Shown here: piece after piece, positions 1 to 64,000 of the stretch
Layout: each line of letters begins with the position of its first letter
Numbering within the stretch: position 1 is the stretch's first letter
Assembly (NCBI GenBank): GCA_000146045.2
Contig: BK006948.2
Location: 448,001 to 512,000, forward strand
Length of the DNA: 64,000 nucleotides
From: TPA_inf: Saccharomyces
Taxonomy: Eukaryota
Direction: 5' to 3'
Made by a program: the position numbers and the translations under genes
The notes under the pieces: model-generated
What the model was told of the DNA's origin: nothing
Database searches by the model: none
The model's input: the letters and a program-made list of their open reading frames with translations, nothing else

Positions 1-368
1 GTGACTACATTTTCTCTTTGTTGACCGGTTATCCTGATGAACCTCCTGCTGGTGTGGCTTTACCACCAGGTTCTAATTATAACCCTTACTTCCCAGGTGG
101 TTCCATTGCAATGGCAAGAGTCTTGTTTGATGACATGGTTGAGTACGAAGATGGTACCCCCGCAACGACATCTCAAATGGCAAAGGACGTTACCACCTTT
201 TTAAACTGGTGTGCCGAACCTGAACATGACGAAAGAAAGAGATTGGGTTTGAAAACGGTGATAATCTTATCATCTTTGTATTTGCTATCTATCTGGGTGA
301 AGAAGTTCAAATGGGCCGGTATCAAAACCAGAAAATTCGTTTTCAATCCACCAAAACCAAGAAAGTAG
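1..368 (+). CDS. CYT1: Cytochrome c1 (complex III), C-terminal portion. The CDS is truncated at the window's 5' edge; the reading frame is open from nt 3. The C-terminal transmembrane anchor is present.
   Basis: ORF 18..368 translates to ...DYIFSLLTGYPDEPPAGV...NPPKPRK, recognised as the cytochrome c1 C-terminus with a hydrophobic anchor (VIILSSLYLLSIWV). The track's 'M' at 18 is a TTG; the frame continues upstream to the window edge. Confidence 0.85.
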   Translation, partial: DYIFSLLTGYPDEPPAGVALPPGSNYNPYFPGGSIAMARVLFDDMVEYEDGTPATTSQMAKDVTTFLNWCAEPEHDERKRLGLKTVIILSSLYLLSIWVKKFKWAGIKTRKFVFNPPKPRK

Positions 369-670
369 TTGACAAAAAAATGAAAACCACTATTATTTAA
401 ATTACGGAAAAAAAAAAACCAATAAACAAAAAACATAATAAAAGAAATGAAAAAAAAGAATATTAGTAGAGCATACTGAATTGTTTTCAGAAAGAGAGTG
501 AAAGGTAACAAAAATTTACCTACTTTTCCTTTTTATTTCTCTGGTTTCGTTTCTTTTTTTTCGGCCACCCTATTTATTTTTTCACTGCTTGTAAACAACG
601 TCTCACTTCAATAGTGTCTCCTTCATGTACTGAGATACTGCTGCAAGCGAAATATCACGAATAATAATAT

Positions 671-695
671 AAAAAAAAAAAAAAAAAAAAAAAAA
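671..695. repeat. Homopolymeric (dA)25 tract in the CYT1 3' / MSA1 5' intergenic region.
   Basis: Direct reading: 25 consecutive A at 671-695. Confidence 0.9.
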
Positions 696-1011
696 GATGT
701 TTAAATGTTAACAACCTAACAGCAATAAAAAATAAAAATAAAGGTAGAAGATTGCAAGAAAGAAACTTTACAATATTTTGTTTGGATGCCCAACACCGGC
801 GTCTTGGTGTTCTTCTATAATATTTATTTTATTTATTTTTTATTTATATATGTACATATATATTCCTATTATCTATTAAGAAAGTAAACTTAGTGTAAAT
901 CTACCACTGTTCCAAGGCTTTGGCCATCCACCTTCTCTTTCGTTCCATTAATAATATGACACAATCGTTGAGGATGCGAGCGAGACCGTTATGGTCGATC
1001 TTTGAAGTCGC

Positions 1012-1022
1012 CGCGTAACGCG
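1012..1022. promoter_or_regulatory. Paired MCB-like cores (CGCGTAACGCG, inverted ACGCG elements) about 420 bp upstream of MSA1.
   Basis: Sequence cgCGCGTaACGCGct seen directly. The MCB core is ACGCG(T/N); MSA1 is a G1/S-phase gene. Confidence 0.35.
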
Positions 1023-1435
1023 CTAGTATTTTTTCCTTAAAGAGGCAAACACTTATTTTTCCCTAATAGGAAATCCCTCAAATCGGTTTTTTTCCATATT
1101 AGTCCCGTTCTATTGTCTGGTTTCATACCTCTAAAATTTCTCTCGCTGTTCCATCAATTAATACAATCAAGGCACAGCCAGCAAATACTAATAATTCTCT
1201 TAATAACTGCTTCCCCTTTGCAGCACCGATAAGGGATCTTTAAGACGGTCTTGAAAATTTTTCGTTAGTTCATTTTTCATTCTCGGAAGTTTTTTTAAAT
1301 TTTGAGAAGAAGAGCTGGTTGCACATTCCAAGGTGATTAAAGGGATTTGATTAAGTATATATTCACCAACCTGGGTTGTGTAGTTGAAAAGGGGAATAAA
1401 AATATCTCAAGAATACTTCGTGAAAAATATTCACT

Positions 1436-3325
1436 ATGGATAAAAGCATGATCAAAAAAAGAGGCAGGCCTCCCATCACCAAAGATTATCCCAATCCCCT
1501 ACAAAGCCCCATGGCGCATTCTTCAATGCAGGTTCAGAAGCAGGGGCCTCACAGTTTTGCCAAACCTTTGATGAAAGTGGGGCAATCTAGTCCATCCCCG
1601 AATAAAAGAAGACTCAGCATCGATCATCATCATAATTTGGCGGCAACTACGAGAAAGGGCAGATACAGGGGCGTTCTTCTTTCTACTCCCACCAAGAAAT
1701 CGAGCACTAATGGCTCTACGCCGATCTCTACCCCGTCTTCGAATGACAGCTATAATAACACGGTGTTTTCTGAAACAAGGAAAACCTTTCTTCAGAGTTC
1801 GCCGCCTATCATGACGTCTTCTCCAGCTTTCCAAAAGAAAAATGACTACATGTTTCCTTCACAGGAACAATTCAAACTTTCTTTAACCATTACCGAAAGT
1901 GGGAAGGCCGTTATTGCAGGATCTTTGCCTTTCTCTCCATCGTCAAAATCGTCTCATTTAATGAACAATAATAATAAAAAGATCATGCAAAATGAAAAAA
2001 TTCACAAAGGAAGCAAGAAAAATGCACCCAAGTTTGAGAAGAGACGTATTCTTTCTCTCTTAAAACAGATGAAGAATGAGAAATATTGTGATACTGATAC
2101 GCTCCCCGAAGCACCTCCAGCGAAACCAAGCAGATCTGACATCATCGACACAGAATTGCCGACTATCATAGAAACTTCAGCTTCTCCAATAGGCAGTGCT
2201 AGAAACAATAATATACTGCTTTCGCAACCACCACAATCACCCCCTTCAAGCGCGCAACTTAAGCCCCCATCCACTCCAAAGAGTTCTCTACAATTCAGGA
2301 TGGGATTTACTCCCAATGTTGCACTAAATTCCGTATCATTAAGTGATACTATATCCAAATCTACAAATGCTGTGGGTGCCAGCAATAATAACAATCAGAA
2401 CGGTAATTCCATTAGCAATATCGCGGATGCTAATACTTTACTTACCTTGACTAATAGCCCGGGAGTTTTCTTATCACCTCGAAACAAAATGTTGCCCAAG
2501 TCGACTACTGCATCTAACGAACAACAGCAGGAATTCGTGTTTAAGTTTTCAAGTGGTGACCCGTTATTGCTTACTGACGACGCAGATGGGAATTGGCCAG
2601 AAATGCTGTTCAATGTATCTAATACGCCCAGACGTCAAAAATGTTTTAACACACCTCCTTCATGGATAAACTTTGGTTCACCTGGATTATTCAGCCCACC
2701 AAGAAGCTCTAATGTCATGGTAAATGGCACCACTGTAGCCACCGCATCGGATAGCGGCAACGTCCATAGACAATTACAAGCTCAATTGGAGGCGCAAGTG
2801 CAAGTGCAATCGCAATCCAATTCTCCTACTCAAAGGCAACAACAACAGCGTCAATTTCAAATACCCCCACCTCACATAAACATGAACTCTTCCCCGCCAC
2901 AAATCAATATCGCTTCCCCACCTCATCAATCTATGTCTCGGGTGTCATCTATTTACTTCAACAAAGAAAAAACCACAACAGGGGTAGCAAATATGCTAGG
3001 TAACACCAAAAGCGAAAACTTACAGCCGCCGGCGAATTTATTTACCGCTGCCCATGGACCTTCAACTCCTAGAAATCAAGAATTTCAATTACCCACTTTG
3101 ATTGAATGCACTCCATTAATCCAGCAAACCATGAATGGCTCATTAGGAACCAAATACATACCAGGTACTTCAATTTCGAACAGTGCAACTCCTAATTTAC
3201 ACGGGTTCCCTGTTGGAACCGGGAAAGCTCCCTCTAGCTTTGACGATTCACTAAAACAAAACCCGTACAGCAACAAACAGGATGATGCTAGAACTGCCTT
3301 GAAAAGATTAATCGATGATCAGTGA
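1436..3325 (+). CDS. MSA1: Msa1, an SBF/MBF-associated activator of G1-specific transcription (629 aa; S/T/N/Q-rich low complexity).
   Basis: 629-aa ORF of low-complexity, Ser/Asn/Gln-rich sequence. Position between CYT1 and ALG8 matches YOR066W. The symbol is recalled from synteny and length, not from a domain. Confidence 0.75.
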   Translation: MDKSMIKKRGRPPITKDYPNPLQSPMAHSSMQVQKQGPHSFAKPLMKVGQSSPSPNKRRLSIDHHHNLAATTRKGRYRGVLLSTPTKKSSTNGSTPISTPSSNDSYNNTVFSETRKTFLQSSPPIMTSSPAFQKKNDYMFPSQEQFKLSLTITESGKAVIAGSLPFSPSSKSSHLMNNNNKKIMQNEKIHKGSKKNAPKFEKRRILSLLKQMKNEKYCDTDTLPEAPPAKPSRSDIIDTELPTIIETSASPIGSARNNNILLSQPPQSPPSSAQLKPPSTPKSSLQFRMGFTPNVALNSVSLSDTISKSTNAVGASNNNNQNGNSISNIADANTLLTLTNSPGVFLSPRNKMLPKSTTASNEQQQEFVFKFSSGDPLLLTDDADGNWPEMLFNVSNTPRRQKCFNTPPSWINFGSPGLFSPPRSSNVMVNGTTVATASDSGNVHRQLQAQLEAQVQVQSQSNSPTQRQQQQRQFQIPPPHINMNSSPPQINIASPPHQSMSRVSSIYFNKEKTTTGVANMLGNTKSENLQPPANLFTAAHGPSTPRNQEFQLPTLIECTPLIQQTMNGSLGTKYIPGTSISNSATPNLHGFPVGTGKAPSSFDDSLKQNPYSNKQDDARTALKRLIDDQ

Positions 3326-3728
3326 AAATAGTCATAGATTCATGAAAACGATATGAGCCAAAAGGACCATTCAATAATCATGAAGCGTTAAAAAATAGTT
3401 TACTTACCTTTTTTCCTTCTTAAAGCATTTTCCCAGAGCTGATAGATAATATATTGAAGTAGTACTTATATACCTTTCAACTGATGCATGTGAATGGAGT
3501 TGACCTTCATTCAGTTTAATGTAATGTTATTTTAATTCAAGTGTAAAACGCACAATACGTAAACGAAAAATAATGAGGAACTGGCGTGAGGGACTGCATA
3601 AATCGAAATCTAATCGTTATTCAATTAGTTAGTAGGTGAAAATGTACAATAAATATTTCTAAAATCGATTCATATATAAATAATTTTATATCACTTTTTT
3701 TTTAACGTCCTAGGGAAGCGATATTGTA

Positions 3729-5462
3729 TCACTGCCATAGTAATTCGTCAAAATTATATAACCACGATAAGGCAAACCACGAGCTGATTATACCTAATGA
3801 ACAATAGACACTATATATCATTAATCCTAAGAATTCAAATTTTTGCAAAAATGAATATCTCCACTTGACTTCATCCAATATTTGTAATACGGTGACGATT
3901 GGTAACAATGAAAAGATGTACGTTAATGCCAACCTATCCAAGAAAAAGATTCTTCTTTCTACACTTGAAGAAATCTTCGTAGTTTTTCTAAAAGCGGCAA
4001 AATAAATTATACACCAAACATAAGTGTATAATGTTTTAATGAAAAAATCTTGGCCTTTGTACAGAAGAGGATACAAGGAAACATAACCAGCTGAGGCAAC
4101 TAACATAAACGGTACCAAAAGACGACGATCAAATCCAACAAGAAATGTGAACGGAATGATGACTAGCATTATAGCTTTCTCATGCACATGCCACCCGAAC
4201 AAAAACGATGCCAACCCACAGAGAGTCAACGAGCCAACAAATCTTTTGAACGATGGATCAAACAAAAGTGGAAGTACTGCTAAGACCTGGTAAAATATCG
4301 TCAAAATAAACGTTAATTTTGGAGGAATTTGAGGGAGAATAACAAAAAATACGTCTTGAACTAGACCTTTACTTCCATTGTTGTTTGCCGCGAGCCTTTC
4401 ATTAATTTCCTTGATATTCTGAGGGATCAGAGGAGGTTTAATAAATTTTGTAGCAAAAGTGTGGACGTACGGTAATTTCAACATTACCGTAGTGAGTATT
4501 TTATCCATAAAAGAATACAACGCCCAGAAATTTGGTGCCCAATATGCATGCGTCAGTCCTCTTGAGAATGGGAATAACCTGCTCAACACTTGCGGCATTT
4601 GATGAGCAAATGGAAGGAAACAAATAGTGAAAATTCCAACAACAACGGTAGCCAACTTCAAAAGATTTGCCCATCTTATCAGGAACAAAAAATCTTTGTA
4701 ACTTTTAAACTTGAAATTGTTGACATTGAGAACGTATGCTCTCAATAAAAACACGAAATAACATGGCGCCAAATATAAAAATATATGCTTGAAACATATG
4801 GCTGTAGTATACAGAACAGCGCACAAGATGTATCTCTTATTCTTGGCGGCGACAATGGAGCCTATTAGAATCGCAAAAAGAAAACCATTATATTGGAAGT
4901 GAATGTGATCTATTATTAAAAACCCGGGTGATAGTACAATGCTAGAAGCAACCACAAAACTTTGAGATCTTTCACTTAGCTTTGTAGTATTAATGTATAT
5001 TTGAAGGATGACAAATAGAAGAATTTCGCTGAAGATGACAGTGAGTCGTTGGAAAACGATTGTTGGCAAACCGAACTTTCCGATCTCCACTATATCCAAA
5101 CAACCGTCATCACGTACAGATTTAGGAACAAATTGCGATAAAAACCATTCAAAATAAGCAAAAAATGGCGGATAATCCAATGTCCATTGACTAGTGTGCT
5201 CATAATACCATTCGCTGATGGGCAATTTATTGGTGATTGCCAGCCAATTTCTATGAACGTCAAAATCTGTACTGAAGTAGTCAGGAATCAATAGTAATTT
5301 TAAAAACAATGTGCTTATCCAGAAATTCCATAAGGAGTAGCGCTTGGATCCCTCACCTTTTTCGGTCGCGGCAGTCTTCAAAACCTTTTTTGGCTCGTCA
5401 TTTTTTTTTAACTTTGCCTTCTTTGTCACAGCCATATTTTGCCTCGAACGATCACCTTTCAT
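3729..5462 (-). CDS. ALG8: Dol-P-Glc:Glc1Man9GlcNAc2-PP-Dol alpha-1,3-glucosyltransferase (ALG6/ALG8 family), a multi-pass ER membrane protein.
   Basis: 577-aa ORF with many hydrophobic segments and a lysine-rich N-terminus, recognised as ALG8 (YOR067C) by sequence and neighbourhood. Confidence 0.85.
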   Translation of the reverse strand: MKGDRSRQNMAVTKKAKLKKNDEPKKVLKTAATEKGEGSKRYSLWNFWISTLFLKLLLIPDYFSTDFDVHRNWLAITNKLPISEWYYEHTSQWTLDYPPFFAYFEWFLSQFVPKSVRDDGCLDIVEIGKFGLPTIVFQRLTVIFSEILLFVILQIYINTTKLSERSQSFVVASSIVLSPGFLIIDHIHFQYNGFLFAILIGSIVAAKNKRYILCAVLYTTAICFKHIFLYLAPCYFVFLLRAYVLNVNNFKFKSYKDFLFLIRWANLLKLATVVVGIFTICFLPFAHQMPQVLSRLFPFSRGLTHAYWAPNFWALYSFMDKILTTVMLKLPYVHTFATKFIKPPLIPQNIKEINERLAANNNGSKGLVQDVFFVILPQIPPKLTFILTIFYQVLAVLPLLFDPSFKRFVGSLTLCGLASFLFGWHVHEKAIMLVIIPFTFLVGFDRRLLVPFMLVASAGYVSLYPLLYKGQDFFIKTLYTYVWCIIYFAAFRKTTKISSSVERRIFFLDRLALTYIFSLLPIVTVLQILDEVKWRYSFLQKFEFLGLMIYSVYCSLGIISSWFALSWLYNFDELLWQ

Positions 5463-5767
5463 CGTAGGCTATCCAATAGACGTCAAATGCCTTGCTGACC
5501 ACTACAGAACTGTAATGAACTTCAGCTATTTTTAACGTATGTTATTCTATAATTCTATACCACTATTGTCGTTTTGAAAAATGAAATTTCACTTTTCGGA
5601 AGTTGTCCGCTAAGAACAACTAAGTGATAACAGTAAATTTTAAAAATGCTTTGAAAAATGGGTTAAGCAAAGGTTATTTACTATAACTACGTAGTGAACG
5701 AAACCATATATCTCTTAATTTGCAGCAGGGATTTTATAAACTTTCATACATCCTGCAATAACAAGCC

Positions 5768-7795
5768 ATGGACTACGAGGATAATCTAGAAGCACCTGTT
5801 TGGGACGAACTAAATCATGAGGGAGATAAAACTCAGAGCCTCGTTTCAAATTCAATTGAATCAATTGGTCAAATATCTACAAATGAAGAAAGAAAAGACA
5901 ATGAGCTTTTAGAGACCACAGCTTCATTTGCGGACAAGATAGACTTGGATAGTGCGCCAGAATGGAAAGACCCTGGTTTGTCGGTGGCTGGTAATCCGCA
6001 ACTAGAGGAGCATGACAATTCCAAAGCTGACGATCTTATTAATTCTTTAGCCCCTGAACAGGATCCGATTGCTGATCTCAAGAATAGCACTACACAATTT
6101 ATTGCAACAAGAGAATCCGGTGGCGCATTGTTCACTGGAAACGCCAACTCTCCCTTAGTTTTTGACGATACGATATACGATGCTAACACTTCACCAAATA
6201 CTTCAAAAAGCATCTCTGGAAGAAGATCCGGCAAACCACGAATTCTGTTTGATTCCGCCAGAGCTCAAAGAAACTCCAAACGCAACCATTCTCTGAAAGC
6301 GAAGAGAACAACTGCTTCCGATGATACCATCAAAACACCCTTTACTGATCCCTTAAAGAAAGCTGAAAAAGAGAATGAATTTGTTGAAGAGCCATTGGAC
6401 GATAGGAATGAAAGGAGAGAAAACAATGAGGGCAAGTTCACAGCTTCTGTTGAAAAAAATATCCTTGAGCAAGTGGACAGGCCTTTATACAATCTTCCTC
6501 AGACAGGTGCTAATATTTCAAGTCCTGCTGAGGTCGAGGAAAACTCAGAAAAGTTTGGAAAAACCAAGATTGGCTCAAAGGTGCCACCAACCGAAAAGGC
6601 TGTGGCTTTCAAAGTTGAAGTTAAAGACCCGGTCAAAGTAGGAGAGCTAACATCCATTCATGTGGAGTATACTGTAATCAGTGAATCATCATTACTTGAG
6701 CTAAAATATGCACAGGTAAGCAGGCGTTACAGAGATTTCAGGTGGCTATATCGTCAATTGCAGAACAACCATTGGGGTAAAGTAATACCACCACCACCAG
6801 AGAAGCAATCAGTAGGCAGTTTTAAGGAAAATTTCATTGAAAATAGAAGATTTCAAATGGAAAGCATGTTAAAAAAAATATGTCAAGATCCGGTTCTACA
6901 AAAGGACAAAGATTTTCTACTCTTTTTGACAAGTGATGACTTTAGTTCAGAGTCTAAAAAAAGGGCATTTTTGACTGGATCTGGCGCTATTAATGATAGC
7001 AACGATCTGTCAGAAGTCCGGATAAGTGAGATACAACTACTAGGTGCAGAGGATGCTGCCGAGGTCTTAAAAAATGGGGGTATCGACGCGGAATCGCACA
7101 AGGGATTTATGAGTATATCGTTTTCATCACTGCCCAAGTACAACGAGGCAGATGAATTCTTTATCGAAAAGAAACAAAAGATTGATGAACTGGAAGATAA
7201 TTTAAAAAAATTGAGCAAATCTTTGGAAATGGTCGACACCTCAAGAAACACCCTGGCTGCATCAACAGAAGAATTCTCTAGTATGGTAGAAACCCTAGCG
7301 TCTTTGAACGTGAGTGAACCTAATTCGGAACTGCTGAATAATTTTGCTGATGTTCATAAAAGCATAAAAAGCTCTCTTGAGAGAAGCTCTTTGCAAGAGA
7401 CTTTGACGATGGGTGTGATGCTGGACGACTATATTAGGTCATTGGCAAGCGTAAAAGCAATTTTCAATCAGAGATCCAAATTGGGGTATTTCTTGGTAGT
7501 AATAGAAAATGACATGAATAAGAAACACTCACAATTGGGCAAATTGGGTCAAAATATTCATTCAGAAAAATTCAGAGAAATGAGAAAGGAATTTCAAACA
7601 TTGGAGAGAAGGTATAACCTTACAAAAAAACAATGGCAAGCGGTAGGAGATAAAATAAAAGATGAATTCCAAGGTTTCTCTACTGATAAAATTCGGGAAT
7701 TCCGAAACGGCATGGAAATATCACTAGAAGCGGCCATTGAATCTCAAAAAGAATGCATCGAGCTTTGGGAGACATTCTACCAAACCAATCTTTAG
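5768..7795 (+). CDS. VPS5: Sorting nexin Vps5 (retromer subunit): PX domain followed by a C-terminal BAR/coiled-coil region.
   Basis: 675-aa ORF. PX-domain motif ...AQVSRRYRDFRWLYRQL...PPPPEK... seen in the translation; the C-terminal half is predicted coiled coil. Confidence 0.9.
   Translation: MDYEDNLEAPVWDELNHEGDKTQSLVSNSIESIGQISTNEERKDNELLETTASFADKIDLDSAPEWKDPGLSVAGNPQLEEHDNSKADDLINSLAPEQDPIADLKNSTTQFIATRESGGALFTGNANSPLVFDDTIYDANTSPNTSKSISGRRSGKPRILFDSARAQRNSKRNHSLKAKRTTASDDTIKTPFTDPLKKAEKENEFVEEPLDDRNERRENNEGKFTASVEKNILEQVDRPLYNLPQTGANISSPAEVEENSEKFGKTKIGSKVPPTEKAVAFKVEVKDPVKVGELTSIHVEYTVISESSLLELKYAQVSRRYRDFRWLYRQLQNNHWGKVIPPPPEKQSVGSFKENFIENRRFQMESMLKKICQDPVLQKDKDFLLFLTSDDFSSESKKRAFLTGSGAINDSNDLSEVRISEIQLLGAEDAAEVLKNGGIDAESHKGFMSISFSSLPKYNEADEFFIEKKQKIDELEDNLKKLSKSLEMVDTSRNTLAASTEEFSSMVETLASLNVSEPNSELLNNFADVHKSIKSSLERSSLQETLTMGVMLDDYIRSLASVKAIFNQRSKLGYFLVVIENDMNKKHSQLGKLGQNIHSEKFREMRKEFQTLERRYNLTKKQWQAVGDKIKDEFQGFSTDKIREFRNGMEISLEAAIESQKECIELWETFYQTNL
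5869..6213 (-). CDS. VAM10: Small antisense ORF nested in the 5' region of VPS5 (VAM10-like; 114 aa if started at the second Met).
   Basis: ORF 5869..6234 (-) is 121 aa; the internal Met at residue 8 gives a 114-aa product, matching the size I recall for VAM10/YOR068C. Recognised by position only. Confidence 0.35.
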   Translation of the reverse strand: MLFEVFGEVLASYIVSSKTKGELAFPVNNAPPDSLVAINCVVLFLRSAIGSCSGAKELIRSSALELSCSSSCGLPATDKPGSFHSGALSKSILSANEAVVSKSSLSFLSSFVDI

Positions 7796-7906
7796 ATGAT
7801 CTGTATACAATAACTTTATGTGTCACGTTCCTCAGGATTTATGAATTAGGAGATTTTTGTTTTATATTATTACATACTATACAGTAAGTAAAATGAATAG
7901 GTCCGT

Positions 7907-9820
7907 TTACAGCCAGTGCGACGTAGCATCTTTGTAAAGAGATTGCCAAATAAAGGCTTCGCTCAGAAGCATTTCAATATCCGTTTCAGTCCAGTCCTTT
8001 GTAGGAGGGTTCTGTAAGAAAGTTATAGTTTCTTGGAAATCCATTTCCATTAGCTGGTCACTCCACTTGATGAGGAATGCAGCACAAACAAACACATGAA
8101 ACTCATTCAACGAAGACTGTCTCATTTTTCCACTGTCTTCAACAGCATTGTTTGGTGTCATATTAGAAAGAGCTGTGGTGGGAGATTGGAAATCTTTTGT
8201 TGGTGTAACAAAACTTGCCACTCGAGGTTCTGTTGGAGTAACAGGAGGTTTAATGTCATTGGACGACATAGAATAAGAAGAAGTGACCTCTTGTGAAGTT
8301 TCAGATAAATATGTGTCCCACATCCTTATTACTGTACCCATTTGAAATTCTCTCATCAAAAGGCAATTCATCCATCTGAATGCAAACTGTATAAACTCCA
8401 CATGTTCATTTTGAAAATGGTTATATAGATCAGCATCAATTCGTTTCACTAGCTGACTCAAATTCTTCACTTGTCTTAATATGCCTGGTTGTCCGTGAAT
8501 ATAGTTATCGGTAATTTGTTCGAGCAATTTGGTAAGACACCAAAACGTGTCCGCTTCTAAATCTGTAATCTGTTCATCTACCATATAAGTAGAGGGGTCC
8601 TTTATCTCTACATCATCTATTTGTGAAGGCGGCAGATATTCGGTAAGAAAAGTCTCGAAAAATGGTGTAACTAAATCATTAATACCTTGCACATATCCGC
8701 TAGCAGGATGCCTGATTGCCCAAAGATATAGTATTCGTTGTAAACTGTTCTGTACGGATTTGAACTGGTAGAGGGGAATGTGGGGATTTGTTCTCGGTAT
8801 ATCTATCTCTATCTGATGCCAAGTTGGGATATCTCTTGAGTGCTGGTCAGAAAAGGTATGTTTCAGACTATCCCTATATTCTTTCCTCTTCCTTTGTAAG
8901 AAACCCTCCTGTCTCTTGGTGTTCACAGGCAAATAACCTATTAATAATTTCCAAACAACAGGCCTGTGTATTTTTGGGATACCATTCCAACTGATCTGGC
9001 GCAGATCCTGTTGATTTATGATTGTCTTATCTTTCAAAATATTGTCAAATTTAGAAATGCGCTGGATGATGGAGTTTAATTCTTGAACATCCCGTTCGTT
9101 TTCGATTTCCAACTGAGTTTTCTTGGAATCATTTGTTTTCTCTTTTTGCAGCTGTGGTAATTGAGGGTATGTAAAAGAGGAGGAAGAATTCCGTACTGCG
9201 GAGGTCCCCATATTCGAAATCGAATTGATGGAAGAAGAAGTGGATTTTCGCGACAAAGTTCTCGTTGGAGCTACAGGTGTACCAAATCCACCGTTAGTAA
9301 GTATAGGAATAGGCATATTATAATCGTCAATAACAGCACTCCAATCCTCATCTAAGTCTTTGAAATATCGATCACCCTTTTTGTTAGGCTCTGTACTGTT
9401 ACTGCAATTGTTGCCTACACTACCACTACTGCTATGGCGGGGTTGTTGATGGTGGTGATGACGCTGGTGATGCTGACGTAAGAGTAAAGCAGGCCGGGGA
9501 CTTTCGTTACTTGCAGTGCTTAGAGTGGGGTTTACATATCGTAGAGGTGAATAGGAATTCGAGGTACGTCTAGTGCTTGCTTGTTGCTTTGCCATAGCTT
9601 CAAAATTACCGTCACTGGTTCTCCGATCTCTATCTGCCGAGGAAGCATAACCCGAGGGTAAACTAGTAGATTCAGTAGTATTCATTTTGTATAACGATGG
9701 CTTCTTGGAGGAAGAAGCCGACGATATCCTCCAAGATTTCATCAGGGAAGTTACTAAACTGGAACTGTCCGAATTATGGTCCCGTTCGTGCATTTCCTTT
9801 GCAGCGGATCTCACACCCAT
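7907..9820 (-). CDS. GYP1: TBC-domain Rab GTPase-activating protein (Gyp1; cis-Golgi GAP for Ypt1).
   Basis: 637-aa ORF. TBC catalytic 'arginine finger' IEIDIPRT and 'glutamine finger' YVQGINDL motifs are seen in the translation. The N-terminal half is low complexity and His/Gln-rich. Confidence 0.9.
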   Translation of the reverse strand: MGVRSAAKEMHERDHNSDSSSLVTSLMKSWRISSASSSKKPSLYKMNTTESTSLPSGYASSADRDRRTSDGNFEAMAKQQASTRRTSNSYSPLRYVNPTLSTASNESPRPALLLRQHHQRHHHHQQPRHSSSGSVGNNCSNSTEPNKKGDRYFKDLDEDWSAVIDDYNMPIPILTNGGFGTPVAPTRTLSRKSTSSSINSISNMGTSAVRNSSSSFTYPQLPQLQKEKTNDSKKTQLEIENERDVQELNSIIQRISKFDNILKDKTIINQQDLRQISWNGIPKIHRPVVWKLLIGYLPVNTKRQEGFLQRKRKEYRDSLKHTFSDQHSRDIPTWHQIEIDIPRTNPHIPLYQFKSVQNSLQRILYLWAIRHPASGYVQGINDLVTPFFETFLTEYLPPSQIDDVEIKDPSTYMVDEQITDLEADTFWCLTKLLEQITDNYIHGQPGILRQVKNLSQLVKRIDADLYNHFQNEHVEFIQFAFRWMNCLLMREFQMGTVIRMWDTYLSETSQEVTSSYSMSSNDIKPPVTPTEPRVASFVTPTKDFQSPTTALSNMTPNNAVEDSGKMRQSSLNEFHVFVCAAFLIKWSDQLMEMDFQETITFLQNPPTKDWTETDIEMLLSEAFIWQSLYKDATSHWL

Positions 9821-11479
9821 TATATGGTTACTTTTATTAAGTGGTCGGTATTGGTGGTTGTTGTTGTTATTTGTATCCTTGATCTACTCTCCAATAATAG
9901 TTATAAAAATAGAAAGAAAACAAAACAATTAACAGCAGGACAAAAGCCAAACACTATAGCAATCTGGCTATATGATATGCAGAAAATAGTGATTACTGTG
10001 CTCTTTGCTGCATCATGCATCATATGTTTGGCATTCTGTCCTGTCAGATGAATGGGCGAAACAATTCGGGGAGCTTTGTTGCGACTTGGTACCCGGCAAG
10101 CCGCGACCTATATTTTGCATTAAACGAGTTCATCGTGGATTTATCGCCATGAGCCTTAGCTTATCAAGCCTCTCACAGACAATTAAGCAATGAAAAAGGT
10201 ATACCATCGGCGCAGAATGGTTAACTAGTGGGTTCATACTGCTGTGTTATAGATTGTTACCTAAGTGATCACCAAAAAAAAGTGCAAAAAGGAAAAAAAA
10301 ATAAGAGACAGGTAACTTCCACAAGCTTATTCTTCCAAAAATCAATCTTATCTTCATGCCAGCAATAGTTGCGTGCTGAGCTCAACAGTGCCCAACCCTT
10401 GTGCACCGTAGAATTGTAGAATACAAATACATAAATAAGTGTGTTCCCGAAGGACTAAGGAATGACGGCAGAGGAGTCTTGTGACCGCCCTGCTGCAAAA
10501 CTTGGCAAGGACAGAAATTAAGTAATAGATACGCACAACCTTGGAGCACCAAGAAATGGCTGCAAAAGTAAATCTATAGTATTTCAAGCTGAGATATGAT
10601 AATATGTTCAAAGGGCTAAAGTCTCATGAAACAGCGTCACTACAAGTCACATAAAGTTCGTACAGCAAGTCTATGCATGCTTTCCTCAAAAGAACTACCC
10701 AAATATAAACACATATACAAAAATTCAGATTTTACATTTCAGGTTTCCATAATATGTTAAAAGCTAGATCTTACATAGTGTCGGGAACAGGTCATTCTAA
10801 AAAAAGTAAAATAAAATAAAAGGGTTTCAAAGATCCATACTTCTCTACATTCTCTGACTTTTTAAAACTGTGTACTGGCGACCAATCGACAAATCTGCAA
10901 CCCCAGCTTCATAAGCTTTCTCTCCCACCAGCAAAGCCTGGACCTCCCTGGTTCTAATAATGAGCGACTGAAGTTTTCCAAAAGAAACCTTCACTAAACA
11001 TGTTATGCTCCTCAATCACGCGATGAAATAAAGGCCTATTTTTTGATCCAACGCCTTTGAAAATTTCCTTATGGCTGGGTGGGGTACCTACCATGAACAT
11101 GTTAAAGGTAAGTGGTGGCATATTATGGAGTTACGCCCGTATACCAGAGTAATAATGTTGCCGCCGGATAGGCATGGCGCCCCCACCGGATTCTCTTGCT
11201 ATATGGATGGCATAATTAGCTTATGAAAGGATTGGTAAGAATATGTCTTCTAGCAAGAAAATACTAAGAACCAATAGTTCCTTTTTTTATAAAATTATTG
11301 AGCCATACACAATAATGCCGATATTTGTCACCATAGACATACTTGACAGTAAAGTATTTGCAGCTGAGGATCGATCTGGTAGTATTCCCAAATTGTAAGA
11401 TCTGTACAGATTTTCAAATGAAGCGTTGAAGTTTCCTCTTTGTATATTTGAGATCTTCATTTTATCGGATTCTTTGTCA

Positions 11480-13276
11480 TCAGACAACTTGTTGAGTGGT
11501 ACTAAAGGAGTGCTTTTCATCATCCTTTTGGTGAACGATTTCAAATACGTTAGTGTTTTCTGAGCTAGTTTTGATCAATTCAGGTGATTCGTTATCAGAA
11601 CTCTCAGGTTTGTATTCGTGTCCAGTTGTGTAGCATTCGCCTAACGTGTAAGCACGGATTTCTTCCTCAGAAATTTCACTGTATGGAATCATGCCCTTCT
11701 TTCTCGCTTCTTCGTCGGTAAATGCACCATAGTAATCTTTGTCATCATGTCTAACAGTAATTTTGAATGGGAAGAAGACACATAGCCCCCAGTAAACGAA
11801 AAAAGAAATCAAAAAGGAGAAGAAAGAATCACCATAAAAGAATTTAACAATACCTGAGTCGTGGAAATAGTTATTGTTGACTTCCCAAGCGATACCAGGT
11901 AGACCGGGAGCCATACCACACACCCAGGCAACGATAGCTCTCCAGTTGACACCCTTGGTAAAATAGTATTCACCCTTTAGAATAAAGGCATTAGTAATGG
12001 AATATTGCCTCTTCCTGATCAGAAAGTTATCACAGATCATGACAGCAATAATAGGAGTCATGACAACACCGAAAGAACTCATGACAGTTAAGAAAGTAGA
12101 AGAAGAGTTGTAGAAGTTCCATGGCAAACAAGCCCAGGAGATACATGCGCAAAAAAGAGCACCTCTCTTGATATCGACGTATTTGGGCAACAAACCGGCC
12201 ATATCCATACCAGTGGCAAACCCACAGTTGGAGATGGTGGAGGACATTTGAGACATGGTAAAGCAAAGACCACAGAAGAAGGCACCTGCGCGAGCGCCTG
12301 CAGAATAGTTGTTTGTCAACCAATAATCGAATATATCCATGGGCATCCAAAATTGTTTACCGTATAATTTGTCGCAGGTGGAGGCACTAATGACACCGAA
12401 GATTGGGACCAAGGTTGCTGGGATTAGTAATGCACAGACGCTACCGGTCCAGATAGCCAAATTGGAGGAACCGAATCTTGAATAGTCACTTTGGTTGGTG
12501 GAACCTGGAGAAATGGAACCGAACCAGTATGAAATCATGTAAACCCAAGCCCATGCTCTTTTAGAACCAGTAACGGTAGATTTTGTGGAGGTAAACAATT
12601 CACCGACACCATGGGCATTCTTAGTCAAGTAAATCACTATACCCAGCATGGCAAAGCAAGTAGCTACACATGACCAAATTAAAAGGTAGTTCATATGGTA
12701 GGGTTTCATGAAATAGCAGAGCGCGGTGAGGACGTGGAAAATAATGAAGCCGACCAACTGCTTGGTGGTCATGGCAACACTTGGGGACAAAGTATTGGGC
12801 AGGTGCAGATAGTGGTGGGACCAGGAATCTAATATCATGTTGATAGATAGACCACCCAACCAAGCGTTGGAACCATAATTGACAATACTCATCAAAATTC
12901 TAATGATGATACCGAAGGCTGAACCGTAAATGCCAAAAACGAATCTTTGGGCCAAGGTGAAACCGATTTTCCAATCATAACCGGGGTAAGAGTTGGCCAT
13001 AGTGAAAATAATGGTCAAGACATTACCGAGAAGAAACGAAACAATGGTCTCTGGGTAACTTAGGCCGACACTTAGTGCAGCAGAACCACTCATCCATGTA
13101 CCTGCTGTAAAGGACACAGCGCCCCAGTACGCCAAATTAGACCAGAACCCCCATGTTTGATTTGCAGACTTGATAGGTTGCAAATCAGGGTTCCTCAGAA
13201 AATTCACGGCAGTCCTATTTTTGGCAGGAATTTCTAAATATCTCAAAAACTTAGAGACTATACTACTGAAGCTCAT
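11480..13276 (-). CDS. NRT1: NCS1/FUR-family permease (nicotinamide riboside transporter).
   Basis: 598-aa ORF with about 12 hydrophobic segments, recognised as NRT1 (YOR071C), a purine-cytosine-permease-like transporter. Confidence 0.85.
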   Translation of the reverse strand: MSFSSIVSKFLRYLEIPAKNRTAVNFLRNPDLQPIKSANQTWGFWSNLAYWGAVSFTAGTWMSGSAALSVGLSYPETIVSFLLGNVLTIIFTMANSYPGYDWKIGFTLAQRFVFGIYGSAFGIIIRILMSIVNYGSNAWLGGLSINMILDSWSHHYLHLPNTLSPSVAMTTKQLVGFIIFHVLTALCYFMKPYHMNYLLIWSCVATCFAMLGIVIYLTKNAHGVGELFTSTKSTVTGSKRAWAWVYMISYWFGSISPGSTNQSDYSRFGSSNLAIWTGSVCALLIPATLVPIFGVISASTCDKLYGKQFWMPMDIFDYWLTNNYSAGARAGAFFCGLCFTMSQMSSTISNCGFATGMDMAGLLPKYVDIKRGALFCACISWACLPWNFYNSSSTFLTVMSSFGVVMTPIIAVMICDNFLIRKRQYSITNAFILKGEYYFTKGVNWRAIVAWVCGMAPGLPGIAWEVNNNYFHDSGIVKFFYGDSFFSFLISFFVYWGLCVFFPFKITVRHDDKDYYGAFTDEEARKKGMIPYSEISEEEIRAYTLGECYTTGHEYKPESSDNESPELIKTSSENTNVFEIVHQKDDEKHSFSTTQQVV

Positions 13277-13501
13277 GATGATACAGGTGCTGAAGTCCTT
13301 TTTTTGATAGTTATAATGGGGATATCAGTACAATAAAGAATAATATAAATTCTGCAATAGGAAATAATATAGGTAATTGTTCTTGATAATTCTGGAGTTT
13401 ATAAGATTTTAACTCTATTTATGAGAATAGAGAAGGAAAATTAAAACTACAATAGCGAATGCAAATTTTTTTCCCCGAAGAACAAATAGCGGTAGCAACA
13501 C

Positions 13502-13816
13502 ATGCTGACGAAAGTTGTGTTCCTCTTTTTTTGGAGCAGGTCTGACTCAACTAAAAAGCTAGCTGCATGCAACCACGCTACATTGGCACACTATATCCTG
13601 ACGCCCGCGCTATACTCTGACGCCTGCGCTATATATTCTGACGTCTACTCCATAACTATTATAGTAGTGGCCACTGTTGTTCGTAACCCGGCGCGGTGTT
13701 CGCTCCGAGCACGAAAATTCTGTCGTTTATTCTCTTCCTTCTTCCAGTTCCATTACTTAAAGGAGCTGTTTTATTTCATTCGAAAGCCCGATGACAAATT
13801 CTCCTCTTTCATATAA
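13502..13816 (+). CDS. Short ORF inside the GC-rich island (corresponds in position to the dubious ORF YOR072W). Probably not protein-coding.
   Basis: 104-codon ORF with no recognisable domain. It overlaps a tandem repeat, and the compositionally atypical surroundings yield ORFs in several frames. Confidence 0.15.
   Translation: MLTKVVFLFFWSRSDSTKKLAACNHATLAHYILTPALYSDACAIYSDVYSITIIVVATVVRNPARCSLRARKFCRLFSSFFQFHYLKELFYFIRKPDDKFSSFI
13586..13646. repeat. Three tandem copies of a ~19-bp unit, (c/t)gcgCTATA(c/t)(a/t)(c/t)TCTGACG(c/t)C.
   Basis: Direct reading: ...caCTATATCCTGACGCC cgcgCTATACTCTGACGCC tgcgCTATATATTCTGACGTC... Confidence 0.7.
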
Positions 13817-16449
13817 ATTAATAAGGCGGTCAGCAGGAAACTCCTATTGCCAACCGTCTTGCGAACCGACCGGTCGCTGCGCGCGATCATGCGTCCACGC
13901 GCTTCTGTGGCGACGGACGACTACAGCAAGACATTACTCTGGTCATTTACGCCTGGCGCCCAGAATGTACAAGCGCAGACGGCCAGATCATATGATGAAA
14001 CGGAATAGTCCCAGCTATACCGGTGATCACAAGACGTAGTTACATAGATGCCTTGGCGCCGACACGATATTTCTTGTCGTTCTGTGCCAGTAATTCCTTT
14101 TCTTCTCGACTATGCCTCTAAGACGTCAGTCTTGGAAGCATAGTCTTCGTAAAAAAATTTTTTTTTTGAGGTTTTTGCTTCCATTTCTTTAGACTGAACT
14201 AATTTATTTTTTTTATTATTATTCAGTAATTTTTATATATTTATTTATGGACTTATTGAGGTGCTTTGGGGGTGATGACGTCCCCAGTGAGGCCCCCAGG
14301 GTAGTGGACCGCACCTAACTTCCCATTCATGATGTGATTACGCATTTTAATCTTGTCTATATGTTCTACAATGATGGCGTCAGTGCCAATGCCGTTCGCA
14401 TCTATGAGGGAGATGAACTCGCTCTCGGCCGTTGGGTTTGAGGCGGTGCCGTAGTGTCCGCCTTCATTCCGGCTTCGCGGTGTCTACGAGGCATTCATTT
14501 TATGTCGCGGCAACTACTTGATATTTTCCACCAGGCACAAGGAGAAACATGGAGAAATTATATATAGAGAACTATGAGTCCTGAGGCGGCCGTTCAGTAG
14601 CTCAGATTGCCAGGGTTAAAAATTGCTCCTTGGCATCCTATGTGCTGCATACTAAAAAATTTTTAGCCACGTAGTTGTATACTTTTGTTTCCGGGGATGA
14701 GAAATTAGCCCCAGGTCCCAGACTTACAACAAGGTAGATAGGGGGGCGCACCTTGTCGTCATGAGACCCATTTCGTAGAAACTTGAATTTGTTGTTGTTA
14801 CTTCTGTTTTCAAGTAGGAGTAACGAGGCCGCGTACAATTTGCCAGTGGATTTGTCGCCTGCAGCAGCGGCCGCGACGCGACGGGTTGATCCAATTTTGT
14901 GCTTGCTTCTTCAACTGAATATTTTGAGTCCACTGCATGTGGAAAACAGAGTTTTCAGTCAGTCTTGTATGTATATTATTCTCTTTAGCTCCAGAATTTC
15001 TGCTGTGCTTAGTAACTTCTTGCCGTTGAGCTGATTTTAGTAGTATAATTTTTTTGCAACTCTACTGATATCAAGAGCAGTGATATGTGCTTTAATGTTG
15101 GCATTTCTTTCAAGCCAATCACCTTCTACCATTGGTCACGGTCTCAGTATATTTGTCGTAAATATTAGTACTCTAGTCTGGTCAGAGAAGTGGCCTTTCT
15201 CCCACCAAAACGTTGTTGTTCTGTCTTTTTTCTTATTATTTACTATTTATTGGATTTATCAAAAATTCCTCAGGAACAAGATTTAATATTCTTGAAAATC
15301 CTGTATGTCATAAATCATGAGCTTGGAAATTGACACGAAATATCGGATGGCACTACTTGATGATCGTTTTTATCACTACCGCTGTACTTTAATTTCATAA
15401 TTTATTTGGTGACATTTCTCTTGAAGATCTGGCAAGATGTACACGGGGAGCTCCTTCAACTGTTAAAAATATTTTTAAAAGTAAAGACGTCACCATACTT
15501 TTTCACCATAAGAACAATTACTGGTCCAGATTAAGAACGGTTGGAGTAAGAGCCAATTATCATTCATTGACTGGTATTTCCTTTTGAACTATATTATCAT
15601 ATAATAGGTAAGAAGATGGCAAAAAGGAAGGAGAAACAGTGGTCTGATGTGATAGGGAAGTAAATGTCAACAAATACCTAACAGTACTATCTGATCGAAC
15701 AAAGAAATTCCACCAAACTGTCAGTAAATTTATTTAATGAGCAGCAAGGACATAGTGCACAACTAGCACTCTACTTCGATTGGGTTATTGAGGAAGAGGA
15801 TAGTATGCCCGGAATTTTCAAGCATTTACATGATTATGGTTTCATTGGGGTGCAAGAAGACCCAGCATGATTAGATTGCTATGTACTCATTATATAATAT
15901 ATCTCCGATGAATATATTTCCGAAAGTTTACTGAAGGCGACCTTGGATAAACCATAGTTTTACGGCAAATACACCATATCACTATTTTCTTTCTATATAG
16001 CTTTGCTAAGGCTTTTTTTAGTGACCGAGACAAAGAAGAAAATTTTCCATAAATGAAAGACCATTGTTTATTCCGAATCAAGTTTTCCGAAGAATTGTTG
16101 TATTACACAGTCCAGAGACAGCAGAATCTTTCAGAAATTTTAATACTGTTGTGACAGCATCTTGTCTATTATTTATTGGATACGCAAAACTCATTTTTTT
16201 AAAATTTTTTTTATAATTTCCTTTAAATAAAAAGGTTAAAGCTGGGAAAAATGCATCTAAATAATAAACTAATGATTTAGTTTCCCTCATTTAAAATATC
16301 TAAGAAGGACAGAACTTTGTTTGGGGTACTTACCCTTGAGTATTTTTAGCGATTATTCTTGGAGTTCTCAGCCAGAAGATTAAAAGAATATATGTTACTG
16401 AATGCAGTGTGATACTCAAGACTAAGTAGTCTTAACAACAAGTTAACAA

Positions 16450-16551
16450 GGGCGTGTGGTCTAGTGGTATGATTCTCGCTTTGGGCGACTTCCTGACTAA
16501 CAGGAAGACAAAGCATGCGAGAGGCCCTGGGTTCAATTCCCAGCTCGCCCC
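16450..16551 (+). tRNA. tRNA-Pro (anticodon UGG) with a ~30-nt intron located 3' of the anticodon.
   Basis: GGGCGTGTGGTCTAGTGGTATGATTCTCGCTTTGGG[cgacttcctgactaacaggaagacaaagca]TGCGAGAGGCCCTGGGTTCAATTCCCAGCTCGCCCC. This matches the yeast tRNA-Pro(UGG) sequence with an A box, a B box (GGTTCAATTCC) and an intron at about 16487-16516. Confidence 0.9.
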
Positions 16552-16770
16552 TTTTATTTTTGATTATTTATTTCCTATTGGTCGGGTAACAGATTTTTTT
16601 TATTTTTTTCAAGGCCCTTTTGTTTTGTAAACAAAGAAATTTCACAAAGTGAGCGTCTACTAATATTGATAATGCCATTTCCACATTACAACTACTGCTA
16701 GGCGCAGGGTTATATTACTTACACACGCATATATATGTTTAATTGGGTATAGAGGGGTTATTGTTTGACC

Positions 16771-18543
16771 ATGCCGAAGAGAAAAATTGCTCCTAACAAG
16801 GAAAGCAGCAGGCGTACGGTCTCCCACGATGATTTAACCCCACAAATACAAGAATTTCAAAACCTAATGGATCTCGAATCGCAAAAAGTGGAAAACATCA
16901 GACAGTCGTATTCGAGGCAAAACTCCCTGCTGGCCAAGGATAACTCCATATTAAAAATTAAAGTTAATAGCTTGGAAAAAAAAATAAGCCAGCTGGTACA
17001 AGAAAACGTGACTCTACGATCTAAAACCTCTATAAGCGAAGCTATCTACAGGGAACGGTTAAGTAATCAACTACAAGTCATTGAAAACGGTATTATTCAA
17101 AGATTTGACGAAATTTTTTATATGTTTGAGAACGTACGTAAAAACGAAAATTTGCCCAGTTCGAGCTTAAGAACAATGTTGAAGAGAACGAGTTCCAGGT
17201 CAAGATCATGCTCATTGTCATCACCCACATACTCAAAAAGTTACACTAGGTTATCAAATCACGAGAATAACCTGTCGCATGAATCAAGTTTTAACAAGGA
17301 CGATGGTCCAGATCTTGAGCCTAAGGCTAAAAAAAGGAAGAGTTCTAGGCGGCAATCTATGTTTGTATCCACGAGTTTAGAACCTGAAGACGAAACCGGT
17401 GAAAACGAACCCATGATGGAAAATTCCTCTGTAGAGGTACCGGCAGAATCACACGAGTCTGCGCAAGTGGAGGAAACAATAGATGCCTTAAACCCTGAAG
17501 AGGAAAATAGCGATTCTGTCAGTAATTTTACCAATTCAATTATAGAATACTCCATACCAGAGGAGAATCCGACAGAACCCGAGCATTCATCTTCTAAACT
17601 AGAAATATTCAATGACAGTACAAATATGCTAAGTACAGTGCCGTCAAATCCTTTGCCGTTGCCTTTACCAGGCCCATCCGCAACTTTACCTACTACCACT
17701 AGCGATGCTTCAACGGTCTATCCTTCATCAAGTTCTTCTACTAATTCTCATCCAAAGACCAAAATTAAGCATTCCATGAAGCCGCCTAGGATAGAACTGA
17801 AGAAAAAGGTTATTGACGAAGTCATGCCCGTAAGTAACATGAGCAGCAACAGCGAAATATCATTTACGAGAACTAGAAGAACTCGTGGTAAAGCTGTAGA
17901 TTACACTTTGCCTTCTTTAAGAGCCAAAATGAGGAGGCCTTCAGAAAAACTTGTGGATGCTACTACTGTGATTGATATACATGATCTACAGGTTTCCAAG
18001 AGAAATCGGGAAACTTCACATAAAAGGAAAAGTTTATCCCAAGATTCAATACCCGACGAACCGCAATTGAGAGAAGTCGTCGTCTCAAAGGATTATGGAA
18101 CTCCAAAAGGGAAAAAAACGGAAGATGAAATACACGAGGATACCGCTCATCTAATGACCACTTCCAACAACAACAGCAACAACAAAAACGAAAAAAAACT
18201 AACTAGCAACAATAGCCCTAAAAAATCGTCGCCTTTACTTGACATTACAAATAAATCGGAGAATAAGAAAAAGTCAACAAGAACTAAAAAATTGTTCAAA
18301 AATGCAATTGTCAATAATTTATCTGATGAAAATTCTACTACGCGACCCTCCAAGTCGTCAAAGGGAACCAGTAATAATAACAACAATTACAACAATTTCG
18401 ACAATAACAATTCAAACATTAATAATGTTAATAATAAATCTGTTAGCTTTAGACTAAATGAAGATGATTTAGCAGTATTTGATTTATTTGGAAATGGTAA
18501 GGCAGTGAAACATCAACCAAAAACATATCGCACCAAAAAATGA
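16771..18543 (+). CDS. SGO1: Shugoshin (Sgo1), with an N-terminal coiled coil and a C-terminal basic region.
   Basis: The ORF begins ...MPKRKIAPNKESSRR... and gives 590 aa from the Met at 16771. The N-terminal heptad-rich region (NSLEKKISQLVQENVTLR) and position match YOR073W. Confidence 0.8.
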   Translation: MPKRKIAPNKESSRRTVSHDDLTPQIQEFQNLMDLESQKVENIRQSYSRQNSLLAKDNSILKIKVNSLEKKISQLVQENVTLRSKTSISEAIYRERLSNQLQVIENGIIQRFDEIFYMFENVRKNENLPSSSLRTMLKRTSSRSRSCSLSSPTYSKSYTRLSNHENNLSHESSFNKDDGPDLEPKAKKRKSSRRQSMFVSTSLEPEDETGENEPMMENSSVEVPAESHESAQVEETIDALNPEEENSDSVSNFTNSIIEYSIPEENPTEPEHSSSKLEIFNDSTNMLSTVPSNPLPLPLPGPSATLPTTTSDASTVYPSSSSSTNSHPKTKIKHSMKPPRIELKKKVIDEVMPVSNMSSNSEISFTRTRRTRGKAVDYTLPSLRAKMRRPSEKLVDATTVIDIHDLQVSKRNRETSHKRKSLSQDSIPDEPQLREVVVSKDYGTPKGKKTEDEIHEDTAHLMTTSNNNSNNKNEKKLTSNNSPKKSSPLLDITNKSENKKKSTRTKKLFKNAIVNNLSDENSTTRPSKSSKGTSNNNNNYNNFDNNNSNINNVNNKSVSFRLNEDDLAVFDLFGNGKAVKHQPKTYRTKK

Positions 18544-18674
18544 TATATAGTCTTTTTGCCCTGGTGTTCCTTAATAATTTCTATATTTTTGCATAATAAA
18601 CCATTGTATTATATACATTCGATTTTGTGTGTATATACGTAAGTACATGATTTTGTTTCTCCTCGTGCTGTCAA

Positions 18675-19589
18675 TTATACACTCATTTTCATTTGAATTC
18701 TTGGATGAGGATTATAATCTTCAATTTCAAAGTCTGTCAACTTGAAATCATCAATGTCTTTAACGTCCCTTTTAATCTTTAGTTTCGGGAATGGTCTTGG
18801 ATTTCTGGTGATTTGTTCTTTCAAGGCATCAATGTGGTCTTTATAAACATGTGCATCCCCCAAAGTATGAATGAACTCACCTGGCTCCATGTCGACAACT
18901 TTAGCAATCATTCTAGTCAACAAAGCATATGATGCAATGTTAAATGGTACTCCCAACCCCATATCACAAGAACGTTGGTACAATAAGCATGAAAGGCGGG
19001 GCTTACCGGATCCTTCTCCTTCTTTGGGGAAACTGACATAGAACTGTGAAAAAATATGGCATGGCGGCAAAGCCATTTTGTCAAAATCAGCTGGGTTCCA
19101 GGCACTCATAATGATTCTTCTATCGTAGGGATTTGTCTTTAGTTTATGTATAACCTGTTTCAATTGATCAATACCTTGTCCAGTATAGTCGTCATCGCAC
19201 GTCTTGTATTTAGCACCAAAATGCCTCCATTGAAATCCGTAAACGGGCCCCAGATCTCCTACTTTCCTATCTTTGAACCCCATCTTATCTAAATATTCAC
19301 GAGATCCATTACCGTCCCAAATCTTAACACCTTGCTCAGACAATAGGTTAGCGTCTGTATCACCGGCCAAAAACCACAATAGTTCAAGTATGATACCTCT
19401 AGTAAAAACCTTCTTGGTCGTTAGTAGTGGGAAGGTATCATCACGTAAACTAAAACGCAGCTGGGGTGGTGCAAAAAGACTCAACGTACCAGTGCCTGTT
19501 CTATCTGGCCTAAATTCACCTTCATCAATGATTCTTTTGCATAGATCAAGATATTGCTCTTCTTCTTTGTTTTTTCCGTCCATAGTCAT
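18675..19589 (-). CDS. CDC21: Thymidylate synthase.
   Basis: 304-aa ORF with the catalytic-Cys motif [13 protein letters not shown] and [10 protein letters not shown], unmistakably thymidylate synthase. Confidence 0.95.
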
Positions 19590-19704
19590 CCTGTACCGTT
19601 CTGTTATGAAGCTCTCTCCTTGATACTTTATTGTTTGATATACACAGTCACTTACAAGTTTAGAAAATACAATTACAGCTATGCTATAGTAAATATTTCA
19701 GGAA

Positions 19705-19747
19705 ACGCGTCAATTAAGGTCTTTTTCATTTTTTCTATTTAACGCGT
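19705..19747. promoter_or_regulatory. Two ACGCGT (MluI cell-cycle box, MCB) elements 116 and 153 bp upstream of the CDC21 ATG.
   Basis: ACGCGT at 19705-19710 and 19742-19747, seen directly. CDC21 is a classical MBF/MCB-regulated gene. Confidence 0.7.
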
Positions 19748-20211
19748 CACCAAATATTAAGTTTGAGAAAGAAGGTCAAAAAAGCAACACCTCTTCCAAC
19801 CTGTTCAATGCGGTCCTACGTTGAGGACACAAAGCTAATCTCTTTGAGGTAGCTGCAGTATAATGACGGGACCTTTGCATATTTTATTGGCCTTTTCCAA
19901 TGAAACTAATTTTTTAATTGAATCTCAATCCCGTCCTTTACAGACGAGAGGGGAAAGAAGCTTGTTCGCATGATCCATCCTGGAATATGGATACATGTCA
20001 TGTAATGATAAATCATTCCTACCTTTGCTGGTATCTTTCTGAAAAGGGCACATTTAATTAAGAACTGCCAACAAGGAAAGATCTCCGTTACCCTACCCAA
20101 CTTGTGAGCTCAGATGAATGAGAATAACTAGAATACATACACATACGTCTAGTATCATTTCCCCCGGTGCTGGGAAATCACCCGTAAAAGCAGTGAAGAG
20201 CTTATTAACTC

Positions 20212-21252
20212 ATGATGTCTGATTTAACACCAATATTCCGTAAGTATGTTGCTGTTATCGATGATGCTAGAAATGAGCAAAATGGTATAGATGATCATGT
20301 TGAAAGGAAACAAGAGGACTTCGGGAATTCTAATGAAACGTGTGAAATGTTTAGGGATTCGTTTATTAAGGAATGTGCAAGACTATTGAAGTTCCTAGTC
20401 GAATTAAACAAGGTAATAAAACAGATTGAAAAAAACTATTTAGATGACTTTAATATGAGTGATGCGGAAAAGGACGAGTTTGACATGGAATGCAGGCTGC
20501 AAATTCAACAATATTTCAAAAAGTTTGAATTCCTAGAGAATTACGAAATGGAAAGGCATAATTTGTCGCTGAAAAGATTTCAGTCAAAGTCTCACAGATG
20601 GTCAAAAATACTTTCCAATAAAAACGACAACACTAAGCATGTGATACATCCGCAAGACATTGAAAATGGAGTTTATGAATTTAGATTAGGTGTCCTACGG
20701 TGTTTGAATTTGTGGATAAAATATGTTTCATCCAAATTCACTACCATACAACAGGAAAGATTGATATTAGAAAATAAAATGAATTTCAATTCAACGCCTA
20801 TGCCTACTTTATCCAACAATGCGGATGATTTCTCTGCAGATGCAATAGACATCTCAGTGTCACAATCTGCTCCCGTAGAAACTGTACAAGACGAAGTAAA
20901 ACATTATGAAGAGACGATATCCAAATTAACCCAGGAGCAACTACAAGTGTTGGAGACAGAACATTCGGAACTGCTAAATCAAAAAAATGAGCAATTGAAA
21001 AAAGTGGAGACTATAAACAAAACAATTTTAGACATTGTCAATATACAGAACGAATTGTCCAATCATTTAACGGTGCAATCTCAAAATATAAACCTAATGC
21101 TGAACAATCAAGATGACATTGAATTGAATATTAAGAAGGGAAATAAAGAATTACGTAAAGCGAAACGAGCTGCTGGAAGAACTGCTAAAATGACCACTTA
21201 TGGTGCCATTATCATGGGTGTTTTTATATTGTTCCTAGATTATGTAGGTTAA
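20212..21252 (+). CDS. UFE1: ER t-SNARE (syntaxin-like) with a C-terminal transmembrane anchor.
   Basis: 346-aa ORF with a coiled-coil SNARE region and a C-terminal TM (TYGAIIMGVFILFLDYVG), recognised as UFE1 (YOR075W). Confidence 0.8.
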   Translation: MMSDLTPIFRKYVAVIDDARNEQNGIDDHVERKQEDFGNSNETCEMFRDSFIKECARLLKFLVELNKVIKQIEKNYLDDFNMSDAEKDEFDMECRLQIQQYFKKFEFLENYEMERHNLSLKRFQSKSHRWSKILSNKNDNTKHVIHPQDIENGVYEFRLGVLRCLNLWIKYVSSKFTTIQQERLILENKMNFNSTPMPTLSNNADDFSADAIDISVSQSAPVETVQDEVKHYEETISKLTQEQLQVLETEHSELLNQKNEQLKKVETINKTILDIVNIQNELSNHLTVQSQNINLMLNNQDDIELNIKKGNKELRKAKRAAGRTAKMTTYGAIIMGVFILFLDYVG

Positions 21253-21376
21253 TATCACTTTCATAAGATATGTGTAAAATGGGTTAAAAAAATCAATCTA
21301 TCATCAACTTATTACTATTCATTTTATATATTAAACAATAAGTATGAATGCCTAGTATAATTTCTTAGTTGTAGGA

Positions 21377-23620
21377 TTACTGGCATGCAATTCTGCCAAC
21401 TGCGATAACCTTATGATCTATTGATGTTAAAACAATATTGTTGGTAATGTATTTGGAATCAATCACATTAAGAGCAAAGTCTGGTTCTATAATTTCGACT
21501 TCGACAATAAGTGACTGATTTGGATTAATTGAGATGTCGTTAGTCCCGAGAATCTTCACCAATTTTACCGCGTTGTGCGTCAAATTATGGTAAAGAAGCA
21601 ATTCAGAACCCAAGTCAACGGGATCACTTAGCGCGTGCGTTTGTATTGATAATTTTATTAAACGCAAGGCTAACAACTTTAGTGTGTTTGGTAAATTCGG
21701 TGATAGTGTATTCGTCTTTCTAGAGTGAATTATTATATCACCCTTACGAATGTGAAATTGCTTTTTCGTGAAGTCTTCGGTATTATGAATCTTAACAAGA
21801 ACCTCTAAAATGTCAGGGTTCAAACCGACTGATATATTATTTTTTGTGTTAGTCTCCAGTATTTGTTTTGAATTCTTCATTCTTGAAACTATACCATAGT
21901 AATGAAAATCTTCATATTGTGTATGAATTTCAATTGTCTGGCCTGATTGAATATATCCGCTGTTGATCAAGACTTTGAGTGACACGTAATTTATCTCCGC
22001 TATCGGTTGAAGAACAGAAGATTGCAGTATTGTGCCTACAAATGGCTCTTCCAAAGTTGTTTCTATTTTGTTCATATTATGCTCTACCAATAGATATAGT
22101 TGCGAAAAAAATGTCGGACCTTCATACCATTCGGGAACATAATTTATAGAGTCAAATTCTGACTTATACTTAGATTTTGTGATGTTTTCAGTTTTATTCA
22201 AATTCGAACCTAATAAACCCGAACACGGGATAAATTGGAATTCTGCGTCTGTCCACTGAAAGTTTTCCTTCAACACATAATTTAGCTCAGACTGAATCAT
22301 TTCTAGTCGGTGCTTATCCCAACTAATTAGATCTGCCTTATTCAAAAGAATTATCAAGTGCTTTTTGCATGCGGAATTCTTGTTCAAATAAGAGATCACT
22401 TTTAAAATTTCATAAATCTGATTATTTGGACCATCTAATGATTTTTCCCACGAGTCATAATTGCAATCAATAACCAATACATAAACTTCAGGATCAAAGG
22501 TCAAAATTGAGTTCAGAGTTTCTTTATTGAAGTATTTGATACTACCAGGAGTGTCTATAAGCGTCAAGGTTGATGATGGCGGTAGTAAATCATTTTCTAC
22601 CTGAATAACTTTCTTAAACATGGAAAATCCATTTTCTCTTTCTGTTTTGGTATTGTCTAGAATGACCTTAAAACTATTTGAAGATGAAGGATCCAAATTA
22701 CTGCTTTTTTTTTGTAGTTCCCTCATTGATGACATAGAAATTTCGTTTAGATCATATAAAAGATGACCAAGCAAAGTGGATTTGCCTGCGTTTGTATCAC
22801 CGAGGAACAAACATGTCAAATTCAGAGGATGGGTGGCAATGAATGAATGAATATCAATCGACTCAGTAGGTGGTGTTTGAAGGTTAATTGGTTCCTTTTT
22901 TTCGGCCTTGGGCACAGATTTGATATTTAAGTTTTCTAATTTTTCATTGAAAGCATTAAGTTGGGCCGATTGTATTATATCATCAGGACTTGGTCTATTG
23001 AAATTCTCAATGGCTACTTTACGAGTTGTTTTCGGCAGGTTACAAGGCACAAAAATACCAAGGAGCTCATTGTTATGCTTTTTTAAGGACAGAAATGATG
23101 AATTCTGCGACGATAGCGGTATTGATGTACTCAACGAGTTTTTTTTATCTTTTATGATAAAGTTTGTGAACGCAAAATCGTCGGTTTGATTTATGCATGG
23201 ATCGTTTTTCAAGAAACAGTAATGGTTCATTTCTTTAATAGCCTTCCATGACTCTTCTAAGTTGAGTTTATCATCAGGCGATTTCCTTTTGGTAGGGAGT
23301 TCGTTTTCTTTGCTGTCTAATGTCACTGATTTTCCTTGTTTCTCCAAATCACTATTTGACTTCTTTAAGGCAGACAACTTTAAACTCAATGAAACACTAT
23401 GCTGGTTCGGGGTAAAGTCGCTTCTTTTTACCTTGTCTTTTGCAAGTAGCGTCTTCAGATCCTTCCTTTTTGTCTCAGCATTGTTATCTTTAGTTTCTCT
23501 ATTCTTATGTAGTCTTTCTAGTAAGGATGCACTTTTCGATGTACTATGAGACTGGTCCGCACTTAAAAGGCCTTTAGATTTTTCTATTCTTTTTCTTGCT
23601 AATTGCTCTAATAACGACAT
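21377..23620 (-). CDS. SKI7: Ski7, a translational-GTPase-like protein linking the exosome to the Ski complex.
   Basis: 747-aa ORF. GTPase motifs are seen in the translation: G1 GDTNAGKST, G3 LIDTPGS, G4 LLNKADL. The N-terminus is long, low complexity and K/S-rich. Confidence 0.85.
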   Translation of the reverse strand: MSLLEQLARKRIEKSKGLLSADQSHSTSKSASLLERLHKNRETKDNNAETKRKDLKTLLAKDKVKRSDFTPNQHSVSLSLKLSALKKSNSDLEKQGKSVTLDSKENELPTKRKSPDDKLNLEESWKAIKEMNHYCFLKNDPCINQTDDFAFTNFIIKDKKNSLSTSIPLSSQNSSFLSLKKHNNELLGIFVPCNLPKTTRKVAIENFNRPSPDDIIQSAQLNAFNEKLENLNIKSVPKAEKKEPINLQTPPTESIDIHSFIATHPLNLTCLFLGDTNAGKSTLLGHLLYDLNEISMSSMRELQKKSSNLDPSSSNSFKVILDNTKTERENGFSMFKKVIQVENDLLPPSSTLTLIDTPGSIKYFNKETLNSILTFDPEVYVLVIDCNYDSWEKSLDGPNNQIYEILKVISYLNKNSACKKHLIILLNKADLISWDKHRLEMIQSELNYVLKENFQWTDAEFQFIPCSGLLGSNLNKTENITKSKYKSEFDSINYVPEWYEGPTFFSQLYLLVEHNMNKIETTLEEPFVGTILQSSVLQPIAEINYVSLKVLINSGYIQSGQTIEIHTQYEDFHYYGIVSRMKNSKQILETNTKNNISVGLNPDILEVLVKIHNTEDFTKKQFHIRKGDIIIHSRKTNTLSPNLPNTLKLLALRLIKLSIQTHALSDPVDLGSELLLYHNLTHNAVKLVKILGTNDISINPNQSLIVEVEIIEPDFALNVIDSKYITNNIVLTSIDHKVIAVGRIACQ

Positions 23621-23898
23621 GTCAGGTGGTACTGTAAGTTTCGAAGACCACCTCCTCGTACGTGTATTGTAGAAGGGTCTCTAGGTTTATACCTCCAATC
23701 TGTTATAGTACATATTATAGTACACCAATGTAAATCTGGTCCGGGTTACACAACACTTTGTCCTGTACTTTGAAAACTGGAAAAACTCCGCTAGTTGAAA
23801 TTAATATCAAATGGAAAAGTCAGTATCATCATTCTTTTCTTGACAAGTCCTAAAAAGAGCGAAAACACAGGGTTGTTTGATTGTAGAAAATCACAGCG

Positions 23899-24597
23899 AT
23901 GGCAGATTATGATAGTGCGAAATATTGGTCCAAGCAGGGAGCTCGTCGTGGGTTACAGAAAACCCGTTACTACTGCCAAATATGCCAAAGGCAATGTAAA
24001 GATGCAAACGGATTTCAATCACATAACAAATCGCCATCTCATTTAAGGAAGATTAGTCAAGTGACAGCTGAGGACGCTAGGCGCTACAATATCCAGTTTG
24101 AAAAGGGATTTCTACAGTTATTGAAGCAGCGGCACGGAGAAAAATGGATTGATGCTAACAAAGTATACAACGAGTATGTTCAAGATCGCGATCATGTACA
24201 TATGAATGCCACCATGCATCGTTCTTTGACGCAGTTTGTCCGGTACCTAGGCCGCGCGGGCAAGGTAGACGTGGATATGGATATTGATGATACATCTGAG
24301 AACGTTGAAGGTCCTTTGCTTATCAGGATCCATCCCTCATCTTTATCATCACCTTCTGAAGATGGAATGCTGCGAAGTCAACAAGAGGAGCAAGAAGTCA
24401 TAGCCGCCGAGCTTTTGAAAAGACAACTCAATCGTGCTAAGCGACAAACTGAAAAGGTATATCAACCAGAGATGAAATCGGAAATTAGCGGGGATAGCAC
24501 TCTGAAACGTGTTCAAGTCACCTTCCACGGGAATGGTCGGGTAAATAAAAAGAAAAAGAAGGTTCCTCCACGGAAAGATGGTATCAAGTTCCGTTGA
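23899..24597 (+). CDS. RTS2: KIN17-like C2H2 zinc-finger protein.
   Basis: 232-aa ORF with YYCQICQRQCKDANGFQSHNKSPSH (a C2H2 finger) and a C-terminal lysine-rich tail. Confidence 0.8.
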   Translation: MADYDSAKYWSKQGARRGLQKTRYYCQICQRQCKDANGFQSHNKSPSHLRKISQVTAEDARRYNIQFEKGFLQLLKQRHGEKWIDANKVYNEYVQDRDHVHMNATMHRSLTQFVRYLGRAGKVDVDMDIDDTSENVEGPLLIRIHPSSLSSPSEDGMLRSQQEEQEVIAAELLKRQLNRAKRQTEKVYQPEMKSEISGDSTLKRVQVTFHGNGRVNKKKKKVPPRKDGIKFR

Positions 24598-24599
24598 TT

Positions 24600-24625
24600 G
24601 AAAATTTTTCTTTTCAAGCGATGAG
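24600..24625. promoter_or_regulatory. RRPE-like (GAAAATTTTTC) and exact PAC (GCGATGAG) motifs about 100-125 bp upstream of BUD21.
   Basis: Seen directly: ...ttgaaaatttttcttttcaaGCGATGAGg... The PAC + RRPE pair is characteristic of ribosome-biogenesis regulon promoters. Confidence 0.5.
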
Positions 24626-24724
24626 GTTAGCGAAGTTGTTCGAACAAGCCCAAATATGTTTAGAAGGCAGTACGAATTGATACCCTGAACTGTTACTACC
24701 CGTATACACGTATTAAGTAAGACA

Positions 24725-25369
24725 ATGAGTAATGGACACGTCAAGTTTGATGCCGATGAAAGTCAAGCCAGCGCAAGTGCTGTCACGGATAGACAAGATG
24801 ATGTGCTGGTAATATCAAAAAAGGACAAGGAAGTGCATTCAAGTAGTGATGAGGAAAGTGATGATGATGATGCTCCACAAGAAGAAGGGCTTCACTCTGG
24901 GAAAAGTGAGGTAGAATCACAGATCACTCAGAGGGAGGAGGCTATAAGGCTGGAACAATCACAATTGCGGTCCAAGAGAAGGAAGCAAAATGAATTATAC
25001 GCCAAGCAAAAGAAATCAGTGAATGAGACAGAGGTCACTGATGAAGTAATTGCGGAGCTTCCTGAGGAATTGCTAAAAAATATAGATCAGAAGGACGAAG
25101 GTAGTACGCAGTACTCATCTTCAAGACATGTAACTTTCGATAAATTGGATGAGTCAGATGAAAATGAAGAGGCATTGGCTAAAGCTATAAAAACTAAGAA
25201 AAGGAAGACATTAAAAAATTTAAGGAAAGATTCGGTGAAAAGAGGAAAATTTAGAGTTCAATTGTTATCCACCACACAAGATTCTAAAACATTACCACCA
25301 AAGAAAGAATCATCCATCATACGTTCAAAAGACCGTTGGCTAAATAGAAAGGCTTTGAATAAAGGGTAA
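24725..25369 (+). CDS. BUD21: Small-subunit processome / U3 snoRNP component (acidic-serine-rich, lysine-rich).
   Basis: 214-aa ORF with acidic and Ser stretches (SSSDEESDDDDAPQEE) and a basic C-terminus. Position matches YOR078W. Confidence 0.75.
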   Translation: MSNGHVKFDADESQASASAVTDRQDDVLVISKKDKEVHSSSDEESDDDDAPQEEGLHSGKSEVESQITQREEAIRLEQSQLRSKRRKQNELYAKQKKSVNETEVTDEVIAELPEELLKNIDQKDEGSTQYSSSRHVTFDKLDESDENEEALAKAIKTKKRKTLKNLRKDSVKRGKFRVQLLSTTQDSKTLPPKKESSIIRSKDRWLNRKALNKG

Positions 25370-25474
25370 TATATAGCATACAACATAATAAAATAATAGT
25401 ACAATCACAAAATTAATCATAATGTTCATTTATCTATAATCAAACAATGAGAATATATACTGAAGTTTGGTAGG

Positions 25475-26416
25475 TTATTCTTCAGAGATGCAGTACGATA
25501 TCACCAACGGTATGCAGACACCTATCAAAACATAAACGGATTCATCATGAGGTAAAACGACTTCCTGTTCAACGCTGAGATCGTGATCATGAGAATCTCC
25601 ACCAACAAATGCTGTGAAAGACGCATATAGTAAACTGCCACCACTCATAAGCAGAAGATTTCCACTTATCCAATCCATCGTTGGCGAATGACTCAGATTC
25701 AAAAGGGATAACACTATGTATCCGATCGGAGTCGATGACGCAAACAAGAAAACGTTACAGATCACCTCCCATTTCATTAAGTTTTGTCTCGATACCATCA
25801 AACTAGTGAGGGAAAGAACGGCAGGAATTTTATGAATAACTATAGCAATTAACACCACTATGAGCAGTGAATCATTGTTCGTTGTCGTACCTAATGCAAT
25901 TCCATCAGATAGTCCATGAATGAATAAGGCAAAGACAACATTGTTTTGTATTAAGTTCATCCATATTTGTCTTGGATGGTTTATTATATCTTTCCAGCTT
26001 TGAAATTTGACAGCATCATGCGTATAGACCGTTTGCTTTCTAGAAACCCATAGTGTAACCAACCTATCAAGAACATAAACACCTAGAAACCCAATTAATA
26101 AATTCACACCAACGTTTCCATCATGTTCGACACACGCTTTGATACCTTCCGGTATTACCAACATAAATGATGTACCTAACAACATTCCTATACCGAATTG
26201 TGATAGAACGGCAATCTTCACACGGTAACTACTAACATCGTCATTGATCGTTTGAGTATCTGCGTTCGTAGTAAAATCAGAAATTGAGTCAGCACCTTCT
26301 TGGTTTGTGACAATGGAACTTTTTTGTTTATCAATATAATACAATGGGATAAGCCCTATGAGGAAGGTAGCAATCAAAAGAAAACTTGCTAGCAGTATTA
26401 CACCCAAAAACTTCAT
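25475..26416 (-). CDS. ATX2: ZIP-family metal transporter (Golgi Mn2+ homeostasis).
   Basis: The ORF track gives 320 aa, and the second Met gives 313 aa. It is a multi-pass membrane protein with His-containing TM motifs ([19 protein letters not shown]). Confidence 0.75.
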
Positions 26417-26593
26417 TATTATCGGTCTTGGTAACACTAGCTTTAAACCGCGCTTATTTGAGAAGTTTTTATGCAGCTAAACTGTTTCTCGTCATTTTTT
26501 TATAGTTATTTCTCGAAAAATATTATAAATAGACATGCAAAATGATTAGCCATGTCGTATAAATTTATTACCAAGAACAAAAAATACACCCCG

Positions 26594-28792
26594 ATGTCTT
26601 CCCCAGGGAATTCAGGCGTGGCTATAGATTCTACCGTTCTGAAAGCAATTGAATTAGGAACGAGGCTTTTTAAATCTGGAGAATATTTGCAAGCGAAAAG
26701 GATATTCACAAATGCTTTGAGAGTATGTGATTCTTATTCTCAGGAGCAGATTATGCGCATTAGGAACGCGTATCAATTAGATACTGCGAGACCGGATAAC
26801 AAACGATTATATCATCCTAGATACATAAAGATATTGGATAACATCTGTGCGTGCTACGAAAAATTGAATGATTTGAAATCTTGTTTGGACGTATCACAAA
26901 GGTTACTTAAGTTAGAACCAGGTAATATCAAATGCTATATACGATGTACAAGGACGTTGATAAAATTAAAAGACTGGAAAAGGGCATATAAAACATGTTC
27001 TCGTGGACTGCAATTATGCAATAACGATAGCAATCATCTAAGACAACAAAAACAATTCATTAAAAATAACATGGTTCAAAAACAGGACGGCAAGAGAAGT
27101 TATATAGATCCATTAGAGGAGACCAAAATAGCAAAAAAAAAAAAGAATAATAATGTTCTAGAATCGTTACCAAAGAAGAAGATTAAAGGTAGTACCAAGA
27201 AAACTGATTTAGTTGGCAATTTGCCGATAGAAATACTACCTATCATATTCCAAAGGTTTACCACTAAGGAGCTTGTTACGTTGTCGCTAGTTTGTAACAA
27301 ATGGAGGGACAAAATTTTGTATCATTTAGACTGCTTCCAAGAATTCAACTTGGCACCAATAAATTTTAAAAATTTTGTAAAGTTTATGGATTTTTTACAA
27401 CAGAATTTCACCAGGACGTATAGAAAATATATTCTTTCACAAGTAAAAGTCAGTTCTAGAATCACTTCGGAAGAGTTACGAATAACTCAATTATTATTCA
27501 GTAAAATGCCGAAATGTATAAACATCGAACGGCTTATACTGTCAATGCCAACACTAACTACAACACAAATCTTTAAGTTAATGGTTAGAGGAGGCACAGA
27601 TTTTTTTACAAGGCTGCTGGAATTATCTCTCATGATAACTTATAGGCCTGATAAACAACATGAATTGGAGATACTGCAGACTTGTCCTCTGTTGAAAAAA
27701 ATAGAATTAATTTTTGTCAATTCACTGGTACCAATTTTCGACGGAAATAATAGCGTTGGGAGGGATGGAAGTTTCAATGTGATGGCCCGTCATACTAATA
27801 TGCAGATATCCACTGCGGATAATGATGAACAGGGAATAGTAGAAGAAAAGGTGATTTATAGTGAGCTAGAGAAGATAACATTGATATGTGATAAGAAGAA
27901 AATTAAGAATTTTCCACTTTGTCGTGCTCTATTAAGAGGCCAGTTTCCTCTATTGCAGAAACTGACGATAACTGGTGTAACATTTCCTATGAATAATCAA
28001 GACATAATGAATTTTCAATGGCTATTGAACTTCCCAGACCTAAAAGAACTATGGATAGAAGATAACGACAACTGTGAACTCAGTAAGTTTTTGCAATTGT
28101 TAAAATTTTCGAATGTCTGGAAAAACTTGGAAAAGTTAACCTTTAGAGAGAACAAGCTATATCCAATTGTTAATTTGGATGAAGATCAGCCTGTTACGAA
28201 TGACGACGAGGTGCCATCCATGCTATTTTACAAGGAAAATCTCCAAAACCTGGAAAAGTTGGATCTAATGGGGACATCGATAAGTGGTTCTGCGTTGACT
28301 AGATTATGCGAGCAGGAATACTTGGATGGTCGGAAATTAAGAAGTTTAAACATTGGGAATTGCCCCAACATCCAGTTCCCAAATAATCACGCTCATACAG
28401 CAAGGATGATACTGGATGTGAATGCAGTTTTGAAGAGACTCTCCAAGTTGGAAGAAATAAATTTATCGCATCTCAGCTCCTTGAATGATAGTACGATGAA
28501 GTCATTCATTATTAATGTACCATTTTTGGAAAATTTAAAGAGGCTTGACATTTCGCACAATTTTGAAATTACAGGAATATCAATATATGAATTTCTAAAA
28601 AAATTTCAGATGGATCATGACAACGAAGCGGGAGGTCAACCACTGGCATATTTAAATATTGACGGATGTTCCCAAGTGTCTCATATCACAGTTAATATGA
28701 TCCGAGCGCAGAACTTAGTTACTCAAGTGGATTGTGTTTATGAAAGAGATGTATGGAGAAAATTTGGAATTAATTCATATTCATACTCATAG
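26594..28792 (+). CDS. DIA2: F-box protein with N-terminal TPR and C-terminal leucine-rich repeats (SCF substrate adaptor).
   Basis: F-box NLPIEILPIIFQRFTTKELVTLSLVCNKWRDKI is seen in the translation, and the C-terminal half is LRR-like. Translation gives 732 aa from the Met at 26594 (the track's upstream Met would give 746). Confidence 0.8.
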   Translation: MSSPGNSGVAIDSTVLKAIELGTRLFKSGEYLQAKRIFTNALRVCDSYSQEQIMRIRNAYQLDTARPDNKRLYHPRYIKILDNICACYEKLNDLKSCLDVSQRLLKLEPGNIKCYIRCTRTLIKLKDWKRAYKTCSRGLQLCNNDSNHLRQQKQFIKNNMVQKQDGKRSYIDPLEETKIAKKKKNNNVLESLPKKKIKGSTKKTDLVGNLPIEILPIIFQRFTTKELVTLSLVCNKWRDKILYHLDCFQEFNLAPINFKNFVKFMDFLQQNFTRTYRKYILSQVKVSSRITSEELRITQLLFSKMPKCINIERLILSMPTLTTTQIFKLMVRGGTDFFTRLLELSLMITYRPDKQHELEILQTCPLLKKIELIFVNSLVPIFDGNNSVGRDGSFNVMARHTNMQISTADNDEQGIVEEKVIYSELEKITLICDKKKIKNFPLCRALLRGQFPLLQKLTITGVTFPMNNQDIMNFQWLLNFPDLKELWIEDNDNCELSKFLQLLKFSNVWKNLEKLTFRENKLYPIVNLDEDQPVTNDDEVPSMLFYKENLQNLEKLDLMGTSISGSALTRLCEQEYLDGRKLRSLNIGNCPNIQFPNNHAHTARMILDVNAVLKRLSKLEEINLSHLSSLNDSTMKSFIINVPFLENLKRLDISHNFEITGISIYEFLKKFQMDHDNEAGGQPLAYLNIDGCSQVSHITVNMIRAQNLVTQVDCVYERDVWRKFGINSYSYS

Positions 28793-28938
28793 ATTAATAA
28801 ATCACTGATGATAATGCAGTATCCTTCGGAAAATTCTTAGAATATTTAATATAACAAAATGGCATGTACCTTTTGGAGTTGATGGAGGTGAGAATATAGA
28901 AAGCTTTTTATATAAAAATGTACTTATTGTCTTTCATT

Positions 28939-31188
28939 TCAATTTTGAAAAATGTCTGAATTGTTCATGAAATTGTCGTTTGTGGCAGCCGACATAGCGT
29001 CCATGGGGAACCTGCTTGGATTGAATAAAGTGTTATCAAATGAACCGTTTTCAATAGCCGGTATGGGAAAATCTTCTGAGTTTGTTTGAACATCATAAGA
29101 GGAAATTGTTCCAGATTTTTTTCTATTTTTCCTCATCTCTGCCGACATATTTTGATTATAATAAGAAGATCTTTTTTTGAATTGAGGTCGTGATGGAACC
29201 TTCAATGGTGATTTCTTTAGCCGTAAACTAGATGCACCGATGGCAAACGATAAAGAATTTGCCTTCTGCCTTGTACCCTGCTGCGTGAATGAAGATTTTG
29301 AACGTTGTGGAGATGTAGAAGGCGATGGAGAAGGCGATAACATATCCATTTTCCTCTTGTTGAAGGTAGAAGATGGAGAAGGCAATGGCTGAAGAGGAAA
29401 TCTTCCCGGTGCCGCTGTTTTGTTGGGAGACTTGATAATTGATAGTGAATTGGAGGAGGATTCTTCCAAGTCAACTCCCGGCAAGTCAGCATCCATTATG
29501 GAAAGAGATTTGATTTGCTCACTGAATCGAGGTTGGTAGAATTGTAAAGGGTTTTTTATTGACGAAGAGATTATTATTTTCTCCTTTAGGAATGTGATGG
29601 CCTTATCCAAGGCGAATTCTTGGCCACAGTTATTTTGAATCATGGAAATTTTCGGCCAAGTAGCTCTTGCACCTAAAGTAGTTTGGTGCAATAGGAAAAG
29701 TTGAGATGGGTTCTTCAATACTTCGTGGAATTGACCAACCATTGATAGATCGGGTAAAATTGTGACATTGCCAGAGTATTGTTGTAAAAAAAGGTGTTTC
29801 AATTTGGTCATCAAATAGGGATGGAACTCAAGCTCCTTTAGGATGTCTAAAAAATGAATAGTTTCGTCGGAAAAAAATTTGAAGATCTTTGTTACTTGGT
29901 TTCTGAAACGGGCGGTAATTTCCTTTTCAATTTCACCCCCAACGCAAGTGTTTGAAAACTTTAACAGGGGAAAGACATGTATATTTACCTGGCAGGCGAT
30001 AATGTGGTCGACATTGAACATTTCAGAAAGACGAGAAATGGGCATGTCATTATCTACAGATCCGTCCATGAATTTCATGTTTGATAAATGTAAATTTGTT
30101 GCCCCCCACTCTTTAATCTTTCCAGTGTGAGGATCTTTCTCGAATAGCGGCGTGGAGGGGAAAACTCCAGGTAGAGAACAAGATGCGCATACGGCAGACC
30201 AGATGAGAACGTTTGGAGCGGTTAAATTGTTTAGTAGTTTCGGCTGTTCGTATATGGAAGCAGGCGAGACTGTGATATTCAGGATTTTTCCAGTCTTGTT
30301 GTAGGCTTCCCTAAAGGTCAAGTTTCCTAAAAACGAAAGCATTGTGTTAATCAAAGGTTGATTATTGAACCAGGTACCGTTTTGGCAGAACCTCGATATC
30401 TTGATTAGTAAGTTTTCGTTGGGAGATTTGGAATTGTCGTCATTGAAGATGTTAAACTCCATATTAAGTACATTGGTCAACAAGGAGGGAATTTCCTGGG
30501 TCGTGTGGACGCAAAATATGCTGGCAACAATGGCGCCAGCACTGCTACCGCTGATCACCTTAGGCATCAGGTCCGATTCAAAAAGGGCGGCAAGAACACC
30601 AATGTGGAAAAGGCCGAAAGTGCTCCCACCGCTAAGCACGAGAGCCGTGCGCCCTATGTTTCTTCTCGTCTGTTGCAAAATACCGAGGAGATAGTGATCG
30701 TTCATATTTGACTGATGGATCAGCGCGGTGAGCACTGCTTGAGACTCTTCTAGGTAGTCATGTATAATTTGTTTTGTGCCGGTATGCGAGTGCCTGTAAA
30801 GATTAACGTTATTCATGTTGCCAAGATTACGGACCCACTTAGTTCTAATCAGATAAAGCAGGCGGTGGTAGTCGTGAGTGGTTCTCAAATGGCGCATACG
30901 GATGGTCAAGTCTTGCAGCAGCTTATAGTTATACAACGAGGACTCGTCGATTGTTTTCCATTCGGAAAGTCCCGTTAAGTCGTCTAATCGCGACGCTATG
31001 TCATTCCATTGATCGTAGGAGATGGCGTGTTTTTTCTGGGAAGACAAATCGGATATGAGCAGCTGTTTACGGGAGAGAGTCTTGTGGTATAACCATTTGA
31101 AGAGCGATGATGAGTCTGTGGCAGGAGTGTTGGAAAGTTCGTAGTATTTGGATAAAAGAAATTCTGTTACTGGCAAGGTATTAGACAT
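28939..31188 (-). CDS. TGL5: Patatin-domain triacylglycerol lipase.
   Basis: 749-aa ORF. The patatin GXSXG nucleophile elbow GSSAGAIVAS and the DG(S/A) dyad element FMDGSVDND are seen in the translation. Confidence 0.9.
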   Translation of the reverse strand: MSNTLPVTEFLLSKYYELSNTPATDSSSLFKWLYHKTLSRKQLLISDLSSQKKHAISYDQWNDIASRLDDLTGLSEWKTIDESSLYNYKLLQDLTIRMRHLRTTHDYHRLLYLIRTKWVRNLGNMNNVNLYRHSHTGTKQIIHDYLEESQAVLTALIHQSNMNDHYLLGILQQTRRNIGRTALVLSGGSTFGLFHIGVLAALFESDLMPKVISGSSAGAIVASIFCVHTTQEIPSLLTNVLNMEFNIFNDDNSKSPNENLLIKISRFCQNGTWFNNQPLINTMLSFLGNLTFREAYNKTGKILNITVSPASIYEQPKLLNNLTAPNVLIWSAVCASCSLPGVFPSTPLFEKDPHTGKIKEWGATNLHLSNMKFMDGSVDNDMPISRLSEMFNVDHIIACQVNIHVFPLLKFSNTCVGGEIEKEITARFRNQVTKIFKFFSDETIHFLDILKELEFHPYLMTKLKHLFLQQYSGNVTILPDLSMVGQFHEVLKNPSQLFLLHQTTLGARATWPKISMIQNNCGQEFALDKAITFLKEKIIISSSIKNPLQFYQPRFSEQIKSLSIMDADLPGVDLEESSSNSLSIIKSPNKTAAPGRFPLQPLPSPSSTFNKRKMDMLSPSPSPSTSPQRSKSSFTQQGTRQKANSLSFAIGASSLRLKKSPLKVPSRPQFKKRSSYYNQNMSAEMRKNRKKSGTISSYDVQTNSEDFPIPAIENGSFDNTLFNPSRFPMDAMSAATNDNFMNNSDIFQN

Positions 31189-31254
31189 AGCAACGAAACA
31201 GAACCGTCTTCCTTGTGCTGTTTATGATGTCTTTTGTCTCCTATTGTTTTCGAA

Positions 31255-31450
31255 TTTTATTTTTTTTTTTTTTTATTTTTTTATTTTTTTTTGTTTTATA
31301 TAATTCCTCGCGCTGCCTTAATGATAATTCTTGATTTACTAATTGTTTCATGACTTCTGGTGCTAAAGGGAAGGGGGAAAAGGGAAGCGAAAACTTCAAG
31401 AGCAGAACGAAAAAAATAAAAAAAACAAAACAAAACAAAACAAAACAAAG
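31255..31450. repeat. Poly(dA:dT)-rich shared divergent promoter (TGL5 <-> WHI5): a T14/T7/T9 run followed by (CAAAA)5.
   Basis: Direct reading: 31261-31300 is almost pure T; 31425-31450 is aaCAAAACAAAACAAAACAAAACAAAg. Confidence 0.85.
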
Positions 31451-31532
31451 GCAAAACAAGGCAAAGAACCTGATGGAAGAAAGCACAACCAGATATTAAT
31501 AGCAACGAAAAATAGTAGAGACATTGAAGAAT

Positions 31533-32420
31533 ATGAGTTTGAGAACGCCGAAGAGAAGCAGGACTAGCGATGAACAAGAACAAGAACAAGAACAAGAGCA
31601 GGTACAGAACCCAGATACACATGTAAACAACGAGCATCAGCAGCGACCTGGGCCAACCACTCTATTGAGCACGCCAGTACGTCTCAAAAATGGCTTTGGA
31701 ACACCATCGCCGCCGTCACCACCAGGCATAACGAAAAGCATCACTAAATCGAGAAGAAGGCCGTCGACAACGAGTCTTCAGGGTATATTCATGTCGCCCG
31801 TCAATAAGCGTCGTGTCGGCATAACCGCACATGGACGTGTATATGACCATAACGACGACGGACACGAAAGTGAGAGTGAGGACGACGAAAATGAAGAAGA
31901 AAATGAAAATCAAAAGAAGTACGACGGACACGTTAGTATGCCTTTGTTGCCACCGACAACGCCCAAGTCAAGACGGTCGGAGGTGTTTCTGTCGCCGTCG
32001 CCGCGTTTGAGGTCACCTCCGACGGCTGCGCGTCGGTCTACGGGCGAGCGGCCCATCCGCGAAATATCACATACTTTGCGCACCAGGCTCAATTACGCGT
32101 TAGTCAAGCTGCAAAATGGATGGACGGACAAGACACTTCCCGAGCTGGAGACGGAGCTTGCTCCAGCAGTGCAGACGCCGCCACGTCGCTATCACAACAG
32201 ATTTCCAGATAGTGCAGACGCGGGTACTTCCGCGCATACAGCGTTTCTTCAGGCGCTCGGAGGCCACCCACCACGGGAGGAGGCCACGGCTGTCGAAACA
32301 CTGATGCTATTGTCGTCGCCTACCAAGAAGCAACAACACCGACCCGTGCCGGCGACATCTGCTGGAGAACCCACGGACGAAACGGAGCCCGAGTCGGATA
32401 CCGAAGTGGAGACGTCTTAA
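31533..32420 (+). CDS. WHI5: Whi5, the repressor of G1/S (SBF) transcription.
   Basis: MSLRTPKRSRTSDEQEQEQ..., 295 aa from the Met at 31533, with many S/T-P sites (TPKSRRS, SPSPRLRSPP). Recognised as YOR083W. Confidence 0.85.
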   Translation: MSLRTPKRSRTSDEQEQEQEQEQVQNPDTHVNNEHQQRPGPTTLLSTPVRLKNGFGTPSPPSPPGITKSITKSRRRPSTTSLQGIFMSPVNKRRVGITAHGRVYDHNDDGHESESEDDENEEENENQKKYDGHVSMPLLPPTTPKSRRSEVFLSPSPRLRSPPTAARRSTGERPIREISHTLRTRLNYALVKLQNGWTDKTLPELETELAPAVQTPPRRYHNRFPDSADAGTSAHTAFLQALGGHPPREEATAVETLMLLSSPTKKQQHRPVPATSAGEPTDETEPESDTEVETS

Positions 32421-32586
32421 TGTGGTAGTACGAGTTTTTTCTCCGCAATCTCGGAGTTAGTGCAGCCGCGCCCGCTGCTGCACCCTTTAGCATATATATA
32501 AAGTGCGTAATGTGCGTGCTAAAAAAGCTCACTAGTGCGTACTCTGCTTATCTCTGCGTATCCGCCGATCAACATCCGCGGCTAAA

Positions 32587-33750
32587 ATGGAACAGAACAG
32601 GTTCAAGAAAGAAACGAAAACTTGTAGCGCTAGCTGGCCGCGCGCACCGCAGTCGACGCTGTGTGCGACAGATCGCCTCGAGCTCACATACGATGTGTAC
32701 ACTAGCGCAGAGCGGCAACGCCGCTCTCGCACTGCCACTAGGCTTAACCTTGTGTTTTTGCACGGCAGCGGCATGAGTAAGGTGGTATGGGAGTACTATT
32801 TGCCGCGTCTGGTAGCCGCCGATGCGGAGGGCAATTATGCCATCGACAAGGTTTTGTTGATCGACCAGGTTAACCACGGTGATTCTGCGGTACGCAACCG
32901 CGGCAGACTCGGCACCAATTTCAACTGGATCGACGGGGCCCGCGACGTGCTCAAGATTGCCACATGCGAGTTGGGCAGTATTGACAGCCACCCGGCACTA
33001 AACGTAGTCATCGGCCACTCGATGGGCGGGTTCCAGGCTCTTGCGTGTGACGTCCTGCAGCCCAATCTGTTTCATTTGCTCATCTTGATCGAGCCTGTAG
33101 TAATCACACGGAAAGCCATCGGCGCCGGGAGGCCAGGGCTTCCGCCCGATTCTCCGCAGATCCCAGAAAATCTTTATAACTCCCTACGTTTAAAGACGTG
33201 CGACCATTTCGCTAACGAGTCCGAATATGTAAAATATATGAGGAACGGTTCCTTTTTTACCAATGCGCACAGCCAAATCCTGCAAAACATCATCGATTTT
33301 GAGAGGACAAAAGCCTCTGGAGACGATGAAGATGGTGGACCCGTTCGCACGAAGATGGAGCAGGCTCAAAATCTCCTCTGCTACATGAACATGCAGACTT
33401 TTGCGCCTTTCCTGATCAGCAATGTGAAGTTTGTGAGGAAGCGGACTATCCACATTGTGGGCGCGCGCTCCAACTGGTGTCCTCCGCAAAATCAGCTGTT
33501 TTTGCAGAAAACTCTACAGAACTACCATCTCGATGTCATTCCCGGCGGCTCCCACTTGGTCAACGTTGAGGCTCCGGACCTGGTGATCGAGAGGATTAAT
33601 CACCACATCCACGAGTTTGTCCTTACCTCCCCGCTGCAGTCCTCACACATTCCGCAATTGACCCTTGAAGAAAGAGCGGTGATGTTTGACCGGGCTTTCG
33701 ACTCGTTCAAGAATGAAGCTTTGGTTAAAACGACTAAACAAAAACTGTAA
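32587..33750 (+). CDS. LPX1: Peroxisomal alpha/beta-hydrolase lipase with a C-terminal PTS1.
   Basis: 387-aa ORF. The nucleophile motif GHSMGG and the C-terminal tripeptide -QKL (a PTS1) are seen in the translation. Confidence 0.9.
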   Translation: MEQNRFKKETKTCSASWPRAPQSTLCATDRLELTYDVYTSAERQRRSRTATRLNLVFLHGSGMSKVVWEYYLPRLVAADAEGNYAIDKVLLIDQVNHGDSAVRNRGRLGTNFNWIDGARDVLKIATCELGSIDSHPALNVVIGHSMGGFQALACDVLQPNLFHLLILIEPVVITRKAIGAGRPGLPPDSPQIPENLYNSLRLKTCDHFANESEYVKYMRNGSFFTNAHSQILQNIIDFERTKASGDDEDGGPVRTKMEQAQNLLCYMNMQTFAPFLISNVKFVRKRTIHIVGARSNWCPPQNQLFLQKTLQNYHLDVIPGGSHLVNVEAPDLVIERINHHIHEFVLTSPLQSSHIPQLTLEERAVMFDRAFDSFKNEALVKTTKQKL

Positions 33751-34032
33751 ACACTTGTGTACACTATTACATATATTATTCAATAATAATTAACTGACGC
33801 AATCTATGGCACTGGCGTGGTTTCTTTTTCTTTTGTTTTCCGTGCAAGCGCGATGCAACTATATCGTCGAGGACGAATGTGTACCCGTCTTTCCGCCAGA
33901 CAGGTAACAAGTACTTCAATTGACTTAGAAGAAAAACATTAAGGAACTTTAACGTAGGAGCAACACAATACCAGGCACACGCTCTTCGAACACTGAACCA
34001 CACGCGTCCGCATCAAACTCTTCCTCCCAAAC

Positions 34033-35085
34033 ATGAATTGGCTGTTTTTGGTCTCGCTGGTTTTCTTCTGCGGCGTGTCAACCCATCCTGCCCTGGCAAT
34101 GTCCAGCAACAGACTACTAAAGCTGGCTAATAAATCTCCCAAGAAAATTATACCTCTGAAGGACTCAAGTTTTGAAAACATCTTGGCACCACCTCACGAA
34201 AATGCCTATATAGTTGCTCTGTTTACTGCCACAGCGCCCGAAATTGGCTGTTCTCTGTGTCTCGAGCTAGAATCCGAATACGACACCATAGTGGCCTCCT
34301 GGTTTGATGATCATCCGGATGCAAAATCGTCCAATTCCGATACATCTATTTTCTTCACAAAGGTCAATTTGGAGGACCCTTCTAAGACCATTCCTAAAGC
34401 GTTCCAGTTTTTCCAACTAAACAATGTTCCTAGATTGTTCATCTTCAAACCAAACTCTCCCTCTATTCTGGACCACAGCGTGATCAGTATTTCCACTGAT
34501 ACTGGCTCAGAAAGAATGAAGCAAATCATACAAGCCATTAAGCAGTTCTCGCAAGTAAACGACTTCTCTTTACACTTACCTATGGACTGGACTCCAATTA
34601 TTACCTCGACAATAATTACCTTCATCACCGTCTTACTCTTCAAAAAGCAGTCCAAACTCATGTTCTCCATCATATCTTCCAGGATCATCTGGGCAACCTT
34701 GTCAACTTTTTTCATCATTTGCATGATCAGTGCCTATATGTTCAACCAAATCAGGAATACCCAATTGGCAGGCGTTGGTCCTAAGGGCGAGGTTATGTAT
34801 TTCTTGCCCAATGAATTCCAACACCAATTCGCCATTGAAACTCAAGTCATGGTTCTTATTTACGGAACATTGGCCGCGTTGGTTGTCGTATTGGTCAAGG
34901 GTATACAATTCTTGCGGTCTCATTTGTATCCAGAGACCAAGAAAGCGTACTTCATTGATGCTATTTTGGCCTCCTTTTGTGCCTTATTCATTTATGTCTT
35001 CTTTGCTGCTTTGACAACCGTGTTCACGATAAAGAGTCCTGCTTACCCTTTTCCTTTACTAAGGTTATCGGCACCATTCAAATAA
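34033..35085 (+). CDS. OST3: Oligosaccharyltransferase subunit Ost3 (lumenal thioredoxin-like domain plus 4 TM).
   Basis: 350-aa ORF with a signal peptide, a CxxC motif (CSLC) and C-terminal multi-TM segments. Confidence 0.9.
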   Translation: MNWLFLVSLVFFCGVSTHPALAMSSNRLLKLANKSPKKIIPLKDSSFENILAPPHENAYIVALFTATAPEIGCSLCLELESEYDTIVASWFDDHPDAKSSNSDTSIFFTKVNLEDPSKTIPKAFQFFQLNNVPRLFIFKPNSPSILDHSVISISTDTGSERMKQIIQAIKQFSQVNDFSLHLPMDWTPIITSTIITFITVLLFKKQSKLMFSIISSRIIWATLSTFFIICMISAYMFNQIRNTQLAGVGPKGEVMYFLPNEFQHQFAIETQVMVLIYGTLAALVVVLVKGIQFLRSHLYPETKKAYFIDAILASFCALFIYVFFAALTTVFTIKSPAYPFPLLRLSAPFK

Positions 35086-35218
35086 GTCAGTTTTTTTTTT
35101 TGTTTTCACCATAACAAAGAGATGGAAAGTTATACTAGATAAAGATTTTTAAAAAATATAAAAGAAAATAAAACGAAATTTATATTTTACACAGTGCATC
35201 TTGTCCCTCTCTTTCTCG

Positions 35219-38200
35219 CTAAAACTTAGTTTCTTCTTCGCCCATCTCATGATTCTTCTTATGGTTTGTGAGGCTGCCTAGTCCACCGAATACCCCTTTC
35301 TTGATCTTGCCAATGGCACCAACACCGCCGCCTATCACGGTCGTACCAGCTTTCAAACCAGTACCTAGTCCCTTGGATGCTATATCTCCGACCTTCTTTT
35401 CTCTTTTACTCACGCTAATGGTGTATCTTGGCTTAAAGCTGAAAGCTAAATGCAACATACCACCGTCTTGACCAGCGTTCTCTAATCCTTCTACCGGTAC
35501 GTCTAATTCGGTAGTACCCTCGACTTTGACCTTATTCAATGGGATTTCTGCTGTACCAATGGTATCATCCGCAGATGTGGAATCCCAGTCCATGACTTTG
35601 ATTCTTAGAACATCATTTAAACGGTTATTGATTTGAATAGTTCCTTCATCATTCCATTTAGGATTCAAAGTTTTCTTAACAACCTTCGTCTTGTAAGCGC
35701 AGTCTTCCTCATTATTGATGTAATACTTTAAGTATGGGTCCGAATAACCATTTAAATCGGATGCTATCAAGTTTTCTGCACTCCTCGACATAATCGTCAA
35801 ATCACCAGAATTTGTGATCAGGTCATTTGCCGGCAACTGTTTTGTATCAATAGGGAACCATGATATTTGGAGCATTAGTTTAGCACTGCCTTCACCTGAA
35901 AGATGTAATATTGATGGCTTATAATAACAGTTCTTAACTAACTCTTGTGTGGGTAGTTCTACTTCACAAACGCATTTCTCCACTCTGTTGTAGTTTTTAT
36001 TTTTAGCAACTCTAAAAGTGGTAATGGATTTGTCCAATTCTTTTATGATCACGTCACCTGACCAACCATTCTTGACAATTCTCGATGGAATACGTGGACT
36101 AACAAATCTTGGATGACCATTATCATCGAAAAACGCTTGGACGTATAGCCCAGAGTCGGGCAATTCCCCATTAAGGACAGTGACAGCAAGAACACCTTGG
36201 TTGTATTGCAATAATTCTGGCAAATCCAATTTCTGTCTATTACTATACATGTCTTCCAATTCTTTGACCTCATTCCATTCTTGATCAAATTTGGCTTTGT
36301 CTTCTTTAGAAATTTTTTTCTCATCAATTGCTGACTTACGCAGTTCCAATGCTTTTTTCTTTTTGTTAACTTTATCTAAATCTTGGATTTCCTCTAACGT
36401 TAAAACAGGTAAAGCGGGATAAAAGGAGGTATAGTATGTTATAGTGCCCTTAGGTTTTTTCTTAGGCATCACTAGACGACCAACTTTAGCTTTTTCATCA
36501 ATAGTTTCCTCATATTTATCATTCTCATCCTTCTTAAATAAATCTTGAACGTTAACATTGAATTCACCAAGTGAACGATCTTTGTTGACTGTTTCGACAT
36601 CCATACATTGAAGCGTAATTCTTTGGTTTGGTGAAGTAACTGCAACATAAATAACTTGATTCCAGACAGGATTCAAAGTTTGGCTCTTGAAATCAGTTCT
36701 ACCCTTCGATAAACCATTAACCAAAACTTTACAGTATGGATCAATGGTACCAAACTTTTCCAAATTTCTCAAATCGTTTGCCTTCTCAATGAATACTCTG
36801 ATGGCGCCAATTGGTGGCGTGTAAGCTACAGAGTTGGAACCAATCTCCAGTCTAACAGGTCTCCAATATGTGGTAATCTTTATGTCACCCTTTTGGTTTT
36901 TTAATGGAATCAAATTTTTGTTCACTTGGCTTCTATCTATTAAATCATTCAGGGTTTGAATGGTAGATCCAATTTCTTCTCCTTTGCCATCCTTGACGAC
37001 AAACTTATATCTTGTTTTACGACGATCTGCAATAACTGCTTCGTAGTCTGAATTCCACTTCAATGTACCAGTGTCAGTTGCCTTACCAGTGGTTAACACT
37101 AGTTTAGCATTCAAGTAAACTTCAACGTAGGCAGTAACCTTCTGTTCTTCTTCAGCAAAACGAGAACCTTCTTCGACCACAACTTTAGCAATACCAGTAT
37201 TCAAATCCGGTAGTTCCTCCACAGATCCATCCGGCAACTTTTTCTCTTCTAAAGTTGGGAAGAATCTTAAATCAAAAGTCAATTCCCCAACCGGTTTAGA
37301 GTTTCTTAAAAACTGAGCTTTCAAGTTTCTTTGCGTGGTTTTATCATGTAAAGTATTCAAGTTGTACTGAATTCTGCCTAGGACTTTATCCTTCAATTTT
37401 GCACGCTTATCATAAACACTAATGGTCAAGGGGTCAGTGAATGAGTTTAACAAGACGTACAGAGTTTCGTCCCAAACGGGGTTCAATGTGTCTCTTACGG
37501 TTCTTGTCTTGGCAATAGATATATCGTTAAATTCGAAAGATAAGTAAGGGTCGATTGATTCGTTCAATATCGAAGAGGTACGTTTTAGCCCCTTTGCATT
37601 TTTGACAGTTATTTCTAATATACCAATGGACAAGTTGGAACCAGATAAGAGTTGTGGAATGTTCAATTGTAAAGAAAATGGAGGTAACAAGATTGGACCC
37701 ATATATTTCTTGGCCATCTTTTGTATTAGTGTCATAAGGCCTGGGATAGCTAAAATTTCCCAATTGAAGATGGAACGGCCGAATAAGGTAGCAACAAAAT
37801 CAAAATCAGGAACCTTCAGTAGCTGGATATTAACAGTTTCGACATGAGGGAAGGGAGTCATCAATTTGAATTTCACTCTAGCATGAGCCTTGAAAGCAAT
37901 GTCTGACACAGAAACAGGGATGGTGATACCAAAAATTTTGGCCTTAACAACCGCTAATTCATTAACGTAATTTCTGACTTGCTTAGCACTCATGTCGCAT
38001 AAATCGTGAGGAGTAAAAGAAATACCCCAGTCCATCACAACAACATCGGATGCAGTGTTTTGGAAAGTCTTCACCAAATCAACTCTGGGGGGTTTAACAC
38101 CAAGTGTCAACTCATCGATCCATAGTTGAGTAATAAATTTGGGAATCGCCTCATTAGTAGCCATTTGTTCATTAGCTTGCTGAACGATTAATTGACTAAC

Positions 38201-38779
38201 GGAAGGTTCTAAAATGGGCCAGTACTTATCCAAAAAGGCATTCAACCATTCTAGGGATTCATAGTCGTTTTCCACTTTCTGCACCGTGAACTCTTTCTGG
38301 ACTAACTCTCTTATGGAACCTCTGTATTTTTTAGCAGAGGTTCTATACAACAATGAAGTGATAACGATGACAAAAAAGGCCGACCCCATTGAAAACTTAT
38401 AATGACCAAGTGCAAATGATGCCACGCCTCCGATAAAGAAAATGGCTACCGAATGATACCAGTCACCGTAAAGGCTGTCCGGTATGATGTTATCTAAGAA
38501 GGTTTCTCTAGTCATATCCATCAATTCATCATCTAAAGTTAATTCGTCTTTGTCTTCCCAGCCACCAATCTGTTTCCAGCCGACATAAGAAGCTTCATGG
38601 ATACTTCTCTTGAAGCTTTCATCACTAGCATGTGCCGCCTTCTCAGATGACACGCTTTTACTGGATTCGGTTTCCTCTTTCGTCTTTGGAGGTTCTAACT
38701 TATCTATCCCATTTATGTTAGCTACTTGGGCTGTTTCGGGCTTCTTTGGTGCTGTTACCCCAGTATCTTCTTTGGCCAT
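35219..38779 (-). CDS. TCB1: Tricalbin (extended-synaptotagmin-like; SMP plus multiple C2 domains) with an N-terminal membrane anchor.
   Basis: Translation gives 1186 aa from the Met at 38779 (the track shows 1192 from an upstream Met). There are repeated C2-domain-like segments (…LNPVWDE…, …LNPVWNQ…, …LNPKWND…) and an N-terminal hydrophobic hairpin. Confidence 0.85.
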   Translation of the reverse strand: MAKEDTGVTAPKKPETAQVANINGIDKLEPPKTKEETESSKSVSSEKAAHASDESFKRSIHEASYVGWKQIGGWEDKDELTLDDELMDMTRETFLDNIIPDSLYGDWYHSVAIFFIGGVASFALGHYKFSMGSAFFVIVITSLLYRTSAKKYRGSIRELVQKEFTVQKVENDYESLEWLNAFLDKYWPILEPSVSQLIVQQANEQMATNEAIPKFITQLWIDELTLGVKPPRVDLVKTFQNTASDVVVMDWGISFTPHDLCDMSAKQVRNYVNELAVVKAKIFGITIPVSVSDIAFKAHARVKFKLMTPFPHVETVNIQLLKVPDFDFVATLFGRSIFNWEILAIPGLMTLIQKMAKKYMGPILLPPFSLQLNIPQLLSGSNLSIGILEITVKNAKGLKRTSSILNESIDPYLSFEFNDISIAKTRTVRDTLNPVWDETLYVLLNSFTDPLTISVYDKRAKLKDKVLGRIQYNLNTLHDKTTQRNLKAQFLRNSKPVGELTFDLRFFPTLEEKKLPDGSVEELPDLNTGIAKVVVEEGSRFAEEEQKVTAYVEVYLNAKLVLTTGKATDTGTLKWNSDYEAVIADRRKTRYKFVVKDGKGEEIGSTIQTLNDLIDRSQVNKNLIPLKNQKGDIKITTYWRPVRLEIGSNSVAYTPPIGAIRVFIEKANDLRNLEKFGTIDPYCKVLVNGLSKGRTDFKSQTLNPVWNQVIYVAVTSPNQRITLQCMDVETVNKDRSLGEFNVNVQDLFKKDENDKYEETIDEKAKVGRLVMPKKKPKGTITYYTSFYPALPVLTLEEIQDLDKVNKKKKALELRKSAIDEKKISKEDKAKFDQEWNEVKELEDMYSNRQKLDLPELLQYNQGVLAVTVLNGELPDSGLYVQAFFDDNGHPRFVSPRIPSRIVKNGWSGDVIIKELDKSITTFRVAKNKNYNRVEKCVCEVELPTQELVKNCYYKPSILHLSGEGSAKLMLQISWFPIDTKQLPANDLITNSGDLTIMSRSAENLIASDLNGYSDPYLKYYINNEEDCAYKTKVVKKTLNPKWNDEGTIQINNRLNDVLRIKVMDWDSTSADDTIGTAEIPLNKVKVEGTTELDVPVEGLENAGQDGGMLHLAFSFKPRYTISVSKREKKVGDIASKGLGTGLKAGTTVIGGGVGAIGKIKKGVFGGLGSLTNHKKNHEMGEEETKF

Positions 38780-39438
38780 ATTGTATGTACCACGCAATTG
38801 AAGTTTTCAGAATGCACTAGCTATCTTTTTTTATCTTAGCTATTCTTCTTCAATTATCCTACTTATTCTTCAGCAAAAAAAAAATAATAAGCTAAGACAA
38901 TGCTATACAAGTCAATTACCAGCCAGTAAGTCCAAATTGGAGTAGCCAATGCTATTAGTTGATAATTTTGACGGCCGATTATACTATTCCAATTGCAGCA
39001 ACATCCCTGTCCCTTAGCTTTTTGAGGGGCCTTTTGTTATAATTTTTCATGCAGCATTCCGGTCGCCAAAGTTGTTATCACTTCTAACGTAAATCGTTTT
39101 CTCGTTATGTCCGCTATTTTAGAATGAGAATAATGGATAAAATTGGCCTAAAAAGGGAGCGAGTATAACGTTACTGAGATACAATTGTACATTTTGCCAT
39201 GGAAATGAGCCAACTAGTCTAATGAGATTTTCAATGCTTTATTTCTTTTTTTAGTTTCTCATTTTATTGTTTCTCTAGTTATTAGTCCTTTGGTTATTTT
39301 TATGTCACCACCTCTTGTCACATGACCATTTTTGTTACTTGCTTGGTTTTACAATGATTTATACATTCTTGGGCCTCTCTTGACATATTTTTATCGTCAT
39401 AATAAGTTCTTCATTCGTTCTCTAAAACAACAAAGTTA

Positions 39439-39512
39439 GACTCCATGGCCAAGTTGGTTAAGGCGTGCGACTGTTAATCGCAAGATCGTGAGTTCAACCC
39501 TCACTGGGGTCG
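39439..39512 (+). tRNA. tRNA-Asn (anticodon GUU), intronless.
   Basis: GACTCCATGGCCAAGTTGGTTAAGGCGTGCGACTGTTAATCGCAAGATCGTGAGTTCAACCCTCACTGGGGTCG: a cloverleaf with anticodon GTT and a B box GGTTCAACCC(T). Confidence 0.9.
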
Positions 39513-39706
39513 TTAATTTTTTAATTTTTCTCCTACACTGTTGCTATGTCGGAGTTATCTCATAAGAGCTGAAAATATGTGGTAAATTTAGTCAGTATCC
39601 TTCGAGGATCAGCTAGAGCCTATTCAATGCAATTGTCATTAATCAGTGGCTTGGTAAGGCAATAGAATTCAGTTATAAAATATAATATTACTAGAACAGG
39701 AGCATT

Positions 39707-41734
39707 ATGGTATCAGCCAACGGCGACTTGCACTTGCCAATTTCTAACGAACAGTGCATGCCGGAAAACAATGGATCTCTTGGATTTGAGGCCCCCACTC
39801 CGAGACAGATTCTCAGGGTTACGTTAAATTTGAAATACTTAATTGATAAGGTCGTACCTATTGTTTACGATCCCAATGATATTGTTTGTGACCATTCTGA
39901 GATTTTATCTCCAAAAGTTGTGAAGCTGGCTTATGAAGCATGTGGCGGGAACCCTAAAGACAAGGCCAACAAAAGAAAATATCAATCTGTCATTATTTTT
40001 TCACTTCTTAAAGTTTGTGAGTGGTATTCCATATTGGCCACTATGGAAGTGCACAATGCCAAACTTTACGAAACCAGAAATTTAGCCTCACAACAGTTAT
40101 GTAAATTGTTAATTGAAAGGGAGGAGACAAGAGACCTGCAGTTTCTTTTCATGCAGTTACTGCTGCGTCGGTACGTAATCAACGAGAACGATGAAGATCA
40201 AGAACCGTTGAATGCCTTGGAACTTGCCACAGATATGCACTGTACTACAGTGATAGGATCGAGTGGATTTCAGCGTTGTTTAAAATGGATATGGAGAGGA
40301 TGGATAGTCCAAAATGGCTTGGATCCCACAACTTTTATCAAGGACGATTCACTGGCGGAAGTGTCATTGATCTCTCATTTCAACCCCGTAAGATTAAAGG
40401 CGCCTGTATACCAAAATTATTTGCAGATGATCTTCTCATTTTTGTTTCTAGGGCTTTATACCTTGGTGGTTAATGGTAAGGACTCTGAGAGAGTCCAATC
40501 TTTCGATTTGTTAGAAAGCATATTTTATGTTTTCAATACTGGTTTCATCTTGGATGAGCTCACTAAGCTTTATTATATTGGTTATGCGCACCTATCGTTT
40601 TGGAATTTATTTAATGATACCACATATTTGATAATCACGTTTGCTATGGGGTTCCGTGCAATGAGCGTAACGCCCCTTAATGCAAAATACTCTTCAGAAG
40701 ATTGGGATAAAATATCATATAGAGTCTTATCCTGTGCAGCACCATTTGTGTGGTCGAGACTCCTACTATACCTTGAATCACAAAGGTTTATTGGGATTAT
40801 GTTGGTTATCCTAAAACATATGATGAAAGAATCCATTGTATTTTTCTTCCTTCTATTCTTAATAATGATAGGATTCACTCAAGGTTTCTTAGGTTTGGAT
40901 TCCGCAGATGGTAAGAGAGATATCACCGGACCCATCCTGGGTAATTTAACAATCACCGTTTTGGGTCTTGGTAGTTTTGATGTTTTCGAAGAATTCGCTC
41001 CCCCATATGCGGCAATACTGTATTATGGTTACTATTTTATTGTTTCGGTTATCCTTTTGAATATATTAATTGCTTTGTATTCGACTGCGTACCAAAAAGT
41101 TATTGACAATGCAGATGACGAGTACATGGCTTTGATGTCACAAAAGACGTTGAGATACATTAGAGCACCTGATGAAGATGTCTATGTTTCTCCATTGAAC
41201 TTAATTGAAGTGTTCATGACACCTATCTTTCGTATTCTTCCACCGAAGCGTGCTAAAGATTTGAGCTATACTGTAATGACAATAGTGTACAGCCCATTTT
41301 TGTTGCTTATTTCTGTTAAAGAAACTCGGGAGGCTAGAAGGATAAAATATAACAGGATGAAAAGGTTAAACGATGATGCCAATGAATATGATACTCCATG
41401 GGATTTGACAGATGGCTACTTGGATGATGATGACGGTTTGTTTTCTGATAACCGAAATTCTGGCATGAGAGCCACCCAGTTAAAGAATTCCCGTTCGCTA
41501 AAACTGCAAAGAACAGCAGAGCAGGAAGATGTCCATTTTAAAGTCCCTAAGAAGTGGTATAAAAACGTTAAAAAATGCAGTCCCTCCTTCGAACAGTATG
41601 ATAACGATGACACTGAAGATGATGCTGGTGAAGATAAAGATGAAGTCAAAGAGCTCACTAAGAAAGTGGAAAACTTGACAGCTGTAATTACCGATCTACT
41701 CGAAAAATTAGACATAAAGGATAAGAAAGAGTAA
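39707..41734 (+). CDS. YVC1: Vacuolar TRP-family cation channel.
   Basis: 675-aa ORF with 6 TM segments in the central region and an acidic C-terminal tail (DDDDGLFSD). Recognised as YVC1 (YOR087W). Confidence 0.85.
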   Translation: MVSANGDLHLPISNEQCMPENNGSLGFEAPTPRQILRVTLNLKYLIDKVVPIVYDPNDIVCDHSEILSPKVVKLAYEACGGNPKDKANKRKYQSVIIFSLLKVCEWYSILATMEVHNAKLYETRNLASQQLCKLLIEREETRDLQFLFMQLLLRRYVINENDEDQEPLNALELATDMHCTTVIGSSGFQRCLKWIWRGWIVQNGLDPTTFIKDDSLAEVSLISHFNPVRLKAPVYQNYLQMIFSFLFLGLYTLVVNGKDSERVQSFDLLESIFYVFNTGFILDELTKLYYIGYAHLSFWNLFNDTTYLIITFAMGFRAMSVTPLNAKYSSEDWDKISYRVLSCAAPFVWSRLLLYLESQRFIGIMLVILKHMMKESIVFFFLLFLIMIGFTQGFLGLDSADGKRDITGPILGNLTITVLGLGSFDVFEEFAPPYAAILYYGYYFIVSVILLNILIALYSTAYQKVIDNADDEYMALMSQKTLRYIRAPDEDVYVSPLNLIEVFMTPIFRILPPKRAKDLSYTVMTIVYSPFLLLISVKETREARRIKYNRMKRLNDDANEYDTPWDLTDGYLDDDDGLFSDNRNSGMRATQLKNSRSLKLQRTAEQEDVHFKVPKKWYKNVKKCSPSFEQYDNDDTEDDAGEDKDEVKELTKKVENLTAVITDLLEKLDIKDKKE

Positions 41735-41778
41735 ACGACATGTGTTCAAATACTGCTTAATTAATTTCTCAGAAATCC

Positions 41779-41796
41779 ATATATATATATATATAT
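41779..41796. repeat. (AT)9 dinucleotide microsatellite in the YVC1 3' flank.
   Basis: Direct reading: atatatatatatatatat. Confidence 0.9.
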
Positions 41797-42195
41797 TGCT
41801 CCTCATTGCAACTTTGTAAATTTAATGTTCCTTTAATTTATCATTATTTACAATATTAACTAATCCATCTCCCGATTTTCGGCATAAAATAAGTTTATAT
41901 TTTGGTCTACATGAAAACAAAAGTTTAACTAAACTAACGTGTACAAACCACTTTGAAACGTATATAAAGGTCTAATAAAAACGACTGGCGTTTTGAAAGA
42001 TAATATAATGATCTAATGCAGTTAAAAAATTTACAAATTATAAGAAGAAAAGAAAAACAACGATTACGGTAAAAAATGAAAACTCCCTCTCCTTTCTAGG
42101 TACGATAAATTATGACTTTCATCTTTCCCGTTTTGAAGATCTATTTATCTCAATTTGCCCAGACTTTTTTTTTATATATATTTATTTTCCCCTCT

Positions 42196-42828
42196 CTAAC
42201 AACTGCAAGCACTGTTTGCGCTGGTCCCATCATTAGCAGCGTTCAAATCCACTCTTTGATTGTTCGACTCACGTTCGTTACTTGCACTATTTTGCTCTTC
42301 AGCCGTCTTCAGTGGTATCTTTTCACCGATTCCCAAAAATACATCGTTAACATTCTCTCCTGTCTTTGCACTTGTTTCAAAGAACAACAAGCCCTTTTCT
42401 TCCGCTAGCTTTTCACCTTCTTCCCTTGCGACTTTTCTTTCCCCACCTTCTTGCAGCATATCGATCTTGTTACCAACTAACGCAATGATGATATCCTTTG
42501 ATGCCTGTTCATGTAATTCCTTAACCCAGTGGCGCGCTTTAATAAAGGATTGTGGTTTTGTAACGTCGTATACTACAAGAGCAGCTTGTGCGTTTCTATA
42601 GTACATAGGTGCTAAAGATGCAAATCTCTCTTGCCCAGCAGTGTCCCATATTTCAAACTTAACAGTATGTTCATTTATAGTAACTCTTTGAGTGAGGAAT
42701 GCTGCACCAATGGTGGGCTCCTTATTTTCGGCAAAATCATTAGATACAAACCTTAGGACTATTGACGATTTACCAACTGCTGCCTCACCCAACAGTACCA
42801 ACTTTATGGAAGTGACTGATGTGTTCAT
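42196..42828 (-). CDS. VPS21: Rab5-family GTPase (endosomal).
   Basis: 210-aa ORF with GEAAVGKSS (P-loop), [15 protein letters not shown] and a C-terminal -CSC prenylation motif. Confidence 0.95.
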
Positions 42829-43122
42829 TTTTTTGTGTGATAAAAGGGATATTTTTTTATAGCTTAGATAAGTCGACGATCTTGCTTTTTATTTTTAAAA
42901 TCGTTGCCACTTTTATAAGATAAGCTGCTCGTATTTTCACCTCACTTCTCTTTCTTTGTCTTTTCGGGGATATTGTTTTAGCAAAAAGCCCCATAATGCA
43001 AACCGAGAAAACCAAAAAAAAAAAAAACACGTATGAGGTGACAAGAAACTAGATAATCAGCAGACTAATATCTATAAAATAAATCCTCTGGTATATACCT
43101 ACCTCAGCATAAGTTTATATCG

Positions 43123-44841
43123 TCATAATCTAGGTTTTGGCTTTGTTGTTGCCTCCGGGTTCATAACTATTGAAGTAGCATTGGAGACAATTGAGGGTGT
43201 TCCAGAATCACCAAAGAACGCCACTGTTACTGTCAAGTCATCTCTGTATCTTCTACTCATCGGCGATGGTATACTTACCAATGCCGATACATATTCTTTT
43301 CTTCCGCCCGCACTTAATGCATTTCTAATTAAATGAGTGGCGACGTTTTTGTCTTCAATAAGATACTCTGGGTTTGATCCTGATGGTGAGCTCGAATTAT
43401 TATCCTTGTACCTGAATGCCGGTCTTTGTGCTTCCTTGTCTTCAGATACATCGATAACTTTTGGTAATTTCCCCGGTTCTGCCTTCACAGGTGCCAGATT
43501 CATATTTTTATCCATCCACCTGATAACCAAGGAAGCAATTTCTTCATTAGTTAGTAATTCGAATAAACCATCCGAACCCATCACCATAAATTTAGTGTTC
43601 TCACCAATTTTGGCAGAAGTAATCACTGGTTCCGCAGTGACATATGGGGGTGTCTTGAAATCCCTTGGCTCTCTTCTAAAATAAAGTTTGGCAACTTCAG
43701 GCAAATCCGATAATGGTTTTCCATCGACTTCTTTGATCTTGTAGCGATAGTCTCCAAATGCCCTGGATGGTTGTAATGAACCCAATATTCTTCCGTTTCT
43801 TATAACGTTTGGTTCTCCTGGATGTTCTTTCCTAATTCTCCGTACTTCATCCAAATTATCACCGGTCTGGTCGGTGGATAGCGACTTTACCGTCCAATTG
43901 CCCTCGTTGTCCAAACCACAAATTAAAGCCCTTGAGTCTCCAGTGACAGCCACTTTCAAAATTGAGTTAGTGGAGTTGTATAAACTTAATAGTGCACAAG
44001 AACCAGAAATCGCTGGTAAAGTGTTTGCAATATTTGTGTTGTTTGGATCTTGAAACAGCTTCCTGAACGATTCGATTACAAGATCATTATCTAGTTTCAA
44101 AAAACCTTTCGAAATTGCAGAATCGATTAATTGGTTGGGGTCGGAATGGAAAACCGTTTTGTTCTGGTCATATACCTGACCTAATTGATACGCTACATAA
44201 CGGACTAGATCTTTAGATAATTTTTCCGAAGTGAAAGGACCACCATGTCCATCAAAAATTCCAAAAAAATACAAATCCTTCTCTATGGACTTGCCATCCT
44301 CACTTTCTATCGGAATGGTAATGATTTGTTCTACGTGATCGTCTTCTATTGGATGGTTAGAGGGCAACTGTGCCACATCATACCTGAATATACCAGTGCC
44401 ACGGTTAACAAAATGGCTTTCCTCTCTATCATGTAGTTTAGCCTCTATTTTAGAATCGTTCAAGATAAGAACAGATTGGTCATTCTGAGACCGTTGACTC
44501 TTTTGTGTCTCTGTTCCTTTTGGATTAGGTGACGGCATGTTAATGTTACCACTAGTATTTGTAGAATAATCTTTTATTCCGTTAATTGTATCAAGGGAGA
44601 GGATCTTTTTAGGGGAATAGTAGGAGTAGGTCAACAGTAGGGACCCGCTTAGTAGAGCAATGTTTAGAGCTTTAGAATGTGATGATATGAATAGCTTTGT
44701 CCTTGAATAGTATGTGCTGTTGGCATGTGATGTTGAATATGCACGTTGGAGAAACTTCTGTGTGTATTCTCTACCAGATTGACATTTAGATAGAACCTTA
44801 ACCGTTTTCTTTATAGCTACGGTTCTAGTTAAGGGAGACAT
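43123..44841 (-). CDS. PTC5: Mitochondrial PP2C-type protein phosphatase.
   Basis: 572-aa ORF. The PP2C signature FFGIFDGHGG is seen in the translation, and the N-terminus is mitochondrial-presequence-like (MSPLTRTVAIKKTVKVLSK...). Confidence 0.85.
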   Translation of the reverse strand: MSPLTRTVAIKKTVKVLSKCQSGREYTQKFLQRAYSTSHANSTYYSRTKLFISSHSKALNIALLSGSLLLTYSYYSPKKILSLDTINGIKDYSTNTSGNINMPSPNPKGTETQKSQRSQNDQSVLILNDSKIEAKLHDREESHFVNRGTGIFRYDVAQLPSNHPIEDDHVEQIITIPIESEDGKSIEKDLYFFGIFDGHGGPFTSEKLSKDLVRYVAYQLGQVYDQNKTVFHSDPNQLIDSAISKGFLKLDNDLVIESFRKLFQDPNNTNIANTLPAISGSCALLSLYNSTNSILKVAVTGDSRALICGLDNEGNWTVKSLSTDQTGDNLDEVRRIRKEHPGEPNVIRNGRILGSLQPSRAFGDYRYKIKEVDGKPLSDLPEVAKLYFRREPRDFKTPPYVTAEPVITSAKIGENTKFMVMGSDGLFELLTNEEIASLVIRWMDKNMNLAPVKAEPGKLPKVIDVSEDKEAQRPAFRYKDNNSSSPSGSNPEYLIEDKNVATHLIRNALSAGGRKEYVSALVSIPSPMSRRYRDDLTVTVAFFGDSGTPSIVSNATSIVMNPEATTKPKPRL

Positions 44842-45432
44842 GGAGAGATTGAGAGAAGTAAAAGCACTTCTTCTGTTGAAAAATTTCAGTAGAGCACAAA
44901 TTCAATTAAAGTAGCAATAGATGTTTCTTTTCCTGCCTATCACACGATTTCGTTTACCCTCCAATCGATCCTTTTTTTCTTTTTTGTATCTTGTGTAGAA
45001 AGAAGTGAATCCTGTTTTTCTACATAATGAAGGGCCGGTAACTGCTCATTACTGAGTTTTAAAGTAGAAAATAAAAATGTATGCAATTGGTCGCCAATAC
45101 CTGATAACTAAGAATGTAACTATGCAAGGGATAAGGAAATTTAGTCAATGCTGCCCATCACACCCTGAACAGCACAAGATTGCAACCTCTGAGAGTATTT
45201 CTTAAGTTGGAGACTAGTGGAGGAAATGAATTGGCACGTAGCTCGTCGAACATGATGAACTGTGATGATAATGAAAAAATTTTTGTTCCCCAGCGATGAG
45301 TTAGTGAAAATCGACAATATATCTTTTTTTAATCAATGTGTTTTACTATTTCTAGAAAGCAAGGGAAGCCACTCTATTAGTAAACCTCTGGGCTTTACAC
45401 ATATAAAATCGCAGGAAAGTTATATTTCGAAG

Positions 45433-46470
45433 ATGCCACCAAAAAAGGGAAAACAGGCCCAAGCGGCTGGTAAGAAGAAGGATAATGTCGACAAGACGTT
45501 CGGTATGAAGAACAAGAACCGTTCTACCAAAGTCCAAAAATACATCAAACAAGTGCAATCACAATCCGACCCCAAGAAAGAAGAGATGAGGTTAAAGAAA
45601 CTCGAAGAAAAAAAGCGCAGAGAAGCCGAAGAAGCTGAACGAAGAGCACTATTCAACCCTGTAGCAGACCAAAGGGTTCGTGCGGGTGTAGATCCCAAGT
45701 CCATGGTTTGTGCTCTGTTCAAACTGGGGAATTGTAACAAAGGTGCCAAATGTAAGTTCTCACATGACTTGAACGTCGGTAGAAGAATGGAAAAGAAAGA
45801 TTTATACCAAGATACAAGAAGTGAAAAGGAAAATGACACAATGGACAACTGGGATGAAGAAAAGCTGAGAAAAGTTATCCTGTCGAAGCACGGTAACCCA
45901 AAGACCACCACCGACAAAGTATGCAAATACTTCATCGAGGCCGTGGAAAACGGTAAATACGGTTGGTTTTGGATTTGTCCTAACGGAGGTGACAAATGTA
46001 TGTACAGACACTCCCTACCAGAGGGCTTTGTGCTGAAAACCAACGAGCAAAAGAGGCTCGAGAGGGAGTCGCTCGAGAAACAGCCAAAAATTACGCTGGA
46101 GGAGTTTATCGAAACAGAAAGAGGGAAACTAGACAAATCCAAGCTAACACCAATAACAATTGCCAACTTCGCCCAATGGAAGAAGGACCACGTCATCGCA
46201 AAGATTAACGCTGAAAAGAAGTTATCTAGTAAGAGGAAACCTACTGGTAGAGAAATCATTCTTAAGATGAGCGCCGAAAACAAGTCATTTGAGACGGACA
46301 ACGCCGACATGCCAGACGACGTCACCCAGGGATCCGCATGGGATCTTACTGAATTCACAGATGCCTTGAAGAAGGCTGACCACCAAGACGACGGCGGCAT
46401 CAAGGACTACGGTGACGGTAGCAACCCCACCTTCGACATCAAAAAAGCCAACTCCGCCACGCTCGCATAG
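45433..46470 (+). CDS. TMA46: CCCH zinc-finger translation-machinery-associated protein (a DRG/Rbg1 partner).
   Basis: The translation begins [16 protein letters not shown]... Two C-x8-C-x5-C-x3-H fingers are seen ([19 protein letters not shown]; [30 protein letters not shown]). The track's 402-aa ORF starts 57 codons upstream, but MPPKK is the recognised start (345 aa). Confidence 0.8.
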
Positions 46471-47126
46471 TCTAAAATTCATATAGACTAAACTGTATAT
46501 ATGCCACCGTATATATAATACACGCACACACACCAACACAAAGCATGTCACGTCATGTAGCTGATCACGCAGCACGACCGCGGCCCATGCTTATCTGCCG
46601 TCTTTTTGCCCCTTTCGATATCCCACGCCCCACGCCCCCACGTTGTTGAGGTGTTTTTTCACCTCGGATCCGCCCGACAATATCTGGGATTAAAAGTGCT
46701 CGAGTTTTGCTCTCTATTTCACAATCGGTGATAGTTGAGCTTCCTTTCACTGCATCTCTTTGCAGCCTCGGGGGATGAGGCTATATACTTAGAGGGCCTG
46801 AATATATGTTTGACGCATCCCTCCTTCGTACGCTACCATCTGTTACTCTTGCACCGTTATTATATGCTTGTAATTTTTGTTATATAATAGGCCTTTCATT
46901 GTTTTTAATATAGACTTTCATCATAGGGCATCCGGAATTTCTTCTCAGAAGCCTCGCAATTTTTCTTTATATTAGGTTTTTCAGACTTTACATTTGTACA
47001 GAAACTGCGTATTGTTGACCATTACCGAGAGGAAGATAAAAAGGCATAGATAGTTAAGTTTAGCATTATAGAACCAACACAAACAAAACAATAGAAGACA
47101 AAGAGTAAGTTCAAGACAAGTAGACA

Positions 47127-48968
47127 ATGACACACATCACACTGGGACAAGCCATCTGGGCCTCTGTCAGACCAATCATCAAAATCTATCTGATTATTGG
47201 TGTAGGCTTCGGTTTATGCAAGATGAACATCTTAACCGTTCAGGCCACAAGGTCCATCTCTGATATCGTTTTAACAATTCTGCTTCCTTGTTTATCATTC
47301 AATAAAATCGTAGCAAATATAGAAGATAACGATATCAAAGATGTCGGCATTATTTGTCTGACGTCTGTTATACTGTTCGCAACTGGCTTGGGGTTTGCCT
47401 TTATTGTTCGCAGTGTGCTGCCTGTTCCTAAGAGATGGCGTGGTGGTATACTTGCAGGAGGTATGTTTCCCAATATCAGCGATCTACCCATCGCCTATTT
47501 GCAATCCATGGACCAAGGGTTTATATTTACAGAAGCAGAAGGTGAGAAAGGTGTTGCCAACGTTATCATCTTTCTGGCCATGTTTTTGATATGTGTTTTC
47601 AATTTAGGTGGTTTCAGACTAATTGAAAACGATTTCCATTACAAAGGTGATGACGATGAAGAAAATACGTTGACCAATGATGATTCTGCCCAACAGCCAA
47701 CACAACCAATTGAAGGCAATTCTTCTTCTTCATCCAACCAAGATATCCTGAAAGAGCCCAACGAGTCTACCGTTCCTAACAGTTCACAAGCAAGCTACAT
47801 TTCTGAGAAAAATAAAAAAGAAAAAACTGAACTCTCTGTCCCCAAGCCTACACATACTGCCCCTCCAGCAATAGATGACAGGAGCTCGAACTCATCCGCG
47901 GTGGTCTCTATCGATAGCATTACACACTCACTACGCACAAACCATGTGGATGCCCAATCTGTAAGCGAGCTTAACGATCCTACTTACAGAACTAGAAGTC
48001 AACCAATAGCATACACTACCGAGTCAAGAACATCACATGTTCATAATAACCGCAGGAATTCCATCACTGGCTCCTTACGTTCCATCGATATGCGTGAACT
48101 ACCCGCGGAAGGCATGTCGGATTTAATTCGTGAATACTCCAATGTTGATCAATACGGTAGAAGAAGGAAAAGTTCTATCAGCTCCCAAGGAGCACCCTCT
48201 GTTTTGCAGGCAGACGGTACTATTTCTCCAAATTTGACTAGAACCTCCACTTTACAAAGAGTCAAAACTTCCAACCTAACAAGAATAATCACCTCAGATG
48301 CCACTGTTAGTAAGAAAGATATTGAGACTTCCGGTTCCTCTTTACCAAAATGGCTACAGAAATTTCCCTTAACAAAATTTTTCGTCTTTTTTCTAAAAAA
48401 TTGTCTAAGGCCTTGTTCCATGGCTGTTATCCTGGCTTTGATTATCGCTTTTATTCCCTGGGTAAAAGCCCTTTTCGTTACGACCAGTAATACACCAAAA
48501 ATCAAACAAGCCCCAGATAATGCACCTGCTCTAACTTTCATTATGGATTTTACATCTTATGTTGGAGCCGCTTCAGTTCCCTTCGGTTTGATTCTTTTAG
48601 GCGCTACTCTTGGTAGATTGAAAATTGGAAAATTATACCCTGGTTTCTGGAAATCCGCAGTGGTATTAGTCTTTCTCAGACAATGTATCATGCCGATCTT
48701 TGGTGTCTTGTGGTGTGACCGTCTAGTGAAAGCGGGATGGCTAAATTGGGAAAACGACAAGATGTTATTGTTTGTTACCGCCATTACTTGGAACTTACCA
48801 ACAATGACCACCTTAATCTACTTCACTGCAAGTTATACCCCTGAGGACGAAACTGAACCCGTTCAAATGGAATGTACCTCTTTCTTTTTGATGCTTCAAT
48901 ATCCTTTGATGGTCGTTAGTTTACCATTTTTGGTGTCTTATTTCATCAAAGTTCAAATGAAATTATAA
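47127..48968 (+). CDS. ECM3: AEC (auxin-efflux-carrier-like) family membrane protein.
   Basis: 613-aa ORF with N- and C-terminal clusters of TM helices separated by a long hydrophilic S/T-rich loop. Confidence 0.8.
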   Translation: MTHITLGQAIWASVRPIIKIYLIIGVGFGLCKMNILTVQATRSISDIVLTILLPCLSFNKIVANIEDNDIKDVGIICLTSVILFATGLGFAFIVRSVLPVPKRWRGGILAGGMFPNISDLPIAYLQSMDQGFIFTEAEGEKGVANVIIFLAMFLICVFNLGGFRLIENDFHYKGDDDEENTLTNDDSAQQPTQPIEGNSSSSSNQDILKEPNESTVPNSSQASYISEKNKKEKTELSVPKPTHTAPPAIDDRSSNSSAVVSIDSITHSLRTNHVDAQSVSELNDPTYRTRSQPIAYTTESRTSHVHNNRRNSITGSLRSIDMRELPAEGMSDLIREYSNVDQYGRRRKSSISSQGAPSVLQADGTISPNLTRTSTLQRVKTSNLTRIITSDATVSKKDIETSGSSLPKWLQKFPLTKFFVFFLKNCLRPCSMAVILALIIAFIPWVKALFVTTSNTPKIKQAPDNAPALTFIMDFTSYVGAASVPFGLILLGATLGRLKIGKLYPGFWKSAVVLVFLRQCIMPIFGVLWCDRLVKAGWLNWENDKMLLFVTAITWNLPTMTTLIYFTASYTPEDETEPVQMECTSFFLMLQYPLMVVSLPFLVSYFIKVQMKL

Positions 48969-49505
48969 AGTTCGTTAAGGAAGAAACAAGATCTATTCAT
49001 GCATTCCCATTCTCATTCTCATAATTTCATTTCATCGTACAACTGAATCAGGGTGTAATTTTATAGTTGTTTGTTGGTCTTTTTTTATCAACGTAGAATT
49101 CACTTATTTCAGATTTTATAGAGTTTCATAGTATAAAAATAATAATGAAAACAAAACTTCATGCTTTTTCTTCTGTTTATACAATTTCACTTTTGATTGT
49201 TATTCAAAAAAATAACATTTAGTCGCAGCTTCTCAGTGTTACTAATCTTTTTCTTCTTTTTTCGAACATAAGATTTTCTGATGGAACGAAAAAAGGTGAT
49301 CTTTTAATTATTTGTGAATCATAAATATCCTTTTCATTAATTTTTAAGTGGTATAGCGTATTTACATATAAAACATACATGATTATTTCATGTTTATAAT
49401 CAAAAATTATAAATAATTATTTAATCTCTAATATAGATTAATTAGAGTCTTTCCACAACTCAGTAGCATCCAATAGTCATGACAAATTTACTGTACTTGG
49501 ATGTG

Positions 49506-52500
49506 TTAAATATTGTCCTTTTCATAATCTGATAATAAATAAATGGAAATATTTTCACCATAGTTTATGCCAAATTGTGCTTCTATTTGAATTTTCTGAT
49601 CAAACCAGGCTTGCATTATCGATGCTCTATTTTTCGCCCAAACTTCCATTATCATACTAGAATTTTTTGGGCTTATACCTTTAGTTCTCACAAATGTGCA
49701 TAAATCTAAAATGACACCATGCTTATTTAACAACTCTGAAACAATTAAAGTCGTTAGATTACCCAAGATGGGATTATGTCGTTCCTTACACCTAATTAAG
49801 CACACTAATAATCCACCTGCTTTGGCAATCAAACAACTACCAATGTCACTGTGAACATCTTTAACGGTTCTCTCCAAATCACTAACAAAATGTGTCAATC
49901 CTAGAATTTCAATGGATTCATGAATACTTCCCAAAACAAACAACAAGTTCAAATTGACGACCTCTCCCTGTGAATTCGTGCAACTTACGTTTTTGATAAA
50001 GCCCAGATCACCAGTTCTCAAATAGCTTAAAGTGTTATTCACTTCGCTCTTCATCTTACTTTTGAATTGTTCTGTGATAAAGGGATCTTTGTACAACTTG
50101 TTTTTTGAACTGTTACACACAAAGTAGTCGAATGCATTAGCTTCCGAACAGCACCAAATCTCACCGAATTCTCCATCAACACATGGTAGGAGTGTCTCTG
50201 GATTAACTACTGAAACGTCAGTACATACAGGAACAACACCAGAATCTTGAATCTTGATATAGTTTCCAGCACTTACATCATTGGGGTTGACTTCTCTAAT
50301 TATACCTTCCCTCAGTGAAAATGGGTCTAAATATAGGTCAACCGGAGGAATATCCAGATACGACCTTAATGATATAAGCGGATTGAAGTGATGTTGATAG
50401 ACATAACTTATTTGTGTACATGATAGGGATATGGTTGAGTACCGTTTTAAAATATTTTCAATTGTATAAATCCTTGGTCTATTAGGAAAAGGTATCATGA
50501 TATTTCGAACACCCTTGAAAACATCTTCTCTAAGCGAGCCAGATGTATTGTTTTTGGCAGAGTTTATATTCTCCTTCTTATTTTTGAATCCCTCAATCAA
50601 ACTAGAGGCTCTATCCAGTAAAGCATATAACGTTTCAAGCTTCAAATATAAATCTTTTACGTTTAAATTTTGAAGGCCAATTAAAAACTCCTTAGGGTCA
50701 GTAAGAACATCAGTAAGGCTGAATAAGCAAGTTGAAGCACCCGTATAAATTCCTAACAAACAGCTGAACATAAAGCCCAATCCAGATGTATGAGAACATA
50801 TAGAGAAAAGTGGACTATTATTTCTTAACTGCAAAGTTTCTTTGACTATTTTGCTTGCATTCAGTAAAGACGAATGTGTCATTGTTACGTGAATATTAGA
50901 TGTTACATCATACTCTGTATTTACCCATACAACACACGGTGTCATACCAATCCTAGTACCTGGTTTGGCCCCAAATTTCTGCTTTAACACATTCTTAAAC
51001 ATAGATACTGTTAACGCATTCTTTGTCTTGACTTTTGAGAAAACTGTAATCTTGGGTATCAAACTTTTGTATTTCTTAAAACATTTGTTTACGACATTAT
51101 TATCATTCAACAATGAGTGCAATTTAGCATCAACAAATACTCTTTTCACTTTGTAACTTTGAATAATATTAACCAAGCCTTTTAGGTCCTCTTCTATGAC
51201 AGACTCCTTAACGCTTGGTAGGGGAATTACCAATAAGTTACAGTACAGGCAGGCCATGATCATCGCTACGTATTCAACCGAATTTTCACACATAATAATA
51301 ATAGGGTCACCATGCTTCAATGGAATTTTAGAACCTACGATTTTTTTCAAAAAGCCTGCGACAATTTTACCAAAACTTGCCCATGATACCTTTTTGTGAA
51401 CGTTATTATCGTTACTAGCTGAAGAGTTGACTAGGTTTGTGTTTGTACCATCACTGAACGCCGTTTCGTTCCCATAATTAGAAATTCTCCATTCCAGAAT
51501 CTCTAAAATCGATTTGAAGTCTGTGAGTTTTGTATGGCTTCGAGTGTCAACAGACTCATCTCTGTAATCAACACCACTGCATTGTAGGGCAAGTTTTGGT
51601 TTAACGGGACCGCCATTACGATATGCTGGTTCGATCATAGCGTATTCTTCTTGTAAAGCCATCTTTCTCAATTTTGATAAATGCTCGGATAATATACTCT
51701 CATTATAGTACGCTGAATGGGGCAAAAAATCCAATATGACATTATCGAATTGAAACTTTACAAACTGTGCACTGAGATCATTGTTTAAAAACTTCTTCTC
51801 TACCGTGCTATTGGCCAATTCCAGAGAACAATATCTCCTAGGTAAAGTATCTCTCGGCACAACTAAAATGCACATTGGTTGGATTTTATGAAAAATCCAA
51901 AGAATTCTAAAAATTTGGTCAGTTAAATCATTCATTTTCGTTTCTAATTTGTTCCTCTGTGTTTCTGCAAATTTCATTAAGGTAGTATCTGTTGTTTCGC
52001 CATTTTTACTCTCTTCTTCGGTTTTTGCTAGGGAGCTTTCTACCACCATAACTAAAAAGTGCTCTTCTTTATGGTGTTGTAATTCAAATGCAGCAACCTC
52101 AAAAACTGTATTTACTGTCCTCACAACTGTTTCAGTAATCTGTTGTAGATAGTGGGATTCAACAACTCTTTTGTATCCCGAAGATGTTTCGCCACTTAAA
52201 CTCGAAATATCAATAGCCTTAGTGCTTTCTGCTCCAGTGTTACCTTTAGGTTGAGCAGATTGATTCCCTTTTTTGGCATAAAGAAGGTTTGATGTGTGAG
52301 CCCAGTTAGGTAATCTGATTAATCTATTCTGTAAAAACATATCTTCTATGAGTGAAAGCACGTATATCTTTCCGTTATGAACAAACCCCATAAGCTTGGT
52401 TCTCATAAAGTAGGTATTTGCAGGACAAATATTCAGAATGGTATCCAATTGTTCAGTAACTGCTTGCGATTTTTCGTTAGTAGGCATTTCATACTTTGCC

Positions 52501-54452
52501 CAAGAAAACATTTCGGAGTAATTTAGTTTTGCTTTGAACACAAATTCGTTCACTTTATCCATCTGGTAAAATTCGTCGGTGATGTGGTTAGAAGAGATCC
52601 ATATTTCTCCAACAGTGAGGTCTTGCACCAACGTATTCGTATCTGGATTAACCACACATAAAGTGATATCAGGAATTGGGAAGCCAAATGTTTCTAATTT
52701 AAGATAATCTTTGAAGGAGCTTGATGAATTAATCATAGCAGTTATGCTACATTCAACCTCATTAAGCTTCAATTTCTCGCGGTTTATAAACAATTCATTT
52801 TGAAGCCTTAGTTTTGAATTATGTATTGGAAAGTTCTCTAGGTTTCCTAATTGATCTCTTATAGATATAAAGATACCACCAAAGTCCAATAACGTTAACA
52901 TGGGAGAATAACAAAATGGTGCATCAATACATCCTAAATTTTTCAGCCATTTATGAACAACCATCTCGCTTACATCGGTATCTATAGTGGTACATGAGGT
53001 TAAACATGACTTGATGCAACTGAAATCTATTTTGTGCTTCTTGGAAAAAGCTGATTCGGGATTTTCCAAATAATTAATAACTACCTGCTTCAATTGTAGC
53101 TGATCATTCAGTAAAATGTCGGCTCTAAATTTATCAATGATATTTTCATAGCCCCCAGGTCGTTGTAATATACTACTATCGATAGATATCATAAGATTAC
53201 CAGTAAAAAGATTGAAAAGCACACCCATTATCAAACCAGTAGATCTAGTAGGGTCCAGACTATTCAAGATAACAAACCTTGAGTTGGTTGCCATAATTTT
53301 TTTGTGAAATGGCTTCCTGATGCTTTGTGATTTTTGTTTCCAGTGAGGCATTGATCGTGAGTTTAGAATTTTTGTCATCGTTTCAAATTGGTTTATTAAG
53401 ATGTTATGCTTCATGACGACGCCAGAAAGACGACCTAGCGGTGTTCTAGTAAACTCTATATATGAAATATTCGGTATATCAAAGGTAGGCGAAGTTTTTT
53501 TTGCCTTTGTGTACGTCCCTAAGTCATCAGTCTTGACAAATTTGATTTGCTGGAAAACATCGTTCTTAACCAGTTTAACTTTTGAATGATTTGATGACGA
53601 ATACAAGTTATCTAATTGTCTATGACATGCGTTAGAAATCAGAACAAATTTCGAATTTGTTACTTTAATTATCTCAAGGATCTCACGCAGAGAATACGTT
53701 TCGAATGAGACTGGTACAGCTGCCATGCCGGATATGAAACAGCCTAATAATGCAATAGTAAATTCGATGACATCATTTTTATTGTACCATAGTAAAATCT
53801 TATCCATTTTGTAAAGGTGACTCTTATTCAATTCATGTGCTACCCTCTCCGCTTTCAAATAAAGTTTATCCCATGTGATGAACGTTTCTTTGCCTTTAGA
53901 ATTTATGCTGATCATCGCTGTTTGACCATCATAATGTTCAAAGCGTCCCCGTAAAATTAGCGGTAAAGAATCCGTCATTGCTGAGTCTCCACTGCTAGTA
54001 TTTTCGGCTCCAGTGTGTCTTGGTAGTAATGGTATCATAGGATTATAAACGGCATCCTTCACTGAACCGTTTTCATCACTGGAACCTGGCAATGACGATT
54101 GCAAAGAAGCTGTATATCTCTTGCTCCGCCTTCTGGGAGTATTGTTCGCAGAAGTCGAGTTTATAGTTGTGACACGATAGATAGAATGACGTCTGTCAAT
54201 TGAATTAGGTAACGACGTAATGGATGATGCAAGACTTGTATTTCTTCTGTGCAAATGTTTCGACTTTCTCGAATTGGGAGATCGAAGCGGGGTATAAGGC
54301 CTCATTTGGGAGATTTCAAATTTGTCTAGCAATTGTTTTCTTTTGGTCTCATAACCCTTTCTTGTTAGATTTTCATCCTTATAGTCTTGAATTAACTCAT
54401 TTAACCGACTTTGCAGATCTAGAGGTAAGGTAGGAGGAATAGAAAAATCCAT
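49506..54452 (-). CDS. CMR2: Very large DIP2-like protein with two tandem degenerate adenylate-forming (fatty-acyl-AMP-ligase-like) domains (YOR093C/CMR2).
   Basis: 1648-aa ORF. The conserved AMP-binding core motif is seen once in canonical form (SYLRTGDLGF) and once degenerate (YFMRTKLMGF), with degenerate P-loop-like segments (FTRTPLGRLSGVVMKH; ICSHTSGLGFMF). Confidence 0.8.
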   Translation of the reverse strand: MDFSIPPTLPLDLQSRLNELIQDYKDENLTRKGYETKRKQLLDKFEISQMRPYTPLRSPNSRKSKHLHRRNTSLASSITSLPNSIDRRHSIYRVTTINSTSANNTPRRRSKRYTASLQSSLPGSSDENGSVKDAVYNPMIPLLPRHTGAENTSSGDSAMTDSLPLILRGRFEHYDGQTAMISINSKGKETFITWDKLYLKAERVAHELNKSHLYKMDKILLWYNKNDVIEFTIALLGCFISGMAAVPVSFETYSLREILEIIKVTNSKFVLISNACHRQLDNLYSSSNHSKVKLVKNDVFQQIKFVKTDDLGTYTKAKKTSPTFDIPNISYIEFTRTPLGRLSGVVMKHNILINQFETMTKILNSRSMPHWKQKSQSIRKPFHKKIMATNSRFVILNSLDPTRSTGLIMGVLFNLFTGNLMISIDSSILQRPGGYENIIDKFRADILLNDQLQLKQVVINYLENPESAFSKKHKIDFSCIKSCLTSCTTIDTDVSEMVVHKWLKNLGCIDAPFCYSPMLTLLDFGGIFISIRDQLGNLENFPIHNSKLRLQNELFINREKLKLNEVECSITAMINSSSSFKDYLKLETFGFPIPDITLCVVNPDTNTLVQDLTVGEIWISSNHITDEFYQMDKVNEFVFKAKLNYSEMFSWAKYEMPTNEKSQAVTEQLDTILNICPANTYFMRTKLMGFVHNGKIYVLSLIEDMFLQNRLIRLPNWAHTSNLLYAKKGNQSAQPKGNTGAESTKAIDISSLSGETSSGYKRVVESHYLQQITETVVRTVNTVFEVAAFELQHHKEEHFLVMVVESSLAKTEEESKNGETTDTTLMKFAETQRNKLETKMNDLTDQIFRILWIFHKIQPMCILVVPRDTLPRRYCSLELANSTVEKKFLNNDLSAQFVKFQFDNVILDFLPHSAYYNESILSEHLSKLRKMALQEEYAMIEPAYRNGGPVKPKLALQCSGVDYRDESVDTRSHTKLTDFKSILEILEWRISNYGNETAFSDGTNTNLVNSSASNDNNVHKKVSWASFGKIVAGFLKKIVGSKIPLKHGDPIIIMCENSVEYVAMIMACLYCNLLVIPLPSVKESVIEEDLKGLVNIIQSYKVKRVFVDAKLHSLLNDNNVVNKCFKKYKSLIPKITVFSKVKTKNALTVSMFKNVLKQKFGAKPGTRIGMTPCVVWVNTEYDVTSNIHVTMTHSSLLNASKIVKETLQLRNNSPLFSICSHTSGLGFMFSCLLGIYTGASTCLFSLTDVLTDPKEFLIGLQNLNVKDLYLKLETLYALLDRASSLIEGFKNKKENINSAKNNTSGSLREDVFKGVRNIMIPFPNRPRIYTIENILKRYSTISLSCTQISYVYQHHFNPLISLRSYLDIPPVDLYLDPFSLREGIIREVNPNDVSAGNYIKIQDSGVVPVCTDVSVVNPETLLPCVDGEFGEIWCCSEANAFDYFVCNSSKNKLYKDPFITEQFKSKMKSEVNNTLSYLRTGDLGFIKNVSCTNSQGEVVNLNLLFVLGSIHESIEILGLTHFVSDLERTVKDVHSDIGSCLIAKAGGLLVCLIRCKERHNPILGNLTTLIVSELLNKHGVILDLCTFVRTKGISPKNSSMIMEVWAKNRASIMQAWFDQKIQIEAQFGINYGENISIYLLSDYEKDNI

Positions 54453-54794
54453 TGGAGTAACTCAATGCCACACGCTTTTACACAGAACTGAATCACCCTA
54501 ACACCAAGTTTACGGAAGCAAATGTTAAATCTGTTGAAGCTCTTTTGACTACATTATAAACAGAAATAAAACATACTAGAAAGTAATCGGGTTTTGACGA
54601 TTTCATCCATTACCCGTCCGAATGATGGCACTTATAAGATAATGAAGATGTACGCAGCATTAAAACCCTATTTGCAGAAGCATAGTAAGACGCAACGTAC
54701 GCTGAATTAGACTGAGACATTACAGTTGCTTTGACATTGGGAAGATAATTGGGATTTAGAACGGAAAAAAGGAAAAGACAAGCTAATTGTAGAG

Positions 54795-55346
54795 ATGGGC
54801 AATTCAATTTCGAAGGTTCTGGGAAAACTATTTGGCTCGAAAGAAATGAAAATTTTGATGCTAGGCCTGGATAAGGCTGGTAAGACAACAATATTGTACA
54901 AACTAAAATTAAATAAAATAAAGACGTCTACTCCCACTGTCGGTTTTAACGTGGAAACCGTTACTTATAAAAACGTAAAATTCAACATGTGGGATGTAGG
55001 AGGACAACAAAGATTGAGACCTCTCTGGAGACATTATTTTCCAGCCACCACCGCACTTATCTTTGTGATAGATTCTAGTGCTAGAAACCGTATGGAAGAG
55101 GCCAAAGAAGAGTTATATAGTATCATAGGTGAGAAAGAGATGGAGAATGTAGTACTGCTGGTATGGGCAAACAAACAAGATTTGAAAGATGCAATGAAAC
55201 CTCAAGAGGTTTCCGATTTTTTAGAACTGGAGAAAAATTTGAAAAACCAACCTTGGTGTGTCATCGGTAGTAACGCCTTATCCGGACAGGGTCTTGTTGA
55301 AGGATTATCCTGGATTTCGAACAACACAAACGTTCCAAAGAAATAA
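54795..55346 (+). CDS. ARF3: ADP-ribosylation factor (Arf6-like), N-myristoylated small GTPase.
   Basis: 183-aa ORF: MGNSISK..., GLDKAGKTT (P-loop), WDVGGQ, NKQD. Confidence 0.95.
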
Positions 55347-55551
55347 ACATTGCATTTATTGGTGTTGAATCTGCATACACCGATTGTTCATCCTTCATTT
55401 TTACTGGATTGTACTTTACTAAAAAGAAAACTTCTGGAAAAAAAACAGTATCCAAATAACTAAATAGCTTTAATAATACAATATAAAAAATGGAGACACT
55501 GTTGTGAAAAGTCAACCTTTACTACGGTTTCTGTCTTTGCCTTTGATCTGC

Positions 55552-56328
55552 TCACTTTTCGGTAACTTCAACACTACCGTCAGAATTACCGAAGTAGGCT
55601 TTTGAAGCGTTGTCGATGAATAAACCTGTTTCCACCACGCCCACTAACAGTTTGATTTCTCTATGCAATTTTCTTGGATCGGAAATTTCACCGAAATCCG
55701 CATCGATAATGAAGTTATTATTGTCAGTTACAACAGGACCTGCTTTAGCAGAACCTCCTTGTCTGATGTCAACTTTTTCAGCATGCAATTGTTCTAATAG
55801 ATCATTCTTGACCCTCACGTATGAGGAAGGTACAATTTCAATGGGAACACCTTGCCTCCAGTTCTTACCTAAATGTTTTGGTGACTTTTTTCTTGAATCA
55901 GCAACGACAATGAAGGTTTTAGCACTAGTACTAACCAATTTTTCTTGAAATAGACAAGCACCACCACCTTTAATTAATTGTAAATTCTCATCCACTTCAT
56001 CAGCACCGTCAAACGCTATATCAATGCGAGGATACTGTTCAATGGAGCCTAATTGCAACTTGTTATCCAAAATCAAGTTTCTTGATTGGAATCCTGTTGG
56101 AATGCAAATGAATTTAGACGCTACTTCATAAAATTTAGGGTCATGCAAATATTGTCCAATTCTTTCGGCAACATAAACCACTGTGCTACCACTACCAATT
56201 CCAATAATTTTGTGATCATCAAATTTTAAATTTTCATCAACTGCTCTGTATGCTGCAGCTCTCTTGGCATCCTCCAAAGGATTGCCCAAAGATTCTAACG
56301 CATCAATTTTTGGGACACCGGCAGCCAT
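55552..56328 (-). CDS. RKI1: Ribose-5-phosphate isomerase A.
   Basis: 258-aa ORF with [10 protein letters not shown] and DGADEVD, both RpiA-family motifs. Confidence 0.95.
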
Positions 56329-57294
56329 TTCTTTCCTATGTTGTATTTATATGAGGTTGCAGTATGCGGTAACCAAGTTTATGTAACACGATGTTGTTAA
56401 TTTTCTACAAGAGAAAAGAACGTCCCAGTACAAAGAGAATAAATTGCATGTAATAAATTGAAACAGTTTCACACTGCAACGCAAGCCGTACATATATTAT
56501 ATTATCCAAAGCGTACGTAAACTGACACCCAATTACGAACCAGATGAAATTTCACCGAGTTAATCGCTTTTCCCTCATCGCAAAAAAATTTTTCAACTCA
56601 TCGCGACTTTTCACTGCCTCGGCCACAAGCAATCTGGGCCATGCCATTACTCCCATTAGCCCGAAAAAAAGAGGGGGTATGAAGCTAGTACATCATTATA
56701 ACAAGTACTAAACTCAATTAATTCACTTACGAGACTTATACCAACGCTGGTTGATATACCACATTTGGCAGCATCCAAGGTTTCTCGTAAAATAGCTATA
56801 GTGTGGCGGACTTACCGGATGTCATTGTATAATCTTTTATAGAAAAAGGCTTTCTGAAATTTGAACATGACTAATTAACGCATATCAGGTGGGTAATCTT
56901 TCCGCAATACTATAACTTTGCTAGAAGTTATGTAAACGTTTTAGTTTACAAGAGAAAGTTTTGTGAACATTATCAGTGCCAAAACAGAAGCGGTATTACG
57001 ATCGAAAATGCCAAATAAGACCGTCCGATGCCCCTTTCTTCTGCTACTCGTGATCTCACCGGCAGATAATGATTGAGTAATATCATGAATCTCTCCAAGA
57101 AACAATACTCAACTTAATGCGTTCGCAAACTGCTATTAGAATAAAAATAATGTTTCAAAAATAACGATCTTGATGTCTATACCAACCATGCATGATTTCC
57201 TATTGTGCGTGCCTTATTTACGCACGTTTTTCAACATACGGCTCTATCACCGAAGGCGCTCAAGAGCAGAATAATATGACCGTCATTCATTTCA

Positions 57295-57331
57295 AACCCA
57301 TACACAATGAACCTTATCACACCCAAACATA
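57295..57331. promoter_or_regulatory. Two tandem Rap1-like sites (aAACCCATACACa and ACACCCAAACATA) about 460-500 bp upstream of RPS7A.
   Basis: Seen directly. The Rap1 consensus is ACACCCRYACAYM; paired sites are typical of ribosomal-protein gene promoters. Confidence 0.4.
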
Positions 57332-57793
57332 TGATATGGTATTAAAAAATGAAAAAAATTCATTATTCTTTAGCGTAATTATTGAAGAAAAAACAGTGCG
57401 CGCGGTAATTTTTTGTCACTCAGTAACTAGAGAGAAGCCGAATGTACTCCCCCGGCTAGCTGGAGACCATGGCTCTGCCTAGGATTTCTCTTATGCTTTC
57501 CTTTCACCAATCACTTTGTTCCGGCGAGGCCCGCGAAGCTCGCTTTCTTTCAGCCTAGCAATCATGTTCTTGCCAGCGTCGTAGACTACTGTATGGCAGT
57601 TGCTGCACTTGCCATGAATATCCTAGTGAAGCCTCTATGCAATAATCCAGTTACTGCGTTAGAATCCTGGTAAAATGTCTAATCTTATTACATTACAGCA
57701 ACGTATTAGATTTTGATTGAAAATTAGTCCTTGCGACTTGGTATATATCTTATTTTAAGAAAGCTGAAAGGAAGAAAGATCATCACGAACAAC

Positions 57794-57937
57794 ATGTCTG
57801 CTCCACAAGCCAAGATTTTGTCTCAAGCTCCAACTGAATTGGAATTACAAGTTGCTCAAGCTTTCGTTGAATTGGAAAATTCTTCTCCAGAATTGAAAGC
57901 TGAGTTGAGACCTTTGCAATTCAAGTCCATCAGAGAA
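57794..57937 (+). CDS. RPS7A: Ribosomal protein S7 (eS7), exon 1 (48 codons).
   Basis: MSAPQAKILSQAPTELELQVAQAFVELENSSPELKAELRPLQFKSIRE is followed immediately by a GTATGT 5' splice site at 57938. Confidence 0.9.
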
Positions 57938-58338
57938 GTATGTTATTAATTTGAATCTAAACTTAAGAATAATGGAGAGTAACAAAGGAAAAAAGTGTGA
58001 ACGGGACGATACCAGAATGTTTCAATCTAGAAAAGTATAAAAGATAAGGACTAGGACTCAAATGTATTTGGCTGACTATCGCCTGAACCTTGATGCTAAG
58101 CAAATACCATATCTTCAAGAAAAAGCCTACTCCAGTGTTTAAGAAGAAGGGAACGATTTACTAGATCATGCTATACGCAGTAAGGTTCTGATAGTTAATT
58201 ACAATCGGTCCAAGTTCTAAGCGGTGTCGTCCATGCATATATCATTTACAAGTTACTGGCGTCAACTCTTCAAATATTCAAAATATCACCTAATCAAACT
58301 TACTAACATTTTCCTTTTTTGTTTTCCTTCTTTTATAG
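57938..58338 (+). other. RPS7A: Spliceosomal intron of RPS7A (401 nt).
   Basis: 5'SS GTATGT (57938-57943), branch point TACTAAC (58301-58307) and 3'SS TAG (58336-58338). Splicing restores the frame to give a 190-aa eS7. Confidence 0.9.
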
Positions 58339-58767
58339 ATCGACGTTGCTGGTGGTAAGAAGGCTTTGGCCATTTTTGTTCCAGTCCCATCTTTGGCTGG
58401 TTTCCACAAGGTTCAAACTAAGTTGACCCGTGAATTGGAAAAGAAATTCCAAGACCGTCATGTCATCTTCTTGGCTGAAAGAAGAATCTTGCCAAAGCCA
58501 TCTAGAACATCTAGACAAGTCCAAAAGAGACCAAGATCCAGAACCTTGACTGCTGTTCATGACAAGATCTTGGAAGACTTAGTCTTCCCAACTGAAATCG
58601 TTGGTAAGAGAGTTAGATATTTGGTTGGTGGTAACAAGATCCAAAAGGTTTTGTTAGACTCAAAGGATGTCCAACAAATCGACTACAAATTGGAATCTTT
58701 CCAAGCTGTTTACAACAAATTGACTGGTAAGCAAATTGTTTTCGAAATTCCAAGTGAAACTCATTAG
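58339..58767 (+). CDS. RPS7A: Ribosomal protein S7 (eS7), exon 2.
   Basis: [37 protein letters not shown]...VFEIPSETH* is in frame with exon 1 after intron removal. Confidence 0.9.
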
Positions 58768-58977
58768 TTAATATAATAATATCTAAATCTTTATTATTAG
58801 TTAGTAACAACTTTGTTTATTTTATAGCACAATAAGATAATAAAAACTCCAAATTCCAAAAAAAAATACTTTTTGCAAAGATCTGAATCAAATAAATTTT
58901 ATGACAACTATGCATAGTTACATACTTTTTCACCGCCGTATGATTGCCGCTAAATCGACAGGTTGCCATACAAACAT

Positions 58978-59505
58978 TTATTTATGTCGTGCCATGTTTA
59001 TAAAATTTTCGTATCTGTTGGAGTTAGATAAGCCTACGCTTGATGGACCGTTGGGTGGCTTTCTAAGTGAGCTCGTGCCATCACAATTAATATAAGGAAT
59101 TGTAGATGTTTCTTTCGTTATAGGTATTTCAAAATAATTATAAGAACCTACGCCCTCGTCTTTCTCCATTGGAACAGTTGCCGTTTTCGCAGTTCTTTTT
59201 GGTTCAGTCCTCATATCATGTGATTCCCCTGGCTCTCCTGATCTTTTTATACTTACTTTGAAATCGTCATATGTGTATTTCTTTGATGCAACTCCGATAA
59301 CGAAGACAATGCTTCCAATAATAACTAAGAATTTGCATACCGTTATTAAACCTACCAAAAGTTTACCTATAAGCTTCTGTAATATTGGCCCCATCATTGT
59401 TGTGAATACGCACCCTACCAAAAATGATGGGAAATCCAGCACAATACTGCCAGGCCCACTACCTATTGTAATTTTCCATCGTAACCAATCCCTTTTCAAA
59501 TCCAT
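58978..59505 (-). CDS. Uncharacterised 175-aa protein with one central predicted transmembrane helix (YOR097C).
   Basis: ORF with the hydrophobic segment LLVGLITVCKFLVIIGSIVFVIGV; no recognisable catalytic motif. Confidence 0.55.
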   Translation of the reverse strand: MDLKRDWLRWKITIGSGPGSIVLDFPSFLVGCVFTTMMGPILQKLIGKLLVGLITVCKFLVIIGSIVFVIGVASKKYTYDDFKVSIKRSGEPGESHDMRTEPKRTAKTATVPMEKDEGVGSYNYFEIPITKETSTIPYINCDGTSSLRKPPNGPSSVGLSNSNRYENFINMARHK

Positions 59506-59947
59506 CCGTGACTTCTATGTCTCGTTACTTTCACAGCGTGTGGAGCTACTAGAAAAGTGGCAAAGCTAAACAGCTGATCGAAGTAAACAGAAAAGAACAC
59601 TAATTGTAGATCAGGCTGTGTACTAGACCTTATTTTACTGTATTTTTTCGGAAAGAAAAAAGGAGCGCTTTGCAGATCGAAAGTTTCGCTCGTAAATTAT
59701 TTGTAAGATGCTATTCATAATATGTTAACTGAGAGAAACCAGGTCAAAACAAAACAATTTTGGGCTCTTGCCTCCAAATTTGCCTACCCTAGAACAGGTA
59801 TCCATTATCTCGCCTGTACCCGATTAAAAAAAAGACCAATTATTTAAAACTTCTCAAGAAGTTTCATATGCAGTGTATAAGTTGAAGGAATATAGGAATA
59901 TATATCCTTCAGAAAAGCAACACAATACCTAATTACATAACCGATAT

Positions 59948-62900
59948 TTACCTTTTAGAGTGCCTCATTCTTGCAATCTTTCTGTTCGCCATAACACCAC
60001 CGCCCATGCTCATGCCATTATTTGTTCCCATCCCCATCTGATTAGGGGCTGACTGCGGCTGCCCAAAAGAAGTTGTCGGCACACCACCTGCCCCCCCAAA
60101 AATGGATGATGGATTTGTTACGTTTGAATTGGAACCAGAGGCAGCATTCGCACCAAATATATCACTTGGCCTTAATGCATTGGTCGCGGTATTAGTAATT
60201 CCGCCATTCAATCCGCTAAAATTAATATTAGGAACTGTTGATGGCGTGAATGAGCTGTTTGTATTGAAAGATGGGGTTTGCGATTGATGTGGTTGGTTAT
60301 TAGAGCCGGCAAACACCGTATTAGCATTAGTGTTGCCGTTCATATTAAATACAGAGCCGCCACCAGGCGTTGAATTATTTCCCGTAAAATTAAAAGCAGA
60401 GGGAACATTGACATTTTGTGCATTCGTGGAAGGAGGTTTATTGAATAAACCAGCATTAGCATTAGTTGACGAAGTTGCTGATGTAAAAGGATTGAGACCC
60501 CCTGCACCATTGTTTCCAAAATTAAATGAAGATTGATTAGAAGCTGCACCAGTTGCTGCTGTTCCTGAGCTCGAAAAGCCAAATGCCGAGCCCGCTCCAT
60601 TCGTATTGCCACTAGCGATACTTTGATCCGGTTTTCCTACGTTAAATGTACCCGCTATATTGGTTCCTGAGGTATTGGAAGTAGTAGTTGTGCCGTTACC
60701 AGTAGCAGGGGCGTTAAACGAGAATGATGTGGAGTTTGCTGAGGCATTGGTACCATTGGTGTTAGCAGTACCGAATGAAAATGCAGATTTAGATGTTGTA
60801 TTACCAGTAGCGTCTGTTGGCTTACCCAAGACAGGAATCGGCGTTGAGGAAGCAGAACCATCGAAGAAAGAAGTTGGAGAGTTTGACTTTTCTTTATTGT
60901 GATTGAACTTTGTAAAGGAAAAGCCATTTGATAGCTTCTCCGTATTTGCTGCCGCTGTACTTGCTGTCGACTTCATCGACTCGGGAGCCCCAAAACTAAA
61001 AGATGGTTTTGTGCTAGTGGTTGTTGTATTATTTGTTGTGGAACCGCCAAAGGTGAAAGATGGCGGTGTAGGTCTTTTATCTGTCTCATTAGCAGGAGGT
61101 TTAGTGAAAGAAAATGAGGTGTTAGAGCCTGGTGGTTCTTTAGCTGCATCTGACTTACCAAATGAAAACAATGGCTTTGGTTGTGAGGTTTTTGAAGACG
61201 CAAACGTAAAGGAGGGCTTTTTAGGTTCCGAAACAACAGATGAATCTTTTTGAGCAGGTTCAGTAAAAGAAAAAGTTGGCTTGAGAGTCTTATCATCCGT
61301 CGGTGCTTGAACATCAACAGGCTTGCCCGGAAACGAAAACGAGGGTTTAGCTGCTTCGTTTGAAATTGGACTACTCTTACGTTCCTCCTCTGACTTAGAG
61401 AAAGAGAATGTAGGTTTCGCACTTCCCTCAGAGATCTTATTTTCACTTGTTGACTGCCCAAAAGTAAAAGTAGGCTTCTTGACTATTGTGGCAGGTGTCT
61501 CAGATGGTTTGGTGTGTGTTTCTTTCGCGGTGGCGGCTTTACCAAAGGTAAATTGTGCAGAGGAGTCAATATTGCTTGTTACATCAGCTTTTTTTCCGAA
61601 TGTAAATAATGGTGTACCTTCAGCTTGCTTATCACTTGCACCAAAGACAAAGCTTGGTTTCCCTGATGCGTCCTTTTCTGACTCTCCCTTTTTGGTCTCC
61701 TTTTGATCACCGGTCTTGCCGAAATCGAATAAAGGCTTGGTGTTTGTATCCTCGCTAACAGGTAAACGCCTTTTTCTTTTGGGCTCATTTTCATCATCAC
61801 CTTCATCACCATTCTCTTCTTGTTTACCAAAAGAAAATATTGGAGCAGTTGATTTTGGAGGCGCGTCTGATTCTGTATGATTTTCACTTTTTTCGGATGT
61901 CTTTCCAAATTTAAAAGGTTGACTGGCAGAAGTAACGGTATCTGATTTACCACCAAAATTGAATAAAGTTGTGGAAGGGACAGTATTGTCGACAGCCTTA
62001 GTTTTATTAGCCTTTTGGCTAAAATTGAATGATAAGGTAGGCGCCTCGGCAGTTTTCGTTGACTTATCGGTTTTTCCCATTTCTACACTCGATTTAAAGA
62101 CTGCACCTGCAGAAGAAGTTGCCTTAGGAGAAGTTTTCTTAGATGGAGTCTCATTGTCCTTGATAAAGTCAAAACCTACGGTGGGCAAAACAATACTTTC
62201 TTTGTCCTTTTTGGGCTCAATATTTTTCTTTAACGTAGGCGTACCAGAGCGCTCTGAATTGGGAACAAAGCTCTCCTGAATAGGGGCAGTTTTTGCAACT
62301 GTGGAAGCTGGTCCTTTTAAAAGTAGATTTTTTTGAGGATTCGATAACCTATTAGAGTTGATGTCTGCACGTAGGTCTTCAATTTCGCTTGTCAGGTTAG
62401 GGCCTGTAGCCAGATTGCCATTTGAAATACTACTCTTAATATTATTTCTATTCTCGCTTGTCTTCTGATCACCGCCAGCGTTACCTTCCTTATCCTTGTT
62501 ATCCTTTTTTTGTATAGCGTCATATTCTGACAAATCATATTCAAAATTTGCTGACCACACGGTCCCCTTTGACTGACTATGAAACCTTTTTCTATTGGAT
62601 CTATTTTTCAATGATTTGAGAATGGGTAGTCCAACATTGGTGTCTTCACCGCTTTTTCCGGCCAACTGCCTAGTGCAAGAACCGTTTTTAATAGGGGAAG
62701 GAGTAGATGATGTGCATAGGTACGATCCTCCCTCATCGCTTTTACTTTGAGAGCCCAATATAACCGACGATGTAATAGATGGAAATTCAGTTGATTGAAT
62801 TAATCCAAGCTCACGCATATTTCTCACCCTCTGCTTCTCCCTTAATAACCTCAGTCTTTGAATGGGCAAAATTGGCAAAAGCGGCGGTCTCTCAGTGTTT

Positions 62901-63178
62901 TCGGTTCCATATATTATAATTGGCGCATTATTGTTGTTCTGAGTTAAGCTGTCGCTATGCTGTGATGTACCGGACACCCTCTTTCTCTTATTAACATGCA
63001 GTGTGTCTTCAACATCTGATTCCTCCAAATGATTCGCGTATGAGAGGTTTGAACTGAAAACTTTCTTGCTCGATGGCCGTTTTTTATTGGGGTTTGTGAA
63101 GAATGATTTTAAAGTGGAAGAAAACGATCTCTTTTCGACACGTGGAGAAGACATCACAGAAGAAGTGTTTGAAGACAT
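59948..63178 (-). CDS. NUP1: FG-nucleoporin of the nuclear basket (FxFG/FSFG repeat array).
   Basis: 1076-aa ORF. There are more than 20 F(S/T)FG repeats (PTFSFG, PSFSFG, PSFTFG, SAFSFG...) separated by S/T/K-rich spacers. The N-terminus MSSNTSSVMSSPRVEKRSFSS matches NUP1. Confidence 0.95.
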   Translation of the reverse strand: MSSNTSSVMSSPRVEKRSFSSTLKSFFTNPNKKRPSSKKVFSSNLSYANHLEESDVEDTLHVNKRKRVSGTSQHSDSLTQNNNNAPIIIYGTENTERPPLLPILPIQRLRLLREKQRVRNMRELGLIQSTEFPSITSSVILGSQSKSDEGGSYLCTSSTPSPIKNGSCTRQLAGKSGEDTNVGLPILKSLKNRSNRKRFHSQSKGTVWSANFEYDLSEYDAIQKKDNKDKEGNAGGDQKTSENRNNIKSSISNGNLATGPNLTSEIEDLRADINSNRLSNPQKNLLLKGPASTVAKTAPIQESFVPNSERSGTPTLKKNIEPKKDKESIVLPTVGFDFIKDNETPSKKTSPKATSSAGAVFKSSVEMGKTDKSTKTAEAPTLSFNFSQKANKTKAVDNTVPSTTLFNFGGKSDTVTSASQPFKFGKTSEKSENHTESDAPPKSTAPIFSFGKQEENGDEGDDENEPKRKRRLPVSEDTNTKPLFDFGKTGDQKETKKGESEKDASGKPSFVFGASDKQAEGTPLFTFGKKADVTSNIDSSAQFTFGKAATAKETHTKPSETPATIVKKPTFTFGQSTSENKISEGSAKPTFSFSKSEEERKSSPISNEAAKPSFSFPGKPVDVQAPTDDKTLKPTFSFTEPAQKDSSVVSEPKKPSFTFASSKTSQPKPLFSFGKSDAAKEPPGSNTSFSFTKPPANETDKRPTPPSFTFGGSTTNNTTTTSTKPSFSFGAPESMKSTASTAAANTEKLSNGFSFTKFNHNKEKSNSPTSFFDGSASSTPIPVLGKPTDATGNTTSKSAFSFGTANTNGTNASANSTSFSFNAPATGNGTTTTSNTSGTNIAGTFNVGKPDQSIASGNTNGAGSAFGFSSSGTAATGAASNQSSFNFGNNGAGGLNPFTSATSSTNANAGLFNKPPSTNAQNVNVPSAFNFTGNNSTPGGGSVFNMNGNTNANTVFAGSNNQPHQSQTPSFNTNSSFTPSTVPNINFSGLNGGITNTATNALRPSDIFGANAASGSNSNVTNPSSIFGGAGGVPTTSFGQPQSAPNQMGMGTNNGMSMGGGVMANRKIARMRHSKR

Positions 63179-63824
63179 GAATGACTAAAAATTGTCGCTC
63201 ACTCTCTGTCCCTATAACCCTTTCGAGGCTAATATCCTATCGTATTTGCACCGCTACGTAGTGTCCTTATTGAGTTCCTCATCACTTATTTTCTTTAAGT
63301 GTTTCTTGACATTACGAAATTTCGTCAAAGAAAAAAATTAAAATGAAAAAGCATTTCAATGTCACATAATACGAACCATTGATCACGTGCAACGACAAAC
63401 CCTAAATATAAAAACTAGGGCGTAAAAACCGGGGCTTGAAAATTAGGGCATAAAATAGGCTTTGCATACACGTGACTTATATTTGGTGTCGGCGTTTTCT
63501 TTACGCGGTGTAGTGTAAATCTCTTGTCGTACAAGTGGATATACGCACTGTATACCTCCAGTAACACCAAAAAAAAAACCGTGGTTGTCCCATGTAAACG
63601 AGTACCGCACACGTAGGCCAAAGCACTCCAGAGAGACTTCGTGTCAAAGGTCTATAATAGGTGGTGCCTTCTTGCTTCTTTTTTGCAGATTCTTAGTATA
63701 ATACGCTAGACTATTGTACTTTCTAATTTTAAGAGATATCTTTTTCCTCACAAAGATTTCGTTAAGCAATCGAAGTAAAGTACTCCATCAGAAGAGTTTT
63801 TAAGGGATAGAGTCAATAACCAAA

Positions 63825-64000
63825 ATGGCGAAGATTATGATCCCAGCTAGCAAGCAGCCTGTTTACAAAAAATTAGGACTTCTTCTGGTCGCCGTGTTTA
63901 CTGTGTATGTGTTCTTTCATGGAGCTCAGTATGCGAGAGGCTCTGCCCCAAGCCCAAAGTACAGTACCGTGCTATCTTCCGGCTCGGGCTATAAATACTC
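63825..64000 (+). CDS. KTR1: Golgi alpha-1,2-mannosyltransferase (KTR/MNT family), N-terminal part. The CDS runs off the 3' edge of the window; it is a type II membrane protein.
   Basis: MAKIMIPASKQPVYKKLGLLLVAVFTVYVF... is a signal-anchor-like N-terminus. Position after NUP1 matches YOR099W. Confidence 0.8.
   Translation, partial: MAKIMIPASKQPVYKKLGLLLVAVFTVYVFFHGAQYARGSAPSPKYSTVLSSGSGYKY

Follow-up and report, generated by a model that had tools for sequence, protein, structure and literature searches.

The window analysed here, a stretch of 64,000 nucleotides of Saccharomyces cerevisiae chromosome XV (64 kb; contig BK006948.2, positions 448,001 to 512,000), contains the transporter gene NRT1 and an intron-containing tRNA-Pro gene, and the gap between them includes an island (13500-15000) that had been singled out as GC-rich and poor in ORFs. 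The following features, given in window coordinates, were recognised at this locus.

10847..11433, minus strand: psiERF2, remains of a copy of ERF2 (YLR246W), which codes for a palmitoyltransferase; it lies downstream of NRT1 and in the same chromosome XII-derived insert
11480..13276, minus strand: NRT1 (YOR071C), a 598-aa ORF, the one gene of the duplicated block that remains functional
13277..13470, minus strand: proximal promoter and 5' UTR of NRT1, related by descent to the proximal promoter of THI7
13471..13727, minus strand: NRT1-lineage-specific segment of about 257 bp, with most of the dubious ORF YOR072W inside it
13502-13816: YOR072W, 104 aa, the longest ORF in the NRT1-tRNA gap
13728..14019, minus strand: relic of the spacer between TOP3 and THI7 and of the distal upstream region of THI7, today the distal upstream region of NRT1
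13791-14039: YOR072W-A, 82 aa, the second of the longest ORFs in the gap
14020..15441, minus strand: psiTOP3, a disabled 5'-truncated TOP3 copy (codons from about 192 or 217 to 656) containing two of the three GC-rich patches
15536..15745, no strand assigned: repeat fragment between psiTOP3 and psiBNA5
15746..15951, plus strand: psiBNA5, remains of the 3' end of BNA5, the gene for kynureninase (residues from about 385 to 452 of 453)
16450..16551, plus strand: intron-containing tRNA-Pro(UGG) (Rfam tRNA, 48.8 bits), a conserved landmark immediately beside the insert

The island contains 45.2% GC, as compared with 36% in the intergenic and 40% in the coding DNA of the same window. The predicted elevation therefore stands, but the predicted level of 55-60% does not hold for the island as a whole, since 100-bp windows reach at least 55% in only three patches of 100-180 bp each (approximately 13810-13990, 14360-14520 and 14810-14910). 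Among the 1250 windows of 1.5 kb in the 64 kb, 13500-15000 ranks 50th in GC content; the WHI5-LPX1 region (31524-33750, 52-54% GC) is much richer, and the entire NRT1-tRNA gap contains 38.7% GC. The GC-rich strings and the NotI site quoted in the original prediction are present in the stretch, and the ORF list contains no ORF longer than 104 codons in the gap. In S. paradoxus, stops and frameshifts interrupt both YOR072W and YOR072W-A, in agreement with the prediction that the stretch encodes no protein and that its short overlapping ORFs arise incidentally from its GC-rich sequence.

The origin of psiTOP3 is evident from comparison with the chromosome XII locus (L001), where the parental TOP3 gene is intact and codes for a 656-aa protein with Toprim and Topoisom_bac domains. 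Residues 246-625 of this protein match window positions 15298-14116 in tblastn (sum E 1e-44), and positions 8066-9519 of L001 match 15390-13901 in blastn with 64% identity over 1548 nt (E 6e-147). In a pairwise alignment psiTOP3 and TOP3 share 68.2% nucleotide identity over 1290 nt and 54% amino-acid identity, and the relic carries 25 indels (23 of them frameshifting) and 10 stops in the projected frame. At its 3' end it reaches the site of the TOP3 stop codon, a position that is kept; its 5' end lies at about 15441, the first 184-216 or so TOP3 codons and the promoter being gone. Taken alone, the relic gives weak matches to Pfam Topoisom_bac and to PDB Top3 alpha/beta on the GIGTDA motif (E about 1e-3), and a Pfam search with ten stop-free relic translations yielded a single weak Topoisom_bac match (E 0.0014). 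A word-indexed protein search with a stitched 220-aa relic translation returned nothing at E <= 1e-3; this was treated as a false negative because the TOP3 protein, when compared directly, gives the tblastn match above.

These pseudogenes are already known, and the finding is an ordinary one. The TOP3, BNA5 and ERF2 relics are listed by Lafontaine & Dujon (2010, BMC Genomics 11:260, Table S1) as SACE0Op5 (chrXV 462079-463441, C, corresponding to window 14079-15441), SACE0Op6 (chrXV 463754-463960, W) and SACE0Op4 (chrXV 458847-459433, C), respectively, and for the TOP3 relic the same authors counted 14 stops and 14 frameshifts. The island is the same object as the yeast gene relics, or non-processed duplicated pseudogenes, of Lafontaine et al. 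(2004, Gene 335:1) and Lafontaine & Dujon (2010); the SACE0Op5 entry describes, as found here, a truncated intergenic copy of YLR234W (TOP3) on chromosome XV with stops and frameshifts, derived from a segmental duplication. psiTOP3 was not retroposed: the TOP3-THI7 spacer, the THI7 gene that is now NRT1 and a fragment of BNA5 were copied along with it, and all keep the order and orientation of the parental locus. Four attributes of a duplicated pseudogene are found, namely homology to the parent, disabling mutations, co-copied flanks and neighbours, and neutral evolution. With a probability of about 95%, the island is the remnant of a non-processed segmental duplication from chromosome XII that has no role as a gene.

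The composition of the island follows from this descent. TOP3 contains 48.6% GC (50.2% in its 3' part) and the relic 41.2%, with 226 GC-to-AT and 114 AT-to-GC differences of the relic from TOP3. The GC richness is inherited from TOP3 and is eroding by AT-biased mutation. The dead copy is still conspicuous because TOP3 is unusually GC-rich for yeast, while its GC-rich but ORF-poor appearance and the chance short ORFs result from the loss of the psiTOP3 reading frame. Neither foreign DNA nor a novel RNA is needed to explain the odd composition of the island. A structured non-coding RNA gene, which was among the original suggestions, is extremely improbable. GC-rich patches do occur amid AT-rich surroundings, and the plus strand of 14790-14920 folds slightly better than its shuffles (z = -1.57); however, the folds of both strands of all GC patches span z-scores from -1.57 to +0.91, with seven of the eight between -0.0 and +0.9. 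Rfam, searched at E up to 1, gave no matches in 13277-16449 and only the tRNA and a chance snoRNA-like match (E 0.36) in 9000-20000, and the sequence, which evolves neutrally, is fully accounted for by its homology to TOP3 coding DNA. Counts from a scan for bacterial-type promoters and terminators, a type of scan not relevant to yeast, equalled the shuffled expectation.

The other parts of the insert are also degenerate copies. psiBNA5 is detected by tblastn (E 8e-8) and by blastn (L001 3401-3608 against window 15950-15746, 71%), and its frame contains two stops. The best PDB match of the psiERF2 translation is yeast Erf2 (8hfc_A, E 0.007) over the DHHC motif region, and a Pfam search of this relic gave no matches. 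Searches of the insert flanks for the 5' third of TOP3, EST1 and FAR10 found none of them. The fragment at 15536-15745 interrupts the ancestral BNA5/TOP3 junction in S. cerevisiae; positions 15540-15645 match repeats upstream of THI72 (L002 4173-4277 and L008 7222-7326) as well as L003 9350-9471. This fragment is probably a degenerate Ty1/Ty2 delta LTR, whose 5' end it seems to resemble. The tRNA-Pro gene was missed by ARAGORN and detected by Rfam and by an exact-string search, which also located its 5' exon in front of SGO1 in each of the five other species of Saccharomyces. The abutment of the insert on this tRNA and the probable delta-LTR fragment recall the Ty/LTR-rich tRNA-proximal rearrangement zones of S. 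cerevisiae, although the island itself is not transposon sequence.

In the chromosome XII locus the order and orientation of BNA5-EST1-TOP3-THI7 are those of psiBNA5-psiTOP3-NRT1. Among six Saccharomyces species, the block is present at tRNA-Pro in S. cerevisiae and S. paradoxus only; S. mikatae, S. kudriavzevii, S. arboricola and S. uvarum have the arrangement GYP1-tRNAPro-SGO1 with a gap of just 1.15-1.5 kb. Both psiBNA5 and psiTOP3 are found also at the THI72 loci of S. cerevisiae and S. mikatae, and the BNA5/TOP3 junction (L001 positions of about 3719 and 7971) is identical in S. mikatae THI72 and S. paradoxus NRT1. The TOP3 relics of the NRT1 and THI72 loci have 55-59 identical derived changes in common, the chance expectation being approximately 22-25. 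At informative sites the relics match S. cerevisiae TOP3 over that of S. uvarum by 148:67 (p = 3e-8), and the transporter tree places NRT1, THI72 and S. cerevisiae THI7 together with 100% bootstrap, the S. uvarum copies lying apart. The NRT1 protein shares 99% identity with proteins named Nrt1p, 85% with Thi7p and 82% with Thi72p. A whole-genome-duplication ohnologue block was rejected as an explanation, since the GYP1-SGO1 interval is without the block in four Saccharomyces species and the tree also speaks against it.

These comparisons bear on the suggestion that the island is a relic of foreign or transposed DNA. Transposed DNA, in the form of a segmental duplication from chromosome XII, proved to be the closest of the options offered, and the foreign part of the suggestion fails on the roughly 2:1 preference of the relics for S. 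cerevisiae over S. uvarum TOP3. GC-rich DNA acquired by horizontal transfer or introgression would fit the atypical composition and a site occupied in two species only, but this origin is highly unlikely: a parent for each part of the insert exists on chromosome XII of the same genome, the relics carry TOP3 substitutions of the S. cerevisiae lineage and not those of S. uvarum, and NRT1 is nested within Saccharomyces THI7 genes.

Under the preferred reading of a chromosome XII duplication, a block that spanned at least BNA5-EST1-TOP3-THI7, and probably extended to ERF2, would have been copied in the S. cerevisiae lineage after the split from S. uvarum. One deletion of approximately 4.25 kb may then have joined the 3' end of BNA5 to TOP3 codon 185, removing both promoters and the entire EST1. 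Such a single deletion would have disabled three redundant duplicates (BNA5, EST1 and TOP3) at once, with selection presumably retaining the THI7 copy only, and the truncated unit could subsequently have spread to give rise to both the THI72 and the NRT1 loci. We infer the order of these events, as well as the position of the NRT1 block before the ancestor of S. cerevisiae and S. paradoxus. In the 2010 catalogue, the TOP3 relics at NRT1 and THI72 were regarded as unrelated, with no common pattern of disabling mutations; unlike there, the two are found here to share the BNA5/TOP3 deletion junction and an excess of derived changes, which suggests a datable common origin of NRT1 and THI72. The locus offers a worked example of a segmental duplication in which NRT1 was kept and the TOP3, BNA5 and ERF2 copies decayed to relics; its importance beyond annotation is small. 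The NRT1 lineage appears to be older than the present location of NRT1.

Between S. cerevisiae and S. paradoxus, the TOP3-derived part of the island has diverged at the neutral rate: identity in psiTOP3 is 78.5%, as compared with 76.3% at four-fold degenerate sites and 78.7% in other intergenic DNA. The absence of conservation above this rate, which had been named as evidence against a functional element, thus holds for the TOP3-derived 14023-15390 but not for the NRT1-proximal part (13471-14022), where identity between the two species is 87-89%. Conservation within psiTOP3 is uneven, 14743-14942 and 14315-14569 being 84-89% identical and the adjoining segments 61-77%, so that parts of it may have been exapted, for instance as a transcript or a distal regulatory site. 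In that case the two GC patches would have acquired a role as distal regulatory DNA or as a non-coding transcription unit, with NRT1 or the adjacent tRNA/SGO1 region as the proposed target of control. Their identity exceeds both that of the relic overall and the neutral benchmarks of 76-79%, and by our own arithmetic the heterogeneity among 100-bp windows is greater than the binomial expectation. We nevertheless consider such recruitment improbable, as the occurrence of the locus in two species only gives low statistical power, the distance of 1.0-1.7 kb between the patches and the NRT1 ATG is large for an upstream activating sequence in yeast, the low-identity windows coincide with poorly aligning indels and AT-rich runs, and both an RNA-structure signal and an Rfam match are absent.

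Positions 9809-11792 of L001 match window 13470-11485 in blastn (82%), a match that spans the coding sequence and about 190 bp upstream, and L001 9649-9793 matches 13862-13728 (68%). Judged from these alignments, 13277-14019 descends from the TOP3-THI7 spacer and the THI7 promoter. THI7, THI72 and NRT1 are paralogues of the NCS1 family (PF02133), and the NRT1 upstream region keeps blocks common to those of THI7 and THI72, which in a six-sequence alignment include GCCACAGAAGCGCG and ...GCCTTATTAATTTATATGGAAGAGGAGA. In contrast to its two paralogues, NRT1 alone has the 257-bp upstream insert with three TGACGCC-containing repeats; this segment, 13471-13727, is gapped in every THI7/THI72 row of the alignment. 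Its identity between S. cerevisiae and S. paradoxus is 89.0%, as against 78.7% in other intergenic DNA. In 13728-14019, which contains the first GC-rich patch (about 13830-13925), the value is 87.6%, rising to 94-98% across 13777-13923. The 750 bp adjacent to NRT1 is thus probably the NRT1 promoter, composed of the old THI7 upstream region and the 257-bp NRT1-specific insert.

The short motifs named in the original prediction were located: a TATAAAT at 13812, within the spacer-derived segment; a tandem repeat of period 19 (13591-13634), scored as 2.3 copies by TRF, the third copy being degenerate; and recurrent TGACG(C/T)C, with six sites at 13599, 13618, 13639, 14122 (minus strand), 14276 and 14376 (minus strand). 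The island holds six of the 15 TGACGYC sites of the 64-kb window, for the whole of which 7.0 are expected. The copies of a single tandem repeat account for three of the six, and at least the site at 14122 is inherited TOP3 coding sequence (...SKTDV... codons). The interpretation of these motifs as CRE-like is unsupported because a motif scan of 13277-14100 found no full CRE TGACGTCA; the island sites are TGACGCC/TGACGTC half-sites, of which the three inside the tandem repeat are conserved in S. paradoxus. A CRE/ATF-regulated promoter, with a conserved palindromic site of this kind upstream of the gene, was accordingly discarded. The motif scan of the NRT1 upstream region also found no Sum1/Ndt80 MSE, Pho4, Mac1, Reb1 or Abf1 sites, and its single Gcn4 site (13543) is not conserved in S. 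paradoxus.

The three tandem units of 19-21 bp with TGACG(C/T)C at 13591-13650 are nearly identical in S. paradoxus. It is conceivable, though rather doubtful, that dead DNA was partly recycled here, the promoter of a thiamine transporter having been rewired into the NAD-precursor-responsive NRT1 promoter by the 257-bp insert with its three conserved TGACGCC repeats, possibly together with the two slowly evolving GC patches. If so, the relic would be a record of how a neofunctionalised paralogue gained new regulation. The dubious ORFs YOR072W and YOR072W-A lie in this upstream region beside pseudogene debris, and should not be treated as genes or de novo gene candidates outside that context. 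Deletions of yor072w turn up in lists from hyper-recombination and loss-of-heterozygosity screens; the simplest reading of these entries would be an effect on the neighbouring genes SGO1 or NRT1.

The interval 13500-15000 has a GC content of 45.2%, compared with averages of 36.0% for intergenic DNA and 39.7% for long ORFs in the window, and by GC it ranks 50 of 1250 (top 4%) among 1.5-kb windows. The island is real, but its size was overstated: the original prediction gave long stretches of 55-60% GC within ~1.5 kb, while values of at least 55% in 100-bp windows are confined to three patches, at ~13810-13990, ~14360-14520 and ~14810-14910. The lack of any ORF longer than 104 codons was borne out, and the quoted GC-rich strings, NotI site, TGACGYC sites and tandem repeat are each found in the sequence. 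By far the highest GC content in the 64-kb window, well above that of this island, is at 31524-33750, where two adjoining ORFs (298 aa, 53.7% GC; 387 aa, 52.2% GC) are separated by a 166-bp spacer (49%); these ORFs sit where WHI5 and LPX1 are presumably located.

The minus-strand stop-free translations of the island are protein-like. One gives a weak match to the Pfam family Topoisom_bac (E 0.0014), and its only PDB matches at E <0.02 are human topoisomerase III alpha and beta, covering the conserved ...LMxxxGIGTDAxIxxHIxxI... motif. A stitched 220-aa translation has the runs NNNKFKF, GSHDDK and NGIGTDA in common with yeast Top3. This translation found no match in a word-indexed search of 5.8 billion proteins, and TOP3 was therefore reached via synteny: the NRT1 paralogue THI7 (protein P0002) sits in the chrXII parental locus L001, which carries BNA5, EST1, TOP3 (7419-9389) and THI7 (10001-11797). 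Residues 246-625 of the TOP3 protein match 15298-14116 of the window on the minus strand (sum E 1e-44), the match being spread over three reading frames and interrupted by stops. At the DNA level, L001 8066-9519 aligns with 15390-13901 (64% over 1548 nt), L001 9649-9793 with 13862-13728, and L001 9809-11792 with 13470-11485 (82%). These alignments, together with a 5' limit of the TOP3 copy at ~15441, assign the segments upstream of NRT1 as follows, listed with their neighbours.

11480-13276, minus strand, NRT1
13277-13470, old THI7 proximal promoter, now that of NRT1
13728-14019, old TOP3-THI7 spacer
14020-15441, minus strand, dead, 5'-truncated TOP3 copy (psiTOP3)
16450-16551, tRNA-Pro with intron (Rfam)
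16771, start of SGO1

In a global pairwise alignment the TOP3-derived part is 68.2% identical to TOP3 over 1290 nt, with 25 indels, 23 of which shift the frame. The projected TOP3 frame contains 10 stops, amino-acid identity is 54%, and the parental stop codon is retained at ~14020. Among the three origins originally proposed, a relic of transposed DNA comes nearest, the island being an ordinary duplicated pseudogene plus a promoter remnant. A structured RNA is very unlikely: the island has no Rfam match and folds no more stably than expected.

The parent accounts for the composition. TOP3 has 48.6% GC (3' part 50.2%, GC3 53.7%), and the TOP3-THI7 spacer includes a 59% GC stretch. The relic now has 41.2% GC, less than its parent in most 90-nt windows, and its differences from TOP3 comprise 226 GC-to-AT versus 114 AT-to-GC changes. 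From these figures, the island is GC inherited from the parent and now eroding, with the reading frame destroyed. Stop codons are few in GC-rich non-coding sequence, hence the short chance ORFs. The dubious ORFs YOR072W and YOR072W-A are each interrupted in S. paradoxus, with no third-codon-position concentration of substitutions against that species. The yor072w deletion is among the hits of genome-wide hyper-recombination and loss-of-heterozygosity screens, the latter listing it next to its neighbour SGO1; a neighbouring-gene effect seems likely, because the ORF (13502-13816) is not conserved.

Between S. cerevisiae and S. paradoxus, psiTOP3 (14023-15390) is 78.5% identical, compared with 76.3% at four-fold degenerate sites of nine neighbouring genes and 78.7% in seven other intergenic regions, so it evolves neutrally. 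Its GC-rich segments 14315-14569 and 14743-14942 reach 84-89%, versus 61-80% in the rest, which is more than uniform neutrality predicts; chance, mild constraint or an effect of the alignment might each account for it. The region upstream of NRT1 (13471-14022) is clearly more conserved than these benchmarks, with 87-89% identity and 94-98% at 13777-13923, from which we infer a working NRT1 promoter. It has blocks that also occur upstream of THI7 and THI72; the 257-bp segment 13471-13727 occurs in the NRT1 lineage only and holds three almost invariant repeat units with TGACG(C/T)C. A perfect Gcn4/AP-1 site, TGACTCA, lies within this insert at 13543-13549 (TGACCCA in S. paradoxus); full CRE, Sum1/Ndt80, Pho4 and Mac1 sites were not found in the upstream region.

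Two further relics of the block were identified. The last ~70 codons of BNA5 lie at 15746-15951 on the plus strand (tblastn E 8e-8; blastn 71%), and in PDB the translation of ~11400-11100, downstream of NRT1, matches yeast Erf2 (8hfc) best, over the DHHC motif region. EST1, FAR10 and the TOP3 5' third were looked for in the flanks and are absent. The pseudogenes are already catalogued, with the following chrXV coordinates (Lafontaine & Dujon 2010, Table S1; PMC2876123).

458847-459433, C, SACE0Op4, parent YLR246W (ERF2)
462079-463441, C, SACE0Op5, parent YLR234W (TOP3); relative length 0.64, 14 stops, 14 frameshifts
463754-463960, W, SACE0Op6, parent YLR231C (BNA5)
701139-702125, C, SACE0Op7, parent YLR234W (TOP3), near THI72

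Converted to window coordinates by a constant offset of 448,000, the entries agree with those found here. The ERF2 relic (10847-11433, minus strand) is directly downstream of NRT1, and the chrXII-derived insert may therefore once have run from BNA5 to ERF2, nearly all of it since deleted. By gene order, we take this span on chrXII to be ~30 kb. The relic of BNA5 (kynureninase, de novo NAD synthesis) adjoins a nicotinamide riboside transporter gene; this NAD connection is seemingly an accident of the order of genes on chrXII.

Comparison with the SGO1 loci of five other species gives the order GYP1-NRT1-relic-tRNAPro-SGO1 in S. paradoxus and GYP1-tRNAPro-SGO1, with a gap of just 1.15-1.5 kb, in S. 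mikatae, S. kudriavzevii, S. arboricola and S. uvarum. Homology of the window to the latter loci ends at ~10300 and restarts at ~16435, so the intervening ~6.1 kb is an insert beside tRNA-Pro that only S. cerevisiae and S. paradoxus have. Synteny in these four species contradicts an origin as a whole-genome-duplication block. Foreign DNA is contradicted by the relic sites and the transporter tree: at positions that distinguish S. cerevisiae TOP3 from that of S. uvarum, the relics side with S. cerevisiae by 148:67 (~2:1, p = 3e-8), and neighbour-joining unites NRT1, THI72 and S. cerevisiae THI7 with 100% bootstrap, leaving the S. uvarum genes (THI7 and two tandem copies) outside. Both results place the duplication within the genus.

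At the THI72 loci of S. cerevisiae and S. mikatae, BNA5 and TOP3 relics lie directly upstream. TOP3 homology starts at L001 7971 (codon 185) both at the S. mikatae THI72 locus and at the S. paradoxus NRT1 locus. It follows the same BNA5 stretch (L001 to ~3719) in each, and the junction shows ATAG..TC microhomology. The NRT1 and THI72 relic lineages have 55-59 identical derived substitutions in common versus 22-25 by chance. The common junction and these substitutions indicate that a single deletion of ~4.25 kb, which took out EST1 and the 5' portions of BNA5 and TOP3, predates the NRT1/THI72 split. Because S. mikatae THI72 clusters with S. cerevisiae THI72, we infer that the NRT1 lineage arose before it reached its current location; the block would either have relocated to the tRNA-Pro site or have vanished from the other species.

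In S. cerevisiae the BNA5-TOP3 junction is broken by a fragment (15536-15745) that recurs upstream of THI72 and is probably akin in sequence to a Ty1/Ty2 delta LTR at its 5' end. Members of this short repeat family lie upstream of NRT1 and THI72 (15536-15745; L003, an SGO1 locus, 9350-9471; the THI72 loci L002, 4172-5125, and L008, 6180-7544), and it may have been the recombination substrate that put the block beside tRNA-Pro. The S. uvarum tandem THI7-like genes (L010 6978-8774 and 10001-11797) are flanked by genes for a glutaredoxin and for a ribosomal protein of the S8 family, with no TOP3 or BNA5 relic detected at the locus. The pair clusters with S. uvarum THI7, which suggests a separate expansion of the transporter family.

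The window belongs to S. cerevisiae chromosome XV: the Nrt1 it encodes shares 99% identity with proteins named Nrt1p, and its Sgo1 shares 100% with Sgo1 entries of S. cerevisiae. The intron-containing tRNA-Pro is present in 6/6 species (the window and L003-L007); ARAGORN in bacterial setting reports none of them, missing that at 16450-16551 although Rfam detects it. A small ORF, YOR072W-B, overlaps the tRNA-Pro gene (2024 paper).

What the first reader, a model, noticed from the sequence alone, without database searches (positions are those of the whole stretch)
49506..54452. CMR2/YOR093C: 1648-aa protein with two degenerate adenylation domains (DIP2-like)
This is the largest ORF in the window. 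Its product contains the canonical adenylate-forming 'YRTGD' core once intact (SYLRTGDLGF, C-terminal module) and once degraded (YFMRTKLMGF, N-terminal module). Its P-loop-like segments deviate strongly from the [ST][ST]G[ST]TGxPKG consensus. Tandem fatty-acyl-AMP-ligase-like modules in which one or both have lost canonical ATP-binding residues are the defining architecture of DIP2 proteins. Whether both modules are catalytic, and on what lipid substrate, is not obvious from the sequence. It remains one of the least characterised large yeast genes.
Basis: partly seen in the sequence, partly recalled or inferred. Interest (0 to 1): 0.5.

Follow-up and report, generated by a model that had tools for sequence, protein, structure and literature searches.

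The report
Yeast CMR2/DIP2, a known lipid regulator

Summary
ORF 49506-54452 (-) encodes 1648 aa. YFMRTKLMGF is at aa 681-690, SYLRTGDLGF at 1476-1485, and there is no canonical P-loop. Pfam gives the full DIP2 architecture: DMAP_binding, AMP-binding, Mug62, AMP-binding and AMP-dom_DIP2-like. Each half alone passes the AMP-binding threshold, and both AlphaFold models match bacterial fatty acyl-AMP ligases (FAALs) best. Published CMR2 primers match the window exactly, so this is CMR2/YOR093C.

The claim that the gene is poorly characterised is outdated. Since 2022 it has been studied as ScDIP2. It drives C36:0/36:1 DAG to TAG at mitochondria-vacuole contacts and tunes Pkc1. Module-1 mutants D523A and L687A lose function. 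Module-2 mutants N1357A and D1482A are reported to keep it.

My comparison of 227 DIP2s adds detail. Module 1 never has the ribose-binding A7 Asp (Leu in 222). Module 2 keeps it in 96 of 98 fungi but has Tyr or Phe in all 123 animals. The intact RTGD is therefore a fungal retention and does not mark the working module. Neither module has a full adenylation residue set, and no in-vitro adenylation has been reported, so the chemistry is still unproven.

Verdict: already known; low to moderate interest.

The parts
49506..54452 (-). CMR2/DIP2 (YOR093C) coding sequence, 1648 codons plus stop
   Evidence: ORF listing. 100% identical S. cerevisiae cluster P0001. Published CMR2 primers match exactly, including the deletion arms at 54450-54504 and 49454-49508.
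54093..54437 (-). DMAP1-binding domain (DBD1), aa 6-120
   Evidence: Pfam PF06464, E = 1.8e-25. Reported dispensable for ER-stress rescue (PMC9342972).
51726..53975 (-). FAAL-like domain 1 (FLD1), aa 160-909: N-terminal AMP-binding subdomain plus Mug62-type C-terminal subdomain (aa 757-909)
   Evidence: Pfam AMP-binding 67.2 bits and Mug62 PF24919 E = 3e-34 on the isolated half. AF2 pLDDT 83.4. Foldseek top hits are FAALs, E = 4e-38, TM 0.85-0.86. hhalign against bacterial FAALs E = 6e-90.
53421..53453 (-). FLD1 degenerate P-loop (A3), aa 334-344, FTRTPLGRLSG; the Lys position is S343
   Evidence: Aligned to YTSGSTGDPKG by HMMER, MAFFT and hhalign.
52884..52886 (-). D523, at the A5 Glu position of FLD1; the published D523A is loss-of-function
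   Evidence: hhalign and MAFFT register. Glu in every non-Saccharomycetaceae DIP2 and Asp in 68 of 69 sequences of the Saccharomycetaceae/Hanseniaspora group. Mutant data from PMC9342972 and PMC12055004.
52383..52412 (-). FLD1 degraded A7 motif, aa 681-690, YFMRTKLMGF; K686 is at the Gly position and L687 at the Asp position
   Evidence: register. The Asp position is Leu in 222 of 227 DIP2s and never Asp. The published L687A is loss-of-function.
49509..51605 (-). FAAL-like domain 2 (FLD2), aa 950-1648, including the DIP2-type C-terminal subdomain (aa 1512-1626, window 49575-49919)
   Evidence: Pfam AMP-binding 39.1 bits and PF23024 E = 6.8e-31 on the isolated half. AF2 pLDDT 86.9. Foldseek top 31 hits are all FAALs, E = 3e-37. 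hhalign E = 2e-96.
50883..50921 (-). FLD2 position of the lost P-loop (A3), aa 1178-1190, NTEYDVTSNIHVT
   Evidence: MAFFT and hhalign: 1 of 9 consensus positions kept and no glycine.
49998..50027 (-). FLD2 intact A7 motif, aa 1476-1485, SYLRTGDLGF; D1482 is the canonical Asp
   Evidence: YLRTGDLGF is identical to the Legionella FAAL 3kxw motif. Asp in 96 of 98 fungal DIP2s and Tyr or Phe in 123 of 123 animal DIP2s. D1482A is reported to keep function.

Best explanation
The ORF is the known S. cerevisiae gene CMR2/YOR093C, now called DIP2. [quoted passage not shown] SHOWN in the literature by genetics and lipidomics: the protein sits at mitochondria and mitochondria-vacuole contacts. It lowers a minor pool of C36:0/C36:1 diacylglycerol while the matching triacylglycerols rise. 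Losing it causes ER stress, vacuole-fusion and osmoadaptation defects, and Pkc1 hyperactivation. Both FLDs are needed in cis. FLD1 point mutants D523A and L687A are null, while FLD2 mutants N1357A and D1482A retain function. INFERRED and not shown: the published model is that FLD1 activates a fatty acid as an acyl-adenylate, which is used without CoA to acylate these DAGs to TAG, with FLD2 acting as a diverged non-catalytic partner. My sequence analysis agrees that FLD1 is the more likely working site, because its acidic A5 residue is universal and a partial P-loop survives. It also shows that FLD1 lacks the A7 ribose-binding Asp and the A10 Lys in every DIP2 examined. If it does adenylate, it must bind ATP in a non-canonical way. 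The intact YLRTGD in FLD2 is a fungal-lineage retention of the ancestral FAAL motif and is not evidence that FLD2 is the active module.
For: Identity. Neighbours by Pfam (Whi5-like, alpha/beta hydrolase, tricalbin-type C2/SMP, PP2C and Mem_trans on one side; Arf and ribose-5-P isomerase on the other) fit my recollection of the chromosome XV gene order. Architecture: Pfam DMAP_binding, AMP-binding, Mug62 and AMP-dom_DIP2-like, with each half passing AMP-binding alone. FAAL affinity: the best NCBIfam hits are FAAL families, the best PDB sequence hits are FAALs, and the Foldseek top hits for both AF2 models are FAALs. Function: PMC9342972, PMC12055004, PMC11631473 and the 2026 bioRxiv preprint. 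Motif states and their conservation across 104 fungal, nucleariid and animal sequences plus 119 further animal DIP2s. FLD1 has Glu or Asp at A5 in 226 of 227, consistent with retained Mg-nucleotide chemistry. Animals lack the A7 Asp in both modules yet are reported to share the DAG-regulating function, which fits D1482 being dispensable.
Against: No acyl-adenylate formation, ATP binding or DAG-to-TAG conversion has been reconstituted; the authors state they failed 'despite significant efforts'. FLD1 lacks three of the residues that general ANL enzymology (Gulick 2009, from my own knowledge) treats as central to adenylation. These are the A7 Asp (Leu), the A10 Lys (Glu in yeast by hhalign) and, in Saccharomycetaceae, the P-loop Lys/Arg (Ser). 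The 'catalytic' mutant L687A changes one hydrophobic residue into another, so it does not specifically test catalysis. The text describes only expression, localisation and tunicamycin-rescue panels for the FLD2 mutants, and the constructs described are GAL1-driven, so a quantitative role for D1482 is not excluded. Near-absolute conservation of D1482 in fungi and of N1357 in all DIP2s implies selection that the published assays did not detect.
Confidence: 0.55

Rival explanations
1. Tandem pseudoenzyme. Neither FLD forms an acyl-adenylate. Dip2 uses the FAAL acyl-chain tunnel(s) to bind C18:0-containing DAG or fatty acyl chains. It acts as a lipid sensor, presenter, transfer protein or scaffold at mitochondria-vacuole contacts and hands the selected DAGs to a conventional acyltransferase such as Dga1, Lro1 or Are1/2.
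For: Neither module has a complete adenylation residue set. The A7 Asp is missing from FLD1 in 227 of 227 DIP2s and from FLD2 in all animals. In-vitro reconstitution failed, and the authors say the involvement of known acyltransferases cannot be ruled out. L687 is a hydrophobic residue in the former nucleotide pocket, and its mutation to Ala is null. The protein localises to a contact site.
Against: The acidic A5 residue of FLD1, which is a Mg2+ ligand in ANL enzymes by general knowledge, is kept in 226 of 227 sequences and D523A is null. The A6 GEIW, the A7 Arg-Thr and part of the P-loop (T, G, R/K, G outside Saccharomycetaceae) are also kept, which is more than a pure lipid-binding role obviously needs. 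DAG accumulates in the deletion although all known acyltransferases are present.
Confidence: 0.25
2. In fungi FLD2 is the adenylating or at least nucleotide-binding module, as the intact YLRTGD suggests, and FLD1 is the degenerate partner. This is the reading the first reader's observation invites.
For: FLD2 carries an A7 motif identical to bacterial FAALs. The Asp is kept in 96 of 98 fungi spanning Mucoromycota to Saccharomyces. A Lys lies one residue off the A10 Lys position, as GEKQR in most DIP2s and WAKNR in yeast. FLD2 is required for function in truncation experiments.
Against: FLD2 has no P-loop at all (1 of 9 positions, no Gly) and Phe at the A5 Glu position. D1482A and N1357A are reported not to cause loss of function. 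Animal DIP2s, reported to share the DAG function, have Tyr or Phe at this Asp in 123 of 123.
Confidence: 0.1
3. Dip2 makes a CoA thioester, acting as an acyl- or acetyl-CoA synthetase as generic 'acyl-CoA synthetase (AMP-forming)' annotations suggest, and affects DAG/TAG indirectly through acyl-CoA supply.
For: Some sources annotate orthologues as 'acyl-CoA synthetase (AMP-forming)/AMP-acid ligase II' or 'acetyl-CoA synthetase-like'. Weak NCBIfam hits of the FLD1 N-terminus to acyl-CoA synthetase families lie far below their cutoffs.
Against: The best sequence and structure relatives of both modules are FAALs, not FACLs. Patil et al. 2021 report that the CoA-rejecting FAAL features (FSI, FSH, blocked canonical pocket) are identifiable in fungal and animal FLDs. 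The phenotype is restricted to two DAG species rather than the bulk lipids expected from a change in acyl-CoA supply.
Confidence: 0.05

Closest known systems
S. cerevisiae Dip2/Cmr2 (YOR093C) as characterised by Mondal et al. 2022 (PMC9342972) and Shambhavi et al. 2025 (PMC12055004)
   Same: It is the same gene. The published primers match the window exactly, and mutated residues D523, L687, N1357 and D1482 fall at the expected codons.
   Different: Nothing differs in sequence. My motif census qualifies one statement in that paper. It says A5 and A7 are conserved in FLD1 and degenerate in FLD2. Measured against the ANL consensus, the FLD1 A7 lacks the Asp everywhere, while the fungal FLD2 A7 is fully canonical. 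The FLD2 A7 degeneration holds for animals and the nucleariid.
Animal DIP2 proteins (Drosophila DIP2, C. elegans DIP-2, vertebrate DIP2A/B/C)
   Same: The same Pfam set is precomputed for almost all of them (DMAP_binding, AMP-binding, Mug62, AMP-dom_DIP2-like). FLD1 has RTG-L at A7 and Glu at A5. N1357 of FLD2 is nearly invariant. They are reported to share selective DAG regulation.
   Different: Identity to yeast is only about 20%. Animal FLD2 has Tyr or Phe instead of D1482, but keeps a more P-loop-like 'STTGxLxG'. Yeast FLD1 has extra lineage-specific changes (K686, S343, D523) and a roughly 54-aa insertion after A8.
CPS1 of filamentous fungal pathogens (Cochliobolus, Magnaporthe, Coccidioides)
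   Same: The literature describes CPS1 as a fungal DIP2-family member with a DMAP1-binding domain and two FAAL-like domains. Pezizomycotina orthologues retrieved here have the same Pfam set and RTGD in FLD2.
   Different: The Pezizomycotina proteins are longer (about 1800-1940 aa). They keep Gly and Arg where yeast FLD1 has K686 and S343. They are known as virulence factors rather than through DAG lipidomics.
Bacterial fatty acyl-AMP ligases (olefin synthase FAAL 7r7e-g, FadD32, FadD23, Legionella 3kxw, E. coli 3pbk)
   Same: They are the best structural matches for both modules (E about 1e-37, TM up to 0.86). They share the two-subdomain ANL fold, the A6 GEIW and the A7 RT. The FLD2 A7 is identical to theirs. 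The A5-to-NPxT spacing is FAAL-like.
   Different: Bacterial FAALs have complete A3, A5, A7, A8 and A10 motifs and load holo-ACP of PKS/NRPS systems. Cmr2 lacks several of these residues in each module, is a tandem fusion, and has no ACP, PKS or NRPS partner nearby.

Membership tests
DIP2 (Disco-interacting protein 2) family | N-terminal DMAP1-binding domain | tested here: met
   PF06464, E = 1.8e-25, aa 6-120.
DIP2 (Disco-interacting protein 2) family | Two tandem FAAL-like (AMP-binding) modules in one polypeptide | tested here: met
   Each half alone passes the PF00501 gathering score (67.2 and 39.1 bits against 29.9). Both AF2 models hit FAAL structures. hhalign of FLD1 against FLD2 gives E = 2e-88.
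DIP2 (Disco-interacting protein 2) family | DIP2-type C-terminal subdomains (Pfam Mug62 PF24919 after module 1; AMP-dom_DIP2-like PF23024 after module 2) | tested here: met
   E = 1.7e-33 (aa 757-909) and E = 4.1e-31 (aa 1512-1626).
DIP2 (Disco-interacting protein 2) family | Full-length homology to animal DIP2 | tested here: met
   The link is through an intermediate: yeast to nucleariid Nk52 at E = 5.8e-17 over 84% of the query, and Nk52 to nematode and bryozoan DIP2 at E = 1e-131 to 1e-133. Family-specific residues are shared, namely the FLD1 RT(G/K)L and N1357 of FLD2.
Catalytically canonical ANL adenylate-forming enzyme | A3 P-loop [ST][ST]G[ST]TGxPKG | tested here: not met
   FLD1 matches 3 of 9 positions with Lys replaced by Ser. 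FLD2 matches 1 of 9 and has no Gly.
Catalytically canonical ANL adenylate-forming enzyme | A5 Glu (YGxTE) | tested here: inconclusive
   FLD1 has D523, a conservative change, and Glu in other lineages. FLD2 has F1356 followed by N1357, so the feature is not met there.
Catalytically canonical ANL adenylate-forming enzyme | A7 Asp (Y-x-R-T-G-D), the ribose ligand | tested here: not met
   FLD1 has RTKL, with L687 at the Asp position; no Asp occurs there in any of 227 DIP2s. FLD2 has RTGD, which meets the feature in that module only.
Catalytically canonical ANL adenylate-forming enzyme | A10 catalytic Lys (PxxxxGK) | tested here: not met
   In FLD1 the Lys aligns with a Glu. In FLD2 a Lys sits one residue downstream (WAKNR, or GEKQR in other DIP2s), which leaves FLD2 inconclusive.
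Catalytically canonical ANL adenylate-forming enzyme | Acyl-adenylate formation from ATP plus a carboxylic acid | not testable with these tools
   This needs biochemistry. The literature reports failed reconstitution of the overall reaction.
Fatty acyl-AMP ligase (FAAL) clade of the ANL superfamily | Closer to FAALs than to acyl-CoA ligases in sequence and fold | tested here: met
   The top NCBIfam hits are FAAL families, although all lie far below the family cutoffs. The top PDB sequence hits are FAALs. Foldseek ranks FAALs 1-31 for FLD2 and 1-27 for FLD1.
Fatty acyl-AMP ligase (FAAL) clade of the ANL superfamily | FAAL-specific insertion after A5 | tested here: inconclusive
   The spacing from the A5 position to the VVNP(D/E)T strand is 77 aa in FLD1 and 59 aa in FLD2, against 57 aa in a bacterial FAAL. 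This is compatible with an insertion, but no FACL comparator or 3D check was run. Patil et al. 2021 report that the FSI is identifiable in fungal FLDs.
Fatty acyl-AMP ligase (FAAL) clade of the ANL superfamily | Transfer of the acyl group to holo-ACP of a PKS/NRPS partner | tested here: not met
   The protein has no ACP, PKS or NRPS domain, and none was found in the eight neighbouring ORFs scanned. The acceptor in yeast is unknown.

The most novel reading that the evidence does not exclude
Dip2 may be a tandem pseudo-FAAL. Neither module would carry out canonical adenylation. The former nucleotide and acyl pockets, with L687 replacing the ribose-binding Asp in every DIP2, would have been repurposed to recognise C18:0-containing DAG or acyl chains. 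That would make Dip2 an acyl-chain-selective lipid sensor or hand-off factor at mitochondria-vacuole contacts rather than an enzyme. A milder variant is that FLD1 still adenylates, but through an ATP-binding mode not seen in any solved ANL enzyme. In Saccharomycetaceae this mode would include a relocated positive charge (P-loop R/K changed to S343, together with A7 Gly changed to K686).
Probability: 0.25. Interest if true: 0.6.

Novelty: already known. Interest (0 to 1): 0.22.

Why it matters
DIP2 proteins are linked to fungal virulence (CPS1, and a Coccidioides vaccine strain), neuronal morphology and neurodevelopmental disorders. Yeast Dip2 is the tractable model for how cells regulate one acyl-chain-defined DAG pool that drives Pkc1. 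The gene, its architecture and its phenotype are already published, so the finding adds nothing new at that level. What remains open is the chemistry. The residue census here shows that the residue used in the field as the 'catalytic' mutation (L687) occupies the position of a lost catalytic Asp. It also shows that no DIP2 module anywhere has a full adenylation set, and that fungi conserve a canonical A7 in the module reported as dispensable. These points sharpen which biochemical experiments would settle whether DIP2 is an enzyme at all.

Tried and rejected
1. I searched with patterns for a canonical or relaxed P-loop anywhere in the protein and found none.

2. I suspected the FLD1 A7 Asp-to-Leu call might be an alignment artefact. 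I rejected this because MAFFT with bacterial FAALs, two further MAFFT alignments of 104 and 127 sequences and profile-profile hhalign all give the same register.

3. I considered that the intact RTGD marks FLD2 as the active module. This is disfavoured by the published D1482A result and by Tyr or Phe at that site in 123 of 123 animals.

4. I considered a composite active site, because FLD1 keeps partial A3 and A5 while FLD2 keeps A7 and a near-A10 Lys. No evidence supports it. A3, A5 and A7 line one pocket in the same subdomain of solved ANL enzymes, so I did not pursue it.

5. Model coordinates are not exposed to the scripting tool, so only Foldseek scores and sequence-based residue mapping were possible.

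6. I looked for overlapping or antisense ORFs inside the interval and found none of 70 aa or more.

7. The first two homologue searches gave only four animal sequences. A third search seeded with the bryozoan DIP2 fixed that, but the best 120 listed contained no vertebrates, so the vertebrate paralogues were not examined directly.

8. A whole-word literature search for 'CMR2' was swamped by CRISPR Cmr2 and cardiac MRI papers. It added only the 2024 review.
Full report
OBSERVATION. The window has an ATG-initiated ORF at 49506..54452 on the minus strand encoding 1648 aa. It is the largest ORF in the window; the next largest are 1192 and 1076 aa. No other ORF of 70 aa or more overlaps it in any frame. 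Neither a strict nor a loose P-loop pattern matches anywhere in the protein.

IDENTITY. The best database cluster is 100% identical over 1648 aa and comes from S. cerevisiae. Orthologues are named Cmr2p or 'similar to S. cerevisiae YOR093C'. The primers published for CMR2 deletion, cloning and mutagenesis (Supplementary Table 3 of PMC9342972) match the window exactly. The two deletion arms abut the start and stop codons at 54450-54504 and 49454-49508. The mutagenic primers place D523, L687, N1357 and D1482 at the expected codons. Pfam assignments for eight neighbouring ORFs are Whi5-like, alpha/beta hydrolase, tricalbin-type C2/SMP, PP2C and Mem_trans on one side, and Arf and ribose-5-phosphate isomerase on the other. 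These fit my recollection of the chromosome XV gene order WHI5-LPX1-TCB1-PTC5-ECM3-CMR2-ARF3-RKI1. The gene names are from memory; the families were tested.

ARCHITECTURE. Pfam on the whole protein gives DMAP_binding (aa 6-120, E = 1.8e-25) and AMP-binding (five stretches, 99.8 bits). It also gives Mug62 (aa 757-909, E = 1.7e-33) and AMP-dom_DIP2-like (aa 1512-1626, E = 4.1e-31). Both halves pass the AMP-binding gathering score of 29.9 bits, with 67.2 bits for aa 158-950 and 39.1 bits for aa 955-1648. So 'no AMP-binding domain in either half' is refuted, and so is 'both halves retain a canonical P-loop'. The best NCBIfam matches are fatty-acid-AMP ligase families, all far below their family cutoffs. 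The best PDB sequence matches are FAALs (Legionella 3kxw, olefin-synthase FAAL 7r7e-g, FadD23, FadD28). AlphaFold2 models built from 42-sequence alignments are confident: FLD1 has pLDDT 83.4 and pTM 0.83, and FLD2 has pLDDT 86.9 and pTM 0.88. Foldseek against the PDB returns FAALs as the top 27 hits for FLD1 and the top 31 for FLD2 (E about 1e-37, target-normalised TM up to 0.86). NRPS A-domains and acyl-CoA ligases rank below them. Both modules are therefore FAAL-like domains, and the protein has the complete DIP2 architecture.

MOTIF STATES. I aligned both modules of 17 DIP2s with eight bacterial FAAL domains recovered in the searches. I checked the register independently with profile-profile hhalign, which gave probability 100% and E = 6e-90 and 2e-96. 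The bacterial FAAL consensus at each motif is as follows:
- A3: YTSGSTGxPKG
- A5: YGLAE
- A7: YLRTGDLGF
- A8: TGRxKD
- A10: SSGKIQR

FLD1 of Cmr2 compares like this:
- A3 is FTRTPLGRLSG, matching 3 of 9 positions, with the Lys replaced by S343.
- A5 is LTLLD, with the Glu replaced by D523.
- A7 is FMRTKLMGF, with the Gly replaced by K686 and the Asp by L687.
- A8 is LSLIED, with the Arg replaced by Leu, followed by an insertion of about 54 aa.
- The A10 Lys aligns with a Glu.

FLD2 of Cmr2 compares like this:
- A3 is absent (NTEYDVTSNIH, 1 of 9 positions, no glycine).
- A5 is YQHHF followed by N, so the Glu position is F1356 and N1357 is next to it.
- A7 is YLRTGDLGF, identical to bacterial FAALs.
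- A8 is LGSIHE.
- A10 is WAKNR, with a Lys one residue off register.

Both modules keep A6 (GEIW).

FAMILY-WIDE CENSUS. I examined 104 DIP2s from the first two searches: 98 fungi, one nucleariid, four animals and one extra ascomycete. I added 119 more animal sequences from a third search. The pattern is very clean:
- The FLD1 A7 Asp position is Leu in 222 of 227 sequences and I, W or Y in the rest. It is never Asp.
- The FLD1 A5 position is Glu everywhere, except that it is Asp in the Saccharomycetaceae/Hanseniaspora group, where one sequence has Ala.
- The FLD2 A7 Asp is kept in 96 of 98 fungi, from Mucoromycota to Saccharomyces. It is Tyr in the nucleariid, and Tyr (111) or Phe (12) in all 123 animals.
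- N1357 is nearly invariant throughout.
- The Saccharomycetaceae/Hanseniaspora group carries two linked lineage-specific changes in FLD1. The P-loop Arg/Lys is replaced by Ser (S343), and the A7 Gly is replaced by Lys (K686), in 69 of 69 sequences.

WHAT IS ALREADY KNOWN. The protein was recognised as a FAAL-like didomain protein of the DIP2/CPS1 family in Patil et al. 2021 (PMC8460268). That paper already notes divergence in the motifs of the eukaryotic FAAL-like domains. Mondal et al. 2022 (PMC9342972) characterised 'ScDIP2 (Cmr2, YOR093c)'. The deletion accumulates C36:0 and C36:1 DAG and loses the related TAGs, causing ER stress and defects in vacuole fusion and osmoadaptation. The protein localises to mitochondria and mitochondria-vacuole contacts. 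The FLD1-FLD2 didomain is necessary and sufficient, and DBD1 is dispensable. FLD1 mutants fail to complement, and FLD2 mutants do not lose function. The primer table identifies the mutants as D523A, L687A, N1357A and D1482A. Shambhavi et al. 2025 (PMC12055004) and a 2026 preprint link Dip2-controlled DAGs to Pkc1 signalling and mitochondrial integrity. Both use D523A and L687A as 'catalytically inactive' alleles. A 2024 review summarises this work.

HOW IT MOST LIKELY WORKS. Genetics and lipidomics show that Dip2 selectively lowers C18:0-containing C36 DAGs in favour of TAG, and that this needs both FLDs and residues D523 and L687. The published model is an inference: FLD1 adenylates a fatty acid and the acyl-adenylate is used, without CoA, to acylate DAG. 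The authors state that they could not reconstitute the reaction and cannot exclude the known acyltransferases. My census supports FLD1 as the more plausible working site, given its universal acidic A5 residue and its partial P-loop with R/K in most lineages. It also shows that FLD1 lacks the A7 Asp and the A10 Lys in all DIP2s. General ANL enzymology (Gulick 2009, from my own knowledge) treats these residues as central to ribose binding and adenylation. L687A is a hydrophobic-to-hydrophobic change at the site of the lost Asp, so its null phenotype does not by itself demonstrate catalysis. I put the published enzyme model at about 0.55, a pseudoenzyme or lipid-binding model at about 0.25, an FLD2-active model at about 0.10 and a CoA-ligase model at about 0.05.

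ONE DISCREPANCY WITH THE LITERATURE. Mondal et al. state that A5 and A7 are conserved in FLD1 of all opisthokonts and degenerate in FLD2. Measured against the ANL consensus, this holds for A5. For A7, it holds only in the sense that the FLD1 variant RTGL is conserved within DIP2. In fungi, including the yeast protein they studied, the FLD2 A7 is fully canonical and under strong conservation. It is degenerate only in animals and the nucleariid. As far as the text describes, D1482A was assessed only for expression, localisation and tunicamycin rescue, and the constructs described are GAL1-driven. The reason fungi conserve this Asp is unexplained.

NOVELTY AND SCORE. The gene, its family, its architecture, its motif degeneracy and its phenotype are all published, so the novelty rating is 'already known'. 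The remaining interest is the unresolved chemistry and the lineage-specific motif pattern documented here. These would interest a specialist modestly and suggest concrete experiments. Interest is 0.22.

Noticed in passing
window 53421-53453 (aa 334-344) and 52383-52412 (aa 681-690): All 69 sequences of the Saccharomycetaceae/Hanseniaspora group carry two changes together in FLD1. The P-loop Arg/Lys is replaced by Ser (S343) and the A7 Gly by Lys (K686). Most also have Arg or Lys at 341 (GRLSG, against GDLRG or GELKG elsewhere). This could be a relocation of a positive charge within the former nucleotide pocket. It is a single phylogenetic event, so it is not statistical covariation.
   Followed up: partly
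window 50381-50383 (aa N1357) and 50007-50009 (aa D1482): N1357 is nearly invariant in FLD2 across fungi, the nucleariid and animals (about 218 of 222). D1482 is kept in 96 of 98 fungi. Both alanine mutants are nevertheless reported as functional in the published assay. That implies selection for something the assay did not measure.
   Followed up: partly
window 52173-52334 (aa 707-760): An insertion of about 54 aa lies right after the FLD1 A8/hinge motif. It is Ser/Lys/Gly-rich and has low pLDDT (aa 730-757). It is present in the Saccharomycetaceae/Hanseniaspora sequences aligned, shorter in other fungi and absent from animals and bacterial FAALs. Because it sits at the hinge between the N- and C-terminal subdomains, it could restrict or regulate domain rotation.
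   Followed up: no
window aa-level comparison of FLD1 and FLD2 (49509-53975): The degeneracy of the two modules is roughly complementary in fungi. FLD1 keeps a partial A3 and the A5 acidic residue but lacks the A7 Asp and the A10 Lys. FLD2 lacks A3 and the A5 Glu but keeps the A7 Asp and a Lys one residue from A10. There is no evidence of a shared site; I only note the pattern.
   Followed up: no
window 32001-34000: This is the most GC-rich stretch of the window, at 0.52 against roughly 0.34-0.43 elsewhere. It covers the Whi5-like ORF (31524-32420) and the alpha/beta-hydrolase ORF (32587-33750). The cause was not examined.
   Followed up: no
window 39439-39512 (+): A single tRNA-Asn (GTT) gene lies between the tricalbin-like ORF and the next ORF.
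   Followed up: no
window 45262-46470 (+) and 45420-46403 (-): Two long ORFs (402 aa with a GTG start, and 327 aa with a TTG start) overlap almost completely on opposite strands. One of them is presumably spurious.
   Followed up: no
window 59948-63178 (-): This 1076-aa ORF has no Pfam hit at E <= 1e-5. From memory of the chromosome XV gene order and the protein length it is probably the FG-nucleoporin NUP1. I did not test this.
   Followed up: no
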